A DNA stretch of 64,000 bases. Origin: Schizochytrium sp. TIO01. Lineage: Eukaryota; Protista; Bigyra: Labyrinthulomycetes. This document shows, piece after piece, positions 1-64,000 of the stretch; the first letter of the stretch is position 1, and each line of letters begins with the position of its first letter. The notes under the pieces are model-generated. The model did not search any database. It was not told the DNA's origin and saw only the letters and a program-made list of their open reading frames with translations. The position numbers and the translations under genes are program-made. Location: assembly GCA_004764695.1 (NCBI GenBank), contig SMSO01000037.1, forward strand, positions 1,278,747 through 1,342,746. Direction: 5' to 3'.

Positions 1-535
1 TCGATATGTACCAGATGGTCGTTCGCAAGTTCGACCCACCTTGGAGACGCGCCGCGCCAAGTTAGAGAACTGAAAATCGCTATCTTACCTTCTAGGCGCG
101 TGCTTAATTCACTTTAATCCTGAGCGAAAGTACTCCAATGTTTTATATATTTATTTGTCGATTCATTTATTTATGTATTTTTTCTTTTTTTTAATGAGTA
201 CTGTCTTTCCACCATCTTCTCAAAAAGGCAATTTGATTGGCCTTGCATAATTAATTGTTTCGCCTTGCTTTTCAGCATGCCCTTTTCAAGTCTAAACATT
301 TTCCAGCTTAGTTATTTTCCCCGCGACGACCTTTAATTTGCTGCAGGTGAAGAGTCACGAAATGATGTGTTATGTTCCTCAAGAAATCTGACTTTGGTAC
401 AGAGAATCACAACAGCCACATGCCGCTGCATTGATGTTCGCTCGTAACAAAGATAAATAGAGAAGTGCCCAAGAAGATTTAGGTACGCTAGCTCATGCGA
501 GTAGGTGGGAAGGCTGCAAAGATGCTCTTTCTGCC

Positions 536-1240
536 ATGCAAGAATGGAACTCACTCGATCAGGAGCCTTCAAATGAGCACCATGGCGGAATTTCTCAGAT
601 GCTTTGCGCCTCCGACGCTCCTTATGGTAAACTTATTGCTGCTGCACTTCGAGTCCGAGGAAGTTTTGAGCTTGAGTTACCCGAAATTATCGTTTGTGGT
701 GAAGAGACCCGCGGAAAGTCCTCCACTCTGGAACGCCTTGCAATGCGTGGTATTTTTTTTCAGATTATTTTGGAGGGCGATTCCGATAAAATCGATAACG
801 AAGGCATGTGGACAATGGCGAAACAAGCTGTGGTTTCAGAGGTTATCTACTAATTGTGGGGCAATGCATCTATTGTTGAGGAGTTTTGCAATGAAATGGA
901 TGGTATGGAGGATGAAGATTTCTATTTGCTGCTTGTAGAAGATGTTCAGGTTAAAGCAAGACGTAAACAACTACTTGAGTCTATCAACTTGACGTACAGA
1001 GCTGTTAAAGCTCTCCGAGATCTTGAACTAAGACTTGAAGAAAATGTAGCAGACCATAACGAAGATTTTGAATCAGACTCCCAATACGAGGATAGCTCTA
1101 GCGAAAGAGAATGGTTCAATTTCTTTGCAGCAAGAACGTTAGAGCACGGTGGGCCTACGAGTGCATTAGTTACTCTCATTGACGATGAGGACTTTGATTG
1201 GTCTTGGGAGTCCACGACAAGGGCCCCGGAACTGGACTAA
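536..1240 (+). pseudogene. Dynamin-superfamily (DRP/Mx-like) gene relic: G1 P-loop fused directly to a GED-like C-terminus, with an in-frame stop
   Basis: ORF 536-853 contains LELPEIIVCGEETRGKSSTLERL, the dynamin G1 signature (LPxIxVxG...GKSS.LE). ORF 854-1240 continues in the same frame after TAA (851-853) and contains LLLVEDVQVKARRKQLLESINLTYRAVKALRDL, resembling the dynamin GTPase effector domain end. G2-G4 and the middle domain are absent. Confidence 0.7.
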
Positions 1241-1312
1241 TTGTAAGGTTCTCATCCACTTTCTTCCGACATGATCGCAACCGCAACCAGAACAACAATA
1301 TAAAGATAGTAT

Positions 1313-2428
1313 TTATGCAGCGCGAGGAATCCTTGGTTGTAAATGCAGAACTGTGGCTTCTTCTTCCTTTTCCTCTTTCTCTTCTACATGAACACTCACA
1401 ACTTGATGTAAGGGATTCGCCCTTGTCCTCTTGTCGTCGTTCGAAGTATGGTCCATATTGTGGGTATGGCGCTTTGCCTCGAGTTTCGCCTTGACGCGTC
1501 TTGCAAACTTTTGACCGAAACTCCGCTTCGCCACGTCCTCTATTTGACCCAGTAAAAACAGTGCAGCATCTTCACGATCATTTCTCACATCTTCATCGTA
1601 GAAAGCAACCCAACGAATGATGAGGTCTGCATCCAGATTGCATCGGAAGATGCTCTCTGTATCAAATATGCCATGTGCTACGGTCGCCATCTCTGCCAGC
1701 GAGCACAGCGCGGTCATGATGTAGCCGACGACTTTGTAAGCACCCTCGGCCAGCATGATGATGGTCACTATCGCCAACAGCACACCACTAAAGAGGAACA
1801 CGGATCCCAGACCAGGAGGGGGGTCGTCGCTAGAGCGATAAGCAGGAACGTAAAAAAAAATGGTCAGGAAGGCCATTCCCATGAGGAAAAAGATGACGGC
1901 AAATATCTCCCCGACCAGTGCTCCGACATTCGTCTGATTCCAATTCACTGAAGAGAGACCTACAAATGCATGGAGGACACTTTGCTTCAGGCGGTTGACC
2001 AAACGCATTCGAGGATCACGGGAAGCAAGTCTGTCAAAGTAAAAAAAAGCCAAAATGATCTCGAAGGAAAGGAAACAGATGCCGATGTCAAACAAAAACA
2101 ATTCAAGAGTTTCGGAAGACTCGGAGGTGTTTTTAAGAAGTACTGCAATAAATACATACGTCGTGAACTCACTTACAGTGGTCGTGACAGGAATTCGTCT
2201 ATAAAAAAAGGAGGACGCGTAAATAATGCAAGGAAGAAAAAACCAAAGGTAGTCTAGCCGCTCAGTTCCTAGTGCTGCCGTGACAGTGAGGCCGATCATG
2301 CATATGTTTCTCGTCCAAAAAATGATCCTCGCACCTTTTTCATCGTTAAAGGTCGGGATTGTCCCCCATTCACTTGCATACAGGATATCGCTCTTTAAAC
2401 CCTGCAGCACCTCCTCGTTGTCACACAT
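1313..2428 (-). CDS. Hypothetical multipass membrane protein (about 7-8 hydrophobic segments, soluble C-terminal tail)
   Basis: 371-aa ORF with an ATG start and repeated ~20-aa hydrophobic stretches (e.g. IFAVIFFLMGMAFLTIFFYV, VFLFSGVLLAIVTIIMLA). No family motif recognised. Confidence 0.65.
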   Translation of the reverse strand: MCDNEEVLQGLKSDILYASEWGTIPTFNDEKGARIIFWTRNICMIGLTVTAALGTERLDYLWFFLPCIIYASSFFYRRIPVTTTVSEFTTYVFIAVLLKNTSESSETLELFLFDIGICFLSFEIILAFFYFDRLASRDPRMRLVNRLKQSVLHAFVGLSSVNWNQTNVGALVGEIFAVIFFLMGMAFLTIFFYVPAYRSSDDPPPGLGSVFLFSGVLLAIVTIIMLAEGAYKVVGYIMTALCSLAEMATVAHGIFDTESIFRCNLDADLIIRWVAFYDEDVRNDREDAALFLLGQIEDVAKRSFGQKFARRVKAKLEAKRHTHNMDHTSNDDKRTRANPLHQVVSVHVEEKEEKEEEATVLHLQPRIPRAA

Positions 2429-4144
2429 CCTTTACCTCCACCCTACCAGTTAGGGATTTGGTGCGCTGCACTGCGCGGCACGTTCTGCCGCCCGATCCTT
2501 CACCCGAGGAACCCCTTGGTGAAAATGTGGAGGTGAGAGCCTTTTGTAATGGGCCTGTCTAATTCTCTCTCGCCCGCACAGCTGAACTCCTTTATGGGTT
2601 TGGTGAAGAAATTGGGTTGCTATCCATTGTCTTTAACAAATGGACATGATATTAGCTGTGCAAACTTAAGCCTTACTTGCGAAGCTGTTGAATGGAAGCT
2701 TGCTGATTGTTACCTACGAGCTACTGATATAGTATTGTGCATGGACCCATTTCTTATCGCGTTGCTGAACAGATTGATGGCACTCTATTTGACAAGCTTC
2801 CTCTCACACAACAAAAGACAGGTGAATGAAATAAAAAGGAAGATGATGATGAATCCAGTTGAGGGGCAGAACAATACAATTTCTTCGTCTTCTTCTTCTT
2901 CTTTTTAAGATACATGTTCCCCTAGAGGCACTCAGAGTTACACTGTCTTTAGATGCGAAAGTACCAAGACTTGAAGAGCAGCTTCAGAAACAGAGTAAAA
3001 CAATTGCTGAGCTACAAAGTAAGCTTTTTATAATTTTGTGAGACAATAACGCAGCATTGACAACAGCATCAGGGATGTTTTCTTCGCCGGTACTAAGGTT
3101 AAAGAATTCAAATACGGACACTTCACGACGAGTTTAATCGCCTAAATTTTCACTCCCATTTCGACTCTTTATTTTGTTTTCTGAAATTGTTCTTTCATGG
3201 TCCTAACCTTAGATGCACTTATAATGTCCTGAGTCGCCAAATACGTATATGAGTTTCTGATGAAAATACTATATCAGATAAACGCCCCCTTTACAAAGCA
3301 AAACGATGAACACACCAAAAAAGATAAAAATATCAGTAGTAGTGGGGAATAAATGGTGCCTCATGTTTTTACAGATATAATCTTTCAAACTGCTAAATGT
3401 TATGATATATGGAAATACTATAATGGATAAAAGTTTGTATCTTAGTAAGCGTGATTTTGCTTTATTCAGAACTGCCTAGGCGTAATCAGCACTCGTGGCT
3501 TCTTCCTAAGTCCTACTAGGTAGGTACTCGTTTAGAGTCTAAAGTTTATTTTACAAAATAGGCAAAGACACACTAAAGTCAAATTTAGTACCCCAGAAGT
3601 CTACGGGCTAGCATGCCATCGACTAAGGGTGACATAAAAGTACTTAGTCCTATCTCTTTGCTGCGCAAGTCTTTTATTTAAGGAATTGACACATTATATC
3701 TATGGTTTTGTGAACCCCCAAAAATAGAATAATTTGGAGAATACAGAATCTGTAATTAGACAAGTACTATCTACCGTTTCTCTCAGAATAAAGTTGACAG
3801 TTTGAGTCTTGTCTGGACCTTTTTACACATTCTGTCATTTAGCTACACGTCTAGAGTTTTGACCCCTGAAGTGGCGAAGTAACTAGGTACTAGAGCGGTG
3901 CCTGCTACATGCAATTGTTGCTCAATTTAGAGAATCAAGTGCTAACAAAAATCATGGCCTCCTTTTTAAAACAAAGAGTCGCGGTGAAGACTCGTTAACG
4001 TACCTTCAATCCACTAGCTTAAATAGTATCGCACACTATCTCATTCGAACTTGCATGCTCAAAGACGAAGTGTAAGCTGGTACCTGCTTTCCTTTTTTGT
4101 TCATTAGCATTTCAAGCTAGTGAAGTTAGAATACTAAAACTAGC

Positions 4145-4253
4145 TTTTTTTTTTGCTTTTTTAAATTACTTTTTTAAATCTAACTTTTTAACTTTTTTCT
4201 TTTTTCTTTTTTCTTTTTTCTTTTTCTTTTTTTTTTTTTTCTATAAAGTTTTT
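4145..4253 (+). repeat. Poly-T / (TTTTTTC)n low-complexity tract
   Basis: Directly visible T-rich run with 7-nt periodic C. Confidence 0.85.
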
Positions 4254-6659
4254 CTCTAGCAAGATAATAGCTTAACTAATACACCATACACGTGTGTATA
4301 CATGCTGCTCATATGACCCAAGCACTCAAAAACGTATATGCGTGGACACCTCCTCTTACTTCCGAACATATTCGCAGGTGTCGAAAAAGTTAGTGAATCA
4401 GTTTACGACTTGGCAAGAAATTAATACGCTCTCTTGACTAATAGAAAAAGAAAAAAGTGCCTGTAAAAGCCATCGCAATTCTATACTGAGCTGTTCATAA
4501 ACTCCATTAAATATATATAGTTTAACTTGAGCTTTGCCCAAGCAAGCGAATTTTACGAATAGCCTGTAGCCGATAAGAGTGGGCGAATTCTACTATACAC
4601 TTATTATTAATATAGAGAAACGTTCAAGGTTACGCTTTTTTTCAAAATTAAATATTGTCTCCGGAAGCTAACTTGCACGCATTGACTGTCTAGTAGTTTC
4701 CTTCAAAGTTGCGCAGTTTGTAGCATTATACTTTCGTGTTACTAAATGAAGGTTCCCGTATGCAACACTATAAAGCCATTGTTTACCACTTCTGAATGAT
4801 GGGACGGACTTTGGGTAAGCACAACTAAAGTAGAATCGAAGAAGTAAACAACTTGCAGATTATTCTGCTAGATTAAACAATCATGCTTATTAGCTGATCT
4901 TGGCGTTGCATTCCTTTGGCAAGATATTTAAGAAGTTATGAAAAGTCTTGATCTATGCTATCTTCTCCCCTGGTCCAAACATCGATGGTTGCCTCACTAT
5001 ATACACGGGACTGACTTTATCTGCTTGCGGGCTTAATATTTTGCAACTGTGTTGATACCCATTGAACTCCCGAATGAACCTGCTAATACAGTACCAGATT
5101 AGCTAAGAATGATACCTACATAAAGTTTGAAGGCTGTCCTCATTCTGCCGGAGGCTTTCATATCAAAACAGTCCTCAAATAGCTCAAGCTTTTAGATCAA
5201 GTAAACATTTGATTCGTCCTTCGCAGAAAAGAGGTCAAATGCAACTTTGAATCATTTTAAGTTTTCGTTTTGAGTGAGTTTAGCAAGCCAAGCATGTTCA
5301 ACTTAAACTTAATATTTTCAGTCTCAAAACAAATGCGAGCGGCACTTGGCGCGTAATGCAAGCCATAAGTCCTGAGGAACAGCTTCGGATCGTGCTTGAA
5401 CGCACAATTTGCTTAGCAACGATTTGCTGTACGTATTGAGCGAAATGAATTGAGTATGCGAGAATGCTCTTACCACAAGAAATTCCGTTGATGTTACTAC
5501 TAGTAATCAGACGCTGTCGGCCAAACGACTCAAGTACTACATCAATCTTGCCTTTTAGTAAATCAAGTTAGTCTGTGGGTGGGAGATCGATTCCCTCATC
5601 AACCATTTTCCATATACAATTTGCAGATGGAGTTGCAGCAAACTTATGGACCTTGCTGCATACGATATCGCAACATGAGTGGACATCTTGCTGGACTCTT
5701 GGACTCCTGATGTGTTTTGTAAAGCTAGAAGCACAACTGGCCTACCAGGGACTCTTACAACTGACCTTGGGGGAGGGGGTATATTGTAAGTGCCCGCAAA
5801 AGATCTCGTGCCGGAACAATGAATGCATCGATTGGCATCCGAACAAAGGCCACAATCAGTGATGAAATGTATCGAATGAGATGACGCATTGCGTACGAAC
5901 TGATTACCATGCTTGAGCGAATGAAGCAATCTTTGAGGACGAATGAGGAGCCGATGTATCCAGGTCTGTTACGAAACTACAAGAAATCTTATCACAAAAA
6001 CAATTAGCTTACTGCCTAGACGCTACTATCTATTGTACTAGAGGTCGGTATCATTTCTCAACTTTCTCAAGTTCGCCTTCTGCTCTTTCTGCATCACCCG
6101 CCAATATACTCTCTTCTCTCAGCTCCTCTGTGTGCTGCCTCTAATCTGCTCTGTTGAACTGCTCTGTCGCTGAAGACCTCGTGAGGGCCAGCTCGAGAAC
6201 ACGAGCTTGCAAACAGGTAAAACACAAGAAAAAGAGAAGAACTCAGAAAAGTAGAAAACACTAATATTTGTTTGTTATGGACTCACAAGTTGTAATGCAG
6301 AGCTTCGCAGAAATAACTTCAGCGTCAGCGTCGCGCAAAGCCTGAACGCCAACAAGCGTATGCAAACGATAGGCGCGGGTGTCGAGGACTATAAGTGGGC
6401 GTCGAAAGAGGTTTTGCGAGCTCGATAGTTTGTTGGAGCAGTAGCAACAGAGCCGAATCCCTTGCTTTGCGAAAAGAAGCCTGTTCTTGCAAAGCTTAAA
6501 GCCAACTAGGGACGTAGACATTGGTTCTGCAAGACTTCAACGGCATCATAGAAAGCACTGGAATCGCTGTGCGCTGTATCGAAAACGCGTGAGGATTTGC
6601 GCTCAGAATTGTGTTTGACGTAAAGGTTGAGAAACACAAGTCAACGAATTTTGAAAGGA

Positions 6660-7868
6660 ATGAGTGAGCATAACCATAGTACAGATACGGACCCAATCGA
6701 TCGTTCGCGATCGCCGGTAATTCTGAGATGTCACCGAGATACTACGGGCGACATGTGTGCAGATTATCACCAAATTTGCCAGCAGCACCAAGTCGGTGCG
6801 AGTCCAGCCCCGCCCCCAATTGCGATTAAAGGGGTCACGCCAGCAGAGGCAGACTGCAATGCCGATAGCAATGGGGAAGACCCAGTCGCTCGCAAGGCAT
6901 CGCCGGTAATTCTTCAAAGGCACCACGATACTACAGGCGACATGTGCACGGATTACCACAACATCCTCAAGCACAATCAGGTTGGAGCAAGCCCCAAACC
7001 CTCCCAGGTGCAGAAGAAGGTGCTCGATGCTGATGACCCTCATTGCAAGGAGGTCAAGTATGCTCCTGTGCTATATCACATTGGTCTGACCGATGACCAC
7101 GCAAAAAATGTATTTGCTGATGTTCGCTTCATTTGTGTTGGTGGAACAGAAGAGCGCATGGGACGCTTCGCAAAAATGCTTGAGGAGGCGCTCGAGATAA
7201 AGGCTGAGCGCGTCAGTGCAACCTCTCGGTTCACCACCTACAAAGTAGGTCCAGTTATCATAGCAAACCATGGAATGGGTGCTCCGTCTGTGAGTATTTT
7301 GCTCAATGAACTGGTCATGGCTCTTCGTATTGCCAAGGTACCGTGTCACGAAGTCCAGGCATTCCGCATTGGAACCAGCGGTGGTATTGGTGTTGAACCT
7401 GGCACGATTGTAGTTAGCTCCGAGGTTCTGAATGAAAAGCTCGAACCTTACCATGAAGTAATCGTGATGGGAAAAGAGCGCCGTTTTCCAACATTTGTGT
7501 GCCCAGACCTGGTAGACAAATTTAACAATCGTTATGAAGACGTTGTAGTAGGGAAAACCATGTCTGCCAACTGTTTTTACAACAATCAAGGACGCCTTGA
7601 CGGAGCATTTGTTGATTATACCTACGAAGACAAAATCAGCTTTTTGAAAAATCTTGATGCCCATGGTGTAAAGAATATCGAGATGGAAGGCGTGTGCTTC
7701 TCAGCTCTTCTTCATCGTGCAGGCATTAAGCCGTGTATTGTTTGTATGCCCCTTGTCAATAGACTCGACGGTGAAGTGCCCGCTCAAGTAGACAACCCCA
7801 ACCGTGGTATGGAGCTTGTTATAGAGTATCTTGCTGAGGAAATCAGTGCTAGAGGTCTTGCAAAATAG
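6660..7868 (+). CDS. UPP: Uridine phosphorylase, eukaryotic UPP1/UPP2 type, with an N-terminal extension
   Basis: Motifs LYHIGL, VRFICVGG, YKVGPVIIANHGMGAPSVSILLNEL, RIGTSGGIGVEPGTIVVS, FYNNQGRLDGA and GVKNIEMEG match the eukaryotic uridine phosphorylase pattern. First ATG is at 6660. Confidence 0.93.
   Translation: MSEHNHSTDTDPIDRSRSPVILRCHRDTTGDMCADYHQICQQHQVGASPAPPPIAIKGVTPAEADCNADSNGEDPVARKASPVILQRHHDTTGDMCTDYHNILKHNQVGASPKPSQVQKKVLDADDPHCKEVKYAPVLYHIGLTDDHAKNVFADVRFICVGGTEERMGRFAKMLEEALEIKAERVSATSRFTTYKVGPVIIANHGMGAPSVSILLNELVMALRIAKVPCHEVQAFRIGTSGGIGVEPGTIVVSSEVLNEKLEPYHEVIVMGKERRFPTFVCPDLVDKFNNRYEDVVVGKTMSANCFYNNQGRLDGAFVDYTYEDKISFLKNLDAHGVKNIEMEGVCFSALLHRAGIKPCIVCMPLVNRLDGEVPAQVDNPNRGMELVIEYLAEEISARGLAK
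6690..6995 (+). repeat. Two-copy intragenic repeat (63-aa / 189-nt period) in the uridine phosphorylase N-terminus
   Basis: DPIDRSRSPVILRCHRDTTGDMCADYHQICQQHQVGASP (6690-6806) versus DPVARKASPVILQRHHDTTGDMCTDYHNILKHNQVGASP (6879-6995). Confidence 0.95.
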
Positions 7869-8390
7869 GTTATAACATCCTCTTACATAGAAGGTTGTTC
7901 TCTGGAGCTTGATAGAAATAGAAAACGGCATGCAAGCTTAAAGCCACAGTGCATAAACACGTTGATACGACTCTTTTTAGTTTAAAAAATCATTTAGAGG
8001 TACGGTTGCACGTATTGTCCTTTCATAAATTATGCCTTTTACCTGCATTGGGATGGAGAGATCGGCGTCTATTTAAGACACGCAATCCTCAGTTCCTGGT
8101 GATTTTGTGAAACTATTATCAAATAGATCAAATCCCAAATATCTTTTTTCTCCCGAATTGCCGTCCCATCTTTAACGCTTGTGCGTCATGTTTGTATCCC
8201 AGCAAGTCTCAGGGATAAAAAAATTATATTCTCTTGGAAAATTTTGGTTCTCTTTATGAGTACTTGTTTTGACTTAACTCCCAAGTAAAAGGTCAGTAGG
8301 AGTAATACCAATCAGAGTGGGTTCTCTTCTTTCTTGCTCTCGAGTATTACTTGGTGCTTGCAAACCAGTTTCTCACTGTCGTTCTCCATC

Positions 8391-9653
8391 ATGGGAGCAA
8401 CAACGCGGGGTACTGGCACCATGCTGGTTGTGGGCATGGCAATGTTGCTTCCCTGGAACTCCTTCCTGAATGTGTTGGGACTGCTGAGTCCAGCCTTTGC
8501 CGCATCGAAGTGGTCATCAACTTTTGCGGGCGCCTTTTCAACCACCTTTCTGGTCTTCAACTTCATAGTGCTCGCAGTAGAGACCGTAAAAGAACGATAT
8601 GGATACGTCCTTGGTGATGCTACGTTTGGAACTCTTCTAGGAGCATCTCTCACTGCTTCTGTGACCTTTTGTCTTGGATTCGTCGTGGCTGCATTTTACG
8701 ACAAAACTGCGACTTTGTACTATCTCATCATATTTTGCATGTTTGCTCTCGGTTGCTTTACAGCATGGCTTCAAGGAAGTGCATTTCGCTATGCAGCTGC
8801 AAAAGACGACTCGGGTAAGCTGACACAAGCTATCATGGCTGGCCAGGCGGTGGCGGGAGTTGGATCTTCACTAGTCATGTTTGTTCTCGTTTCAGGCGCG
8901 TTTCAACCAGCACGAACAACACTGATTTACCTTATTATCACAGCTTGCTTTGTGGGAAGCTCTGTCGCTATCTTCGCATATAGTAACCGCAGCACTTCGC
9001 GGTATGGACAAGTTATACAAGAAGACACCCCAGTCGAGACTCCACGCGTTGAACAGCTAGAACCAGTCCAAACATCTATTGCTGATGCTACTGCACCTGA
9101 GCCCTTCGAGATTGATCAGATCAGCCTAGACATGCATACTCAAGATCAAGAGAACACAATCAAAGCGCACGCTTCATTCCGAAACGGCTTCTATTGTGCC
9201 GTCTCTGTGTTTCTGTGCTTCACTTGCAGTCTTGGCATCTTTCCTGGTTTAACAATTCATCTTCTGCCAAAGCACTTTTCTGCAAATTATTTCCAACCAA
9301 TGCTGGTCTTTGCCTTTAATGTAGGCGACCTTCTGGGAAGACTTTTGAAGCCGTCGAGATGTGTGCAAAACCCTTTTCTGCAGTGCATCTATGGTATGTC
9401 TCGTTTTCTTATTTTCCCGGTTATTTTAACTTGTGGAATGGATGACGCTTCTAAAATGCCTCACTTTTTTGTCGGCGATGGTTGGCCAATACTGTGGATT
9501 TTTCTCCTTGGCATAACTAACGGGCATTTGGCCACTGCATCAATGATGGTGGGATGTAAACTTTATTCTCCAACTGCGATGAGTCTTTGGCTTAACGCAG
9601 GCTTGGCAGCTGGCAGCATTCTCTCCACAGGGGTAGCTGCGCTTGTATTCTAA
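8391..9653 (+). CDS. ENT: Equilibrative nucleoside transporter (SLC29/ENT family)
   Basis: ENT motifs GMAMLLPWNSFL (TM1), GQAVAGV, FTCSLGIFPG, FNVGDLLGR and LGITNGHL. About 11 hydrophobic segments with a long central hydrophilic loop. First ATG is at 8391. Confidence 0.9.
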   Translation: MGATTRGTGTMLVVGMAMLLPWNSFLNVLGLLSPAFAASKWSSTFAGAFSTTFLVFNFIVLAVETVKERYGYVLGDATFGTLLGASLTASVTFCLGFVVAAFYDKTATLYYLIIFCMFALGCFTAWLQGSAFRYAAAKDDSGKLTQAIMAGQAVAGVGSSLVMFVLVSGAFQPARTTLIYLIITACFVGSSVAIFAYSNRSTSRYGQVIQEDTPVETPRVEQLEPVQTSIADATAPEPFEIDQISLDMHTQDQENTIKAHASFRNGFYCAVSVFLCFTCSLGIFPGLTIHLLPKHFSANYFQPMLVFAFNVGDLLGRLLKPSRCVQNPFLQCIYGMSRFLIFPVILTCGMDDASKMPHFFVGDGWPILWIFLLGITNGHLATASMMVGCKLYSPTAMSLWLNAGLAAGSILSTGVAALVF

Positions 9654-9996
9654 TTTCGGATATTTGAAAGTCCAATAACTGTGGTAGATAACCTGACCAA
9701 AACATGTTTGAATACTATATTAAGGAGTAAAACTAAGAGACCTAAAACTCGCCACCCACAACTTGAGCGTGTTGTGTCGGTGAAGTATTGTGATAGTGGA
9801 AGATAGATTGCAAAACGTGAAAAAAAAGTGCCCTTGGTTAGTTGATTAGAAAATCTTCTTTATACTTTGCATAAATGATCTTGATAATGTGTTGTGTGGC
9901 AATACACTCTATGATCCCATGAAATACTTTTCAACAGACAAGAAAAAATGAAAAAAAAAAAAGGTTGAGCTATTTCATGAGAAACAGTAAACATGC

Positions 9997-12171
9997 TTAC
10001 TCAATCGCAGACTGCTCACCAGGAACAAAGAGTTCAAAAACTTGAGAGGTTCCTTCAAATGATGTCACACGACCAGTAAAATGCTTACGGTCACCAAAAT
10101 GCCGCAAACGGTAACTGCCTGAAATTACTTGCTTCAAACTTTGAGCCGGACGCCATTCAACCGTAGCCGTGTAGTGCAATGAAAACATAGAGGAGCGGTT
10201 ATGAATAAAGCGTGTTTCAAATTCGCTATCTGTAGCAATCACCTTCCATGAGCCATCCTTTTCAAGGCGTTCAACCGTCAGATACGTGCCACCGAGACGC
10301 ATATTGTTACGCGCATTTGCACTCCAGAATGTGGCAGAGATAACTAGATCGGGTGTGAGCGTGTACTTGGTATCGACATCTGATTTTACAGATCCAAAGG
10401 CAGTGCCAATAGGCGCGGTGTCAGGCAGAGGGTTAGGGAGAAGCGAGACCTGGTGCTGCATAAGGTTTGCCGGGTTGGGCCCCTGGTCAGGTTGTACACC
10501 ATTTGATAAAGCATCAGCAAGATGGACGGCTTCCTGAACATAACCAGCATGAGTGTAGGGTCCATATAAAGTAGAGGCTGCCTCGTAACGTTGGACCTGA
10601 TATTCTTCGTATGTAGTGACATAAGAGGAATACTCGTTGGCAAGTCCAGCAATCACAACAACGCCATTCTTGGGGTCAAAGCCGCCACCCTCGATCAACT
10701 TGGCTCGTACTGCGTTACGAAGGCGGCGCCCAGCCATGGTCGTAAACTCTGATGGCACATTGATGATAGCAAGTTGATAACCGATCTGAAAGATCGAGAT
10801 AGGCATGACGACGGGATGCCATGGGTACGGTTCATTCATCTCACCAGTGGGAAGAAGTACAGGCTTTGGGTGCTGGCAAGCCTTGAGGTCTTCACTTGGC
10901 TTACGAAGGAAATTGCGTAAAAATTCCCAGAAAGGGTTTGTGGTCTTCTCGGATTGGATAAAGTCAAAAGCGCCAGGGCCGTCAGTGGTACCCGCAGCAA
11001 ATGAGTAGCCAAGTGCAGGCTTGCAAGTCATTACAGTTGTGCCGTCATCTAAGTTGACCTTGAGTTTAGACATATCTCGATACACATGCGCAGATTTGAT
11101 AGGACCATCAACAGATGCTCGGACGATTGCAGCACCCTCCGCACGGTCAAAGAGCTTGCGAGCAAACTTTGCCTGGCGTTCTCCAAGGATGCGTGTAGAC
11201 TCAAAAGGGTCTTTGGAAGGACCCACGCCGTGACACTGTTCATTGTATCCGTGGCAAGTTGAATGTAACTCCTCGCATGGGTCGCCAGAGTCTGAGCAGA
11301 ACGTGCCGTTAATGTTGGGGGAGACATCACCGAGGTTGGTTGAGGCAAACGCTGACACGAATGAGCCATTTCCAGCAAGTGTGTCAGGCCCATTGTACCA
11401 AGCTTCAAAAAGTTGCGAGGCATAACCCTTATTGTCGCCACTAATGAGGTGGTTGTCATTAGGCATTGTCGTACCATGGACACTGAACCAGTTGAGCATA
11501 CCTACCGGCGTGCCGTCGGACTCCTCAATGCGAAGTACAGTGGAGTTAAGATCGGTGTTGTGCCCATAAAGATCCCGTTCCCACCTTGGGTTGTTCAGGT
11601 ATCCTGATGGGGATCGATTAATGTTTGCAACGCCCGGTGCCATTGCGGCCCTCGATATCTCCAGCTTACGGCCTGATTTCGCAGATTTGTGAGCCTTCAC
11701 AATTGCATGCACGATACCAGAGACAAAGCCTTCAAAAGATGAAGGTACGAAGCCCCATGACGGCACTTGAAAGAGAACATTTTGCAGAAACCCGGCAGGG
11801 GCACTGTGAGTGTGCGTGCCACTAATTGAAATGGTTTGAGCGGAGTAAACACCAGGAAGAATTTTGTCCAAACGATCAACAACTTCAGCAGTCACAGCTT
11901 GGGTTCCCATGCATGAATCCAGGCTGACAAAAGCAAGTTTTGTCGCATTTGGATCCTTTCCAGCACCATCATTACCAAATACAAATGCCCGGGCTCGAAG
12001 TCGGAAGTGGATGCCACCGGTTGTCTGCTCTGGCATGGCGTAGCCCATCATGTTTACATCAGATGCTGGACCAGTAACGTCGCCCATGCCAACTCCAGCC
12101 CAGTACGCATTACATTTATCGCTAAACACGAGCAATGCAAGCACCACGAACAAGGTGAATTCGACCCTCAT
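9997..12171 (-). CDS. Neutral/alkaline ceramidase (ASAH2-like) with a signal peptide
   Basis: N-terminal hydrophobic signal MRVEFTLFVVLALLVFS. Family motifs MMGYA, GTHTHSAP, NWFSVHGT, SGDNKGYAS, NLGDVSPN, AAGTTDGPG, EFTTMAGRRLR and YVTTYEEYQVQRYEAASTLYGP. Confidence 0.95.
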   Translation of the reverse strand: MRVEFTLFVVLALLVFSDKCNAYWAGVGMGDVTGPASDVNMMGYAMPEQTTGGIHFRLRARAFVFGNDGAGKDPNATKLAFVSLDSCMGTQAVTAEVVDRLDKILPGVYSAQTISISGTHTHSAPAGFLQNVLFQVPSWGFVPSSFEGFVSGIVHAIVKAHKSAKSGRKLEISRAAMAPGVANINRSPSGYLNNPRWERDLYGHNTDLNSTVLRIEESDGTPVGMLNWFSVHGTTMPNDNHLISGDNKGYASQLFEAWYNGPDTLAGNGSFVSAFASTNLGDVSPNINGTFCSDSGDPCEELHSTCHGYNEQCHGVGPSKDPFESTRILGERQAKFARKLFDRAEGAAIVRASVDGPIKSAHVYRDMSKLKVNLDDGTTVMTCKPALGYSFAAGTTDGPGAFDFIQSEKTTNPFWEFLRNFLRKPSEDLKACQHPKPVLLPTGEMNEPYPWHPVVMPISIFQIGYQLAIINVPSEFTTMAGRRLRNAVRAKLIEGGGFDPKNGVVVIAGLANEYSSYVTTYEEYQVQRYEAASTLYGPYTHAGYVQEAVHLADALSNGVQPDQGPNPANLMQHQVSLLPNPLPDTAPIGTAFGSVKSDVDTKYTLTPDLVISATFWSANARNNMRLGGTYLTVERLEKDGSWKVIATDSEFETRFIHNRSSMFSLHYTATVEWRPAQSLKQVISGSYRLRHFGDRKHFTGRVTSFEGTSQVFELFVPGEQSAIE

Positions 12172-13474
12172 CGTGAAAGATCAATCAATTTCTTCCCAAG
12201 GAGGTGAATTTGCTATACGATTCTCAGCTACGTTGCGGAGCGTGTCCTAATCAGCAAAGGCTTGTCTAAGAACGACTCGGGGCCTTCGTCTGCGCTGATT
12301 AGCGCACTTTAACCAGTTAAATGTATTCCCCGCGGCAGACGGGAAGCTGCGCAGCGAAAGCCGAGGAAGGGCCCGCAGACGTCTCCGAGCTGATCGGAGG
12401 GACGTGGGATTCGGGTTTGATCACCTTTGTTGATTCTTTAAGAAAAGAAAAGATTTTTACTCAGAAAACGCAAATCCTTTTAGTCCCCAATGCTAGTCTC
12501 TCAGTTAGATATATGCCTACTAGTCTCTTCGATGTCCAAAGTCCTTTCCCCCCCAAATGCTTTTAGACAGGATTGAGTTCTTTCTCATAGTTGTACCTAA
12601 CCAGAGTCCTACCGTATTTTTACTTTCTGTTGAAAGAACTTGCAAGAGAGAAAGAACCTCAGGGAAGAACTCTTCTCGCCATCAAACTCTTCGCTCTCCA
12701 GGAATCAATCAACTTAAGTCGAGGTCCTTCCTCTAGATCCGAGCTGTCTCTGAGCTGACCCAAGGTGACGTTGTGGTCAATTTTGAGAGAAGAAGAATAT
12801 GCTTCGATTTGGTAGACTCGGAAATAATGAGAGTGGAGATTTATCAAGATATCTGGATGGAGAAGCAAAACCCTGTATACAGAATAACTGAAGGATTTAA
12901 GGGTCGACGAGCATGGCGCAAATAAATGATGACTCGTTAAAATGATAGAAGACGGAATATGGTTGACGATTCAAGTGTGACAAAGTGAGTTAGAAATGGT
13001 GAAGATCACTCGAAGGGTAGATACATATGCGAATAGGGAAAGAGTTATCGGAAATTGTGAACCCTAACGGGAATTTCCAAAGTGGCTGCTTTTAAAGGAC
13101 GAGATGAGGAGGTCGATAAAGCCTCCACAGTTCTTTGACGACACGAGAAAACAGAAGTGTCGTGCTCTAGGAATGAATAAAAGGCTATATGCGATATCTT
13201 TACTTATGATGATATCAAGAATCAAGAATTAAAGTTAGGTATGTTGTATCACATACCATTTCACAGACGCCGTGAGGCCTGCGAGCCTAGCAAAGTAGCA
13301 AGAGAGTTGTGAAAAGGAAGATACAATGATGTGAAGTTGAAATCTTTCTCTATCTATGATAGTTGTGGTATGTAATTTGACAAATAGCTCGTTTGATTGA
13401 CGCTTGTTTGATATTTTAGGGCAAGAGATATGTTAATACTCACGAATAAGATGGTTTTGTATTGCGTCTTATAA

Positions 13475-16400
13475 TTATTCTGACAGCAGTTGAGAAACTA
13501 AGCTACCCAAACGTTGCAAGGCGGCTAGGTCAATGTCGTTGAAGCAAGCAGATGCGTGTACAGCCGTTCCTGCATGTAGCCAAGACTGTGTATGTAGAAG
13601 GCTGTGATTTGCATCGGAATGTCGACGATTCACGAGCAACAGGATTGCTTGCAACTGGCCTGGGATACTATTAAAAATTGGCCATGCACAGGAACTGGTC
13701 ACTGAGACATCTTTAAGCCAGTCATTCATAGCAGAATAGTCGCCTGTGGTATCGATAATGGGGGATGTGGAATTTCCTTTCAACAGCTTATGTATAGCAA
13801 GATCAGAGTTTTCGTCCAAGAAAACATATCTACTTGCTGGAAGCTCATCGATTATAGGCTCATCTTGTATCGAAGCTTCATCAAAGTCGATCAAGACAAG
13901 CTCATCTCGATATCTTACCGAAACCAAGCTAATTACCCTTTCACAAGGTAAAATTTCTGAGATAAGACCAGAGAGCTTTTCTACACATTCTAAAAGCCTT
14001 ACCCACGCGCTTTCAAGAGGCAGAGAAAGATGATAAACTAAATCTGAAATACCACAATTCATCATTTTCACTTCATTTAAGCGAAGTGAAGTTTCTTCAA
14101 TGTGTAGGCATAAATCAACATCAAAAGCTACCGCACTTGTACAGCCCAAAATGAGTTGCTCGCATTCAGTTGTTACCACCGAACTATGATCAAAAGTATA
14201 CTGACAAACGCCGAAACAATGCCGCGTCTCAAGATGTTGCTGTCCCGATACAGTGCCCCATAATGGAACGGTTGCCACTGTTCGATCTCCATTTGGTGAA
14301 AAGTACCAGTGCATGGTTTGATTAGGCTTCAGATCGGTTTTCACTTGAAAAGCTTCTGCAAATAACACCGGATCAGACTCTGCAGCTATTCTGGAAGGCT
14401 TCCAAGCTTGATCACTGCTTCTTGTGGTAGAATATATACGTGTTAACAATTCTTCCTCGGCATTGCTAGAGGGGAATAAATGAATGTAAATGTCACTTGC
14501 TTCAAGAATAATCTTGGCATGCTCTATTATTCCAGAACAGGATGGATTCGTAACTCTTTGGCCATTCCGACATAAACTTGATTGAACACCAGAACTCTGT
14601 GCCGATGAGCCAAAGGGCAATCGATTTGTGGAGCCAGTGCTATAGAATGACCACGAGCGGAGACTTGTCGCTCTGTTGAGTGAATCCTCAGGTCCGTCGA
14701 GTTCATCTCGAGCACGTTGCAGCTGTTTCAAGGGACGACTCGGCAAGCCAGCTTTTTCTTCCGGCAGATCCTCCCGGGATGGTAGATTATGCCTTGAATA
14801 TAGTGTCCGCAAGTCTCCACATGCTAGAATGCCATATGGAATTCGGCGATCATAGTCAAGCTCATCCAGGAGCGTTGCTCGATCTACTAATCCATGTTGC
14901 TCAAGATAGCTTCGGAGATGGGTCATTGCAGAGTCAGAAAGTTCACCAAGAAACGAATCCTCCTGTAAATAACCATCCTTAACTTCCTGACGAAAGGTAT
15001 CCAACTCTCGAAGCTGATTCGACGCACAAATCAGCGTTTCCATCATTGTATTAATCCAGCGATTCAATTCAATATCTCCAAAGCTATTACTATATAGAAT
15101 ATCTTCAAGTTCCCATGAGCAAAGGTCGTCATCAAAGTACTCCTCGTTAACCACCAAAGCTTGTCGGAAGTACACAACGTCCATCTGTGCATCATTCTCT
15201 GTTGTTTGGATCATTTGAGATGCCGAGGGCCTACCTTGTAATGAAAATGCAAATTCGAATGCCCATGTTCCGCAAGATGCGTCATCTTTGCAATTCCTGT
15301 TGCGTCCACGCTTCCCAATCTAAAGTTTCCTCTTCTGATAATATATGGATCGTGCTCTGGAGATCATCAGTATCCCCACGACATGAACTCTTCTCAAGAG
15401 GCAATAAGCGACGTCGCTGTGATGGAATATGTACTAAAGATGCAAGAGCTAAGTTGCGAGTGTCTAATGATCTACCTAAAAGCTGCACAAGATGTGGTTG
15501 ATTCATTGTATATGAAATTCCACGGTCCAGACTTTCAGGCGTATATTTTCCTTTTCGTGACCGCGGTGCTACTTGTTCAATGTATTGGTCGTCACTAAAC
15601 ATGCTTGGGATAATCTCCTTTCGAGGTGCACCTGCGCCTTTGGATCTAGTACGTTCATTAGGATTTGCACCTCTGTTACTTGAAGGGAAAACCTTTTCTT
15701 TATCGATGTGCGACTCTGGCCAACTAGTGATATGCCCAGTTGACGAGGTAAAGGTTACACTGCGTGGTGAGCAAGCTGTTCTGGGGAGATTAAGTTTAGG
15801 TAGATCGGGTTGATTCTGGGTGTAAAGACCTGAGATAGATTCCGCAATAGGGATTTTATAATCTTCGCATTCAATTTCGGATGCCCATGCCGAGGGAGCG
15901 TACACAGCAAGCAGATTCTCATGAAACGATTTTGCGCATGGGCCTAACAGAGTTTCATCAGATAATTGCAATTCCTCTGCGCATAAATGTGGCTTTGACT
16001 CACTTGCCCACAGAAAAGTTGCCAGCTTTTTGCTGATAGTCTCGCAAAACGAGACTAATGAATCGACTTTTAAGATCTCGCGCAGTGCGTCAACCATGTG
16101 AGCTTGAATTGTGCAAGCTTGACCAAGAGTTGCGACTTCACCTTCCCACTCCTTCATTGTCGTGGCGCGCTTTTGGCGATCACCTGCATCACGTAGATAT
16201 TGAGACAAAGCATTTGCGATTATTGGCGCACATTCATCAGCAACCATTTTATCTCTCAGCGTAAATGGCTGTGCTTCTCGGAGATCTCTTTCGAGACGAA
16301 GTATACCCATATAGACTTCTTCATCTTCTCGAAGAGCAAAGTCAGAAACATAAAGAGGGATACAAAGTTCAGACTTATCATCTCCTGACCAAATAATGCT

Positions 16401-18643
16401 TTGGCGAGATTTCGCTCCAATCGCGAGCGGGTGAGAAGAAGAAATATTCCATGTCAGAGCAGTGTTTCCCCAAAGATTGCGTGGGTTGGTCTAACACTAG
16501 GGTTATCGCCAGGTACAACAACCAAAACCCAGGGGTTTGCCTCGAGTGTTCTATCCTCTTCCATGATTGTATCAATTAGGTCGCTTGTCTCCAGTAAACT
16601 TTTACGTCGAGACAAAGAACTACGACGACTTGCACCTCTTTCCAACCTTCTTTGAGTTGACGGATTGCGCTGCTTTTTACGCCTGGCAGGTGAGTTGATT
16701 CGATCCTTTGCTCTTTGCAAGGTTTTCAAACTTTTTGCTTCGAGATGCGAAGTTGTTGCTCGAAATGATTGCATTAATGCTTCGCGATTTTGTTCTTTGT
16801 TTTTAGCCGGGTCAAGAAGGCTATTTAGAATTCTTAGTTGAGAAGCTTCCATAGTGGAGCCATGTCCAAAGTATACAGCATGATTCTGCATATCGCGACA
16901 AACTAAGAGTGAAGCTCGTTGTGCTTCAAAAAATATTCCGCAATGATCCTGAACAGCCTTGACCAATTCAGCAAAGGATGTCGCGCCACATCCTACAACT
17001 TGTTGAGGCAAAAATGAAGCCCGCTGCTTGCACTCCGCCTCAAAGAGCTTTTCAGAGTCAATATCGGTCTGTATGTTAATTGAAGGCGCCTTCGCAGCAC
17101 CTAGATACGGTTGTTCAAGCGGAGTATGGTCAGAGGTTCCTCTTTTGATGTTGTAGCCAGAGTAGTATTCCGTATATTGTGATTCTATGTCCTGGGATCG
17201 ATTTGTTACACCTAGATCTTGCATATTATGCTTTATACAGCGTTCGGATGCTGGCTTAGTCGGAAATGACTCACATTCGTTTTGTGGTATAGTGCAATAA
17301 ATTTCAGCTAGCCATTGGGCTTGGTCAAGCTGTTGTGGCAGCCAAAGGCTAGAACTACGACCTACATACGTGCGAGCAATCAAAACTTTGAAAGCATGTT
17401 CTTGACGCTGTACAGGATCCTTGCTAGCTTCATGAGGGATGTGTACGAGAATTACACACAACATTGAAGACGTGCCAAATTCATCTTGTTTGTGGGTGTC
17501 CTTGCGCCAATCGAAAACCTGCACCGCTCTTCCATCTTCTTTGAAAGCTGCTAGGGCAATACGAGCAAGACTCGCAAGGGAACCTTGAGCTGTCTCCGGA
17601 TAAACAAGGTCAATTTGCTCTGCTTCAAGAACATTTGCTATGCGCCTAAGCCAATCATCCTTATACGAAGTCTGTTCAGCATTAGAAAAGGCGCATTTTT
17701 CTTCTAATTCGACTTCAGTTCGGAGGTGCTCAAAAAAGCCATCTGTTGCCAGTCCCAAGACACGTTCAATAAGCATTTCGTCTGAAGAAGATTCCGCGAT
17801 GCGGTCTAGCATGTCAGCAAAGTCACTACCATCCCCATGCATCAAAGCGCTAGCTAAAGCTTGATCTTGCTTGAGTTTAGCTTTTTGAGTTGCTTTGAGC
17901 TTATTGGGCGAGGTTTTAAGAACATGTTGAGCGTGCCAGGAATCTAAAAGCCCCCCTGTCTGCTTAGATGACTCTTCTGAATCAGGCAAAGATGCATTAA
18001 CAAATTTCGCAGACTGTTTCATTGCCCCACTAGATGTGTGTGTGACAGAAGCAGAACCTGATTCAAGAGAAGAGGATGCATAAGATTGGTGAATTGTTCG
18101 ATTTAGATGTTTAGCCTCATCAATAATTCTTTGCACCTCCTCCTGGTCTTCAGCAGTGTCTCTGATCCATTGTTCGCTAGGTTGGTTCAAAGGCTTAGTC
18201 AACTCCACAGCACGAAGTGCAGTAGCAAGACTGAGATGACCTGCCCCTGCTGAGCTGAGAATAGCATCGATGGTATCAAGATCCACACCTTCATTGCGAT
18301 TTAATAAATTCCATCGAAAATCCTTATCTAAATCGCGTGGACTAGTGACGAGCCGAGAGGTCCTGGATGATCTAGCTTGTATGAGTTGTAAAAGCTGAGG
18401 GTCATTATCGATCGTAGCAACGACAGCTCGTTCTGATGGACTTCGACGAATTAGCTCAGCTTGCACCGACGTACGTTTGGTTCGGGAAACCTCACTAGTA
18501 AGTTGCTGCAGATCCGGAAGTTCGAGCTGAAGTCCTAACTTTGAGCCAGGTTTGTTGTTATCGAATCCAACATTTTTTTTTGCCTTTGGTTGTTGTAGAT
18601 CCTGCGAGCTGGCATGCAATTCACCTGATTGCAACCTTTGCAT
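13475..18643 (-). CDS. Large (~1700 aa) multi-GAF-like domain protein, reported as three ORFs (16454-18643, 15282-16310, 13475-15214) separated by two frame breaks
   Basis: The 342-aa frame is open upstream to ~16490, overlapping the 729-aa ORF, and adds ...GDDKSELCIPLYVSD... before MGILRLERD..PFTLRD, a GAF core. The 579-aa frame is open upstream and overlaps the end of the 342-aa ORF. Further GAF-like pieces: GTSSMLCVILV, EAQRASLLVC, SCAWPIFNSIPGQLQAILLLVNRR...FNDIDLAALQRLG. Confidence 0.65.
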
Positions 18644-19261
18644 GGCAAACCAGAGGATGAAACTACGTTTCCGCAGGTCTTAATTTCATTAAGATGCCTT
18701 TCCCCCTTTTCTCAAGACTGCATCTACACAATCTCCAACTTTCAAGATTTTACCTGGTCTTCCACGTCGACCAAACCAGATCTTAAGCCTGATTCGAACT
18801 GCGCTCCACTCGTCACTCCTTTCATGCAACATTACTTGGGACTACGACTTCTCCTTTCATCAACGTCTCTATGTGCAGCTTTGCCGCGGTCTGCGCAACC
18901 CATTTTAGTGTTCTCAACCTCGTCTACTCCCGTAGGGTCCCAGCTACGGATAACTATAGGCCTACCTTGAGACCTCATCTTGAGCAGGGATCTTGCTGCC
19001 TACCAACACGACTTTACCAAATTCGATTTCCATCTTATGAAGTTCAGTCCTGTCCGCTGAGACCTCGTGACTGACCCGCAGAGATAGCCTGCCACCGAAG
19101 CTCATGAGCTTCAGCGGGAACTCGGCAGTGGCGTGCGGCAGCGTTTTGTTTTCTTAAGAGCGGTTCTGACCGCCCAGACTGCTTATTTTCTACCCGCCAT
19201 CGTGAACTTCTTCGGCACCGTTGCGAATTGGAGCACGTTTTTGTCGACAGAGGCGCAGAAT

Positions 19262-19262
<1 letters not shown>

Positions 19263-19296
<34 letters not shown>

Positions 19297-19322
19297 CTGA
19301 TTGATCGATTGGCTGATTGATT
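19263..19322 (+). repeat. (GATT)n microsatellite in the divergent intergenic region
   Basis: Directly visible tetranucleotide repeat; it generates the spurious SINQ-repeat ORFs. Confidence 0.95.
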
Positions 19323-20379
19323 CACCAACCCCAATGCCGACGGCCTCGAGTGCCGCAAAGCCTGCAACTCCGAACTGCTCTGTGGCTTCTGGGCTGCCGT
19401 GCATGCGAAAGCCCTGCCACGCGAACAGAGCTTTCACGGGATCGATCGAAGCGGTCGCTTCAGGGTTCTGTTGAACTGAGGCGGCGGCACGTGCTTCGGG
19501 GGGAGTGCTTTGCGGCAAGTGCTGCGAAGAAGCCATCACTGACACGGAAGTCAGTCGAGACTCGCGTTTGCGATCTTCAGTTCTTCATTCCACGCCGAGG
19601 GTCTCACAGCTGATGCGGGTTCCTGGGCAAAAGTCGCTCTGGAGGGGATGAATCACCGCGCAGATAACGCGGGTCTTGCTTGCTCGGGCTTTGTCGTGAG
19701 CAGGCAGTCCGTCCCGAGTTCCTAGCGCCGGAGATTCTCGCCCGGCTGTCCGTGTTGCTCGCACGACGAACGGCGACGGGATTCCGAATGGCGAGCGAGT
19801 CTCAGAGCCAAGTGAAGTGAGTTAATTGTAGCAAGGTTCGTCTTCGCAAAACGACTCTTACTTAACTCGCACGAAGGAGGACGACCCCTCCGCCGAACCT
19901 TGAACGGCCAAGGCTCCAAGCTGGTGGTCCTTCCGGTGGACCCTTCGGCCGGCTTGAGCGCGAGGTATTCTTCTTCATCGCCTTGAGCTCGTGCTGAGAA
20001 GCGAAGAAGTGCTCAACAGATTCTTTTACATCTTCAGCGAAGCTCAGTGAAAGAAAGACCATTGAAAGAACATTTTCCTTCAGTAATATGAATATCATTC
20101 AATCAATCAAACGAGCAAACCTTTGCTCCAACGAAAGTGTCGTGTCATCGTGCCGTGCGAGGGGACCATCTAACCGACATTTCTCCATAAAATCGCGACT
20201 ACAGACGCAGCCAGAATCAACGCCAACCAGGCATCCAAGAGCTCGAAACCCGTGAATTTTTATGGTTATTTATGTATGATATGTATTTATTTATTTTCTT
20301 CTGATTAAAGTTTCGACAATCTTTTTATATTTCTTTGAAGCCAATACCGATTCGACCGCTTTGTGCCTCTGCGCTAGCC

Positions 20380-23105
20380 ATGTCGCACCTCGACGATGAG
20401 GCCTCCCAGCCGCTCCGTCCTGCTGCCGATGAGGATTTGCGAGACGGCTCGCACACCGCTGTCCCTCCGTCCGGTAGCACTGGATCTTCAAATGGCGACG
20501 GCTTGAGCGGCCATGGCGGCTCTCAGAGTGAAGCTAGGCGCGGGTTCATGCAGCGCAAGGGCTCCGCGGCGCAGGGATCGCTTGCAAACATGCTCCCGGT
20601 ACTTGAGGATAGTGACGCTAGTGAGGCGCTGCTTGCAGATGCCAGCCCAACTGCCGAGCCCAGCGAACCTGGCACGCCTAGGAGCCGCACAGCCTCGGAG
20701 ATGTCTTTCGATGTGGACTTCGACAGCGACTTTGAGGATGCCAGTACCTACAACTTCTTGCCTGGATCCAAAGGAAAGTCTCGCACGCCAGGAGACATTC
20801 GTACGGCAGTTCTGGAGTGGATGTACGAGGAAAAGGATCAAGAGCAGTGCAGCGATCTTTGCCTTGCGAATGCCAAAATCCTCGAGGACCTCATCTCAGT
20901 CTTCGTCAACGTAGTGCTGCACGGGAAGTCGGATGTGATCCGGTCGCAGGTTTGGAGGTTTTTAATCCAGGCATCGGTCTCTTCTTTACACTTTGCATTC
21001 CTTGTCATCTGTAGCTTGAATGCGAGCTGCCACCAAAACCCTGCAGTGGAAGAGGATGAGCTGAGTTCGGAGTTTAAAAAGAAGAGAGCTCAGAACCTTG
21101 CGGCGGTGGAGAAAATTATTGACACCATTAGCAAGGAGTCCCTGGCTGCCACGAACAAAGCAAGTAATCTCATAAAAGACGGCGAAGCTGACACGCGAAC
21201 GAAGTCTGCTGAAACCGCACTTGAGACTGTTCGCTCGTCACTTGACAAAGTACTTCAGCAGCTGGAGGACGTGCACGATAGCCAGGTGCTCAGTAACCTT
21301 GACATGAACTCCCGCGGACGCTCAGCGCGTCAAAATGTAGACATGCTTGTTCTTAAGGTTCGCAATGCTATGGTGCGGAACCACACTGCAGAAGGCGAGA
21401 AGGCTCAACGAGATCTCGACGGTAAAATTGGTTTCATCAAGGCCCTCACCGACCTTGATGACTGGCTTCGTGTATCAGTCGCGCGCGAAGATCGCTCAGA
21501 AATCCTAGAAAATAAACTATCCGCACTTGCACATGCTCTACCGTTTGGCGCGTAAGTTTTGCCTCTTTCTTTTTTTTTTTACAATCCAAGTAAACCTTTC
21601 AACCAAAGAAATTCTGAAGATGCCAAAATCATACTTCACATCTCACCAAATTTCAAAGAAGATGCAGGTTAGCTTTCTTGCGATTGTTTTTGGAAAGAGT
21701 GAACATAGAAAATTGTCGGTTGACATGTTTGATCTTAATTTTGTCTGGTAACCCAGATAGACTAACGGTGCTACTCCTACTTGCTTTGCTTTTCCGACAC
21801 ACGCCTTACTTTGGAGGAAATGCTTTGCTTTTTGCTTTTGGAAAACGAACACAGGTACTTGCCCACGGCTGTTGAACGCGCCTCTGAGAATCATCGGGTT
21901 TTGCGTCTCGTCCTGGAGGAAACTATTGTCTTTAATACTGCACGTAAATGCCCCTTCCTTCTTGTAGCTGAAGTCGAGGCACTTGGTGACAATACCGGGC
22001 CCGAAAGCCAGTCTGGCGCAACAAGGCAGATGCGCTCTCCTAGTAGACTCGCCAAAGATGCAATTGAGATGGTGAGCTCTCGTGAATTTTGGAAGAACCC
22101 GGTCAAACAGCTCAAAGAGCAACGCTTATCCACTGGACACAGTGGTATTACTGAAGTCAACTTGGACGACGAAGACGAGGAGTTTGGGATCGTTAGCGAG
22201 GCAGACCTCAGTAAGAATGGGCACACTGAAGGAGCAAAACAAAAGTTCTCTCAGGAGCGTTGGGAGGATATGCAGGAACGCGTGCGCCACTCCAGTCCTT
22301 ATGGAGATCGGCCCAATTGGCAGCTAGCTTCCATGTTTGTTAAGGCTGGTGATGACTTAAGACAGCAACAACTTGGTGTTCTCTTCGTATCTACATTCCA
22401 AAAAATCTTTCTTGAGGAACGAGTTCCTGTTTGGCTCTCACCTTACAAGGTTATTGCAACTGGTCGCACATGTGGACTTCTCGAGCCCGCACGGAACTCA
22501 GATTCAATTGCCCGCATTAAGGAGCGAGGGGGGTATGATGGAATTGATCAATACTTCCTCGAAAAGTTTGGCCCGAAAAACTCAAAGCGTTACAAGCGCG
22601 CGCAACGAAACTTTTTGCAGAGTTTGGCTGGCTACAGCATTGTATCCTACCTAATCAAACTGCATGATCGCCATAATGGTAATGTGCTTCTTGACTTGCA
22701 TGGACATCTTTTGCATATTGACTTTGGCTTCATGCTTGGATTTTCACACCGTCTTGAACGTTCACCCTTCAAGCTTACCGGCGATTTTATCCAAATTCTG
22801 GCGGTCCGTACTCAAAGACCTTCCAAAAATTTAGACGCCTCATGGAGAAGGCCTACATTGCCGCAAACAAGCACCACCGTGAGATCATTCTCCTTGCAGA
22901 ACTCATGAGCATGGGCGATTCTGCAAGCGAGTGCTTCGCTGGCGGTCGCCGTTGGGTCATTGATGAGTTACGCGACCGCTTTCGTCCCGGTGAGACGACT
23001 CGTAAGCTCAAGGTGCATATCAACGACATCATTGACTGGAGTATGGGCAACTACACCACTAGGTGCTATGATCGGTACCAACGATGCGTCAATGGAATCT
23101 GGTAA
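20380..23105 (+). CDS. PI4KB: Phosphatidylinositol 4-kinase type III beta (PIK1-like); exons 20380-21551 and 21855-23105, with a one-base frameshift at ~22800
   Basis: Motifs FNTARKCPFLLVAEV, SPYGDRPNWQLASMFVKAGDDLRQQQL, LHDRHNGNVLLD, HIDFGFMLG and ERSPFKLT. Splicing gives LPFGAYLPT. Adding one G at 22800-22801 gives QILGGPYSKTFQKFRRLMEKAY and the canonical end YDRYQRCVNGIW. Confidence 0.92.
21552..21854 (+). other. Spliceosomal intron (phase 2) in PI4KB
   Basis: GTAAGT donor at 21552, ACTAAC branch-like site near 21761, ACAG acceptor ending at 21854. Removal joins the two ORFs in frame. Confidence 0.85.
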
Positions 23106-23365
23106 AGAAGTGCAAAAATCCAAGTTGAACCAAGTCACCAAATTTCCTGTTCGTATAACTCAAATATCAAATAAGAAGTTAACTTTAGTTATCCTCCTCC
23201 AAGGTAGCATCAGGTAGATTTACAGAAGAAAATTATCATTTTCGTTTGCATTCTCTGCTATCACCCCATCCCTCCTCATGAATAATTCTCTCTAGGCCTA
23301 GCAAAAACAAATATGCAGGTAATGCAATATTACAATTAATAGTTTAAGGGCACTCTCAAGTGCTC

Positions 23366-26300
23366 CTAGATTCTCTTCATCGCTCCAATATCACGGAGGC
23401 CCTGTGAAATTCCAGAATTTCCTAATGCTTGTAAAGTATCATTCATATCTGAAGCAAGGGTTTCAAGCTCCTCACGCAATGCAAAATTATCAGAGATCGT
23501 AAGTCCAGACGCACTCAAATCTAATGAGTGGCTTGAAAGATTCTGTACTAGCTGCTCACTGTCTCTTTCTCCAAGATCGCGAAGCTGCAACTGTTGGCAG
23601 TGATGATGCTGGTTATGCAAGTGACGTCCTCGACGACGTTCAGCGAGAAGCCTCTCCTCCAATCGTGTCGCACGTTCGGACTCACGCGTGACAGCATTAA
23701 GAAGTGCTGCGCAGCGCTTGGCATCCCGCTCAGCTACAGTGCGCCAAGATATGACTTCTTCGTATAGCTCCTCCTCCCTCTGGGTCACTGAGCTTTGTTG
23801 ACTACGTGCCGCCGTCCCTTCAAGATCAAAAGAGCGCCTTTGTTCTTCTAACTCCTTAATCCTTGCATGTGCAGTTTCCAAGGCCGACTTCAATAGCTCA
23901 GTTTGGAATGACGTCTCGGCCTCCTGAGCCTTGAGGTTTGCAACTTGAGCATGAGATGCTTCAAGTACGGCCCTCGTTGTTTCAAGCTCATGCAGTGTTC
24001 CATCTGGGTATGGGTCATCTCGGAGTAGTAGACGATCATATTCACTAACAATTGCGTCATTGACTTCGACAGGGACGGTTTTCTGTTCAGTTTGCTGACC
24101 CTGTTCACGGCGCAAAGGAGGGGGTGGTGGGAGAATATCAGAGTCGCAAGCATGAGCTCGTAGGCGTTTCAGTTCTGCAGCCTGCTCCGCCACAACTTCC
24201 TCAAGCTGGTTTTTCTCATTATCAATTCGTTGCAGGTGAACCATTTGCTCAAGATTGAGCCGCTCACGCTCCTCCATGATTTCATCTTGTACCTTTGCTA
24301 AAAAGCACGCAAGCTCTTCTCTGTGAAGCAACCGCATACGTACAAGTTCTTCCTGCAGTTCTGTTCCTGTGGAATCATCAGTCTGGCAAGATTGGTCATG
24401 GCCCGATGATAAGTCCTCTGTTTGTGTTGAGGTTTGAATTTTTTTCTCGCAAGAGGCTTGTTCAGTCTGGATATGAGCATCGCTAAAATTCTTCGACTGT
24501 GCACTTCCACAGCATGTAGCATCCTCATTCGTCTGTGCTGAGGTCGAGAACATGGTTGGCGAAATTGTTTGGGTGGCCATGTTTGCTGTTGAAGTAGTAG
24601 ACTGTGAATTTTCGAAAGATGAAAGCAATTGTGCCTCGAGCTGCGCTCGCAAATTTGACTCGCGTTCAGTAGCTTCTAGAATTAAGCGTTGAGCCTCATC
24701 TGATTGGCTTTGCAGAGAGGAATTGAGAGACTCCACCTGAACAAGGCGCTCCTGCAGTGTGGTCTTTCCTTCATTCAACTCAGAGATCTCAGCATTTAAT
24801 TGGTGCAAACGCCCACGCAAGATCTCCACAGTTTCAGAAAGCTGTGTGCGATCGGCGCCAAGGGCCTCAAAATTGTTTCTTAACTCATCGAGTTCTTCAC
24901 TAAGAACCGCGTTTTTAGCACGAAAATCTTCCAGGTCCTTTTCCAGCTTGTCCGATAGATCAGCAGCATTGGCCGCTCCAATCTTCGTTTCTTTCAAAAG
25001 AGCTTGATCTTGTTGCCGCGCGTGACGAAGTTCCTCGAGCTGAGTAATCTGCACCTCCCTAACCTCATTTATGCGTTGTTCGTGAATCAATTTCAATTCG
25101 CCTGTGCGTTGCTCAAGTTCACGTGCATGGGCATTAGACATTGCAGTAAGTGAGTGTTCTGAACGATCGAGATTCTCTTTAGTTTCTGCCAATCTGATTC
25201 TAAGGTCTGCTAGCTCTTTGGACTGAGCCTCGTTTTGGCTTGCGTGGGCCCTACTACGTTCATCGAGATCGTCTTTCAATTTCTCCATACGCTTCAGAAG
25301 CTCTTGGCGGTCACTCTCATGATTTTCGCGCAAACGACGTAATTCATCAGATGATTTCGTCTCAATTTGCTGAGAGTATTTGGCAAGTTTTTCCTTTTCT
25401 TTTGTAAGGCTTTGCATATCAGACCTATATTTTGACTCCAATGATGCCCACGAAGCCTGTGATTTTTGCTTTGATACTCTGGCAAGCTCGACTTTATCTT
25501 CCAAATCCTCACAGTGAGCTCGCAGACGCACTAATTCTTGTTCACGCGCCTGTGCAAGTTCATCCCTACCTGCAACCGAAGTCTCAAGATCTTGCTGGGC
25601 CTTGAGAAGATTGGTTCGTGCTCGAGAAAGATCTTTCTCGAGTTGTTCAGTATGCTCAATTAATGACTGCTTTTCAAGTTGCAGCTCCTTTTCTTGCTCG
25701 GTGAGAGCGTGTACCTGGCGTCGAAGCTGGTCACACTCTTGCACGAGGGAATAAGCTCGTTCATCTGTATCAGCGATTAAGTTGTCCTTTGCATTAGTAA
25801 GCTCCGCTATCGTACTTTCAAGAGCACTTCGTTCGGATTCCCAAGACGCTTCTGCCTCAGCTTGTTCTTTCTCTGCACTTTGCAAACGTTTTTCTAGATT
25901 TGATATCCTTTTCTCCGCGCCTTGTAGATCAACTACCAGTTGGGATGATTTTTCTTGAAGTACTTCCTTTTCACGCGCTGAGTCAGATGCGCGACTGAGA
26001 ATTTGAGACTCTAGTGATGAACTTTTTGTTCGCTCCTCCTTGATGACCTCACGCAAGCGATCCCTCTCGGATCGAAGTTCCCCAAGCTCACGACGCAAGC
26101 TTCCTGCATCACTGGATGATTTTTGTGCTTCTTCCAAGAGGTCGCGCAGGCGGTTCAGCTGATTCTTCATGCGGTTTTCATTAGCTGTTACTTGGTTTTG
26201 AGAATCCTCTTGCGCATCTTGCAATGATTTCAAACGAGCCCCGAGTTTCGAGACTTGGACTTCTGCATCGTTAGAACGAATTTGTTCTTCCTCCAATTGA

Positions 26301-29300
26301 TGTCTCAAAGCCTGGGTATTTTTGTAGGTTTGCTCCTTGGCTTCGTTCAATTCCGCAATTCGATCCTTCAAAGCAGTTTGAGAATCCTCTAAAACCTTGT
26401 TTTCTCGTTCAAGTTTTCCCACCTTCCACTCAAGCTCTTCGACTTTATGAGTATGGTCCGCAGAAGTTTCGCTCGTTTGACCAACTATTATTTCATTCAT
26501 GCGCGCAACCTCAGCTTCGAGACGGACGACATTAAGTTTGGCATCTGCGCGAGTTCCTTCCATTGCATCTTCAAGTTCAGCATAGCGAGTGCGTAACTGT
26601 GATATAACGCCCTGCTGACTCTGAACACGCTTATCGGCAACCTGGAGCTCCTCTTTTTGAGACATCAGGGTTGCCTTTGCCATAGCGAGCTCACGACGTA
26701 GCCCAGCTTCAGAATCCGCGCTCTCTGATAACTTCTGACGAAGGTTGTCTAGTTCCGCATGCCGGTCCTTGGTTAATGTTTCAAAGGTATCTTGTTGAGA
26801 TGACACACGATTGTTGGCATGATTGAGAGCTGCTTGCATCATCTCAAGCCGACGTTTATAGCGCATAGATTGTTCTTCAGCACGACGCTTCGCAGATAGG
26901 AGTGAAGACTCCAACTCAGATGAGAATGTTTCGAAGATAGCAAGAGATTGCTCCCGGCAATGATTTTGCTGCATTTGGAGTCGGCTAATCATGCGTTGCA
27001 GCTCGGTAGCACGTTCATCTTGGCGACGAGATGCGTGCAGGGACTCCTTCTCCGCACGAGCAAAAGCTTGCCGAGCTTCAGACAAATCCTTTTCCAGAAT
27101 TTCGATTTGCTCATCTCGGGCACGCAGCTTTGCTTCTGCGTTTTCAGCCGCCCGAGTGGCAGCTTCTTCTATCTGATCTTTTAGCCTTTTCACGTGAGCA
27201 GTTCCAGCGGTGGCGCTCTCTACATCAGCTTGCAATTGTTCCTTCTCGCTCTGCAATTGAGTAATGTCATTTTCAAGACTGTAAGCTTCGCTGAACTTAT
27301 CTGCAAGGATAGTTTTTGTTTCTTGGAGCTCTGCTTGAACCCTTTCGAGCGACTCTGTAAGACGTTTTGCCGTATCATTCAGTTGGGCCTCTTTGGTACG
27401 CTGGGCCGCAAGGGACCCTTCGCGAGACTCGAGTTCTTGTTCCAAGTCAGCGACCTTTCTTCGAAGAGCAGAGCAAGACTTACGTTGTTCATTAAGGTCA
27501 GATTGAATCCTCTGAGCAACAGTTTGTTGCTCTGACTGGGCTCGCTGAAGACCAGAGCGGAGGCCTTCGGCTTCATCAAGTTTGACTCGAAAATTCTCTG
27601 CTGCGTCTTCTGCGGTTTGAGCCCGCGTCTCAGCAGCCTTCGTTCGGATCAAGATTTCCGAGCGCTCTACTTCCAATGTTGCAATTTTATCCTTTGTGTT
27701 TTGAAGATCATCACGTATGCCATGAAGATTGGAAATCTCTAGGCGAGCCTCGCGAAGGCTTTCCGAAATTGATTGCATCTCAGTAACAGCCTTTTGAGCC
27801 TTGTTTAAAGACGCTTCAGAATCGTTTTTGGCACGAAGGGCTTCATTGAGGCGTGTTGTGAGCTCGCTTATGCGAGTCCGCTCCGCTGCGAGTTCAGATC
27901 GAGACTCTAGTAGCTCGGCCGCAAGATTATCTCTATCTTCGGAAGAATGACTCAGCGCTTGGCGGTAAGAATCCTTTAGATCACTTAACTCTTGTTCTTT
28001 GCTGTTAAGCACCGTACGAAGCTTGCTGAGATCGGCTTCTCTTTGTGACACCAGCTTGTTCACCTTTGTTAGCTCGGTTTCAAAGTCTTGCTCAACTCTT
28101 GCTAAAACAGATTGAAACTTCTCACTGGCTTCTCCGGTAGCTTTTGATCTCATTTGATCGAGCTCACCATCTCGTTTTGCGAGTTGCTCAGATAGCGCGT
28201 GAATTTGCTCTCGAAGGATCTCGCAGGTTTCGTCTTGCTGCTGAATATGCGCTTGCGACGTTTCGAGTTGCCGCTGTAGTTTTTTAACAGAATCTTGCGC
28301 AGAGGTTTCATTCTTCATTTCTTCTTCTTGGGCTGCGTCCTTAGCATGTTTCAATTCTCGATATCTGGTCTCCAGTTCTGCGATTTGTGCAGCCTGAAGA
28401 TGACGCAGCTCTTCCATCTCCATCCGTGCCTGCGCACTGTCTGTTTTAGAGCGAGCAGCGCGGGACTCAACATCATGCAATTGCTGAAGTAAGGCCTCAT
28501 TCTCTTTCCGAGAATTTTCGCGTTCAGAATGAGCTTCTTTCAATTTATCCTTCGAATCCTTGATTAAGTGCTCCAACCGGTCGATTTCCCTGTGTGAGGA
28601 TTCAACCTTAGATTTCTCAGCGCTCAAGCTTTTATCAGCTTTGCTAAGCTGAAGCCCGAGTTGTTCAACTGTAGCCCGAAGTTGTCTCGCGTCACGTTGC
28701 CACAGTTCAAGTTCTTCGGATGATGACGCCCTTTCTTTATCTTGGACGGACATTCGCTTCTGCTCATTGATTTTATTTTTCTGTACAATTTGAGACAGGT
28801 TCTCAATTTCCTGGTCCTTTGCCGCAAGGTTCTCTTGTAAACGTACAACCTGGGATCGCAACGACTCTTCGCGAGCAAGCGCCGATTTAAATTTCTCGTC
28901 ATACTTGGAGTCAAGAGAGCTCGCTAGCTCCTGCATCTGTCCATAATGAATGTTTTTCTGCTCCTCTAGACGAAGTGCAATATCATTTGCGTGACTCTCT
29001 TTCAAGGCTATGATAGATTCCTGCTGCTTCTGTAACTGTTTTTCCTGCAGGGCAAAATCCTGCCGTGCTTTCTCGAGTGCTTTGTGCTCCTCTACGAGTC
29101 TTTTCTCAGAGGCCTCTAATGCATCCTCCATCACCTTGACCTTGTGCTCAAAGAACTGCTTCGCTGCAACAGCAGTGCGCAAATTCGATGTTGCTTGCAC
29201 CAGGCGTTCCCTATCGGTATCGTTTGTTTTCTGAGAGCCTACTGAGGCATCGTCTTCTGCAAGGAACCCATCCTTGCGTTCTTCATCGACAAGCCTTCTG

Positions 29301-30487
29301 TGCTCGGGATACCGCGACATTTTAGGGTCTTTGGATGATGCTGCTCCATGGAGGCCGGGTTCCCCTTCAAGCTGCTGTATAAGTTCACGTTGCATCTCAT
29401 TTTGCTGTACAAGGCGAAAGTTCTCCGCTTTCGTGTCGTGGAGGTTGCTTGCCACTCTGCTTGCTTCAGACATACGCCGTTGCAGTTTACAAGCAAGATT
29501 TTCCAGTAGCTGGCTGATGTCTTCGACACGAGCTCGTTTGACGGCGTCATCCTGACGGGAGTCTAGTCCATTATCGAATCCTCCAGGTTGCACTACTTCA
29601 GACTGTGCTGTTAATGGCAATTGAAGCAAGCTTGCAAGCTCGTCTTTGGAGTCCATGGCCTGCGCGAGATCTTGCAAGCTTTGCCAAATGGATTTCAAAC
29701 TAGAAAGGCCTGAAGAACGTCGCTTACGTCTCGATGTGTTTCCATCAGTTGATTTACTTCGTAGCTTGCGCGTGCCCACTGCTTTGGGACGAAGCCACGC
29801 AAGTTCAATTTTTCGTCCGCGGAGATCTTTCAGAATATCAAACACTACGGCGGATGCGAGGTCTTTCACATTTCGCCCATCCACCTCCAATAGAACAGAG
29901 TTTTCAGGAATCAGCACGGCATCCAAGCGCACGGAGTGACTAAGCCGAACCCCTACCGGTTGTCTTCGGTTTTCATCTGCAGGATACGCAGGAACTAGCT
30001 TTGCATCATAGGGTAGAATGGTTTGCACAGAGATTCGCCGATGGGATTGCTGATCACGTTTCTGCAATGGGGTATCTTGTGGGTCTGGAAGAATTAACGA
30101 TGACGTTCGTTTTTCACGAACTTGTAGAGGGGGCGGGAATCCTCGGCGTCTACCCCCGATGCTACGAATATTAGCTGGTCCATATCCAGGCTCACTATCC
30201 TCATCTTCCTCATTTTGATAGAACATATTTTCGCCCTGGTCATTTTGCTGATTGTATGATTGCAAAGTGAAAGCATCATCTGGAAGCTTATCCACAATTG
30301 ACATTGTTCGCGAGTCAATCATGCTTAGAGAGAACTCTGACTCATTGTCATCATTATTACAGCTTCTAAGCGATATGTCTTGTGAAGCAGCTTTTGCACG
30401 AGCTTGAAAGTTATTTGCAACTTTCGAATTTACCTCGTCCTCAACTGTCCCTCGCGCCTCCCGGAATGGAGACCATAGATTCTCCAT
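23366..30487 (-). CDS. Giant coiled-coil protein (~2370 aa) with an N-terminal degenerate PDZ-like domain and C-terminal TQT-type motifs; probable cytoskeletal, centrosomal or golgin-like scaffold
   Basis: Single uninterrupted ORF, E/K/Q/R/L-rich heptad pattern over more than 1600 aa. The segment SVLLEVDGRNVKDLASAVVFDILKDLRGRKIELAWLRP resembles a PDZ C-terminal half. First ATG is at 30487. Confidence 0.85.
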   Translation of the reverse strand: MENLWSPFREARGTVEDEVNSKVANNFQARAKAASQDISLRSCNNDDNESEFSLSMIDSRTMSIVDKLPDDAFTLQSYNQQNDQGENMFYQNEEDEDSEPGYGPANIRSIGGRRRGFPPPLQVREKRTSSLILPDPQDTPLQKRDQQSHRRISVQTILPYDAKLVPAYPADENRRQPVGVRLSHSVRLDAVLIPENSVLLEVDGRNVKDLASAVVFDILKDLRGRKIELAWLRPKAVGTRKLRSKSTDGNTSRRKRRSSGLSSLKSIWQSLQDLAQAMDSKDELASLLQLPLTAQSEVVQPGGFDNGLDSRQDDAVKRARVEDISQLLENLACKLQRRMSEASRVASNLHDTKAENFRLVQQNEMQRELIQQLEGEPGLHGAASSKDPKMSRYPEHRRLVDEERKDGFLAEDDASVGSQKTNDTDRERLVQATSNLRTAVAAKQFFEHKVKVMEDALEASEKRLVEEHKALEKARQDFALQEKQLQKQQESIIALKESHANDIALRLEEQKNIHYGQMQELASSLDSKYDEKFKSALAREESLRSQVVRLQENLAAKDQEIENLSQIVQKNKINEQKRMSVQDKERASSSEELELWQRDARQLRATVEQLGLQLSKADKSLSAEKSKVESSHREIDRLEHLIKDSKDKLKEAHSERENSRKENEALLQQLHDVESRAARSKTDSAQARMEMEELRHLQAAQIAELETRYRELKHAKDAAQEEEMKNETSAQDSVKKLQRQLETSQAHIQQQDETCEILREQIHALSEQLAKRDGELDQMRSKATGEASEKFQSVLARVEQDFETELTKVNKLVSQREADLSKLRTVLNSKEQELSDLKDSYRQALSHSSEDRDNLAAELLESRSELAAERTRISELTTRLNEALRAKNDSEASLNKAQKAVTEMQSISESLREARLEISNLHGIRDDLQNTKDKIATLEVERSEILIRTKAAETRAQTAEDAAENFRVKLDEAEGLRSGLQRAQSEQQTVAQRIQSDLNEQRKSCSALRRKVADLEQELESREGSLAAQRTKEAQLNDTAKRLTESLERVQAELQETKTILADKFSEAYSLENDITQLQSEKEQLQADVESATAGTAHVKRLKDQIEEAATRAAENAEAKLRARDEQIEILEKDLSEARQAFARAEKESLHASRRQDERATELQRMISRLQMQQNHCREQSLAIFETFSSELESSLLSAKRRAEEQSMRYKRRLEMMQAALNHANNRVSSQQDTFETLTKDRHAELDNLRQKLSESADSEAGLRRELAMAKATLMSQKEELQVADKRVQSQQGVISQLRTRYAELEDAMEGTRADAKLNVVRLEAEVARMNEIIVGQTSETSADHTHKVEELEWKVGKLERENKVLEDSQTALKDRIAELNEAKEQTYKNTQALRHQLEEEQIRSNDAEVQVSKLGARLKSLQDAQEDSQNQVTANENRMKNQLNRLRDLLEEAQKSSSDAGSLRRELGELRSERDRLREVIKEERTKSSSLESQILSRASDSAREKEVLQEKSSQLVVDLQGAEKRISNLEKRLQSAEKEQAEAEASWESERSALESTIAELTNAKDNLIADTDERAYSLVQECDQLRRQVHALTEQEKELQLEKQSLIEHTEQLEKDLSRARTNLLKAQQDLETSVAGRDELAQAREQELVRLRAHCEDLEDKVELARVSKQKSQASWASLESKYRSDMQSLTKEKEKLAKYSQQIETKSSDELRRLRENHESDRQELLKRMEKLKDDLDERSRAHASQNEAQSKELADLRIRLAETKENLDRSEHSLTAMSNAHARELEQRTGELKLIHEQRINEVREVQITQLEELRHARQQDQALLKETKIGAANAADLSDKLEKDLEDFRAKNAVLSEELDELRNNFEALGADRTQLSETVEILRGRLHQLNAEISELNEGKTTLQERLVQVESLNSSLQSQSDEAQRLILEATERESNLRAQLEAQLLSSFENSQSTTSTANMATQTISPTMFSTSAQTNEDATCCGSAQSKNFSDAHIQTEQASCEKKIQTSTQTEDLSSGHDQSCQTDDSTGTELQEELVRMRLLHREELACFLAKVQDEIMEERERLNLEQMVHLQRIDNEKNQLEEVVAEQAAELKRLRAHACDSDILPPPPPLRREQGQQTEQKTVPVEVNDAIVSEYDRLLLRDDPYPDGTLHELETTRAVLEASHAQVANLKAQEAETSFQTELLKSALETAHARIKELEEQRRSFDLEGTAARSQQSSVTQREEELYEEVISWRTVAERDAKRCAALLNAVTRESERATRLEERLLAERRRGRHLHNQHHHCQQLQLRDLGERDSEQLVQNLSSHSLDLSASGLTISDNFALREELETLASDMNDTLQALGNSGISQGLRDIGAMKRI

Positions 30488-33400
30488 CTTCCCGCTTCGT
30501 GACGTATCTTCCCCAATATTTGCACCAAGCTTGACCTTACTTCGCAAAAAACTCGTCTTCGTTAGACTAGATTATATCGAATTGCAGGTACGTGTGGCAC
30601 ACGTCCGTTTCGGCAAGGTCAAGCCAAGACTCAAATAAACACAACTCAATATACTCCACAGTTACCAAGGCACTACTTGGGGACCTCCTCGCAAGCACGT
30701 TCGCCTCTGCGAGCCTTTCCAAGCACAGGTCTTTCGTTTTAGGATCCCACTTTCTCTTCTTCGCGGTCGTTGGGTATTTCGTGCGATTTTATTTTATCAG
30801 CATGCACGGGACCCCAAACCGATCTGCTCTGGTGCTTCGTCAGAGTCTAATCTTAATGGACCCACAGGCACGGTGTCTGAGGTCCTCCTAGGGGCAGTCC
30901 GAGGCCCTACCTGGCCTCGACCACGCCAACGCTTCCCTCGATGCCCGCCGCACCAGGGTTCACGTCTTGCGGACTGCGCCGCGATCGTAGTTATAATTCG
31001 ATTGCTCTTCCTTTTAAGACAAGCGCTCTCCAATAACGGACGGTATTTTATTCAAGTCAGTAATCGCCAATTACTATAACATCATCACATGTGTCGAAGT
31101 GGGAGGTAAGGAGTCACCTTCAGAAGCCTGAGATGCGGTTGAGCGCGTATTTACTGTTGGTTTGGTGCGCCTAGTACCATCAAACTAGTAGCTTGGTGAG
31201 TATTAAACGAGCGATGCTCGAAACCTTGGGAAACTATATTTGTCAGATCTAGCGAATCCAAGTTGCAATTTTCATGATGACATACATTTTGAGCGCAGTT
31301 CATCTGGCTTAACATATACCGGCCGCAAAGCGAGGCTAAAGATGAAAGGTTTACTATAATAAAGATAAATAGGGAACCATTAAAAGTAACCTCACAGCGC
31401 ACGATCGTTGAAATCGCTTGTTTTGATCAATGTTAGACACCGCTATTCTTCTTAGCATAGTTGAGGGACTTCATAATTAACTATGACCATTTTCGACTTG
31501 GTATGTCGCATAATTCAACTCTTCGAACACAATTCATACAAGCAAAATCCCCAACAGCTATAGTCTACCTCAGGGACTGCATCTTCTCATCATGGGTACC
31601 TTGCCACCCTCTATGGCCTGTCTACCTCAATCAATTCAAGATGTGGCGGTACGTGCATTCGTTAATGCCTCCGGAATTACATGATGTAAAAACCCAAACT
31701 TTTGGACGCCTCCTCTCCTTCAAGCATATTCATTTCCCCAGACCCAAGCGAGCAATCGCAACAAACCGCGAGCACAGCCCTTTCATATTGCACTTCTGCG
31801 TGGTTTTGTCAGAATTGTTCCGTTTCTACAAGCTTCGGGCCACTGTAACATCATGCGATTACAAGCATGCCGGCATTGCACTGCGTGGCATGTAACAGCT
31901 CCTCACAGCCGGTTTCCATCCGGGCTTTTGTGAGATGGTGTCCTTATGCCCTGCCGTTTTGTGAAGCTAGATTGTGTTCGCATGGCAGTGTTCTGTCTGT
32001 CCACGGCTTTAGTAGTTGCCAACGCTTGAGCCGGTGGTGCAAAACTCTGCTGAGGAGTGGGACAATATTGCTTTCTCCTCCCTCCTTAAAACCGAAACCT
32101 GCTCATTCCTTGCTTGCAATTTCGCTCGAGGACCTGACCACTCGCAGAGCTCAGCTCCGCCGCACTTCCATGGGCAGGTTCTGCTCTGAGCTGTCACTTG
32201 GAGCGAGATCTTCAAGTCTCGTTAGCTTTCATGTGCCTCTCATCGTGGACGGAGCACATGTATACTTCGATTGGCACGGGCAAAACATGCGTGAAACTAA
32301 CATATACAAGTTTCTACATCGATATATATATAATAACATATATATATAGAAACCAGTAGCGAACTTGTGACACTTTCCATGCAATGTGACGCCTTTAAGT
32401 TCTTTACTTTTTTACCTTTGAAATAAAAAATGTTCGTTTATCTCCCACTAATCAGAAGCATAAGACTAGTTACCCATAAAAACTTTAAAGTAAAAAAGAG
32501 AGAGAAAAGAGAAAAGTACTCAAGCTGATAAAATATAATTTTGTAAAAGTAAAGTTAAAAACATTTACGGAAGTGCTGAAAAAAGACTTTAATTACTTTA
32601 CTTTACTTTACTTGTCTTTTATGTAATATGATAATATTATTATGTATACATTAATTTATTATTTTAAAAATAAAAATAAAAAATTGACATGCGGCAACAA
32701 CAAAAAACTTCAGTTCGTAACAATATTTGTCGAACCGCAAAGCTCGGCTTCGATCTCCGCCTCGACAGGTAGAAGTAGGTATGTATGTTGTTCCCTCGCA
32801 CCATCAGCCGCATCGCGCCAAATCAACTCTTTCGTGAAGCTCCGCCCCCCCAGGTTTCACCACCCTCGCCTTCGTGCTCAGATGTCTGTCTTTGCAGTTG
32901 TTGTATGCACCAAAGATGGCGATGCACGAGTAGTTTCGACCTACTCGCAGTAGACGCGCATCTCGCGACTCAGCCTCCTCGCTCGCAAGGACACCGCTGC
33001 TGTCGCCGTGGATGGCACCAGTCGTGGAGTCGCCTCGAAAGAAAGAGTTCGCGAGTCTTCGCTTCAGGCGGCTCGCGGCTTCGATGGAGGAAGCGCAGAA
33101 CTCCATCTGCGAGAGGGTCAATAGTAACGCTCATGCAACAACAACTCCTCCTCAGGAGGACCCACAAGGGCTGAGCTGCTCTGAGCTGCCGTGCCTCGCG
33201 GTCTCGCAACACTCAAAACCACCCGAAGAAGAGGTCCCCTTGAAGGCGCGCTCTGTGTGAAAGCCGCAGCAGTGGCAGGTCGAGACTCGAGCGCAGCAGA
33301 TCTCGAGGTTGGCGAAGTCTGAGGATCAGTCGCTACGCACGAGGGGCTTCAGGAAAGCGGCACTTTTATGCATGCTCCCTGAACATGACATGACAGCTCT

Positions 33401-34614
33401 TGGCAGAAGCGGCGGCGGCGATGCCAAAGGCCCTCTCTCGGCGTCGACGAAGAGTTGATTGCCTGGCAGCCTTTGGAGTTCGCGAGGCCCTTTTCGTGCG
33501 TCTTTGCGAGGGAGTGCGTAGCGAATCTTTGGCCATCATAATTGTGGTGTCTCTTCACTGTTTATCAATCATCCCATCCATTTATTCACATGACTCCCTG
33601 ACCTCTTTATTTCTATCTTGTCCTCCTCTGAAGGATATCTATCTATCCATCTATCCGCGGGTGCTCTCTGGTTTAAAAGCTGCCCGTTTGTGCTCGAGCT
33701 ACCAACCACGCACGTGAGGGCTCTCTCCAATCCCTGTGATCGCAGAGGTCCATCGGCAAACTTGGACTCAACTTCAACTTGTGCTGTCTTCAGCGCAAGC
33801 TTTGCCTTGCGCAGTACTTAGTAAGTAAGTTAGTTATTTCGATGTGGTACACACTCTGATGATTCATTCAATTGCTCAACAGTCTTTTCTCCACTTCACT
33901 TCACTTCATTTCATGTCTTCTTTCATTTCGTTTTCGCTTTAACTTTACAATGAACAAATAAAAATAAACACATAACTAATCATAATTATAATCATAATTA
34001 TAATTACAACCAAAATTACTTGAATGCTGTAGATTTTTTGTTTTAAATATTTGTTTTTAGAGTTTACAATAAATCTATCCTTAAAGCAGAAATACTGCCA
34101 ATACTAATGGGGATTAGCAGCTTTTTAAAAAAAAAAATAATTAAAAACTAAATAGATGGGTAATTGGAAGAGAAATCAGCTTTTCGTTCTCCTCCTCGCG
34201 AAAGCATTTATCTCGACGCTTGACTGCACCTGGCTATCACGGTGTTCTCAAAATGGAGCTGATAATGTCCTCCTGCAGAAGACAGCCAAGTACCTACCTA
34301 CCCAGGTGCTTGGGTAGGTTTGTTCACAGTTATTATTTCGCGATTTGGTTCGTTTAACTTAAGAAGTTACATAGCCTTGAAAAGAATATGGCATACAAGC
34401 ACCCCAAATCGAGCGCAAGGAATTAATTGTAATTCTCAGAGGCGGGCAGCGAGTGACTGAAGAGGAGGTGGGTTCCGACAAACACCAGCTACAAAAGCAG
34501 CCGCCTGCCCATTTGTGGCGTACATCCATCGGCTGGCGGCAATGACAGTGCTGGTACGCATTTGCGGAGTTCATGGAAACAGCTTCTGTTTGGATTAACA
34601 ATCACATTTTGTTT

Positions 34615-34867
<253 letters not shown>

Positions 34868-35040
34868 AAATATTTTATGGGTAGGTAGGCAATTAATTAA
34901 TTAATTAATTATTGGCATTCTTCCTTTTGAAGTGCTAGTGGAAGGGTAGGTAGTGGTAGCGGTGCTGAACAAAAATGAGGTTAGGCATTCCCTTTCTCGT
35001 TTCCAATTCCCGTTTGGCGCAACTCGTGCGGGAATGCGCG

Positions 35041-38000
35041 ATGGAGGCCGAGATAGGGCACTCCGTGGAGGTCAAGTCGGAGAGCCCAAGGTCCTCGGGC
35101 GCGTCGTCTCCATTGACCTTTGGTGCTGCAATGGATAGTCTCGATGATGGCAACAAGACGGAGTGGCACGATGGCGAGGCTCATACCTCTCAGCGACAAG
35201 AGCTACAACAAGAGCATCTTCATCTTGATAAGAATGATGTGGCTGACCCGAGGGCGCAGGACGTGTCTGCACAGCTAGAGATCCTGGAACCGACACCTTT
35301 AGAGCTCAAGAGCGGAGTGTGGAAGATGGTGGTTCGTGTGATCGCGCTGCGAGGTCTGGCTAAAGACACTCTTGCCAAGCATGTCTTCTGCAAGCTCTCC
35401 TTGAACAACACAATGTATAAAACAGCGACAAGCAAAGTCGTTGAGGATGACCATGGTAAGTAAGAGTTAGGCCTCGATGGGGAAATACAAAGAAATTAAT
35501 CAACCAATACACACGACCAAAAGATCTGATCATCGATACGCTTACATCAAGGTGTGATTCTTCAGTGTTTCGTATGTGGATGCAAGTGCTTGTATATGAA
35601 GCGCCTTTCAGTCTGGTATTCACGTAAAATTGAGAATAATTCTTGCCCGGCCCAGCGCCGGCATCGATGGCATTGGATACGGGTCAATAGCTCGGTACAA
35701 CACCTTTTGGTAGAGTGAGAGAAACACTTTGGGATGGAAAATGGCAGATGATGACTAATGCAGAAGCTTGCGGTTTCTTTGTCTTATATACAATCTTGGT
35801 CGTTGAAAATTTTCGCAACTGTTTGAGGATTGACAGGTCTAGGCGTAGTTACCTTTATAGGTCAAACATACCGGGATTGGCCAATTTGCAGGCCCTCACA
35901 ACTCAGCTTTGATGACCTCTTGGTGGTTCGTGTCAAATTATTGGGCAGCTTCGGTCGGCCCACACCTGCTGGCGTCGTCACGATCTCAGTGCGCTCTGTT
36001 TCAGAGCTGGGAGTACCAGAAAGTCGCGCGTGGTTTCCACTTTCACCCTATGAAAAGATGAAAGAGGCACAAGGCGATATCTGTCTTGGAATCTATTGGA
36101 CAAAAGACCCCGTCGAGGAACTTATGTCTCCACAAGTTTATGAATCTAACTCTTCGCCCGGCGATATTTCCCCAAAACTACCCGTGAGCCCATCTGGACG
36201 ATCGCGAAAGTCTTCCCGGTCTAGCCGAAGTGGGATGGCGTTTCCTATTCCAAGCATGACTTCCCCACCTACTATTTCTAGACTTAAGCACGTGCTTGGC
36301 ATCACGCATAAAACACAAGAGGAGATCATTCGCTCGGGTGCGAGTTCTCAGGGGCTGACTCTCCAAGCAGAAGGTGTCCAAATCGAAGGTGAATGGAGGA
36401 ACGTACCACTGCGTGATATTGACATGGAGGAAGATAAGGCAAGGGACGTGATGGTTTATGAAACAACAGACACCGCCTTTGCAGCTAACAGAACCCGCAA
36501 CCTTGTTATTTCAACGAATGAGGAGGGTCTTGAACAAGATGAGCCCCAGAACAGTGATCACTTTATCCTTAAACCTCGTAGCATGGTTGGCTCAGATGTA
36601 ACCTCACGATCGTCTTTGGAGCTACGAGAAAATCTCGCTGTTCCACCACCGCAGATCGCGGAAAGTCGCCGTCCAGTGTTAATGTTGGAAATTATCGAGG
36701 GCCGGGGTCTCCTTGCAGCAGATGCGAATGGTCTCTCAGATCCTTATTGTATTATAAAGTTCAAGAATGCCAAAAGAAAAACAAAGATCATCTCGCGCAG
36801 CCTTACACCCCATTGGGGAGAGACAATAATCTTCGGTGGAGATGATCATCCGAAGGAGCTTGTATCTTTGGATGATCTTGTTACAATTATCGTTAAAGAT
36901 CATGATATTGTCGGGTTTGATGACGACCTCGGTCGCGTTGACCTCCCTTTGTGGGCAATTGTGTCACACCATCATGGAGAAGATGATGACGAAGATGAAC
37001 TAGATGAGGCTATGACCTATAAGTCTTCTCAGAAGTCAGTTTCACGTCAGCTGGGGACGGTCGAACAATCGGACTCGTCTGATGAAGAGAATAGCGACGA
37101 CGAGAGTCCATCATTGCCAAGCCCTCCCCACCTCGGGCCCAAGGGAAAGAGTGGGCTTAGACTATCGCGGGTGCCAAAGACGGGAAAACAGCCTCATGAA
37201 GACGGTGGCGTTAGCGACGAAGAACTCAGCGGTGATGAAGAAGAGGACAACGTTAGTGATGAGGAAGACATGGATGCTTTTGACACAGGTCGCTTTGATG
37301 TTACTGGCGAACCACTGCAATCGAGTGAGTTTAAACGACCAGAAAGCCCAAGATCTGTGTTATCATCAGGTTCAACAAAGTCCGAGAGGTCACTCGTCTC
37401 ACATCGCTCAACACGGTCTCTTTTCAACCTTAATCCGACGCGGAACAAGGTTGATATGAGTGACACAGGTTCCGCAACACCGCCACGACCGCCGCACGCG
37501 CGTTTTCGTAGGTTTCAATCCATTAATGCTCATGTTGTCAACACCAAACCCAAATGGTACTCATTGCACTGTAGCCCTGGAATGACGACTGTGCGTGGTG
37601 AAATTAAGGTGCGCATTTCCTATTTTGGCGGCACAGCTGATGGCGATACATTGAATGAATTTGCACGGATATCACGTCTTCCAACGCGTGACACCAATAT
37701 AAAGGGATCTGTAAAACACCTGCTTTCGCGGGATTCCCAGTTCGAAGAAAGCTTCGATCAGTGTAACAAGGAGAAACCCTCTCAATACTCCAGTGTCCAA
37801 ACCTTATTGCACATTCGTGTAATTCAGGCAAGAAATATACTTGCTGCTGATGCCAATGGAAAAAGTGACCCTTATGCAATTGTGTCAGTACGAGACTCAT
37901 CAAGGCGTACGCCTATCATGCGCCGTACCCTAAACCCGGTCTGGAATGTCCAATTCGAATTCGGAAAGAGCAGAGAGGTTCTTACAGAGCTGGACGAAAT

Positions 38001-41000
38001 TCGTATCAGTTTGAAAGATCATGATCGTATCACGCGAGACGATGATCTTGGTTTTCTCACAATTCCTATATGGAGTATCATAGGCAGTGAGAGTGGCGCA
38101 GTTTGGTACTCCCTCAAACATAAGAGCTGTATTCCGCGATACAACAAAGCAAATGATACAATTCAGATCAAAGTTAAAGACAAGGCACCACAAAACCTTG
38201 GAGAAATTCAATTGCAGATTTCTTATATTGTTACTAACCTTGCTGTAGAAAGGCCACTTGGAGTACCCGGACTGGACCCGAAAGGGATGCCTCTTCTGAC
38301 AGAGACAACTACCCGCGACGTACTTGATACAGTAGCGAGAGCGAAGCAAGCCCAGTATAAACTTTACAATGGAAAAATCTGGTTTTTTAAAATGAACGTT
38401 ACCGTGATTGGGGCTACAGACCTTCCGGTGACAGACGATCGGGGCACGAGCACAACTTTTGCAACCATCACTTGCGCGAAGGAGACCAAAAAGACTAAGA
38501 CAGTTAAGGGGACATCTAACCCAACCTATAAGGACCGTTTTGAGTTTTCGGAATCTAGCATTCCAGGGGCTTTGGGTGTAAGCCGACAAGATCGAATTCT
38601 TGTGACTATCCGGAGCCCGTCCAGTAGCTCATCTGCAGAAAAAGAACGATGCGCTGCTCAGGAAGGCGGCAAAGACAAAATTGGAGGTCAAATTATCGCC
38701 GTGACTACAATTGATGTTGGTTTCCTTATTGACAAAATGGGCTACATTGATAGAGATGGAATGCAGGTGCATGGTTCCTTTGACCTTGAAACACTTGATC
38801 ATGTTTCCATGGGACCTATGGAAGACATACGGCGGGTTTTAATAAAGGGGACAAGTTCAGAGACACCACAACAGAGCGAGACTAAAAAACCGCAGGGTAA
38901 ACCACGTGTAAGACTGGCTATCGAACTGCACCCTAAAGCAGAATCTCGTTTGATGTCTCAGGAAAAGCTTATCGTGCGTGTAAATCGTGCCAAAGGTTTG
39001 GATGAGTCCTCAAGACAGAAGACTCAGAGAAACATTTTCGTCCGTGCTGTGGTTGGCCCGAATCAACTTGAAACTAGCGTAAGTAAGATGATTCACGGAC
39101 ATGTGGTGGTTCATGAAGACCTTTACTTTAGTGATCTCGATGCCGAAGAGCTATGTGAAATGCTTCACATATTTGTTTGTCTGGAAGATACTGGAGAGCC
39201 TATCGCACACTTTAGTTATCCACTCGAGGAAGTTCGAAAAGAATCTGGAACCGCAATTCAGGGCTGGTTTATGTTGGATTTCATCTCGGACGAATATGTG
39301 AGTTCCATGCTTCAACGCCCGAAAGTCCATTCGGAGACTGGGGGTAGGGATAACTTTGCTCGCCTTAGTGTAGATCAAGCAGAAATACACTTGTCTGTTC
39401 GACTGGTGAATGTCATGGAGTTCATCAAACCAACTCTAGGTTACGTCGAAATGAATCTATTAAAACTGAAGATGGATACCAACGATTTCAACTACAATTT
39501 GCGTTGTGTTATCAAGCATAAAGGCAAGCAAATGTTGACGCAGACTTTTCCGGGCGTCGTAAACGTGATCTTTGATCCTGATGATTGTTACTTTCGTTTT
39601 CCTGTGCGAGACATGTTCGCGCCAATCACGATTGAAGTATGGAATGTCCCACTGCCAAGCTTGGGTCTTGGAGGTAAAACATTAAAGTTGATGGGCTCGG
39701 CTACTGTTGGCCTGAATGATCTGATTGAGTTAGAGGCTTGCACTGTATTCAATCATCCGCATTTAGGCGAGCCCGCAAGACTGGAACCAATTAAACTAGT
39801 GATCAAGGATTCTCGCGACAAGAAGCAAGGAAGCCTCCGTCTTGCTATGCACTTTCAGGAGAATCTCATGGGGGGATCCTTAGCTACTCATGCAAATCCT
39901 TCTCGGCATAAGGAGAAGCCGTTTTCTGTGTCTAATTTGCGGCACGAAGTGCAACGTACCATCGCATTGTTCAACAGTTTTACCAGCATTTTTGGGGCAA
40001 TCAACTTCGTATTGAATTGGAAGCACGCACCCACCAGTGCGATGTGCCTTATGATTCTTGTACTTGCGTGCGTTCTTGACTTTTGGACATCTCGTATTCT
40101 AGCGGTATTTCCATTTGTTGCGTTAGTCTTCATCATCCATAGACATACAGACCGGACATATGGACGTTTTGCGTCAAAGCTCTTACAAAAGTCCGGCGTT
40201 GGTGAGAAAGACACAAAGGCCAGGCTACTTGTTACCGTAATCGCGGGACGGAACCTCATTGCTATGGACGATAATGGCAAAAGCGATCCCTTGGTGAATA
40301 TTTCTGTAATGAAATCGGTGGCTGGGAAACCGATTGAGCGAAAGCTCGGACGAACACGCACAATATACAAAACCTTAAATCCAGATTGGGGAGCCTCTAT
40401 CATTGGTTTCAAAGCAAATGTAGGTAGTTCCTTAATCCAATGGCGTAGTTCTCGAGATGGAACTCGCGTCCCTGCAGTGGAAACTTTTATAAATCGTGAT
40501 GTTCTCCAACAACCCGAACTTGTCGTTCGTGTTGTAGGCACTCGTGGGATTGCTCGTGGTTATCTACCTGAACCACACTTCAGCGGTGACCGTAGCTTCC
40601 AAGTTACAATGCGAGTTGTGCCAATGTCTCTTCTGCAAGAACATCGTCAGAACATTCGCTCAAAGAGCCTCGAGTCGCCTACTTCACCTTTGAGCTTTGG
40701 GAATTATGGATGGCATCATCATCGCCAAAGGCGTCGCTCATCAATTTCTTCGGTGCGTAGTGAAGAGACAGACACCCAAGAATTCACTGACGACAATAAC
40801 GATATGATAGCAAATGTCCCTAGCCTGTACAGGCGAAGTAGTAGTTCCAGCACTGATGCAGCGAGTGGTGGGATGTCTATGAGCTCAGCATCCACAATGG
40901 GAGCTGCATACGACTTATACCGTAATGTCTCTATCGACGAGACTCCATCGAATGCAGATGTAGCCGAAAAGGGGTGGCTTCCAAACTACCAAAAGGAGAA

Positions 41001-43380
41001 TGAGCGAAGTGATGCAGAAATTCAACACGTCCTTAAAGAAACTGTGCTTACACCGTTGGAAAAGAAACTACTCCATGACATTATTGCCCACCAAGAAGGA
41101 AACTTATCTCGTGAATGTTCGACCAGTCCTGTGCGTGCTTTCTTAAACCCGAAATGGAATGAACGAATGCGAATTGGGCAGGAATTTGTGATTGATTGTG
41201 GCGATATTGCCGTCCTTACAGTAAAGACAAGTAGCGCCCCGGACCGTCCCAAAGCATCTGGGATGGAAGATGTTGCATATGCTTTTATTCCGCTGAAAGC
41301 ACTAGAAAATGCAGGTAATGACCTCAATCATTGGTTTAAGTTAGAGAATCTTGAAGACGATGAGATATCACACCATCAGCACGCTGAGCAGCAAAGCTTG
41401 CATGCTGATAGTGTAGGTGATATGGGCTTTGATCAGGGACAAGATAGTGCACTCACTCGATGGACGCATGTCGGCGATATACTGCTTTCTGTCTCTCTAC
41501 GAGGGGTTCAGCAAACACCTCGGGATCCCAAGCTTGGTACCGAAGGTCTCACAGGGAGTTGGTCTAAGCGTGCTGCTCCCTTTCCTGCTCAAAAGAAAGT
41601 TGTGCGTCGGGCATCGGAGAATGACGGTATTATAAAGGTGACGACTGGAACAGATCGTGTCTTCTCAGCTGAACCTTGGAGCGGCGTCCAAACAACATTA
41701 GTATTTGATGTGTTTGATGAAGACAATTACACTCATCGTGATTTTATTGGTAGAGCGCGAATCCCCCTCTCCTCTCTAGTTGCAGACGATAGCGCAAATG
41801 AGCAGCCGATTCTCGAAAAATGGGTTCCTTTGGGACTTCGCTTTGACAGCAGCAAGGCAGATCGTCAATTGTGGTCTTGCGCCCAAGGTCGACGCTATCC
41901 TACTTCATCTTCCACCACCTTTTCACGCGCTATAAAAGCTGGATCACGAGCTTCGTCACGAGTAAACCGAAGCTCCTTAACGTCAGGTCTTCTCAAGGCA
42001 CCTCTGACAAGGCTTCGAATGACACTAAATGCTCGAAAGGCTTCAGCGGATAGCGAGGATAGCGTCGAACGGGCGCGGATGAACTCGATGGAGTCCAATA
42101 CCTCTTTGACAGAAAGCGATGACGAGATATCACGTATTGATTCAGGCACTTCGGTAATCGAGAATCGTGAGCCTCAACGAATGACACGTGAAAACACTGA
42201 TTTGAATTTCCAATGGCAACAACGCGGAGCTCCTTTTGGGGAAATTCTTATTCGTGCTCAGCTCATGCTACCTGATCCTGGTGCAGAAGAAGCTTATCAA
42301 GCAGCAGAAGAAGCCAAAAAGGCCGATAAAGGTGGTATCATTGAACAATCACGGGTAGTGTTCAAGAATCTGCAGATTTTTCAAAATTACCTTTTCGGTA
42401 TTAACAATTCCCTTGAGCAATTCCGCAATCTCTTTAACTGGACACACCCCCGCAAAACTCATTTCCTCATGAAGTTGATGCTGGGCCTCTTCCTTTTGCT
42501 CGTTCTCGTACCGTCTCGGTTTATCATTTTGTTTCTTGGAATTTTTCTTTTTACGGAACGCTTTCGGCCGCTGGGAATCTTTGTCATTAAGTTCAAGCAC
42601 ATGGCGGCCCTCGTTCCAACAAATGATGATCTCGTTGAGTTGTACACCAAGGGCCCGTTATTAGGTGCTCTTGGGTATTCAAAGGGTGGCTCTGCAAATG
42701 ATTATCTTCCTGAGAATGAACGTTCTGAAAGCAGCGAGATTTCTAAAATTTCAGGAAGTCGATTCTACCAAGGGATGCGAGATCGTTACCTCGCGTTCGG
42801 TGGTCTACGGAATCAAGTCATGCAAACGAGATCACGTGAGGCGCAGGAAAGTAAGCTCATAATTTCAGAATCTGACTGCAAGGCGTATGGCCACTTACGT
42901 TTACTGCAGCGAGGACGTAGTAAACAGTGGCGCCGCTATTACTTTGCTATTGCTCACCACCAGCTCATGTTTTGGATAGACAAAGATGACATGCTAGTGC
43001 GGGTGGCACAAGGTGGCTTTGGGGAACTTCTCGAAGTATCTTCTGTCCTACCGAACTCTCGCGATGCCCAGTTCCTCGCGCGGAAGGGTATTGTTGGAGG
43101 AACTTTGGATTGTACATTTGTTATTGAGCACCCAGAGCGCTACAAGCTTCGTTCAGACGACTTACAAGATTCTAGTGCACAAGAGAGCAGCGAAGATGAC
43201 ATACTTTCTACCACAAGTAGAGCGCTTTCAGAACTCACCCAAAATCAACTTGGCAAGCGTATTCGAACGTATCTTGTCGCAAATAACATTGCTAAAAAGG
43301 AATACTGGATTCAAAATCTACAACGTTATTGTCTCCAGAACCCAAACATGACTAAATCTAAGATCGCTGGGATGTTATAA
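35041..43380 (+). CDS. Multiple-C2 and transmembrane protein (MCTP-like) with a PRT_C region and a C-terminal PH-like domain; exons 35041-35455 and 35837-43380
   Basis: Ca2+-type C2 motifs EGRGLLAADANGLSDPYC, QARNILAADANGKSDPYA, AGRNLIAMDDNGKSDPLV and DHD..DDDLG. MCTP-type hydrophobic segments follow VLNWKHAP and LEQFRNLFNWTHPRKT. PH-like motifs GHLRLL..KQWRRYYFAI and KKEYWIQNL. Confidence 0.88.
35456..35836 (+). other. Spliceosomal intron (phase 1) in the multi-C2 gene
   Basis: GTAAGT donor at 35456, GACTAAT branch-like site near 35752, ACAG acceptor ending at 35836. Splicing joins ORF 34975-35463 to ORF 35830-43380 in frame and completes the first C2 domain. Confidence 0.8.
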
Positions 43381-43565
43381 AGTACTACGTTCGCTTTCTT
43401 TAAATTCCTCCTGCAAATCTCGGTTCTGTGAAAATAATCGCCCAGGGTTTTTGTGATAAAGTAAGTGTATGTAAATGTAAATCATCTTTCAGAAGTATTC
43501 TTTAGCTATTACTCTAGGTTTCATCAGCACAAAGGCTCAAATTCTTCTAATTTAATATTCAACAA

Positions 43566-46500
43566 TCACTTGACTGTTGAAGTTGAAGCCGAATTTTTAA
43601 ATAAGGCTTGGTGAAGATTGGCAGCACTGTTTCGCAGATATGTTCGTTCCATATCCTCACCTCCCAGTTCACGGAGCTTCTCCAACATCATGAATTTGTC
43701 CATCTCCTGGTTTGCAAGAAGTAAGAGCAAACGAGCGTTATCTTCACGCAGCGCACGACTTGCGCTTTCAGATGTATCCTTGGCGACAATGTCTTCTAGA
43801 GATTTAGATTCGTGCGAACGACGTTTCAGAAGCTCTCGCTTTGATTCAAGTTCTGAATTTGAACTTAAGCTTTCATCAAGGATCTGAGCCGCCATCTCAT
43901 ACTCTGCAAAAGCTGCGGCAAGATCAGCAGCGGTGATAAGCCAATTTTCATAATCTACACCATGGACACCAATTGTTTGGGCTGCCTTGGCTAGCAGGGG
44001 TAAACTGGCGATCGCAGAGGAAGGTCCCTCATCACGTATTCCATCTAAAGCTCCTCGGAGAAATGAAATACCAACTCTATTTGTCACAATTGCATCAACG
44101 TCGCTCTCAATGACATGTTCAGGAGCTGACTTGAGTGCGCGTAGCTCTTCCTTCGCACTCTGCAGCTGTGCACGAAGTTCTTCATTTGATGAGTTGTTAT
44201 GGTCCACAACTTCAGCTTGAGCTTTGCTCAATTCATCAGAAATGACGTGCTGTTGTTGTTGTTGTTGCTGCTGCTGCTGCGTTTTCCGCGCATCCTCAAG
44301 CTCCTGGGACTGCTTAGCGCATTGATTGCGAAGCTGCTGCAGCTCATTTTGAAGGTTGTCCTTGTCTTGCTGTAGGTTGTCAATAGTTCTCTGCATATTT
44401 TTAATCTCTTGCGCATCAAGGACACCTTCGCCATTCGTGCCATCAAGGTTATGAGCTTTGACTACCTTGCGCAGCTGGCCAATTTCTTTATCTTGCATGC
44501 GAATTATTTCTTTGTACTGCTCCCCAACTCGAACTAGATTCTCGTACTTTTCATGCAATATAGTGGGGTCCTCTGGACTCATCGGTTGTGCGCTATTAGA
44601 ACTCCCGGAACCTGTTTTTGTATATAGATTTATGATAGTTTCTTGAATGAGTGAGGCATTACGCTGCACTTGGTCAAAGAATCGTTTATCGTAACGCGGG
44701 ATCTGCAGAAGATCAATTTCCGTAGCAGTAGGGTGATTATGCAATCGCTGTTCGTGTTGTTGCCTTTGCTTTCGAGCACGCTTCGATAAACCAGCAAGTT
44801 TAAGCTCAGGCGACCGTTCTAGCCTAGAGATTCTATCAGAAAAGACCTCAAAACCAATACGACCCGAAATGAGATTGAGTACATCACTCCGAATCTTCGT
44901 GTTTTCAACAGCACAAAGACTTAGGCCAACGCAGAGAGCGGCAAGCCCTTCAATATCAATATCTGCCTCCTTCTGCTTCCCATTTACAGCCGCACTTGAC
45001 CGAGACAACGAGCTACCAGCAACAGCATCAAAAAGAACAAGGCTCGTTGACGACCCAAGTAGCTTTTCGGCAACTATTGCGCATCCATCAATCCAAAGAG
45101 CAAAGAGACGAAACAGCGCCACAATGCATGTCTTCAATCTAGGCCTTTGCAATTGACCATACGAACGTAGAGACTGTGCTAGGTCTCGCACATACAAGTC
45201 GAAAAATTCGCCCTCTTCCAAATCGCACCCTGAGGTGTTGGAGATTTGATCTGTTCTTGACTGGGATGCGGCGGCTGCCATCAAAGGAGACAAGGTTCGC
45301 TTAAAGCCGGCTCGTGGAGCTCCTGCAGGAATACGAAGTGCAAGTTCTTGGCATGTTGAATTATCCCGAATCAGCGTTTCAAGTAAGCGTCCCGCTCGAC
45401 CGTGTACAACGCTGGCTTCAAACTCCTGGTTTTCCTTGTCTTGCAAATTGAGCGGGTCTGAATCACTCGAAGCAGCCTGCGCAGCAGTTGCTGAAGATAT
45501 TGTAAGCACTGTGGCATCCGAAAGGGTTTCAGCAAGAAGTCGCCCAGCCGGGGGTGCAATCAGAGATGTAAACCGTTCATCTGTGACCGACTCAGGCGGT
45601 GGAGTAAGCGCGTGACCAACAACACTGATTTGAACAGTTGGATTGTTATAAAGTAGGCATTCAAAAAAATAGCTAGCTGCAGCTTTTTCTTCAACAGTTG
45701 CAGCGTGGAGAGCTAAGAGAGTGGCTCCACAAGCCACAGTTGCCCGGGTTGTAAGACGTTCCTCTTTCGGGAACTCCTGCGTTTCATGATTTCTTGCAGC
45801 TTCGTGAAGTTGAAGCGCAATAGCGGCTGCTGATGATAAAGCGCTGTTGACTGGCGCAACGACCTGCATGTGTAATATTTGAGCAGCGACAGCCTCATTC
45901 TCGCAAACAATATCACCCAGAAGGTAAAATGCTTGCTGTCGAAGTTCGCCCCATGTAACCATAGAGTCTAAGTCGTCTATTGAGTCGCTCCCGAAACTAT
46001 TGTATCGTAGCCGTTCAGGTATGTCTGTCGGAAGACCAACTGCAATCTGAGCTAGCGCTTCAACAACTCCAAGGCAGCTGCCCACCGTCGCTTGCATGTC
46101 ACGAAGCTGAGCAACGTGCCTACGACGAATCTCATCCTCATCTGGTGGTGGTGGTTGACCTTTTTTAGTGTCACCAGAACCACCTTTGGTATTTTTCCCA
46201 GCACTATCCTGTTGTATTTGCTGTTGTTGACGGCGATGTCGCTGAAGTACAGATGCAAAAACGTCATCAGGCCTAGATGTAGGGAACACATAATCGCCGT
46301 CAGGGTCAAACCAAGGCTGGTCTAGAATAGGCTCGGGGCAAAGACCTGATACAAGGTTTGCAAGAAGCTCCATAGCCTGGCGCATATAGTGTAATCTTAC
46401 TGGACTACAATCCGTATTAATCTCGCCAGTACTGTGTGGCGTTGCAGGCTCATCCTCGGGCATGCCAAAGCCATTTGTCTCGCCATCAATGATGGCTTCA

Positions 46501-47411
46501 TGATCTGATGCGTGAGGGTTGCTCACCCTTGGCAGCGCGAGAACACCTTCCAGGCGCGAAACGAAACCACTTTGCGCGAACAGCTTTTGTGTCAAAGGAT
46601 TGCCTCGAAGAACCCAGTTCATGATTGTAAGGCAATCAACAACAATCATATCATTATCATACTGTTGCTCAATATCAATAATTTGGAACAGTTTCGCAAA
46701 GCCGTCCCTAAATGCGACGAAGTTCTGCAGTTGTTCATTATTCTCTGTCAGTGATCTCAGCAGTAGGAGCATTTCATTTCGCACAACCTCTTCACTCGCG
46801 TCCAGAACGTCAACTAATCTTTGCATTCCCGCAGGTGTTGTCTCTACTGCCTTCTCCATCTGTTGCGGGCGATTGTTTCTCAATGTCGTCAGCAGCTGAA
46901 TCGTCGCTAGCCGAGTCCACTGCTCTGGCACTACAAGGGCCTCCAAGAGGCTCTCAAACCATGCTTTGTTCTCCAAAATTCGGTCTGTATTTTCCAACGG
47001 CGCCTGCAACCATGTAAAATTTACAGCACCATTCCCGCTGAGTGTACCAGGTGTGTGTTCAGACCCTAAGATTGTATCTCCATCGGCTGGGGTCTGTGTT
47101 TCACAGGCCTCGTTGAGAACCTCCAAGATCGTTTGCTTGACCTCCTCCTCGAGACCGTCCTCCATAACGAGCTCGAAGAAAGCCTCGAAATTTGCTCCAA
47201 GAGCATCTTTACCGACCCCTTGGCTACCTCCAGAGGCTGAGGCGCTCAAGCTTGCTGTTGCAACTTGGCGGGACGGACCTCCGAAGGCCAAGTCCTTGAG
47301 AACATTTGCCGCGTCGATCTTTTCAGCTTCCGTCGTCGCGAGGCGAATGCTGCGTACTGCCGCGGCAACCTTGGCAGCGCCGTCTTCGGCCCTCACACCG
47401 AATAAATCCAT
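43566..47411 (-). CDS. USO1: General vesicular transport factor p115 / Uso1
   Basis: Armadillo head motif GMQRLVDVLDASEEVVRNEMLLLLRSLT..NEQLQNFVAF.DGFAKLFQII..E...IVVDCL, a coiled-coil tail, and the C-terminal LLLLLANQE...EKLRELG motif typical of p115. First ATG is at 47411. Confidence 0.88.
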   Translation of the reverse strand: MDLFGVRAEDGAAKVAAAVRSIRLATTEAEKIDAANVLKDLAFGGPSRQVATASLSASASGGSQGVGKDALGANFEAFFELVMEDGLEEEVKQTILEVLNEACETQTPADGDTILGSEHTPGTLSGNGAVNFTWLQAPLENTDRILENKAWFESLLEALVVPEQWTRLATIQLLTTLRNNRPQQMEKAVETTPAGMQRLVDVLDASEEVVRNEMLLLLRSLTENNEQLQNFVAFRDGFAKLFQIIDIEQQYDNDMIVVDCLTIMNWVLRGNPLTQKLFAQSGFVSRLEGVLALPRVSNPHASDHEAIIDGETNGFGMPEDEPATPHSTGEINTDCSPVRLHYMRQAMELLANLVSGLCPEPILDQPWFDPDGDYVFPTSRPDDVFASVLQRHRRQQQQIQQDSAGKNTKGGSGDTKKGQPPPPDEDEIRRRHVAQLRDMQATVGSCLGVVEALAQIAVGLPTDIPERLRYNSFGSDSIDDLDSMVTWGELRQQAFYLLGDIVCENEAVAAQILHMQVVAPVNSALSSAAAIALQLHEAARNHETQEFPKEERLTTRATVACGATLLALHAATVEEKAAASYFFECLLYNNPTVQISVVGHALTPPPESVTDERFTSLIAPPAGRLLAETLSDATVLTISSATAAQAASSDSDPLNLQDKENQEFEASVVHGRAGRLLETLIRDNSTCQELALRIPAGAPRAGFKRTLSPLMAAAASQSRTDQISNTSGCDLEEGEFFDLYVRDLAQSLRSYGQLQRPRLKTCIVALFRLFALWIDGCAIVAEKLLGSSTSLVLFDAVAGSSLSRSSAAVNGKQKEADIDIEGLAALCVGLSLCAVENTKIRSDVLNLISGRIGFEVFSDRISRLERSPELKLAGLSKRARKQRQQHEQRLHNHPTATEIDLLQIPRYDKRFFDQVQRNASLIQETIINLYTKTGSGSSNSAQPMSPEDPTILHEKYENLVRVGEQYKEIIRMQDKEIGQLRKVVKAHNLDGTNGEGVLDAQEIKNMQRTIDNLQQDKDNLQNELQQLRNQCAKQSQELEDARKTQQQQQQQQQQHVISDELSKAQAEVVDHNNSSNEELRAQLQSAKEELRALKSAPEHVIESDVDAIVTNRVGISFLRGALDGIRDEGPSSAIASLPLLAKAAQTIGVHGVDYENWLITAADLAAAFAEYEMAAQILDESLSSNSELESKRELLKRRSHESKSLEDIVAKDTSESASRALREDNARLLLLLANQEMDKFMMLEKLRELGGEDMERTYLRNSAANLHQALFKNSASTSTVK

Positions 47412-48146
47412 AGCGACTGGAAAATTTGCAACTTGGTTTTCAGATTTGTGCAAAAAGTTGACTCCACACCGCAGATGCCCTCGTGGTAGTTATTGAAATC
47501 TTTCACATTGAACTACATTCACTTTGAAAAGAGGTATTAATACGCTGAGTTGTATTGAATAAAATGTATATTAATATGCTGACTATTCTGTGTAGGTTAG
47601 TATAGGAAGGGAAAATCTCTAGGCCATACATGGACATGGGCCGATTATGCGCAGGTTTTGATAGAAATTATAATGTCATTAAAAGATATTTGGCGAAACT
47701 ACGGATATGACTTGTATAGTAAGGCACTGAATTAGTCCAAACAAGTACCTAGCTTAAGGGTTGCAATAGTCTATCGCATTTGCAGAAAATCTGGCAATGT
47801 AAAGGAAAACATAGCGTCTCCAGTACGAAAAGTCTCCCATCTTGGTGATACTTATCAAAAGGAATCAATTTGGTCCTCATTCTTTAAGGCATGTCATTAC
47901 ATGTTAAATGAATCCTTGCATGTTACAAGTTTAAGGAAAAATCAGAAAATAAACAGAGTAACAATTAAGTTGGACAGTTACGAGCAGAACGACTTTGATT
48001 CTAGTATCGATAAATGAAATTGAGGAAGAATATCAGTCTGAGTGAAACCAGTAAAAATAAGAAAGAAGAATCACAAAGAGAAGTCGGTCAGGCAATCAAT
48101 ATTGAAGAGTTGCTTTGGTGAAAAGAATCTACATATAGCGCACTGC

Positions 48147-49337
48147 TTAGTAGTTCTCAGGAAAACGGCCAATACCCAAGACCTGGTGAACGTCCTTCAT
48201 GGTATGTGAAGCCACCTCGGCGGCACGGTCGGCACCATCATCAAGAACCTTAAAGATGGCGGATTTGTCGTTCATGTGGCGCTTAATCTCATCTCCAATT
48301 GGGCAGATAACGTCAATGAGAGCCTCTGCGACGTCTGACTTGAGCTCAGAGCACAAACGACCGTGATAGTTCATTAGCTCGTCCTCAAGTGTTGTGCCGC
48401 GGACTCCGGCCAGGATAGTCAAGAGGTTAATCACAGCTGGGCGATCACTGCGACGGTCGTTGCGCGAAATAGATCCCATGTTATCGGTGACAGCACGGCG
48501 GATTTTGGTGGAAATCTCATCCTTAGTGTCAGTAAGATTGATGCGCGAGTTAGCCACAGGGTCAGATTTACTCATCTTCGACATGGGATTGCGGAGACTC
48601 ATGATGCGAGCAGCCCCACTCTCGGGATAGATGGCATCTGGGAGTCTAAAAAGTTGAAAGTCAGCGCGATCGTTAAGGCGAGCAGCCATGTCACGCGTGA
48701 ATTCGAGGTGCTGCATTTGGTCATCACCAACGGGTACGTGCGTAGGGTTGTACAGAAGAATGTCCGCTGCCATGAGAGATGGGTACGTGTACAGACCAGC
48801 CGATGCGGCATCGCGCTTGCTGCCAGCCTTCTCCTTGAACTGTGTCATACGGTTGAGCCTTCCAATGGATGAATAGCACTGCATGATCCAGCCCAGCTCG
48901 GAGTGAGCTGCGACGCGAGACTGCTGGAAGAGCACGCTCTTCTGGGGGTCAAGGCCACACGCAAGAAATGAAGCGGCCAATTCAAGAGATTTTTGCCTCA
49001 AAGTACCAGGCTCTTGAGGCACAGTCATTGCGTGCAAATCTGCAATCATGAAGAGCACCTGGCCGTCGGTCTTTGAAGCTCTTGCGGCATAGGAAAGCTC
49101 GCCATTAGGCTCCTGCATGACCTCGCGAAGACCATTCTCGTAGTCCTCAATGGCGTGGAGCTTATCCTCTTCATGAAGAGCATAACCATCGACAGAAAGC
49201 ACGCTGTCCACACGAGAGGAGCTCGTCACGGTCTTTTGGAGCCAAATCCAGCTCCTCAAAGCGCCCAAGTAGTTACCTAGTGTCGGCACGCCACTTGGTT
49301 GAATACCAGACAGCACCTGACGAACCACCGACGCCAT
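48147..49337 (-). CDS. WARS2: Tryptophanyl-tRNA synthetase, bacterial/mitochondrial type
   Basis: SGIQPSG..TLGNYLGA (HIGH-like), ADLHAMT, RMTQFKEK, YPSLMAADILLY, VPVGDDQMQHLE and KMSKSD. Confidence 0.95.
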   Translation of the reverse strand: MASVVRQVLSGIQPSGVPTLGNYLGALRSWIWLQKTVTSSSRVDSVLSVDGYALHEEDKLHAIEDYENGLREVMQEPNGELSYAARASKTDGQVLFMIADLHAMTVPQEPGTLRQKSLELAASFLACGLDPQKSVLFQQSRVAAHSELGWIMQCYSSIGRLNRMTQFKEKAGSKRDAASAGLYTYPSLMAADILLYNPTHVPVGDDQMQHLEFTRDMAARLNDRADFQLFRLPDAIYPESGAARIMSLRNPMSKMSKSDPVANSRINLTDTKDEISTKIRRAVTDNMGSISRNDRRSDRPAVINLLTILAGVRGTTLEDELMNYHGRLCSELKSDVAEALIDVICPIGDEIKRHMNDKSAIFKVLDDGADRAAEVASHTMKDVHQVLGIGRFPENY

Positions 49338-50270
49338 AGTTCAAGACCCAAATCCTCGCAATCTAGTTCACAGGAAACTACAAATATGCACGCACGCTCT
49401 TCCCAAGCGTCTTAGCGTGGGCAAGCTTAATCTCCAAACGTCTAATACTCAATCCGTTTGTTTCTTTCTTTGCCGCTTTGTTGGCTTGGCAAATCGCTCG
49501 TTCTACAACCAAAGCAAAGCAAACATCTGCAACTACTAGCAGCAGTACCTTTTCACTACGATTACTATTTACAATTATTACTTTGCTTTCGCTTTTATTG
49601 TTCATATTCATAAGACTGGAACTACTATTCCGCTCCTACTGTCATCTACCGCATTCCCCAAGACCTGTTCTGCAGCCACAAACAACTCTAGTGACTATTA
49701 TGCACAAGCACAGCTGAAAGAATCAGCATAATAATATGCAAGGTTGAGGCAGACTTGCAGCTCCAACTTACGGGAGGCATGCATGCAGGAACGTTACGCG
49801 GACCTGAAGGTCGAATAAGCGGCGGTACAGACGAGTGTACGTGGACCATAGCTTTGGTTGCCAGGGTTGCTGCACTTCAACAATTTGAGGCAGACCAGTA
49901 GACGCATAAAAATGTGCTCCAGTTTCCCAAAATTACCGGAGAGCAAAGTCCGAAGTTCACATGTTCTGGGTTGTATGTTTGCTTGAGAATATCATCTGGA
50001 TTATGGAGGACTGAAGATCAGACGAACCCGGTGAGAGGCATGAGAGACTGGTTCAGCTCCTGACGCTCGGATCATTAATATAGGAGATGCGTGAAAACTG
50101 GTGTCGAAACTCTCAGTGTGATGGTACGCAGAAACTCGAAGATTTCACAAAAGAACTTGGGAATAAATTATTGGTGAAAGGATCATCGACAAAAGTTAAG
50201 ATCAGATTGAAATAAAATCTATGAGCAAAGTCTTACTTAAAAGTCAATGCACGAGGCCTATCTTTTGGGC

Positions 50271-51272
50271 TCATGAAAGGTTCGGTCTATATAGATGAAG
50301 TGGAAAACTCTCGGTAAGAATGGTGTCGTCACCCAATGTAATGAGGAGATTCAACTCGAATTCAACTTGAAATTGCCCTGATTTTACCGAGGCACATGTA
50401 TAGTGTCGAGGTAAGAGCATATATAAAGGTATGGACAAGGCGTGGCACACATCTCCGTCTGCCACCTGAGTACTTTGAATTTCAGTTGCCTCTCGCGCAA
50501 GGCCTTCGGAATATTTGATACTCTCAATTCGAATGAGTTGCAGATCAATAGAACGGAGAGGTACTTCGGATTCTTCTACCAGAATCTCTCCCGTCAATGG
50601 CTGGTCAACAGGGCATACTAGTTGGTCAAGATGCCCAGTGATACGAAAGTGCGGAATGCGCGCGCGCTGAGCTGGGCTAATTTCTTCGAGAGTATCCGGG
50701 TTAATATTAAAGGGTGTGGGTTGTGGTTGCTGGCCTAGGGAGAGGTACTCAGCTTCTCCGGCACCTGGAATTTCTACAAATATTTCGGTATGGTCCGTAA
50801 GTGTGGATGAAAGAAGACCACGTGTCGCCTCCACCTTTAGCACATAAGCGGTTGTTATGTACACCCCGTGATAAGTCTCGTGCATTTCAAAAGTGCGTGA
50901 AGATGAAGAATGAGATAACAATGGTAGCACTTCAGGGCTTCCCAAGGGTGGATTCTGATGGCTTGGTAAAACAATTTCGAATGGGATGTCTGTGATACCT
51001 TGCTGTACACGTTTACCCTTTGCCAGAATGGTCTCCTTTTCAAGAAATACATGGGGCTTAATAGAGCTGTAGAATGCCTCTAATAGACTGATGCTCTGAG
51101 CACTGAGTTGGAGGTTGCTTGCTCCATGGAGCAGTATACGCACTGTGCTCAAATCTATACTTGTATGGTGTGTGCGAATACGAACAATACCTTTGACAGT
51201 ACTGCCTGGTACAAAGGTCTTGTCGCGCTTATCTAGAAGAAGCTCTGCTGAAGAATATGTAATGGGATCCAT
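50271..51272 (-). CDS. VPS26C: VPS26C / DSCR3 (retriever complex, arrestin fold)
   Basis: Motifs LEAFYSSIKP, ETYHGVYI, LRSIDLQLIRIES, REATEIQSTQVADGDVC, IPLYMLLPRHYTC and FQVEFELNL. First ATG is at 51272. Confidence 0.92.
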   Translation of the reverse strand: MDPITYSSAELLLDKRDKTFVPGSTVKGIVRIRTHHTSIDLSTVRILLHGASNLQLSAQSISLLEAFYSSIKPHVFLEKETILAKGKRVQQGITDIPFEIVLPSHQNPPLGSPEVLPLLSHSSSSRTFEMHETYHGVYITTAYVLKVEATRGLLSSTLTDHTEIFVEIPGAGEAEYLSLGQQPQPTPFNINPDTLEEISPAQRARIPHFRITGHLDQLVCPVDQPLTGEILVEESEVPLRSIDLQLIRIESIKYSEGLAREATEIQSTQVADGDVCHALSIPLYMLLPRHYTCASVKSGQFQVEFELNLLITLGDDTILTESFPLHLYRPNLS

Positions 51273-53010
51273 TTTGTGATGAGTAAACTTAAAACTAACG
51301 TGTGAAAATCCTTCACCCTGACTAACCAAATCTTGGAGGAAACCCCGCGTTGAACCAGGAAACCTCAAGTACTATTTTCCCTTGGCCATGCGTCTATTAC
51401 AAACTAAGATTGTACCAGTCAAGGCAGAGACAACTATGCCTCAGTAGTTCTGCTCTCTATTTTCGTTCTGAGCCAGGGTTTCGTCTGGCTGTGTGATTCA
51501 GGGGATCGAATCGTTGCTAACTTTCCTTGCCTAGATGCTCTTTGTCGAGCCCTACGAGACTACACTTGCTTCCTTATTTTACAAAGATGTATCTTTGGAC
51601 ACAAACCATTAGATTTCGCACGGTACGAAGTCCGCCTTCGTGCTTCTATGACACAGATTACTGGTTCAGCCGAAGGCCCGCAAACAAGAGAATCCTTCTT
51701 TGAAAACCTGTTTTGGCTTTGTGGACTTGTGTACCTACTGATATATTGGATAAAGTTAGGGTGACTGGTAGCGAATATACTAGAATCACATAATCATCAC
51801 TAAGGAGCAAATATATAGGAATCATATTACTTATGCAATGCAAAACTATGCATTATCAAAAAACTGAGTTAGTTTTTGTATATTGATGCCTTGCCTTAAT
51901 ATATGAGCCTTGGATTGTCTTGACTTGAAAAGTCTTAGATTTTTATTAAGGAAAAAATTGAACGGAATGTAGATCTGCTGTGGAAATTCATGAGAATTGA
52001 AGCATGCGCGCCAAAGCTAGCTATGACTATGACGAAGAGAAGCAGCCATTTCAAAGCGAGCTTAGATCATTATCATTTTGTATAGGGCATGCAGCTGATG
52101 TCCAAACTTTTACGAATGCCATTCTTTACGGGGTTGTAATATTTATAAATTTGAAGGTTAGAATCCTAGTGCGCTATGGCAATTCGAATGAAAAGAATCT
52201 ACGAGCATTTGTACGAGCTAAAAGCATTCACTTTTCGCGTATTCACAAATGAAATCGTCAAAATGATATACCATGATTCTATAAATTCCTGCAGGAGACT
52301 AGGTCAATCGGATACTTTTTAAACATGAAAAACTTCACTGTATGAAATATGGAGTCTTAGTAGTATTATACCGATGATGTTTCAAATTTTACAAAGGTAA
52401 AAATGTTTCTCTCGCCCAGAAGAGGCGCATCCGAGTTTTCAAGTTGCCTGCTTAACATGCAATCGTTTCAGAGGTCATTTTGAAAACTTGGTGCTTGGCC
52501 CGAGCTGCAGTCAGTGATAAAAAAAATTGAATCTGAGTTCATAGGATAGCAGTATGAATGGTTCGTGCATGAGGTGCAATTTTTTTTATTACAAAGGCAG
52601 ATCTCTTACAGATATTTTAGATGAAATCAAGAAACTCTAGTTGTGATAATTATCGAGAATCCTTAACCACATCTTGAGTCACACGGATGCCCGGTTATTG
52701 ACGAGCAGCAGGCGAGTTTTCGCAGTGAAAATGTTACTTTAAAGCTGAATTTATAAGCAGATTGTTCAAAGTCATTTAGATATTATAAGCCTTGGTCCAA
52801 CCGCTGACTCTTATTCATCGGTTACTAAAGCAGATCCCTGGCTCTGTAAGGCAATGTTTTCCTTCTCAACGGTGCCCAAGCAACGTTTATTTGCTAGCTG
52901 ATCTGTCTGCGGTTGACCTTTAGTGATCTGTATTTATTCAAACTAAGTATCAAACATTTCATTCATTTAAAGATAAGTATTATTAAATATATATTTGAGC
53001 TTTCGTCGTC

Positions 53011-53190
53011 TCATGATACGGGTCGCAGGGAGTCTTCGTGTCCAACAAGGTCAAAGCCGGCTATACACCCAGAATACTTCTTCTCGAGGCAGGACTTAGT
53101 ATTCGGCATTTCTGGGGAGCAAATCTGGAGTCTGGAGACCGTACCAAGCCATCTTGGCACCAATAAAGCGAGGGTTTCTCTCCTGATCAT
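53011..53190 (-). pseudogene. Short relic of an adenosine deaminase 2 / ADGF (CECR1-like) gene
   Basis: One frame reads EKKYSGCIAGFDLVGHEDSLRP (ADGF motif AGFDLVGxED). An overlapping upstream frame reads ERNPRFIGAKMAWYGL (ADGF motif P.FIG.K.I), in the expected order. The piece is frameshifted, bounded by stops, and no other part of the gene is visible. Confidence 0.7.
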
Positions 53191-55427
53191 CCTCATTGCC
53201 GAGCATTGTTATTCAGTGGTAACATAGCTAGATTGAGTGCTGGGGCTGCTGTCCAACAAAGGTATCTGCATTTCCAGTGTTGTTGAATAATAATCGCTCA
53301 GCAATAATTGCTTATAGGCGAAGGTGAATTGTCTCTAATTTGGTCATTGCAGCACAGCATCATATCCTTCGAGGCTGGTTGATCGCTCTTTAATTTAATA
53401 ATTCGGGCTCTCTCTTTGGATTTGGACGAATCATTCATTAAGCTTCTATCGTAACGCTAGCTGTAGAAACAGCGCACTTCAATTGAGTTTCATTGAGTTC
53501 CTAACATAAAGCATGGCTTGGCCGGCGAGAAGTCGGGCGTCAGTATACTGCTTGCTATACAGACTGAGTGCAGAAAAGACTCTTCTCCTCACGCACGAGC
53601 TCGGCAGCGACAAACTTGAAACGCCCTGAAGTGCAATAAGGGAGCCTCCTAAGTCGTGAGCAAAGAAGAAAGTTCACGGCCAGTTGAAGTTGCAGAAATG
53701 ACAGCCAATCTTTTTTTGACAGGTTGATTTCAACTTGTTAGTTTTCTGTCGTCCAATATGACAAAGCGAAATTGGCGGCATAAGAGGGGAAAAACTATCA
53801 CGCACTAACGTTTACTAAGACCCCCCAATCCCAGGTCCCGTGAAATTCCACATTCAGCCTTCCGGACCAAACTATGCACGAGGGTGTATCTTGCGAAACC
53901 ATGCTTACTGTGGCAGAAGGTTGGCAGGACAGTGGAAACTTTGGCACAAGTGAGCTATCGTGCTTCTCCACAACTAGGTTATACAGAAAATAATGAACTA
54001 TACTCTGTACTCAAGTGGGGACAAAGCGAGGTGAGGATGGAAGAAAGAAAAGGAAACTAATTAGGTAACTTCGAGTTGGTAGTACCTCTACTCTTCTGCG
54101 TACACATACATACCTATATGCAAAGAATGTAAAACCATGGGAAAATAGCGAGTTTGACGCTAATTGGATTCTTGCGAATCGACAATTTCATCACGAAGAA
54201 AGACTTCTGCAACTTGAAATAGACCATACGCTCAGCTAGGGATGCAGTTTCAGATGTAGGTGCATCGCATAAACGGCATCGTTATGGTCCGCATCTCTAA
54301 CACTCCGCTCAGAAACTGAAACCAATGGCCTAGCGCTCACGTAAGCACTGGTACACCTTAAAATTTCCCATCACCACGGGAGAAAGGAATTCCATATTCT
54401 ATGAAATAAACACCTAATTTTATTAAATTAAAAAAACACACAGAAGAAGCCATCGAGACTCCAAGTTGCTACAGAAGCCAGGCGGCCGTGGCTGCAGGCT
54501 GTCTTCAATGGCCGGATAGGGACAAGCTAAAGGCGAGCTGCATTTATCTCCCACATATCTCGGCTGTTTCGCGACCCGATGCCAAGCTTAAGGCCATCCG
54601 AATCGATGGGCTCCTCCAGGTCCACTCAAAGAATGCCTTTCCTTTCTTTTCTCTTTGGTGAAAAGAGAAAAGAGAAAAGAAGAAGAATAAATAAGAACGA
54701 ACTTGAACAAAGGTGAACGAACTATTCATTGTGGTTTTTCTTACTTTGTAGAAAGAAAGTGCTGAGACGAATATTTATTGCCGCGCCAGTGCTACAGTAT
54801 TCGTTAGTCCCCCTTGGATAAAGGTGAGCTAAACCTCATTGGAACAGTGCGGAAACTTGCCAAGACCTCGAGTTCTCTTCAAGAGGCCCTCGAGGCCTGG
54901 CAGGCTTTCGCCAATGCCATAGCCTATACGCCTGGGGCCTGAGCCACCTGCTTCAGCTGCTCATTTGAGGCTGCCTCGCTTCTTTTCCTGCGGCCAAAAG
55001 CTGTCTTTGCTGGCCTGAGGATCCGGTTTCTTCTTCTTCTTCATCATCAGCACCTCAAGTCCTAGCGCCTATCTAACTACTTCTACAGCAAGAATGCCAT
55101 CAATTCTCCTCCTTTGTCTTCTTCACGTTTCTGCTACTTTTAATGAATTTGGTTGAATTAAAAACAATAATTAATTTAGAAAACAAATGAACAAATTGAA
55201 TGAATGATGAACGACGAATGACAGATCATAAGAACAGCGATAAGAGTCGAAAGTGATGGGAAAAAGGTCCACGCACCTCGTTTCAACTTTCCATGGGAAA
55301 CCAAAATAGGCTCTGCGTTCGTCCCTGATCGATCGAGGCCATGCTCAGGAGAGTGCCTTTGGGAGCCAAGGTGTCACGAGAACGAGGCATTGCAGAGGGT
55401 GGACGCCTAAGAGAGAGGGCGTCATCA

Positions 55428-55915
55428 AATGTAATGTGATGTAATGTAATGTAATATAATGTAATGTAATGCAATGTAATGCGATGCGATGCAATAATAA
55501 CCAACTCGCTAATGCTGCCTTAGCAGGGGGTAGGTACTAGGCAGTAGGTAGGTAGGCAGGTAGGACTGCCGCTCACAGAGGACAATTAAGGTCGCTGAGC
55601 AGAGCAGTGAATAAGTGAGGGAGAAGAAAGATCAGAAGAAGAAGAAGAAGAAGAAGAAGAAGAAGAAGAAGAGACCTCGAACAGCGCTCGAAGCAAAGCA
55701 CTCTGGGCCTCGCATGCGAAAGGTACCGGCGTACGCCTCTGCGTGCAAAAGAGGCGTCTGCGCAAGAGAAAGGCCCGATTGAAACGAAGACGACACCTTC
55801 ACGATCCGATTCTTTCTTTTCTCTATCGAAGCTTGGAGCGAACTTGAGAATCCATCCTTCATTCATGAGCTTTTCTTTCTTTTATGGCAGAAGAAAGAGA
55901 AAAGGAAAGAAAGAC

Positions 55916-55967
<52 letters not shown>

Positions 55968-56950
55968 TGAACTAACCTGAACTAAGTAAATAAATGGCAC
56001 AGAGTTCTCGTTGACTTGATAACGCCGCGATGAGCTTGCCTTCGACGATACGATACGATTTGGTGATGCTCCAGCGATGATAAATATGGTCGGAGCGCCC
56101 CGGAGTTCTCGCTGCGTGGCCACTCACTTGGTCGGTCAGTCAGTCAGTCAGACATACTCACAGCTTTCGCTCGAAGACCCGCGGTCCCATCAAATGAGCT
56201 CTTCACGGTAGCAGAACTAAAATGGCATGTTTTCTGACGCTTCTTCTTCTTTGTACATTGAGCTCTCTCTCTCTCTCAAGTTCGTTCGTAGGATCGTATA
56301 GGAGAATCAACAAATTGTTTACTCTAAACTTTGTTTATTTTATCCTTGACATTGGCTTCTATGGTGCTACAGAGGCCCTAAGGAGTCCTACACTCATTCC
56401 CTGTTCAAAGAGGATTTCCGCGACACATACATTTTTGAAAGAAAGAAAGAAAGAAAGAGAGAAAGAAAGAAAGAAAGAAAGAAATGGCTATTGAACAGAA
56501 AGCACAATACCATAATTGCTAGCACCGAAAGAGCGGAGGAGCGCGGCGAGGAGGCATCCCTCGAGCCCTCCCTCCGCGGAGACGAGCGCCAGGGCCTGCG
56601 CAGTTGACACCGACCAGACCTCCCTCGAGAGCGAGGTCCACTCGGCCGTCTCCCTCGCGGTGCGGTCTCTTCGCGCATGCGCTCATTGGACTCCTTCCCT
56701 CCATAGAAAAAAAGAGAGAAAGCAAGTCCAAGAAAACTATTGAAAAGAGCTCTCTCTCTCTCTCTCTCATACTGATTAGTAAACCTATACATACGAAGGT
56801 CAATCAAATTCGAAGCCGAAGTCGAAGTCGAACTTGAGCTCAAGCTCAAACCCAAATTTGGACTGGAAGCTCGAGGTTCAAGTCAAAGCCAGACTCACAC
56901 TCGAGGTTGGACTTGGACCCACTGGACGCTCGCGTCGAACTCGCACGGGT
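55428..56950 (+). repeat. Microsatellite-rich region upstream of the 57017 gene
   Basis: (AATGT)n 55428-55492, (GAA)n 55634-55672, (GA)n 55922-55964, (GAAA)n 56437-56483, (CT)n 56750-56768 and a degenerate hexamer array at about 56810-56920. Confidence 0.9.
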
Positions 56951-57016
56951 GCTCTCGGCGGGGTCGTTTGGTTGGCGAGGGGCCCCGGATCCTCTCCCCT
57001 ATAGATCGAAGGCACA

Positions 57017-59944
57017 ATGGAGGCGACGTTTCAAGAGAAGTTCAAAGCCAGGTACCAGCGCAACAACAAGCGTAGCGGGCAGAAGAATATCAGATGCTTC
57101 CCTTCATGCACGCCTCGAGCGCACTCATCTAGTGGCTTTTGTGGACAGCAGGTGACTGTGACGGTGACAGGAGTGGACCCAAACTTGCCTTCATCGTGCA
57201 TCTACAGAGCATGGGGCGAGTTTGTGCAGTGTGGAGCGGATGTACCCATGCAACCTGGGCAGAAGATGCCTCTGAGGAATGCGGACATGAAAGAACGGAG
57301 CCGCGCAAACCCTTTAAGGGATTGGGTGCGCGGAGAGGTCTCCGAGGCAGGCCCAGACAAGATCACGGTCATGGTTAACAGGAGTCTGCTGGGGTGGCAC
57401 TACGGGTGGGTATCGAGCAAGCACACCTGTGATGCAATGCACTGCTTCAAGGTTCACCTGTTCGTGCTCGATCAACCCCGTGAAGAACTTTCATATGTAG
57501 GATCTGTGGAGTCACCAAGCTTTCAACTGTTTTCAAGACGTAGACAAGCCATGATGATGGAAGCTCGAGAGGCGGTGAAAACAGAGCCAAAAGCGAACTC
57601 GGAAAAGCGGGACGCTGATCGGGCAGCCCTTGGGTCTGTGATTCTACCACCGCCCAAGAAACGGCTCAACGTGGACTCCGCTATGCAAATTCGCATGCAG
57701 CGTAACCTCTGTCTTGACAGGCTGGTGCGGCTCATGTTGGTGCGAGGAGGATCCGGCACACGAAGCATGTATGATACAGAGATTGCGGGTGCCACTCTAT
57801 TCCATGCGGAGAACGGAATCGGAGGCACGAAGAATAGCATCAAGGCTGAAAGTGCGGGTGCATCAGCAAATAAGAAAACCGGCAATAAGCGGGGCACGAA
57901 CAGTAACACTAAAGCAACTGGAGAGAATGAAAAAAGCAACCCCAATATTGACAATGATTCTAGATCTTCTCTGCAGCAACAGCAGCAGCAGCAACAACAA
58001 CAACAACGCATGGTAGCACCTGTACCTCCAAGAACAGTCATGATTAAACAAGAGGAGCCACCTATCAAGAGCGAGCACCTCCTTGCAGTAGGCCCAAGCG
58101 CATCTTCTGCTCTGGCAACAACCACCTCAGTAATGAACCAGGAAGACCCTTTTGGCGTCGAGTGGTCGGATCTTGATTTTGCTCCTTTTGAATCCTCTAG
58201 TGGGTCCCCTTTCATGGGACTTGGTGGTGATATCCGCGTAGGAGGAAACACGATGCAGGAACAGGAGTTTGACCGCCTTATTGAAGAAGCTCTCTTTGAC
58301 CCACAGATGATGAATGAAGATGACCCCCAACAGGAGACTAAGGCGCGATCCAGGACTGAGTCCGAACCGTCATCCACTATTGATTTTGAGGAAAATGATG
58401 CTTCGTCAAGCAGAGCAAGATCACAACGAAACAAGTCTGATAATGCGGATGATGATGCATCGATGACAGGTAGTACGCCCAAAGCAGGCGTCTCCGGAGA
58501 AGACTCATCTGAGACGACCAAAAAAAGCGGTGTACCTGCTGAGCTTGCTCAAGCTGAATGGGATTCAGGATGCACCTTTACGCGCAAGTTGGAATTCATC
58601 GTCCGGACGCATGGTTCAGAAGCTACTCAACAAAAGGCAGATCATATTATTGACGTTCTGAAGAAGCTACCAGAACGAATGGTAGCTCATAGTACCAACC
58701 GCCCTGACTTTTTGGCCTTCTTTGCGCGCTGGCGCTCCCAGGAAGGTATTCGTCTCTTACGCGAAGAATTTTCGCGGGGAGAAAACGCTACAGCTAATGA
58801 AGAGGACAATATTATGACAAGCTTTGTTCGTGATGAGGACCTCACCGCACAAAACTCATCTTCGACCATTAGCCCGATGCGAAGTATTTATGCTGAAATG
58901 CGCATCATTTATCGACGTGTGATTCTTGATGCACTGACAAGTTTGGGCGGTGACCCTGACGACTTTGAGGAGACCATGGAGTTGTGTGCAAAATATGGTC
59001 TCTTGTTTGTTGACCCGTACTACCCGCCTTCAAAGCGCGTTGCCGCAATGACCCACCTGGAGCTATATAATTCGCTGGACAAGTTCCGTGATCAAGATTT
59101 CGGTAGCTGCGCGGGTGAATTTCGGAATGAGGAACAACGAAATGCCTGGGTGAATGCATATTGGACTGTACGTAAACGCTCATTTCGGCGTCATTTTGTG
59201 AAGGCTGTCTTGAACGAACACGTCGGCTCCAAGCTCCCAGTAGAGGGGCGCACTGTGCCTCCTGAATTTGACGTTTCTGGAACGTGGGTGCAGACTACCA
59301 CGCGTGATGATGCTCGTGAAGCTGCAGCTTGGGGATTACGTGTAGGTGTTGGTCTTGGTGAACTCTCTGCTCGCCTCTTTGAAAATATGTGGAAGCGTCT
59401 GACTTTAAGAATTAATACTGCAGGGCTCCACTTACAGGGTGAGCGTGTGCTTCTCGCTAACCCTGCAAAACTCTTTCTCCTCGATAAAGTTCCTCGCAAA
59501 TATACTGTTTCAAACCCGCTTCCAATGGCTACCTTTGCCGTGGAGCGTACCTATGTTGCATGGCTCGGCTATGAAGACTCTAATGCCTATTTATATCTTG
59601 TTTTCGGAGGTCGAACGCGCAACGCAAACTTTGAAGAGTACTCAAAGCAAGCCAGATTTATTAACGACGATGAAATTCGCCAAGAAGCGGAGCACGTTCC
59701 TAGATATACAGAAATGCGTATTACTAAACGGTTTCGCGTAGCTGAGGACCACGAAACCATGACCATGGATCACAAGATCCATCTCTTTGATGATGCATCT
59801 GCTCCTCATTGGGAGGATACAGACACGATTGCTAGTCTTTTCAAACCTGATCAAAAATCATGTGTCGTGTCTCTGTGTACCAAATATATCAAGGTTTCTG
59901 ATCAAGGTATTGAGGAGGTTCTTGAGCTTTTGGGAGGAAATTAG
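57017..59944 (+). CDS. Putative transcription factor: basic Cys/His N-terminal domain, poly-Q/acidic linker, helical domain and FABP/calycin-like C-terminal domain (paralog A)
   Basis: 975-aa intact ORF, alignable by eye over four blocks to the convergent gene at 60534-63237. NLS-like SRRRQ and PPPKKRL, and a poly-Q tract. The coding call is strong; the function is inference. Confidence 0.85.
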   Translation: MEATFQEKFKARYQRNNKRSGQKNIRCFPSCTPRAHSSSGFCGQQVTVTVTGVDPNLPSSCIYRAWGEFVQCGADVPMQPGQKMPLRNADMKERSRANPLRDWVRGEVSEAGPDKITVMVNRSLLGWHYGWVSSKHTCDAMHCFKVHLFVLDQPREELSYVGSVESPSFQLFSRRRQAMMMEAREAVKTEPKANSEKRDADRAALGSVILPPPKKRLNVDSAMQIRMQRNLCLDRLVRLMLVRGGSGTRSMYDTEIAGATLFHAENGIGGTKNSIKAESAGASANKKTGNKRGTNSNTKATGENEKSNPNIDNDSRSSLQQQQQQQQQQQRMVAPVPPRTVMIKQEEPPIKSEHLLAVGPSASSALATTTSVMNQEDPFGVEWSDLDFAPFESSSGSPFMGLGGDIRVGGNTMQEQEFDRLIEEALFDPQMMNEDDPQQETKARSRTESEPSSTIDFEENDASSSRARSQRNKSDNADDDASMTGSTPKAGVSGEDSSETTKKSGVPAELAQAEWDSGCTFTRKLEFIVRTHGSEATQQKADHIIDVLKKLPERMVAHSTNRPDFLAFFARWRSQEGIRLLREEFSRGENATANEEDNIMTSFVRDEDLTAQNSSSTISPMRSIYAEMRIIYRRVILDALTSLGGDPDDFEETMELCAKYGLLFVDPYYPPSKRVAAMTHLELYNSLDKFRDQDFGSCAGEFRNEEQRNAWVNAYWTVRKRSFRRHFVKAVLNEHVGSKLPVEGRTVPPEFDVSGTWVQTTTRDDAREAAAWGLRVGVGLGELSARLFENMWKRLTLRINTAGLHLQGERVLLANPAKLFLLDKVPRKYTVSNPLPMATFAVERTYVAWLGYEDSNAYLYLVFGGRTRNANFEEYSKQARFINDDEIRQEAEHVPRYTEMRITKRFRVAEDHETMTMDHKIHLFDDASAPHWEDTDTIASLFKPDQKSCVVSLCTKYIKVSDQGIEEVLELLGGN

Positions 59945-60533
59945 GTTAGGACTTTGTTGATATATATATGCATTCTGCTTGAGAAGTTTTTTTCGAGTTT
60001 ACTCGTGATGTTGGATAAATTCGTTCTGCCTTCATAGCTCCTACATTGGTACAAGCGTGTCAAGCACTACAGCAAGAATTGTGAAGCTAGCTTTTGCATA
60101 GCTTGTTTGTTTCCTAAAAGTCATATCTTCTTTTTTTAATTAAAATTTTATTTTTTGAAGGAAAAAAAACTTACCAATCCTTTTTTTTTATCAAAGGCTT
60201 TTGCATATGCAGAACAGGATTTAATTCTATTATGTCATGAGGTCTTTTTCTGTATTATTATATTCTTTTTAAGGGAAAAGGGGGGGAGTAAATGCGATTT
60301 CCTAGCTAGCTAGATTGGGTACCCTATTGATAAGTTTACAAGGTCCTAAATTGCTCTTGAATTTCGGCAGTTAGGGAGGTATTGAATACAGAAAAATGGA
60401 TAAGATACTATAAAATACGAAGCAAGTAATACTATCTTTTTTATTTTAAATAAAAAAGTACAATGAAATGAATTTCCTACTAAGCGACAATTGAAGGAAG
60501 CCACTCGAATGAGGAAATCTCTAGCCGGAAATA

Positions 60534-63237
60534 TTATAATAGGTCCAAAATCATGTCAGTATCGGTTTGATTAAGGTAGCATCGCATAAACCGATGGCGA
60601 AGTTTCATACCAGTAAACTTCACGTCACATTCCTGATTGAGTGTTGCCAATTCAGTTGTATCGTTCATACGAGGGGTAACCGCGGCACGAGGGAAAATAT
60701 GATACCAATCTTCCATCGTCAAATGCTGACGACTGGGTGAAATTAAAAACTTTTTGTGCACGCGCACCTGTGGCACATCGCCAGGTTTCACATGCTTGCG
60801 GAAAAATAAGGAAAGCTTTTGGGCAGCTTCAGTATTGGGCTCTCCATCACGTCTACGAATAGTATCGCAGGCTAACTCTGAAACAGCATCAGAGAAAAGT
60901 GGACCACCAATTACCACATTGATGCAATGGGTGCCATCTGACTCTACCGAAAGCCATCCCACTATCATTTTATCTTGCGAAAGTGGTTGAACACCAGCAT
61001 ACCCAACAACCATTGGCATAGGGGGTCGCCAGCAGTGGGGCTTTCCTTTGAGGTTTGCGACTAAGCGTGGGTCAGCGAGAAGCATCTGTTGTCCTGAGGA
61101 CGTGAAAGTTTCATCAGTGATTGTAACTTCAATTTTGGAAAGCATTGTCGTGAAAACTCGGTTGTAGAAACCGCCCATATTTACACCTGAGCATACGGAG
61201 AGCAATGCACCAAGAGCCTCATTACCTTGTTTGCACATATCTTCCTCAATAGGACCTACGAGAATCCAGGTGCCGTTAATATCCCATCCGGGACTGACAG
61301 GTGCTTCCCGATCGCGCTCAGAAGAAAGGGCACGTGTACGTTGGTCTGTTACGATACGATCGCAAACGATGCGACGCATAATGCCTCGACGTACGACCAT
61401 GAGATCCTTTGCATACTGTCTTTGCTGCTCGTCATTGATAAACTTTCCCTGGCGCGATCCATAATCTTGCTTCTCAAAATTATCCAAAGACCCATAGAGC
61501 TGCATATGGATGAAAGCAGCTGCACGAGGCGAAGGCGGGTAGTATGGGTCTGGGGTTGCCACACCAAAACGTGCTGCGAGGTCCATAGGTTCAATAAAAG
61601 GAGAAAGGCGTTGGCCTGTTTTTGCAATTGCCGCACTCATGATACGACGAAACTGATGACGAAGCATTCCAAAAATACTTGTCTCATGGTCTGGATCGTT
61701 AAGCTTGGTCGGATCCCAAGTACGGTCCTCACGTTCCGGGGTCCAAGCGAAATTAATTTCACGCTCACGTTCAATCTGAGCTTTGAGTCGCTTCAAACCT
61801 TCGGGGCTTGAAAAGCCGCTAACAACACTGTTAAAAGCACTATTATTCTTAGAGAGACGAATTACACAGTCGGAGATCTTCTCAATACCTTCAAGGATCA
61901 TGTCGATACGTAAGGTGTGGTTTGCAAAACTTGACTCGCGCAAAAGGACCTCGCGCAAATGTTGCATGCCTTCACCAATATCTTTGGTCTTCTTGGCATT
62001 TGCAGATCTTGATGACCCTGACGCGCCACCATTAATGTTCTTATCACTCGAACCGGAATCACTTGCGTCAGCGTCAGTACTATTCCTTTGGTTCCCGTTG
62101 CTCATATTCATTGAGGAGGGCTCCTTATCCCACATATGAGGGTCTACAAAATCAGGTCCATTCAACGCTTCGCCGACGTCCATCTCTAGGCCAAGCATAC
62201 CTGAGTGACTTAGATCTTCGCTTGTAACATTTGACGTGCGATCCGAGTCGTCCCATGTTACATCCGACCCGCTAGTATACTGGAAAATAAAGTAGGTTAG
62301 GCGATCAAGAGTACGATTCTTCATGTACTCCGAAGTAAATGACTCCATCAAAGTATCAAGTACTTTTGAATCCATGGCAACAGAGGCAAGAGCTCGGAGA
62401 GGGACCGAGGTTGCATTATTATTACTGCTGCTAATTGCATTTGAACTATGTTCACTTGCGTTTGGGGCATCATGGGGTGTCGAGGAGCCCGAGTTTACGC
62501 CTGATCCTAACTTTGGAGGGCAAGGGGACATCTGGTTCTGGGCTACCAGCAACAGAACCAAAAGTGCTCATTGGGGTCATGCGAGCCTGCTTTGAGGCAA
62601 GCACAGGTGTGGGTGATTGAAGCCCGGCCTGAGTTACTGTTCGTTTCGAAGTAACGGATGCAGTGTCGCATTGCGAAGCCCCGTCCTTATTGACACCACG
62701 CTGCCGCCTTCGACTGTAAACCTGAAAGACAGGGGAAGATACCGAGCCAACGTAGATTAGTTGGTCGCTATCATTCTTGAGCTTAAAAATGTACGCGCGG
62801 AAGCAGTGGTAGCTATCGCAGGAATGCTTGTTTGCGCGCCAGCCATAATGCCAACCTCCAAGCTGCCGATTAAAGGAAACGGATACTTCAGTTCCATCTT
62901 GCAGGCGAACGTCACCGCTCAGCCATGGGAGCTTGGGCAATGAAGCAGTACGCTCCTTTGATTGTGCTTCCTCGAGAGGAATTGTACCGTTCGGCCTCAT
63001 GAGTTCCTTTGTACCACACACAATGAACTCTCCAAAAGACCGGTACTCCCAGCCGGCTTCCAAAGGTGGAAGATCATGAATGGTACATGTGAGCGCAGTA
63101 CCACAGAAGCCACTGTCGCGATGACCTCCTTTTGAACAAATTGGGTAGCATCGCAAGTTCTTTTGTCCGCCAAATTTGTTGTTGCGTTGGTAGCGCTCTT
63201 TAAATTGATCTTTATTATGCCATGTTGCGCGAAGCAT
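60534..63237 (-). CDS. Paralog B of the 57017 gene, split into ORFs 62470-63237 and 60534-62561 by a one-base frame break at ~62520
   Basis: The 255-aa ORF matches the N-terminal domain of paralog A (RYQRNNK..GQKN.RC.P.C, GWHYGW, YVGSV.SP.FQ..SRRRQ). The overlapping 675-aa ORF matches its C-terminal blocks (LDRL, DPYYPPS, GTW). Confidence 0.85.
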
Positions 63238-64000
63238 TCTGTTCTTTCTCTCTAGGCGACAAGAGTCGCTTCAACCCACCGGTGAACAAAATTATGCCTA
63301 TTTGAAGTTGAGTGTCCTTAACGACAACGCGCTCTTCGAGCTGTTGGAGACTTAAGTGGAGCGTCTGTCACTCGCCTACGCTCTGCCGACTGCACACAAG
63401 TCCACTCCAATGGCTTGGCCCTAGCTTCGATCTCTACCCACCTTTGCGCGAGCTAATATCAATCAAATATGACGATAAAAATCGGAGGAATCGAATCCTT
63501 CAAGCCCGCACTTGCAATCTATCGCCTTGCGTGAGGTCACTTTATGCAAAAACCTTTCAGAGGCAGCCTGGAGATTTTCACAGAAATTCCTGCGTCTCTT
63601 CTCGTCGGCCAGCTCTCCCCACGTACACGTGATCCTCCAAACCAAGCGAGGCAGCAGGTCTCCTCGCTCCCAAGCAGAGCCGTCGTCGCTTGTCTCAAGT
63701 AGTTTCGGGTCTGCTGGCGGCCCGACCTTTCCTCACCATGGCCTCTGTCCGCCCTATAAATTGATGGTCCGGCAGAGGGGACTGCTTGGAAAGGTTGGAG
63801 GGGCTATTTTGCAGTGATCGGCACAGGCGAAGAAGGACTCCAGAAGTAGTAAGTGTTTACTGTAGTACTACATGTTACTATTATTAGGACTACTCGTGAG
63901 ATGTTTTCTTTTATAAACTGTTTCGAGGGAATTTCCCTTTCTATAAACTCCACTCTTTTACCTTTGCTTAGCTTTCCTTTTCTTTTCTTTTTCAAGGTCA

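Follow-up and report, generated by a model that had tools for sequence, protein, structure and literature searches.

The 64,000-nucleotide window, the whole stretch of DNA that was analysed, holds two paralogous genes of a thraustochytrid-like protist, arranged tail to tail. According to its ORF list, gene A is a single plus-strand ORF at 57017..59944 (975 aa including the stop) and gene B lies on the minus strand at 60534..63237 (63237-60534; 900 aa including the stop if the surplus base at 62522 is ignored), with a 589-bp spacer (59945..60533) separating the two converging stop codons. BLASTP aligned the N-terminal domains (N-domains) at 43% identity over 209 aa (E 7e-55) and the C regions at 27% identity over 515 aa (E 2e-42), and the similarity in both regions is far above chance level. 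The initial annotation had proposed a tail-to-tail pair with a shared modular layout, and the ORFs and BLASTP alignments confirm this: all five blocks (basic N-domain, short linker helix, helical domain, beta-rich barrel, and terminal helix) are present, and alignment A2 shows them kept in orthologs of other species.

Database protein P0001 matches gene A at 99.7% identity from residue 91 onward. Contigs from run X17, which we presume by guess to be RNA, span most of gene A, reaching ~110 nt beyond its stop, and most of gene B; they end at 60054 and restart at 60484, leaving the spacer uncovered and both genes covered. The DNA-like run X1 spans most of the 59945..60533 spacer, and full-length MMETSP transcripts are present among the relatives.

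In the window, gene B appears as two overlapping minus-strand ORFs, 63237-62470 (255 aa) and 62561-60534 (675 aa). What divides the gene is a one-base surplus in the assembly (62522..62523, minus strand): read sets X1 and X6, which come from different studies, gave contigs that lack the base at 62522 (recorded as 'left out 1'), and deleting it in silico yields one ORF of 900 aa that equals P0006 save for two residues. An intron was considered and rejected as the reason for the split; the overlap holds no GT..AG of plausible length, the read contigs differ by one base without a joint, and no splice joints were seen in read contigs at the locus. The frameshift could also mark gene B as a decaying pseudogene and the pair as a functionless duplication relic, but the extra base is missing from both other read sets and from P0006, gene B shows no further break, its orthologs form a supported clade, and most of it lies under contigs of the presumed RNA run, all of which makes such decay extremely improbable.

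The N-terminal domain

The N-domain spans aa 1-178 of gene A (57017..57550, plus strand) and aa 1-180 of gene B (62698..63237, minus strand; pI 9.41, net charge +10). Both copies are strongly basic (pI 9.4, net charge +9/+10), in agreement with the basic, conserved domain of ~175 aa first described, here delimited at ~178 aa. Conserved motifs in gene A are YQRNNK (57053-57070), C-x3-C-x4-H-x5-C (57095-57142), and GWHYGW (57392-57409), and the residues invariant across 46 sequences are Y13, R15, N16, K23, R26, C27, P29, H36, C42, W127, Y129, and H142. The AF2 model (pLDDT 93, pTM 0.88) is a beta-sandwich whose nearest solved structures are the DNA-binding domains of Rel/NF-kB, CSL, Velvet, NFAT, T-box, and STAT factors, and the top ranks of an unbiased structure search were almost all transcription-factor domains. 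The model suggests that the N-domain belongs to the p53-like/Rel-homology structural class of Ig-like beta-sandwiches, and its Cys/His cluster is near-invariant. A Cys/His putative DNA-binding domain had been predicted; the conserved Cys/His pattern and a DNA-binding-type fold in the model stand, but the modelled fold is no classical zinc finger; it resembles an Ig-like sandwich whose zinc site is putative.

The likeness to Rel-homology and p53-like domains (NF-kB p52/p65, NFAT/TonEBP, the CSL/RBPJ N-terminal domain, fungal Velvet VeA/VosA, T-box, STAT, Runt, and MYRF/NDT80) lies in the modelled fold. In contrast to these, the N-domain lacks their signature motifs, such as RxxRxRYxCEG, and their sequence or profile similarity, carries its own invariants (YQRNNK, the CCHC loop, and GWHYGW), and is not followed by the second IPT/TIG dimerisation domain of Rel proteins. 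Neither Pfam at E 1 nor a 46-sequence profile run against PDB sequences at E 10 gave a Rel, Velvet, or T-box link, and the N-domain showed neither a profile match to the Rel homology domain (PF00554) or Velvet (PF11754) nor the recognition-loop signature.

The ESM Atlas returned an oomycete cluster labelled PF28397 DG1062_N (Pfam 38.1; score 0.89, 180/256 features shared with the query). The Pfam copy scanned, which seems to be without the PF28397 model, gave no match to it, and a literature search for the name DG1062 found nothing relevant. If PF28397 is the same domain, the N-domain may already have an accession, with no function known as far as we have seen. Dictyostelium CudA-type domains are a candidate link.

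The linker and the helical domain

Beyond the N-domain, gene A carries an NLS-like basic cluster, PPPKKRLN (aa 211-218; 57647..57670, plus strand), which by its motif and position may direct the protein to the nucleus; KKR or KRK clusters lie at the equivalent place in orthologs P0013, P0004, P0010, P0011, P0008, and P0009. The short conserved linker helix that had been pointed out recurs as the consensus [RK]N.TLDRL..F, kept across 13 orthologs and paralogs (alignment A2), and corresponds to MQRNLCLDRLVRLML in gene A (aa 227-241; 57695..57739, plus strand) and to KNRTLDRLTYFIF in gene B (62283..62321, minus strand). A complex prediction of this helix (aa 205-260) against the C-terminal module scored 0.00 and counts neither way.

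Between the KKR cluster and the helical domain runs a low-complexity linker of ~300 aa with polyQ and acidic-aromatic stretches. In gene A these are a run of 11 Q (aa 320-330; 57974..58006, plus strand), a repeat skipped in read placement, and an acidic, aromatic-rich segment (aa 366-470; 58112..58426, plus strand; net charge -16, pI 4.05) with the motifs EDPFGVEWSDLDFAPFE and EQEFDRLIEEALFDPQMM. The composition of the latter suggests an activation-domain-like function. Alignment A2 and composition uphold the claimed order, in which the basic domain of DNA-binding type comes first and is followed by the NLS-like KKR cluster, the polyQ/acidic-aromatic linker, and the ligand-type barrel.

The conserved helical domain occupies aa 518-736 of gene A (58568..59224, plus strand; model residues 9-227), where most AF2 helices reach pLDDT 80-95. 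Its DPYYPPS motif (59012-59032), part of the helical block as first described, is conserved along with that block in orthologs of other species, and alignment A2 marks S623, P670, P671, and F702 as invariant. BLASTP and the same alignment place the gene B counterpart, aligned to gene A aa 521-745, at 61302..61967 (minus strand). Searched jointly with the barrel, the helical domain found no structural match.

The C-terminal barrel and tail

The barrel of gene A (aa 745-960; 59249..59896, plus strand) opens with a strand A bearing G755-x-W757, followed by a helix-turn-helix and nine further strands, with two helical insertions. Its gene B equivalent, together with a C-terminal MILDLL tail, lies at 60537..61304 (minus strand); it matches the barrel profile at E 8.5e-72, is included in alignment A4, and was recovered by the own-genome profile search. 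The AF2 model of the helical domain plus barrel (pLDDT 82.9, pTM 0.79) has the FABP order of strands and helices, a 10-stranded antiparallel barrel with the helix-turn-helix between strands A and B that defines intracellular lipid-binding proteins (iLBPs), and packs the helical domain tightly onto the barrel. The best 49 Foldseek matches to the barrel are all iLBPs (prob 1.00, target TM 0.56-0.71), with true fatty-acid, retinoid, and bile-acid binders at the top ranks; the matches also include SAHS, a nanoKAZ luciferase subunit, and a hepatitis E virus protein, and the ESM Atlas points to NanoLuc and liver FABP clusters. The models thereby support the earlier fold guesses at the level of fold, including an FABP-like beta domain opening with GTW, whose G-x-W is conserved (G in 60/60 and W in 56/60 sequences).

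The same 60 sequences conserve R901 and [YF]957-x-[KR]959 and contain no conserved His or Cys, and the barrels of paralogs are highly divergent (17-25% identity, alignment A4). At the sequence level the G-x-W is all that is shared with iLBPs: PF00061 (Lipocalin) and PF14651 (Lipocalin_7) gave no match, the PROSITE FABP signature PS00214 occurs in 0/60 barrel sequences, the barrel profile found no FABP among PDB sequences, and Pfam matched none of the eight barrels of this genome even at E 10, nor the whole proteins A and B.

Gene A ends in a helix and tail, ..IEEVLELLGGN (59900..59941, plus strand; alignment A2), modelled as a helix at residues 453-464 (model numbering) with pLDDT falling to 52-66. 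The tail consensus [DE]x[IL]L[DE]LL is restricted to the A/B subfamily. The terminal hydrophobic-xx-LL helix noted earlier is thus conserved in that subfamily, but as an 'AF-2-like' helix it is low-confidence in the model and missing in most barrel-bearing paralogs.

Family and distribution

Relatives of the N-domain number at least 753 cluster representatives in oomycetes and labyrinthulomycetes, and every one checked is unnamed or "hypothetical". The genome itself has ~19 N-domain genes, exactly eight of which also carry the barrel, always C-terminally, and all eight barrels that a profile search found in the genome sit in N-domain genes. Among the collected N-domain proteins of at least 550 aa, 69/94 have the barrel, again always at the C-terminus. 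A and B are not the private pair they had seemed: besides the ~19 genes of the genome, the tree assigns them to separate clades, both of which are well supported and include orthologs from elsewhere.

Scans of the local Pfam copy with genes A and B, 26 relatives, eight barrels, 10 further own-genome paralogs, and 35 long relatives named no family; the exceptions were a Myb and a below-threshold AP2 match in the N-domain relative P0002, Ku in P0030, and NmrA/NAD_binding_10 in one relative. A single gene model shows the P0002 fusion, and it could result from adjacent genes having been merged. Some relatives have two or three tandem N-domain copies. PDB sequence searches gave no meaningful match, whether the query was the whole protein or a profile of the N-domain or of the barrel, and the literature searched on CudA in oomycetes, on Velvet and Rel proteins in stramenopiles, on fusions of FABP to DNA-binding domains, and on transcription factors of thraustochytrids held nothing on the N-domain/barrel family. 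Within the local Pfam copy and the source names, the claim that no named family has the full architecture is borne out, and the architecture is a novel one assembled from known folds.

Discussion

Taken together with the models, this architecture suggests that the proteins may regulate genes by directly sensing a small, lipid-like molecule. We put at an even balance of belief the reading that A and B diverged long ago within an uncharacterised family of stramenopile proteins that probably regulate transcription, in which the barrel holds a small hydrophobic ligand that modulates activity. DNA would be bound by the N-domain, whose invariant N-terminal segment Y-x-R-N-N-K...K-N-L-R would probably make the contact together with a loop stabilised by zinc, and the linker would recruit the transcription machinery. 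The barrel pocket would hold a small hydrophobic ligand. Predicted strands H and J carry conserved basic residues, and for this reason our first guess at the ligand is a fatty acid or another lipid with a carboxylate. Occupancy of the pocket may act via the attached helical domain to alter how active the protein is, which partners it has, or where it is located. One polypeptide would then combine tasks that in animals fall to two separate proteins, an FABP-type lipid chaperone and a nuclear receptor. A bolder version, which we consider doubtful, is that Labyrinthulomycetes evolved, independently of animals, a lipid-gated factor uniting in one polypeptide an FABP barrel, a novel helical domain, and a Rel/Velvet-like domain, such that levels of fatty acids or other lipids directly set gene expression in these oil-accumulating protists and the eight barrel-bearing paralogs form a small 'receptor' family with differing ligands.

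FABP-fold proteins have other roles as well (a luciferase subunit, SAHS, and bilirubin-binding UnaG), and the fold therefore does not imply a lipid ligand. A and B could thus be transcription regulators whose barrel and helical partner form a protein-protein module for dimerisation or cofactor docking, without a small-molecule ligand; the second Ig domain of Rel proteins has such a dimerisation or cofactor-docking role. The tight packing of the helical domain on the barrel in the model (pTM 0.79), the matches to FABP-fold proteins without lipid roles, the low identity between paralogous barrels, and the two helical insertions within the gene A barrel all favour this reading, which we nonetheless rate as unlikely. 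If the ligand were instead a non-lipid hydrophobic one such as heme, bilin, or another tetrapyrrole, the family would be redox or pigment sensors, a type of role reportedly proposed for THAP4-nitrobindin; we judge this highly improbable, given that fatty-acid, retinoid, and bile-acid binders lead the structure matches and that the missing conserved His or Cys in the barrel disfavours axial heme ligation.

The N-domain, in turn, might be a generic Ig-like module for interaction or cargo recognition, with the proteins acting as cytoplasmic lipid-handling adaptors. That is quite improbable in our estimation: transcription-factor domains almost wholly fill the top of the structure search, the domain is strongly basic, an NLS-like cluster and then polyQ and acidic regions typical of activators lie C-terminal to it, P0002 couples it to Myb and possibly AP2, and its tandem copies in some relatives recall an arrangement frequent in DNA-binding modules.

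If regulation by a ligand-holding barrel is correct, it would constitute a second, independent route to direct lipid control of transcription, in which a Rel-like DNA binder and an FABP barrel take the place of a zinc finger and a helical pocket, and it would carry the sensor use of the FABP fold beyond animals. Free-standing lipid chaperones of the FABP fold class are generally regarded as specific to animals. A large anonymous family would also gain a name as regulators, in hosts that comprise oomycetes, including major plant and fish pathogens, and thraustochytrids, industrial DHA producers in which such regulators would be obvious handles on the control of lipid accumulation. Even without ligand gating, a new Rel/Velvet-class DNA-binding domain in stramenopiles would bear on the evolutionary history of the fold.

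Relative to iLBPs (FABPs, CRABP/CRBP, C. elegans LBP-8, and myelin P2), which are usually regarded as an animal family, the barrel described here has only 8-14% identity, comes from a stramenopile, is never free-standing but always C-terminal in a protein of 600-1200 aa, and in the A/B subfamily has two helical insertions and a preceding helical domain. In animals, FABP-fold chaperones bring lipids into the nucleus to receptors (CRABP2-RAR, FABP4-PPARgamma, and LBP-8-NHR-49/80), whereas in A and B the sensor and the DNA binder would be the same molecule. With nuclear receptors the predicted layout of A and B shares a DNA-binding domain, a flexible region, a lipophilic-ligand pocket, and a C-terminal amphipathic helix; however, the ligand module is a beta barrel rather than a helical-sandwich domain and the terminal helix is low-confidence and limited to the subfamily. 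Pfam matched neither the C4 zinc finger (PF00105) nor the helical ligand-binding domain (PF00104), the models being a beta-sandwich and a beta-barrel.

The joining of a DNA-binding domain to a calycin-type barrel has a precedent in human THAP4, which combines a THAP DNA-binding domain with a calycin-type nitrobindin barrel (PMC6275384). A and B match neither the THAP zinc finger (PF05485) nor the nitrobindin/DUF1794 barrel. THAP4 is an animal rather than a protist protein without an intervening helical domain, its THAP zinc-finger fold differs from the N-domain fold, and its barrel belongs to another, heme-binding subclass without the FABP helix-turn-helix lid.

Gene models and transcription of the paralog pair

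Gene A, the first of two tail-to-tail paralogs near the 3' end of the window, occupies 57017-59944 on the forward strand as a single uninterrupted ORF of 975 aa. Its stop codon lies 589 bp from that of the convergent gene B, which as assembled comprises two overlapping reverse-strand ORFs, 63237-62470 (255 aa) and 62561-60534 (675 aa). We found no plausible intron in this overlap, and P0006, a database protein of 900 aa, is continuous across it. Upon aligning Logan contigs from four public runs to this stretch, we observed that the base at 62522 is missing from the contigs of X1 and X6, runs of different studies; its removal from gene B yields one 900-aa ORF differing from P0006 at 2 residues. 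Because these contigs lack the extra base and the frame of P0006 is restored, gene B is intact elsewhere, making a pseudogene unlikely, and the frameshift reflects a consensus error in the assembly or else a private variant. The X1 contig also omits single bases in the intergenic spacer at 60270 and 60273, hinting, as at 62522, at small indel errors of the assembly or strain differences.

No introns were seen in either gene in the read contigs of the four runs. Contigs of X17, whose label as RNA is a guess, span the greater part of each gene, run on for about 110 nt after the gene A stop and about 50 nt after the gene B stop, and leave 60055-60483 uncovered, most of that spacer being covered by the DNA-like run X1. 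If X17 is indeed RNA, this pattern is consistent with transcription of both genes, which are probably expressed.

The public gene A model, P0001 (885 aa), begins at Met91 and leaves out window positions 57017-57286, which halves the basic N-terminal domain (N-domain) with loss of its YQRNNK segment and CCHC loop. Since every ortholog can be aligned to the complete ORF, which starts at 57017, from residue 3 onward, P0001 looks truncated. The region upstream of gene A (55428-56484) is rich in microsatellites, namely (AATGT)x10.8 at 55428-55481, (AGA)x13 at 55634-55672, a 57-bp AG-rich run at 55908-55964 (detected with periods of 4, 6 and 10), and (GAAA)x12 at 56437-56484; several of the listed low-complexity ORFs are spurious products of these repeats.

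Genes A and B are anciently diverged

The initial annotation had described five shared blocks (N-domain, linker helix, helical domain, beta domain opening with GTW, terminal helix), and all were found and are conserved among orthologs in the family alignment, A2. The two N-domains share 43% identity over 209 aa (E 7e-55) and the C-terminal halves 27% over 515 aa (E 2e-42). The genes are an anciently diverged pair rather than a recent tandem one: maximum-likelihood analysis of 20 full-length members of the family places gene A with P0013, P0010, P0004 and P0005 (support 100/99), gene B with P0011 (97/90), and a third paralog with P0020 (100/100). The A-like P0010 and P0007, the latter in a weakly resolved group of seven that includes gene B, come from one transcriptome, MMETSP0098, labelled Mucochytrium quahogii, which places the duplication before the thraustochytrid genera diverged. 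The third paralog lies on the same contig about 17 kb past the window end (G000:C36:1359587-1362478; L021:4456-7347, + strand), with a 964-aa open frame (928 aa in the database model, P0031) that holds an N-domain, helical domain and barrel.

The N-domain adopts a predicted Rel-like fold

The AlphaFold2 model of the N-domain, built from a 46-sequence alignment, is all-beta (pLDDT 93, pTM 0.88). Foldseek returned only weak matches, to Velvet VeA, the p53 core and STAT5 (E 4e-3 to 2e-2). A Foldseek-independent search of 48,161 representative chains ranked p65, RelA/c-Rel, VeA, VosA, TonEBP and NF-kB in the enhanceosome at the top, followed by one phage tail protein, then TBX5, NF-kB1 and MYRF, and after them Runx1 and Dictyostelium STAT; a second structural comparison also brought up NFAT1, STAT5/6 and Brachyury. 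Rel, Velvet and T-box domains are thus nearest in shape, but a Pfam scan and a profile search of PDB sequences gave no sequence membership in these families. On the strength of the model, we read the N-domain as a new family in the Rel/Velvet/T-box structural class. With a pI of 9.4 and a net charge of +9/+10 the domain is basic, and Y13, R15, N16, N17, K23, R26, C27, P29, C31, H36, C42, G43, W127, Y129, W131 and H142 are invariant or nearly so in the 46 sequences. A polar/basic strand segment precedes a C-x3-C-x4-H-x5-C loop, which with a distal His plausibly forms a structural zinc site, and we infer that the domain may bind DNA.

A low-complexity linker leads to a predicted FABP-fold barrel

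Gene A residues 179-509 form a low-complexity linker that carries an NLS-like PPPKKRLN (aa 211-218; orthologs have corresponding KKR/KRK clusters), an 11-residue polyQ run, and a strongly acidic, aromatic-rich stretch of net charge -16 (aa 366-470). By its residues such a linker would be usual for a eukaryotic activator, and its conserved motif [RK]N.TLDRL..F (aa 227-241) would also be compatible with leucine-rich export-signal spacing.

The C-terminal half, modeled from a 26-sequence alignment (pLDDT 82.9, pTM 0.79), is predicted to comprise a helical domain (aa 518-736), a barrel (aa 745-960) and a last helix of falling confidence (aa 962-973). Searched within this model, the helical domain gave no structural match. 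Interrupted by two helical insertions, the barrel follows the FABP order of strand, helix, helix and nine strands. The first 49 Foldseek matches were all intracellular lipid-binding proteins (iLBPs), including myelin P2, FABP3/4, I-FABP, CRABP-II and REP1-NXSQ (probability 1.00, target-normalised TM 0.56-0.71). An independent VIA search returned C. elegans LBP-8 (Z 12.9, 137/138 residues, rmsd 2.9), CRBP-IV (12.5), SAHS (11.7), UnaG (11.4), Drosophila FABP (11.3), I-FABP (11.2), a bile-acid-binding protein (11.0), Manduca FABP (10.9), As-p18 (10.6) and nanoKAZ (10.3), with other calycins (nitrobindin/THAP4, DUF3598, Rv2717c) at Z 7.0 or below. This step in Z and the full-length coverage make the FABP assignment firm for the predicted model, and at the level of fold the FABP-like barrel initially proposed is borne out by AlphaFold2, Foldseek and VIA. 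An ESM Atlas lead (NanoLuc and liver-FABP clusters) agrees.

iLBPs are nearest in shape without sequence membership: the barrel had no Pfam match at E 10, its profile no FABP match among PDB sequences, and PROSITE PS00214 matched 0 of 60 barrels. Across these 60, G755 (100%), W757 (93%), D823 and P834 are conserved, as are R901 (88% R/K, predicted strand H) and K959 (83% R/K, predicted strand J, two residues past an aromatic). In FABP4 and CRABP2, the ligand carboxylate is clamped by a strand H Arg and a strand J R-x-Y, and the modeled placement of R901 and K959 is suggestive of such a clamp.

A proposed ligand-controlled regulator

Our computations demonstrate two intact genes with a common domain order and, for the predicted models, two fold assignments. 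In the working that we propose, the Rel-like sandwich would bind DNA, the KKR cluster would direct nuclear entry, the linker with its polyQ and acidic stretches would activate transcription, and the barrel would hold a hydrophobic small molecule, its occupancy changing activity, partner binding or nucleo-cytoplasmic distribution via the packed helical domain. We lean toward a transcription factor, hold ligand control more tentatively, and consider a lipid specifically as the ligand rather doubtful. The rival readings concern either end of the protein. The N-domain could be an Ig module without DNA binding, and the barrel an interaction module without ligand; alternatively, the barrel could sense tetrapyrrole or heme in the manner of THAP4, against which none of the His or Cys residues is conserved in the 60 barrels.

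THAP4, itself proposed as a heme/tetrapyrrole-type sensor (PMC6275384), is the nearest design precedent for a ligand-controlled regulator of this kind, pairing a DNA-binding domain with a calycin barrel, but its folds differ at both ends. The likeness to nuclear receptors put forward in the initial annotation holds for the logic only, as every nuclear receptor membership feature is absent (no Pfam match). We rate the folds as known and the family and architecture as undescribed.

Distribution of the architecture

The genome (64 Mb, 37 contigs) contains about 19 N-domain loci. The barrel profile found exactly 8 copies, each C-terminal in an N-domain gene and none free-standing, with three of the eight genes within about 27 kb on one contig. 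Four barrels are compact (~150 aa, near canonical FABP size), lack the A/B-type helical insertions and mostly the LDLL tail (L022:2686-3165 -, L031:7557-8129 +, L026:6487-7080 +, L023:5877-6443 +), and these paralogs may be more suitable for an initial structure determination or ligand screen. The barrel is present in 69 of 210 collected N-domain proteins, always C-terminal to the N-domain, and all 69 are among the 94 of at least 550 aa. Because the named carriers are thraustochytrids, plus P0030 (NCBI, organism unstated), and ten named oomycete members have no barrel, the fusion looks to have arisen in labyrinthulomycetes as an elaboration on an N-domain family of broader stramenopile range.

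When 1.84 billion cluster representatives were scanned in full with HMMER, the N-domain matched 753 proteins at E <= 0.001 and 325 at <= 1e-10. Named sources are thraustochytrids (Hondaea fermentalgiana, Mucochytrium quahogii, Thraustochytrium sp. LLF1b) and oomycetes (Saprolegnia, Achlya, Aphanomyces, Thraustotheca, Globisporangium, Pythium), with all named members annotated as hypothetical or uncharacterized save P0172, generically labelled "Transmembrane protein", and P0030, named for its Ku80 part. The N-domain had no match in the local Pfam copy, and precomputed Pfam domains among these members were limited to P0002. In the ESM Atlas the N-domain neighbours oomycete clusters, one of which bears the label "DG1062 N-terminal domain" (PF28397, Pfam 38.1), with weaker adjacency to LAG1-DNAbind.

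P0002 (1331 aa; N-domain, Myb repeats and a below-threshold AP2 match) and P0030 (1869 aa, CAK8998408.1; N-domain, barrel and Ku70/80 domains) could each represent a genuine fusion or an artefact of gene-model merging. P0097 (Thraustotheca clavata OQS03278.1, 1471 aa), P0096 and P0145 carry two or three tandem N-domains and no barrel, resembling multi-module DNA-binding proteins. All named members are stramenopiles other than P0201, an N-domain protein filed at NCBI under a chytrid fungus (Batrachochytrium salamandrivorans, BASA81_014030), which could mean that the assembly is contaminated or that the family ranges more widely.
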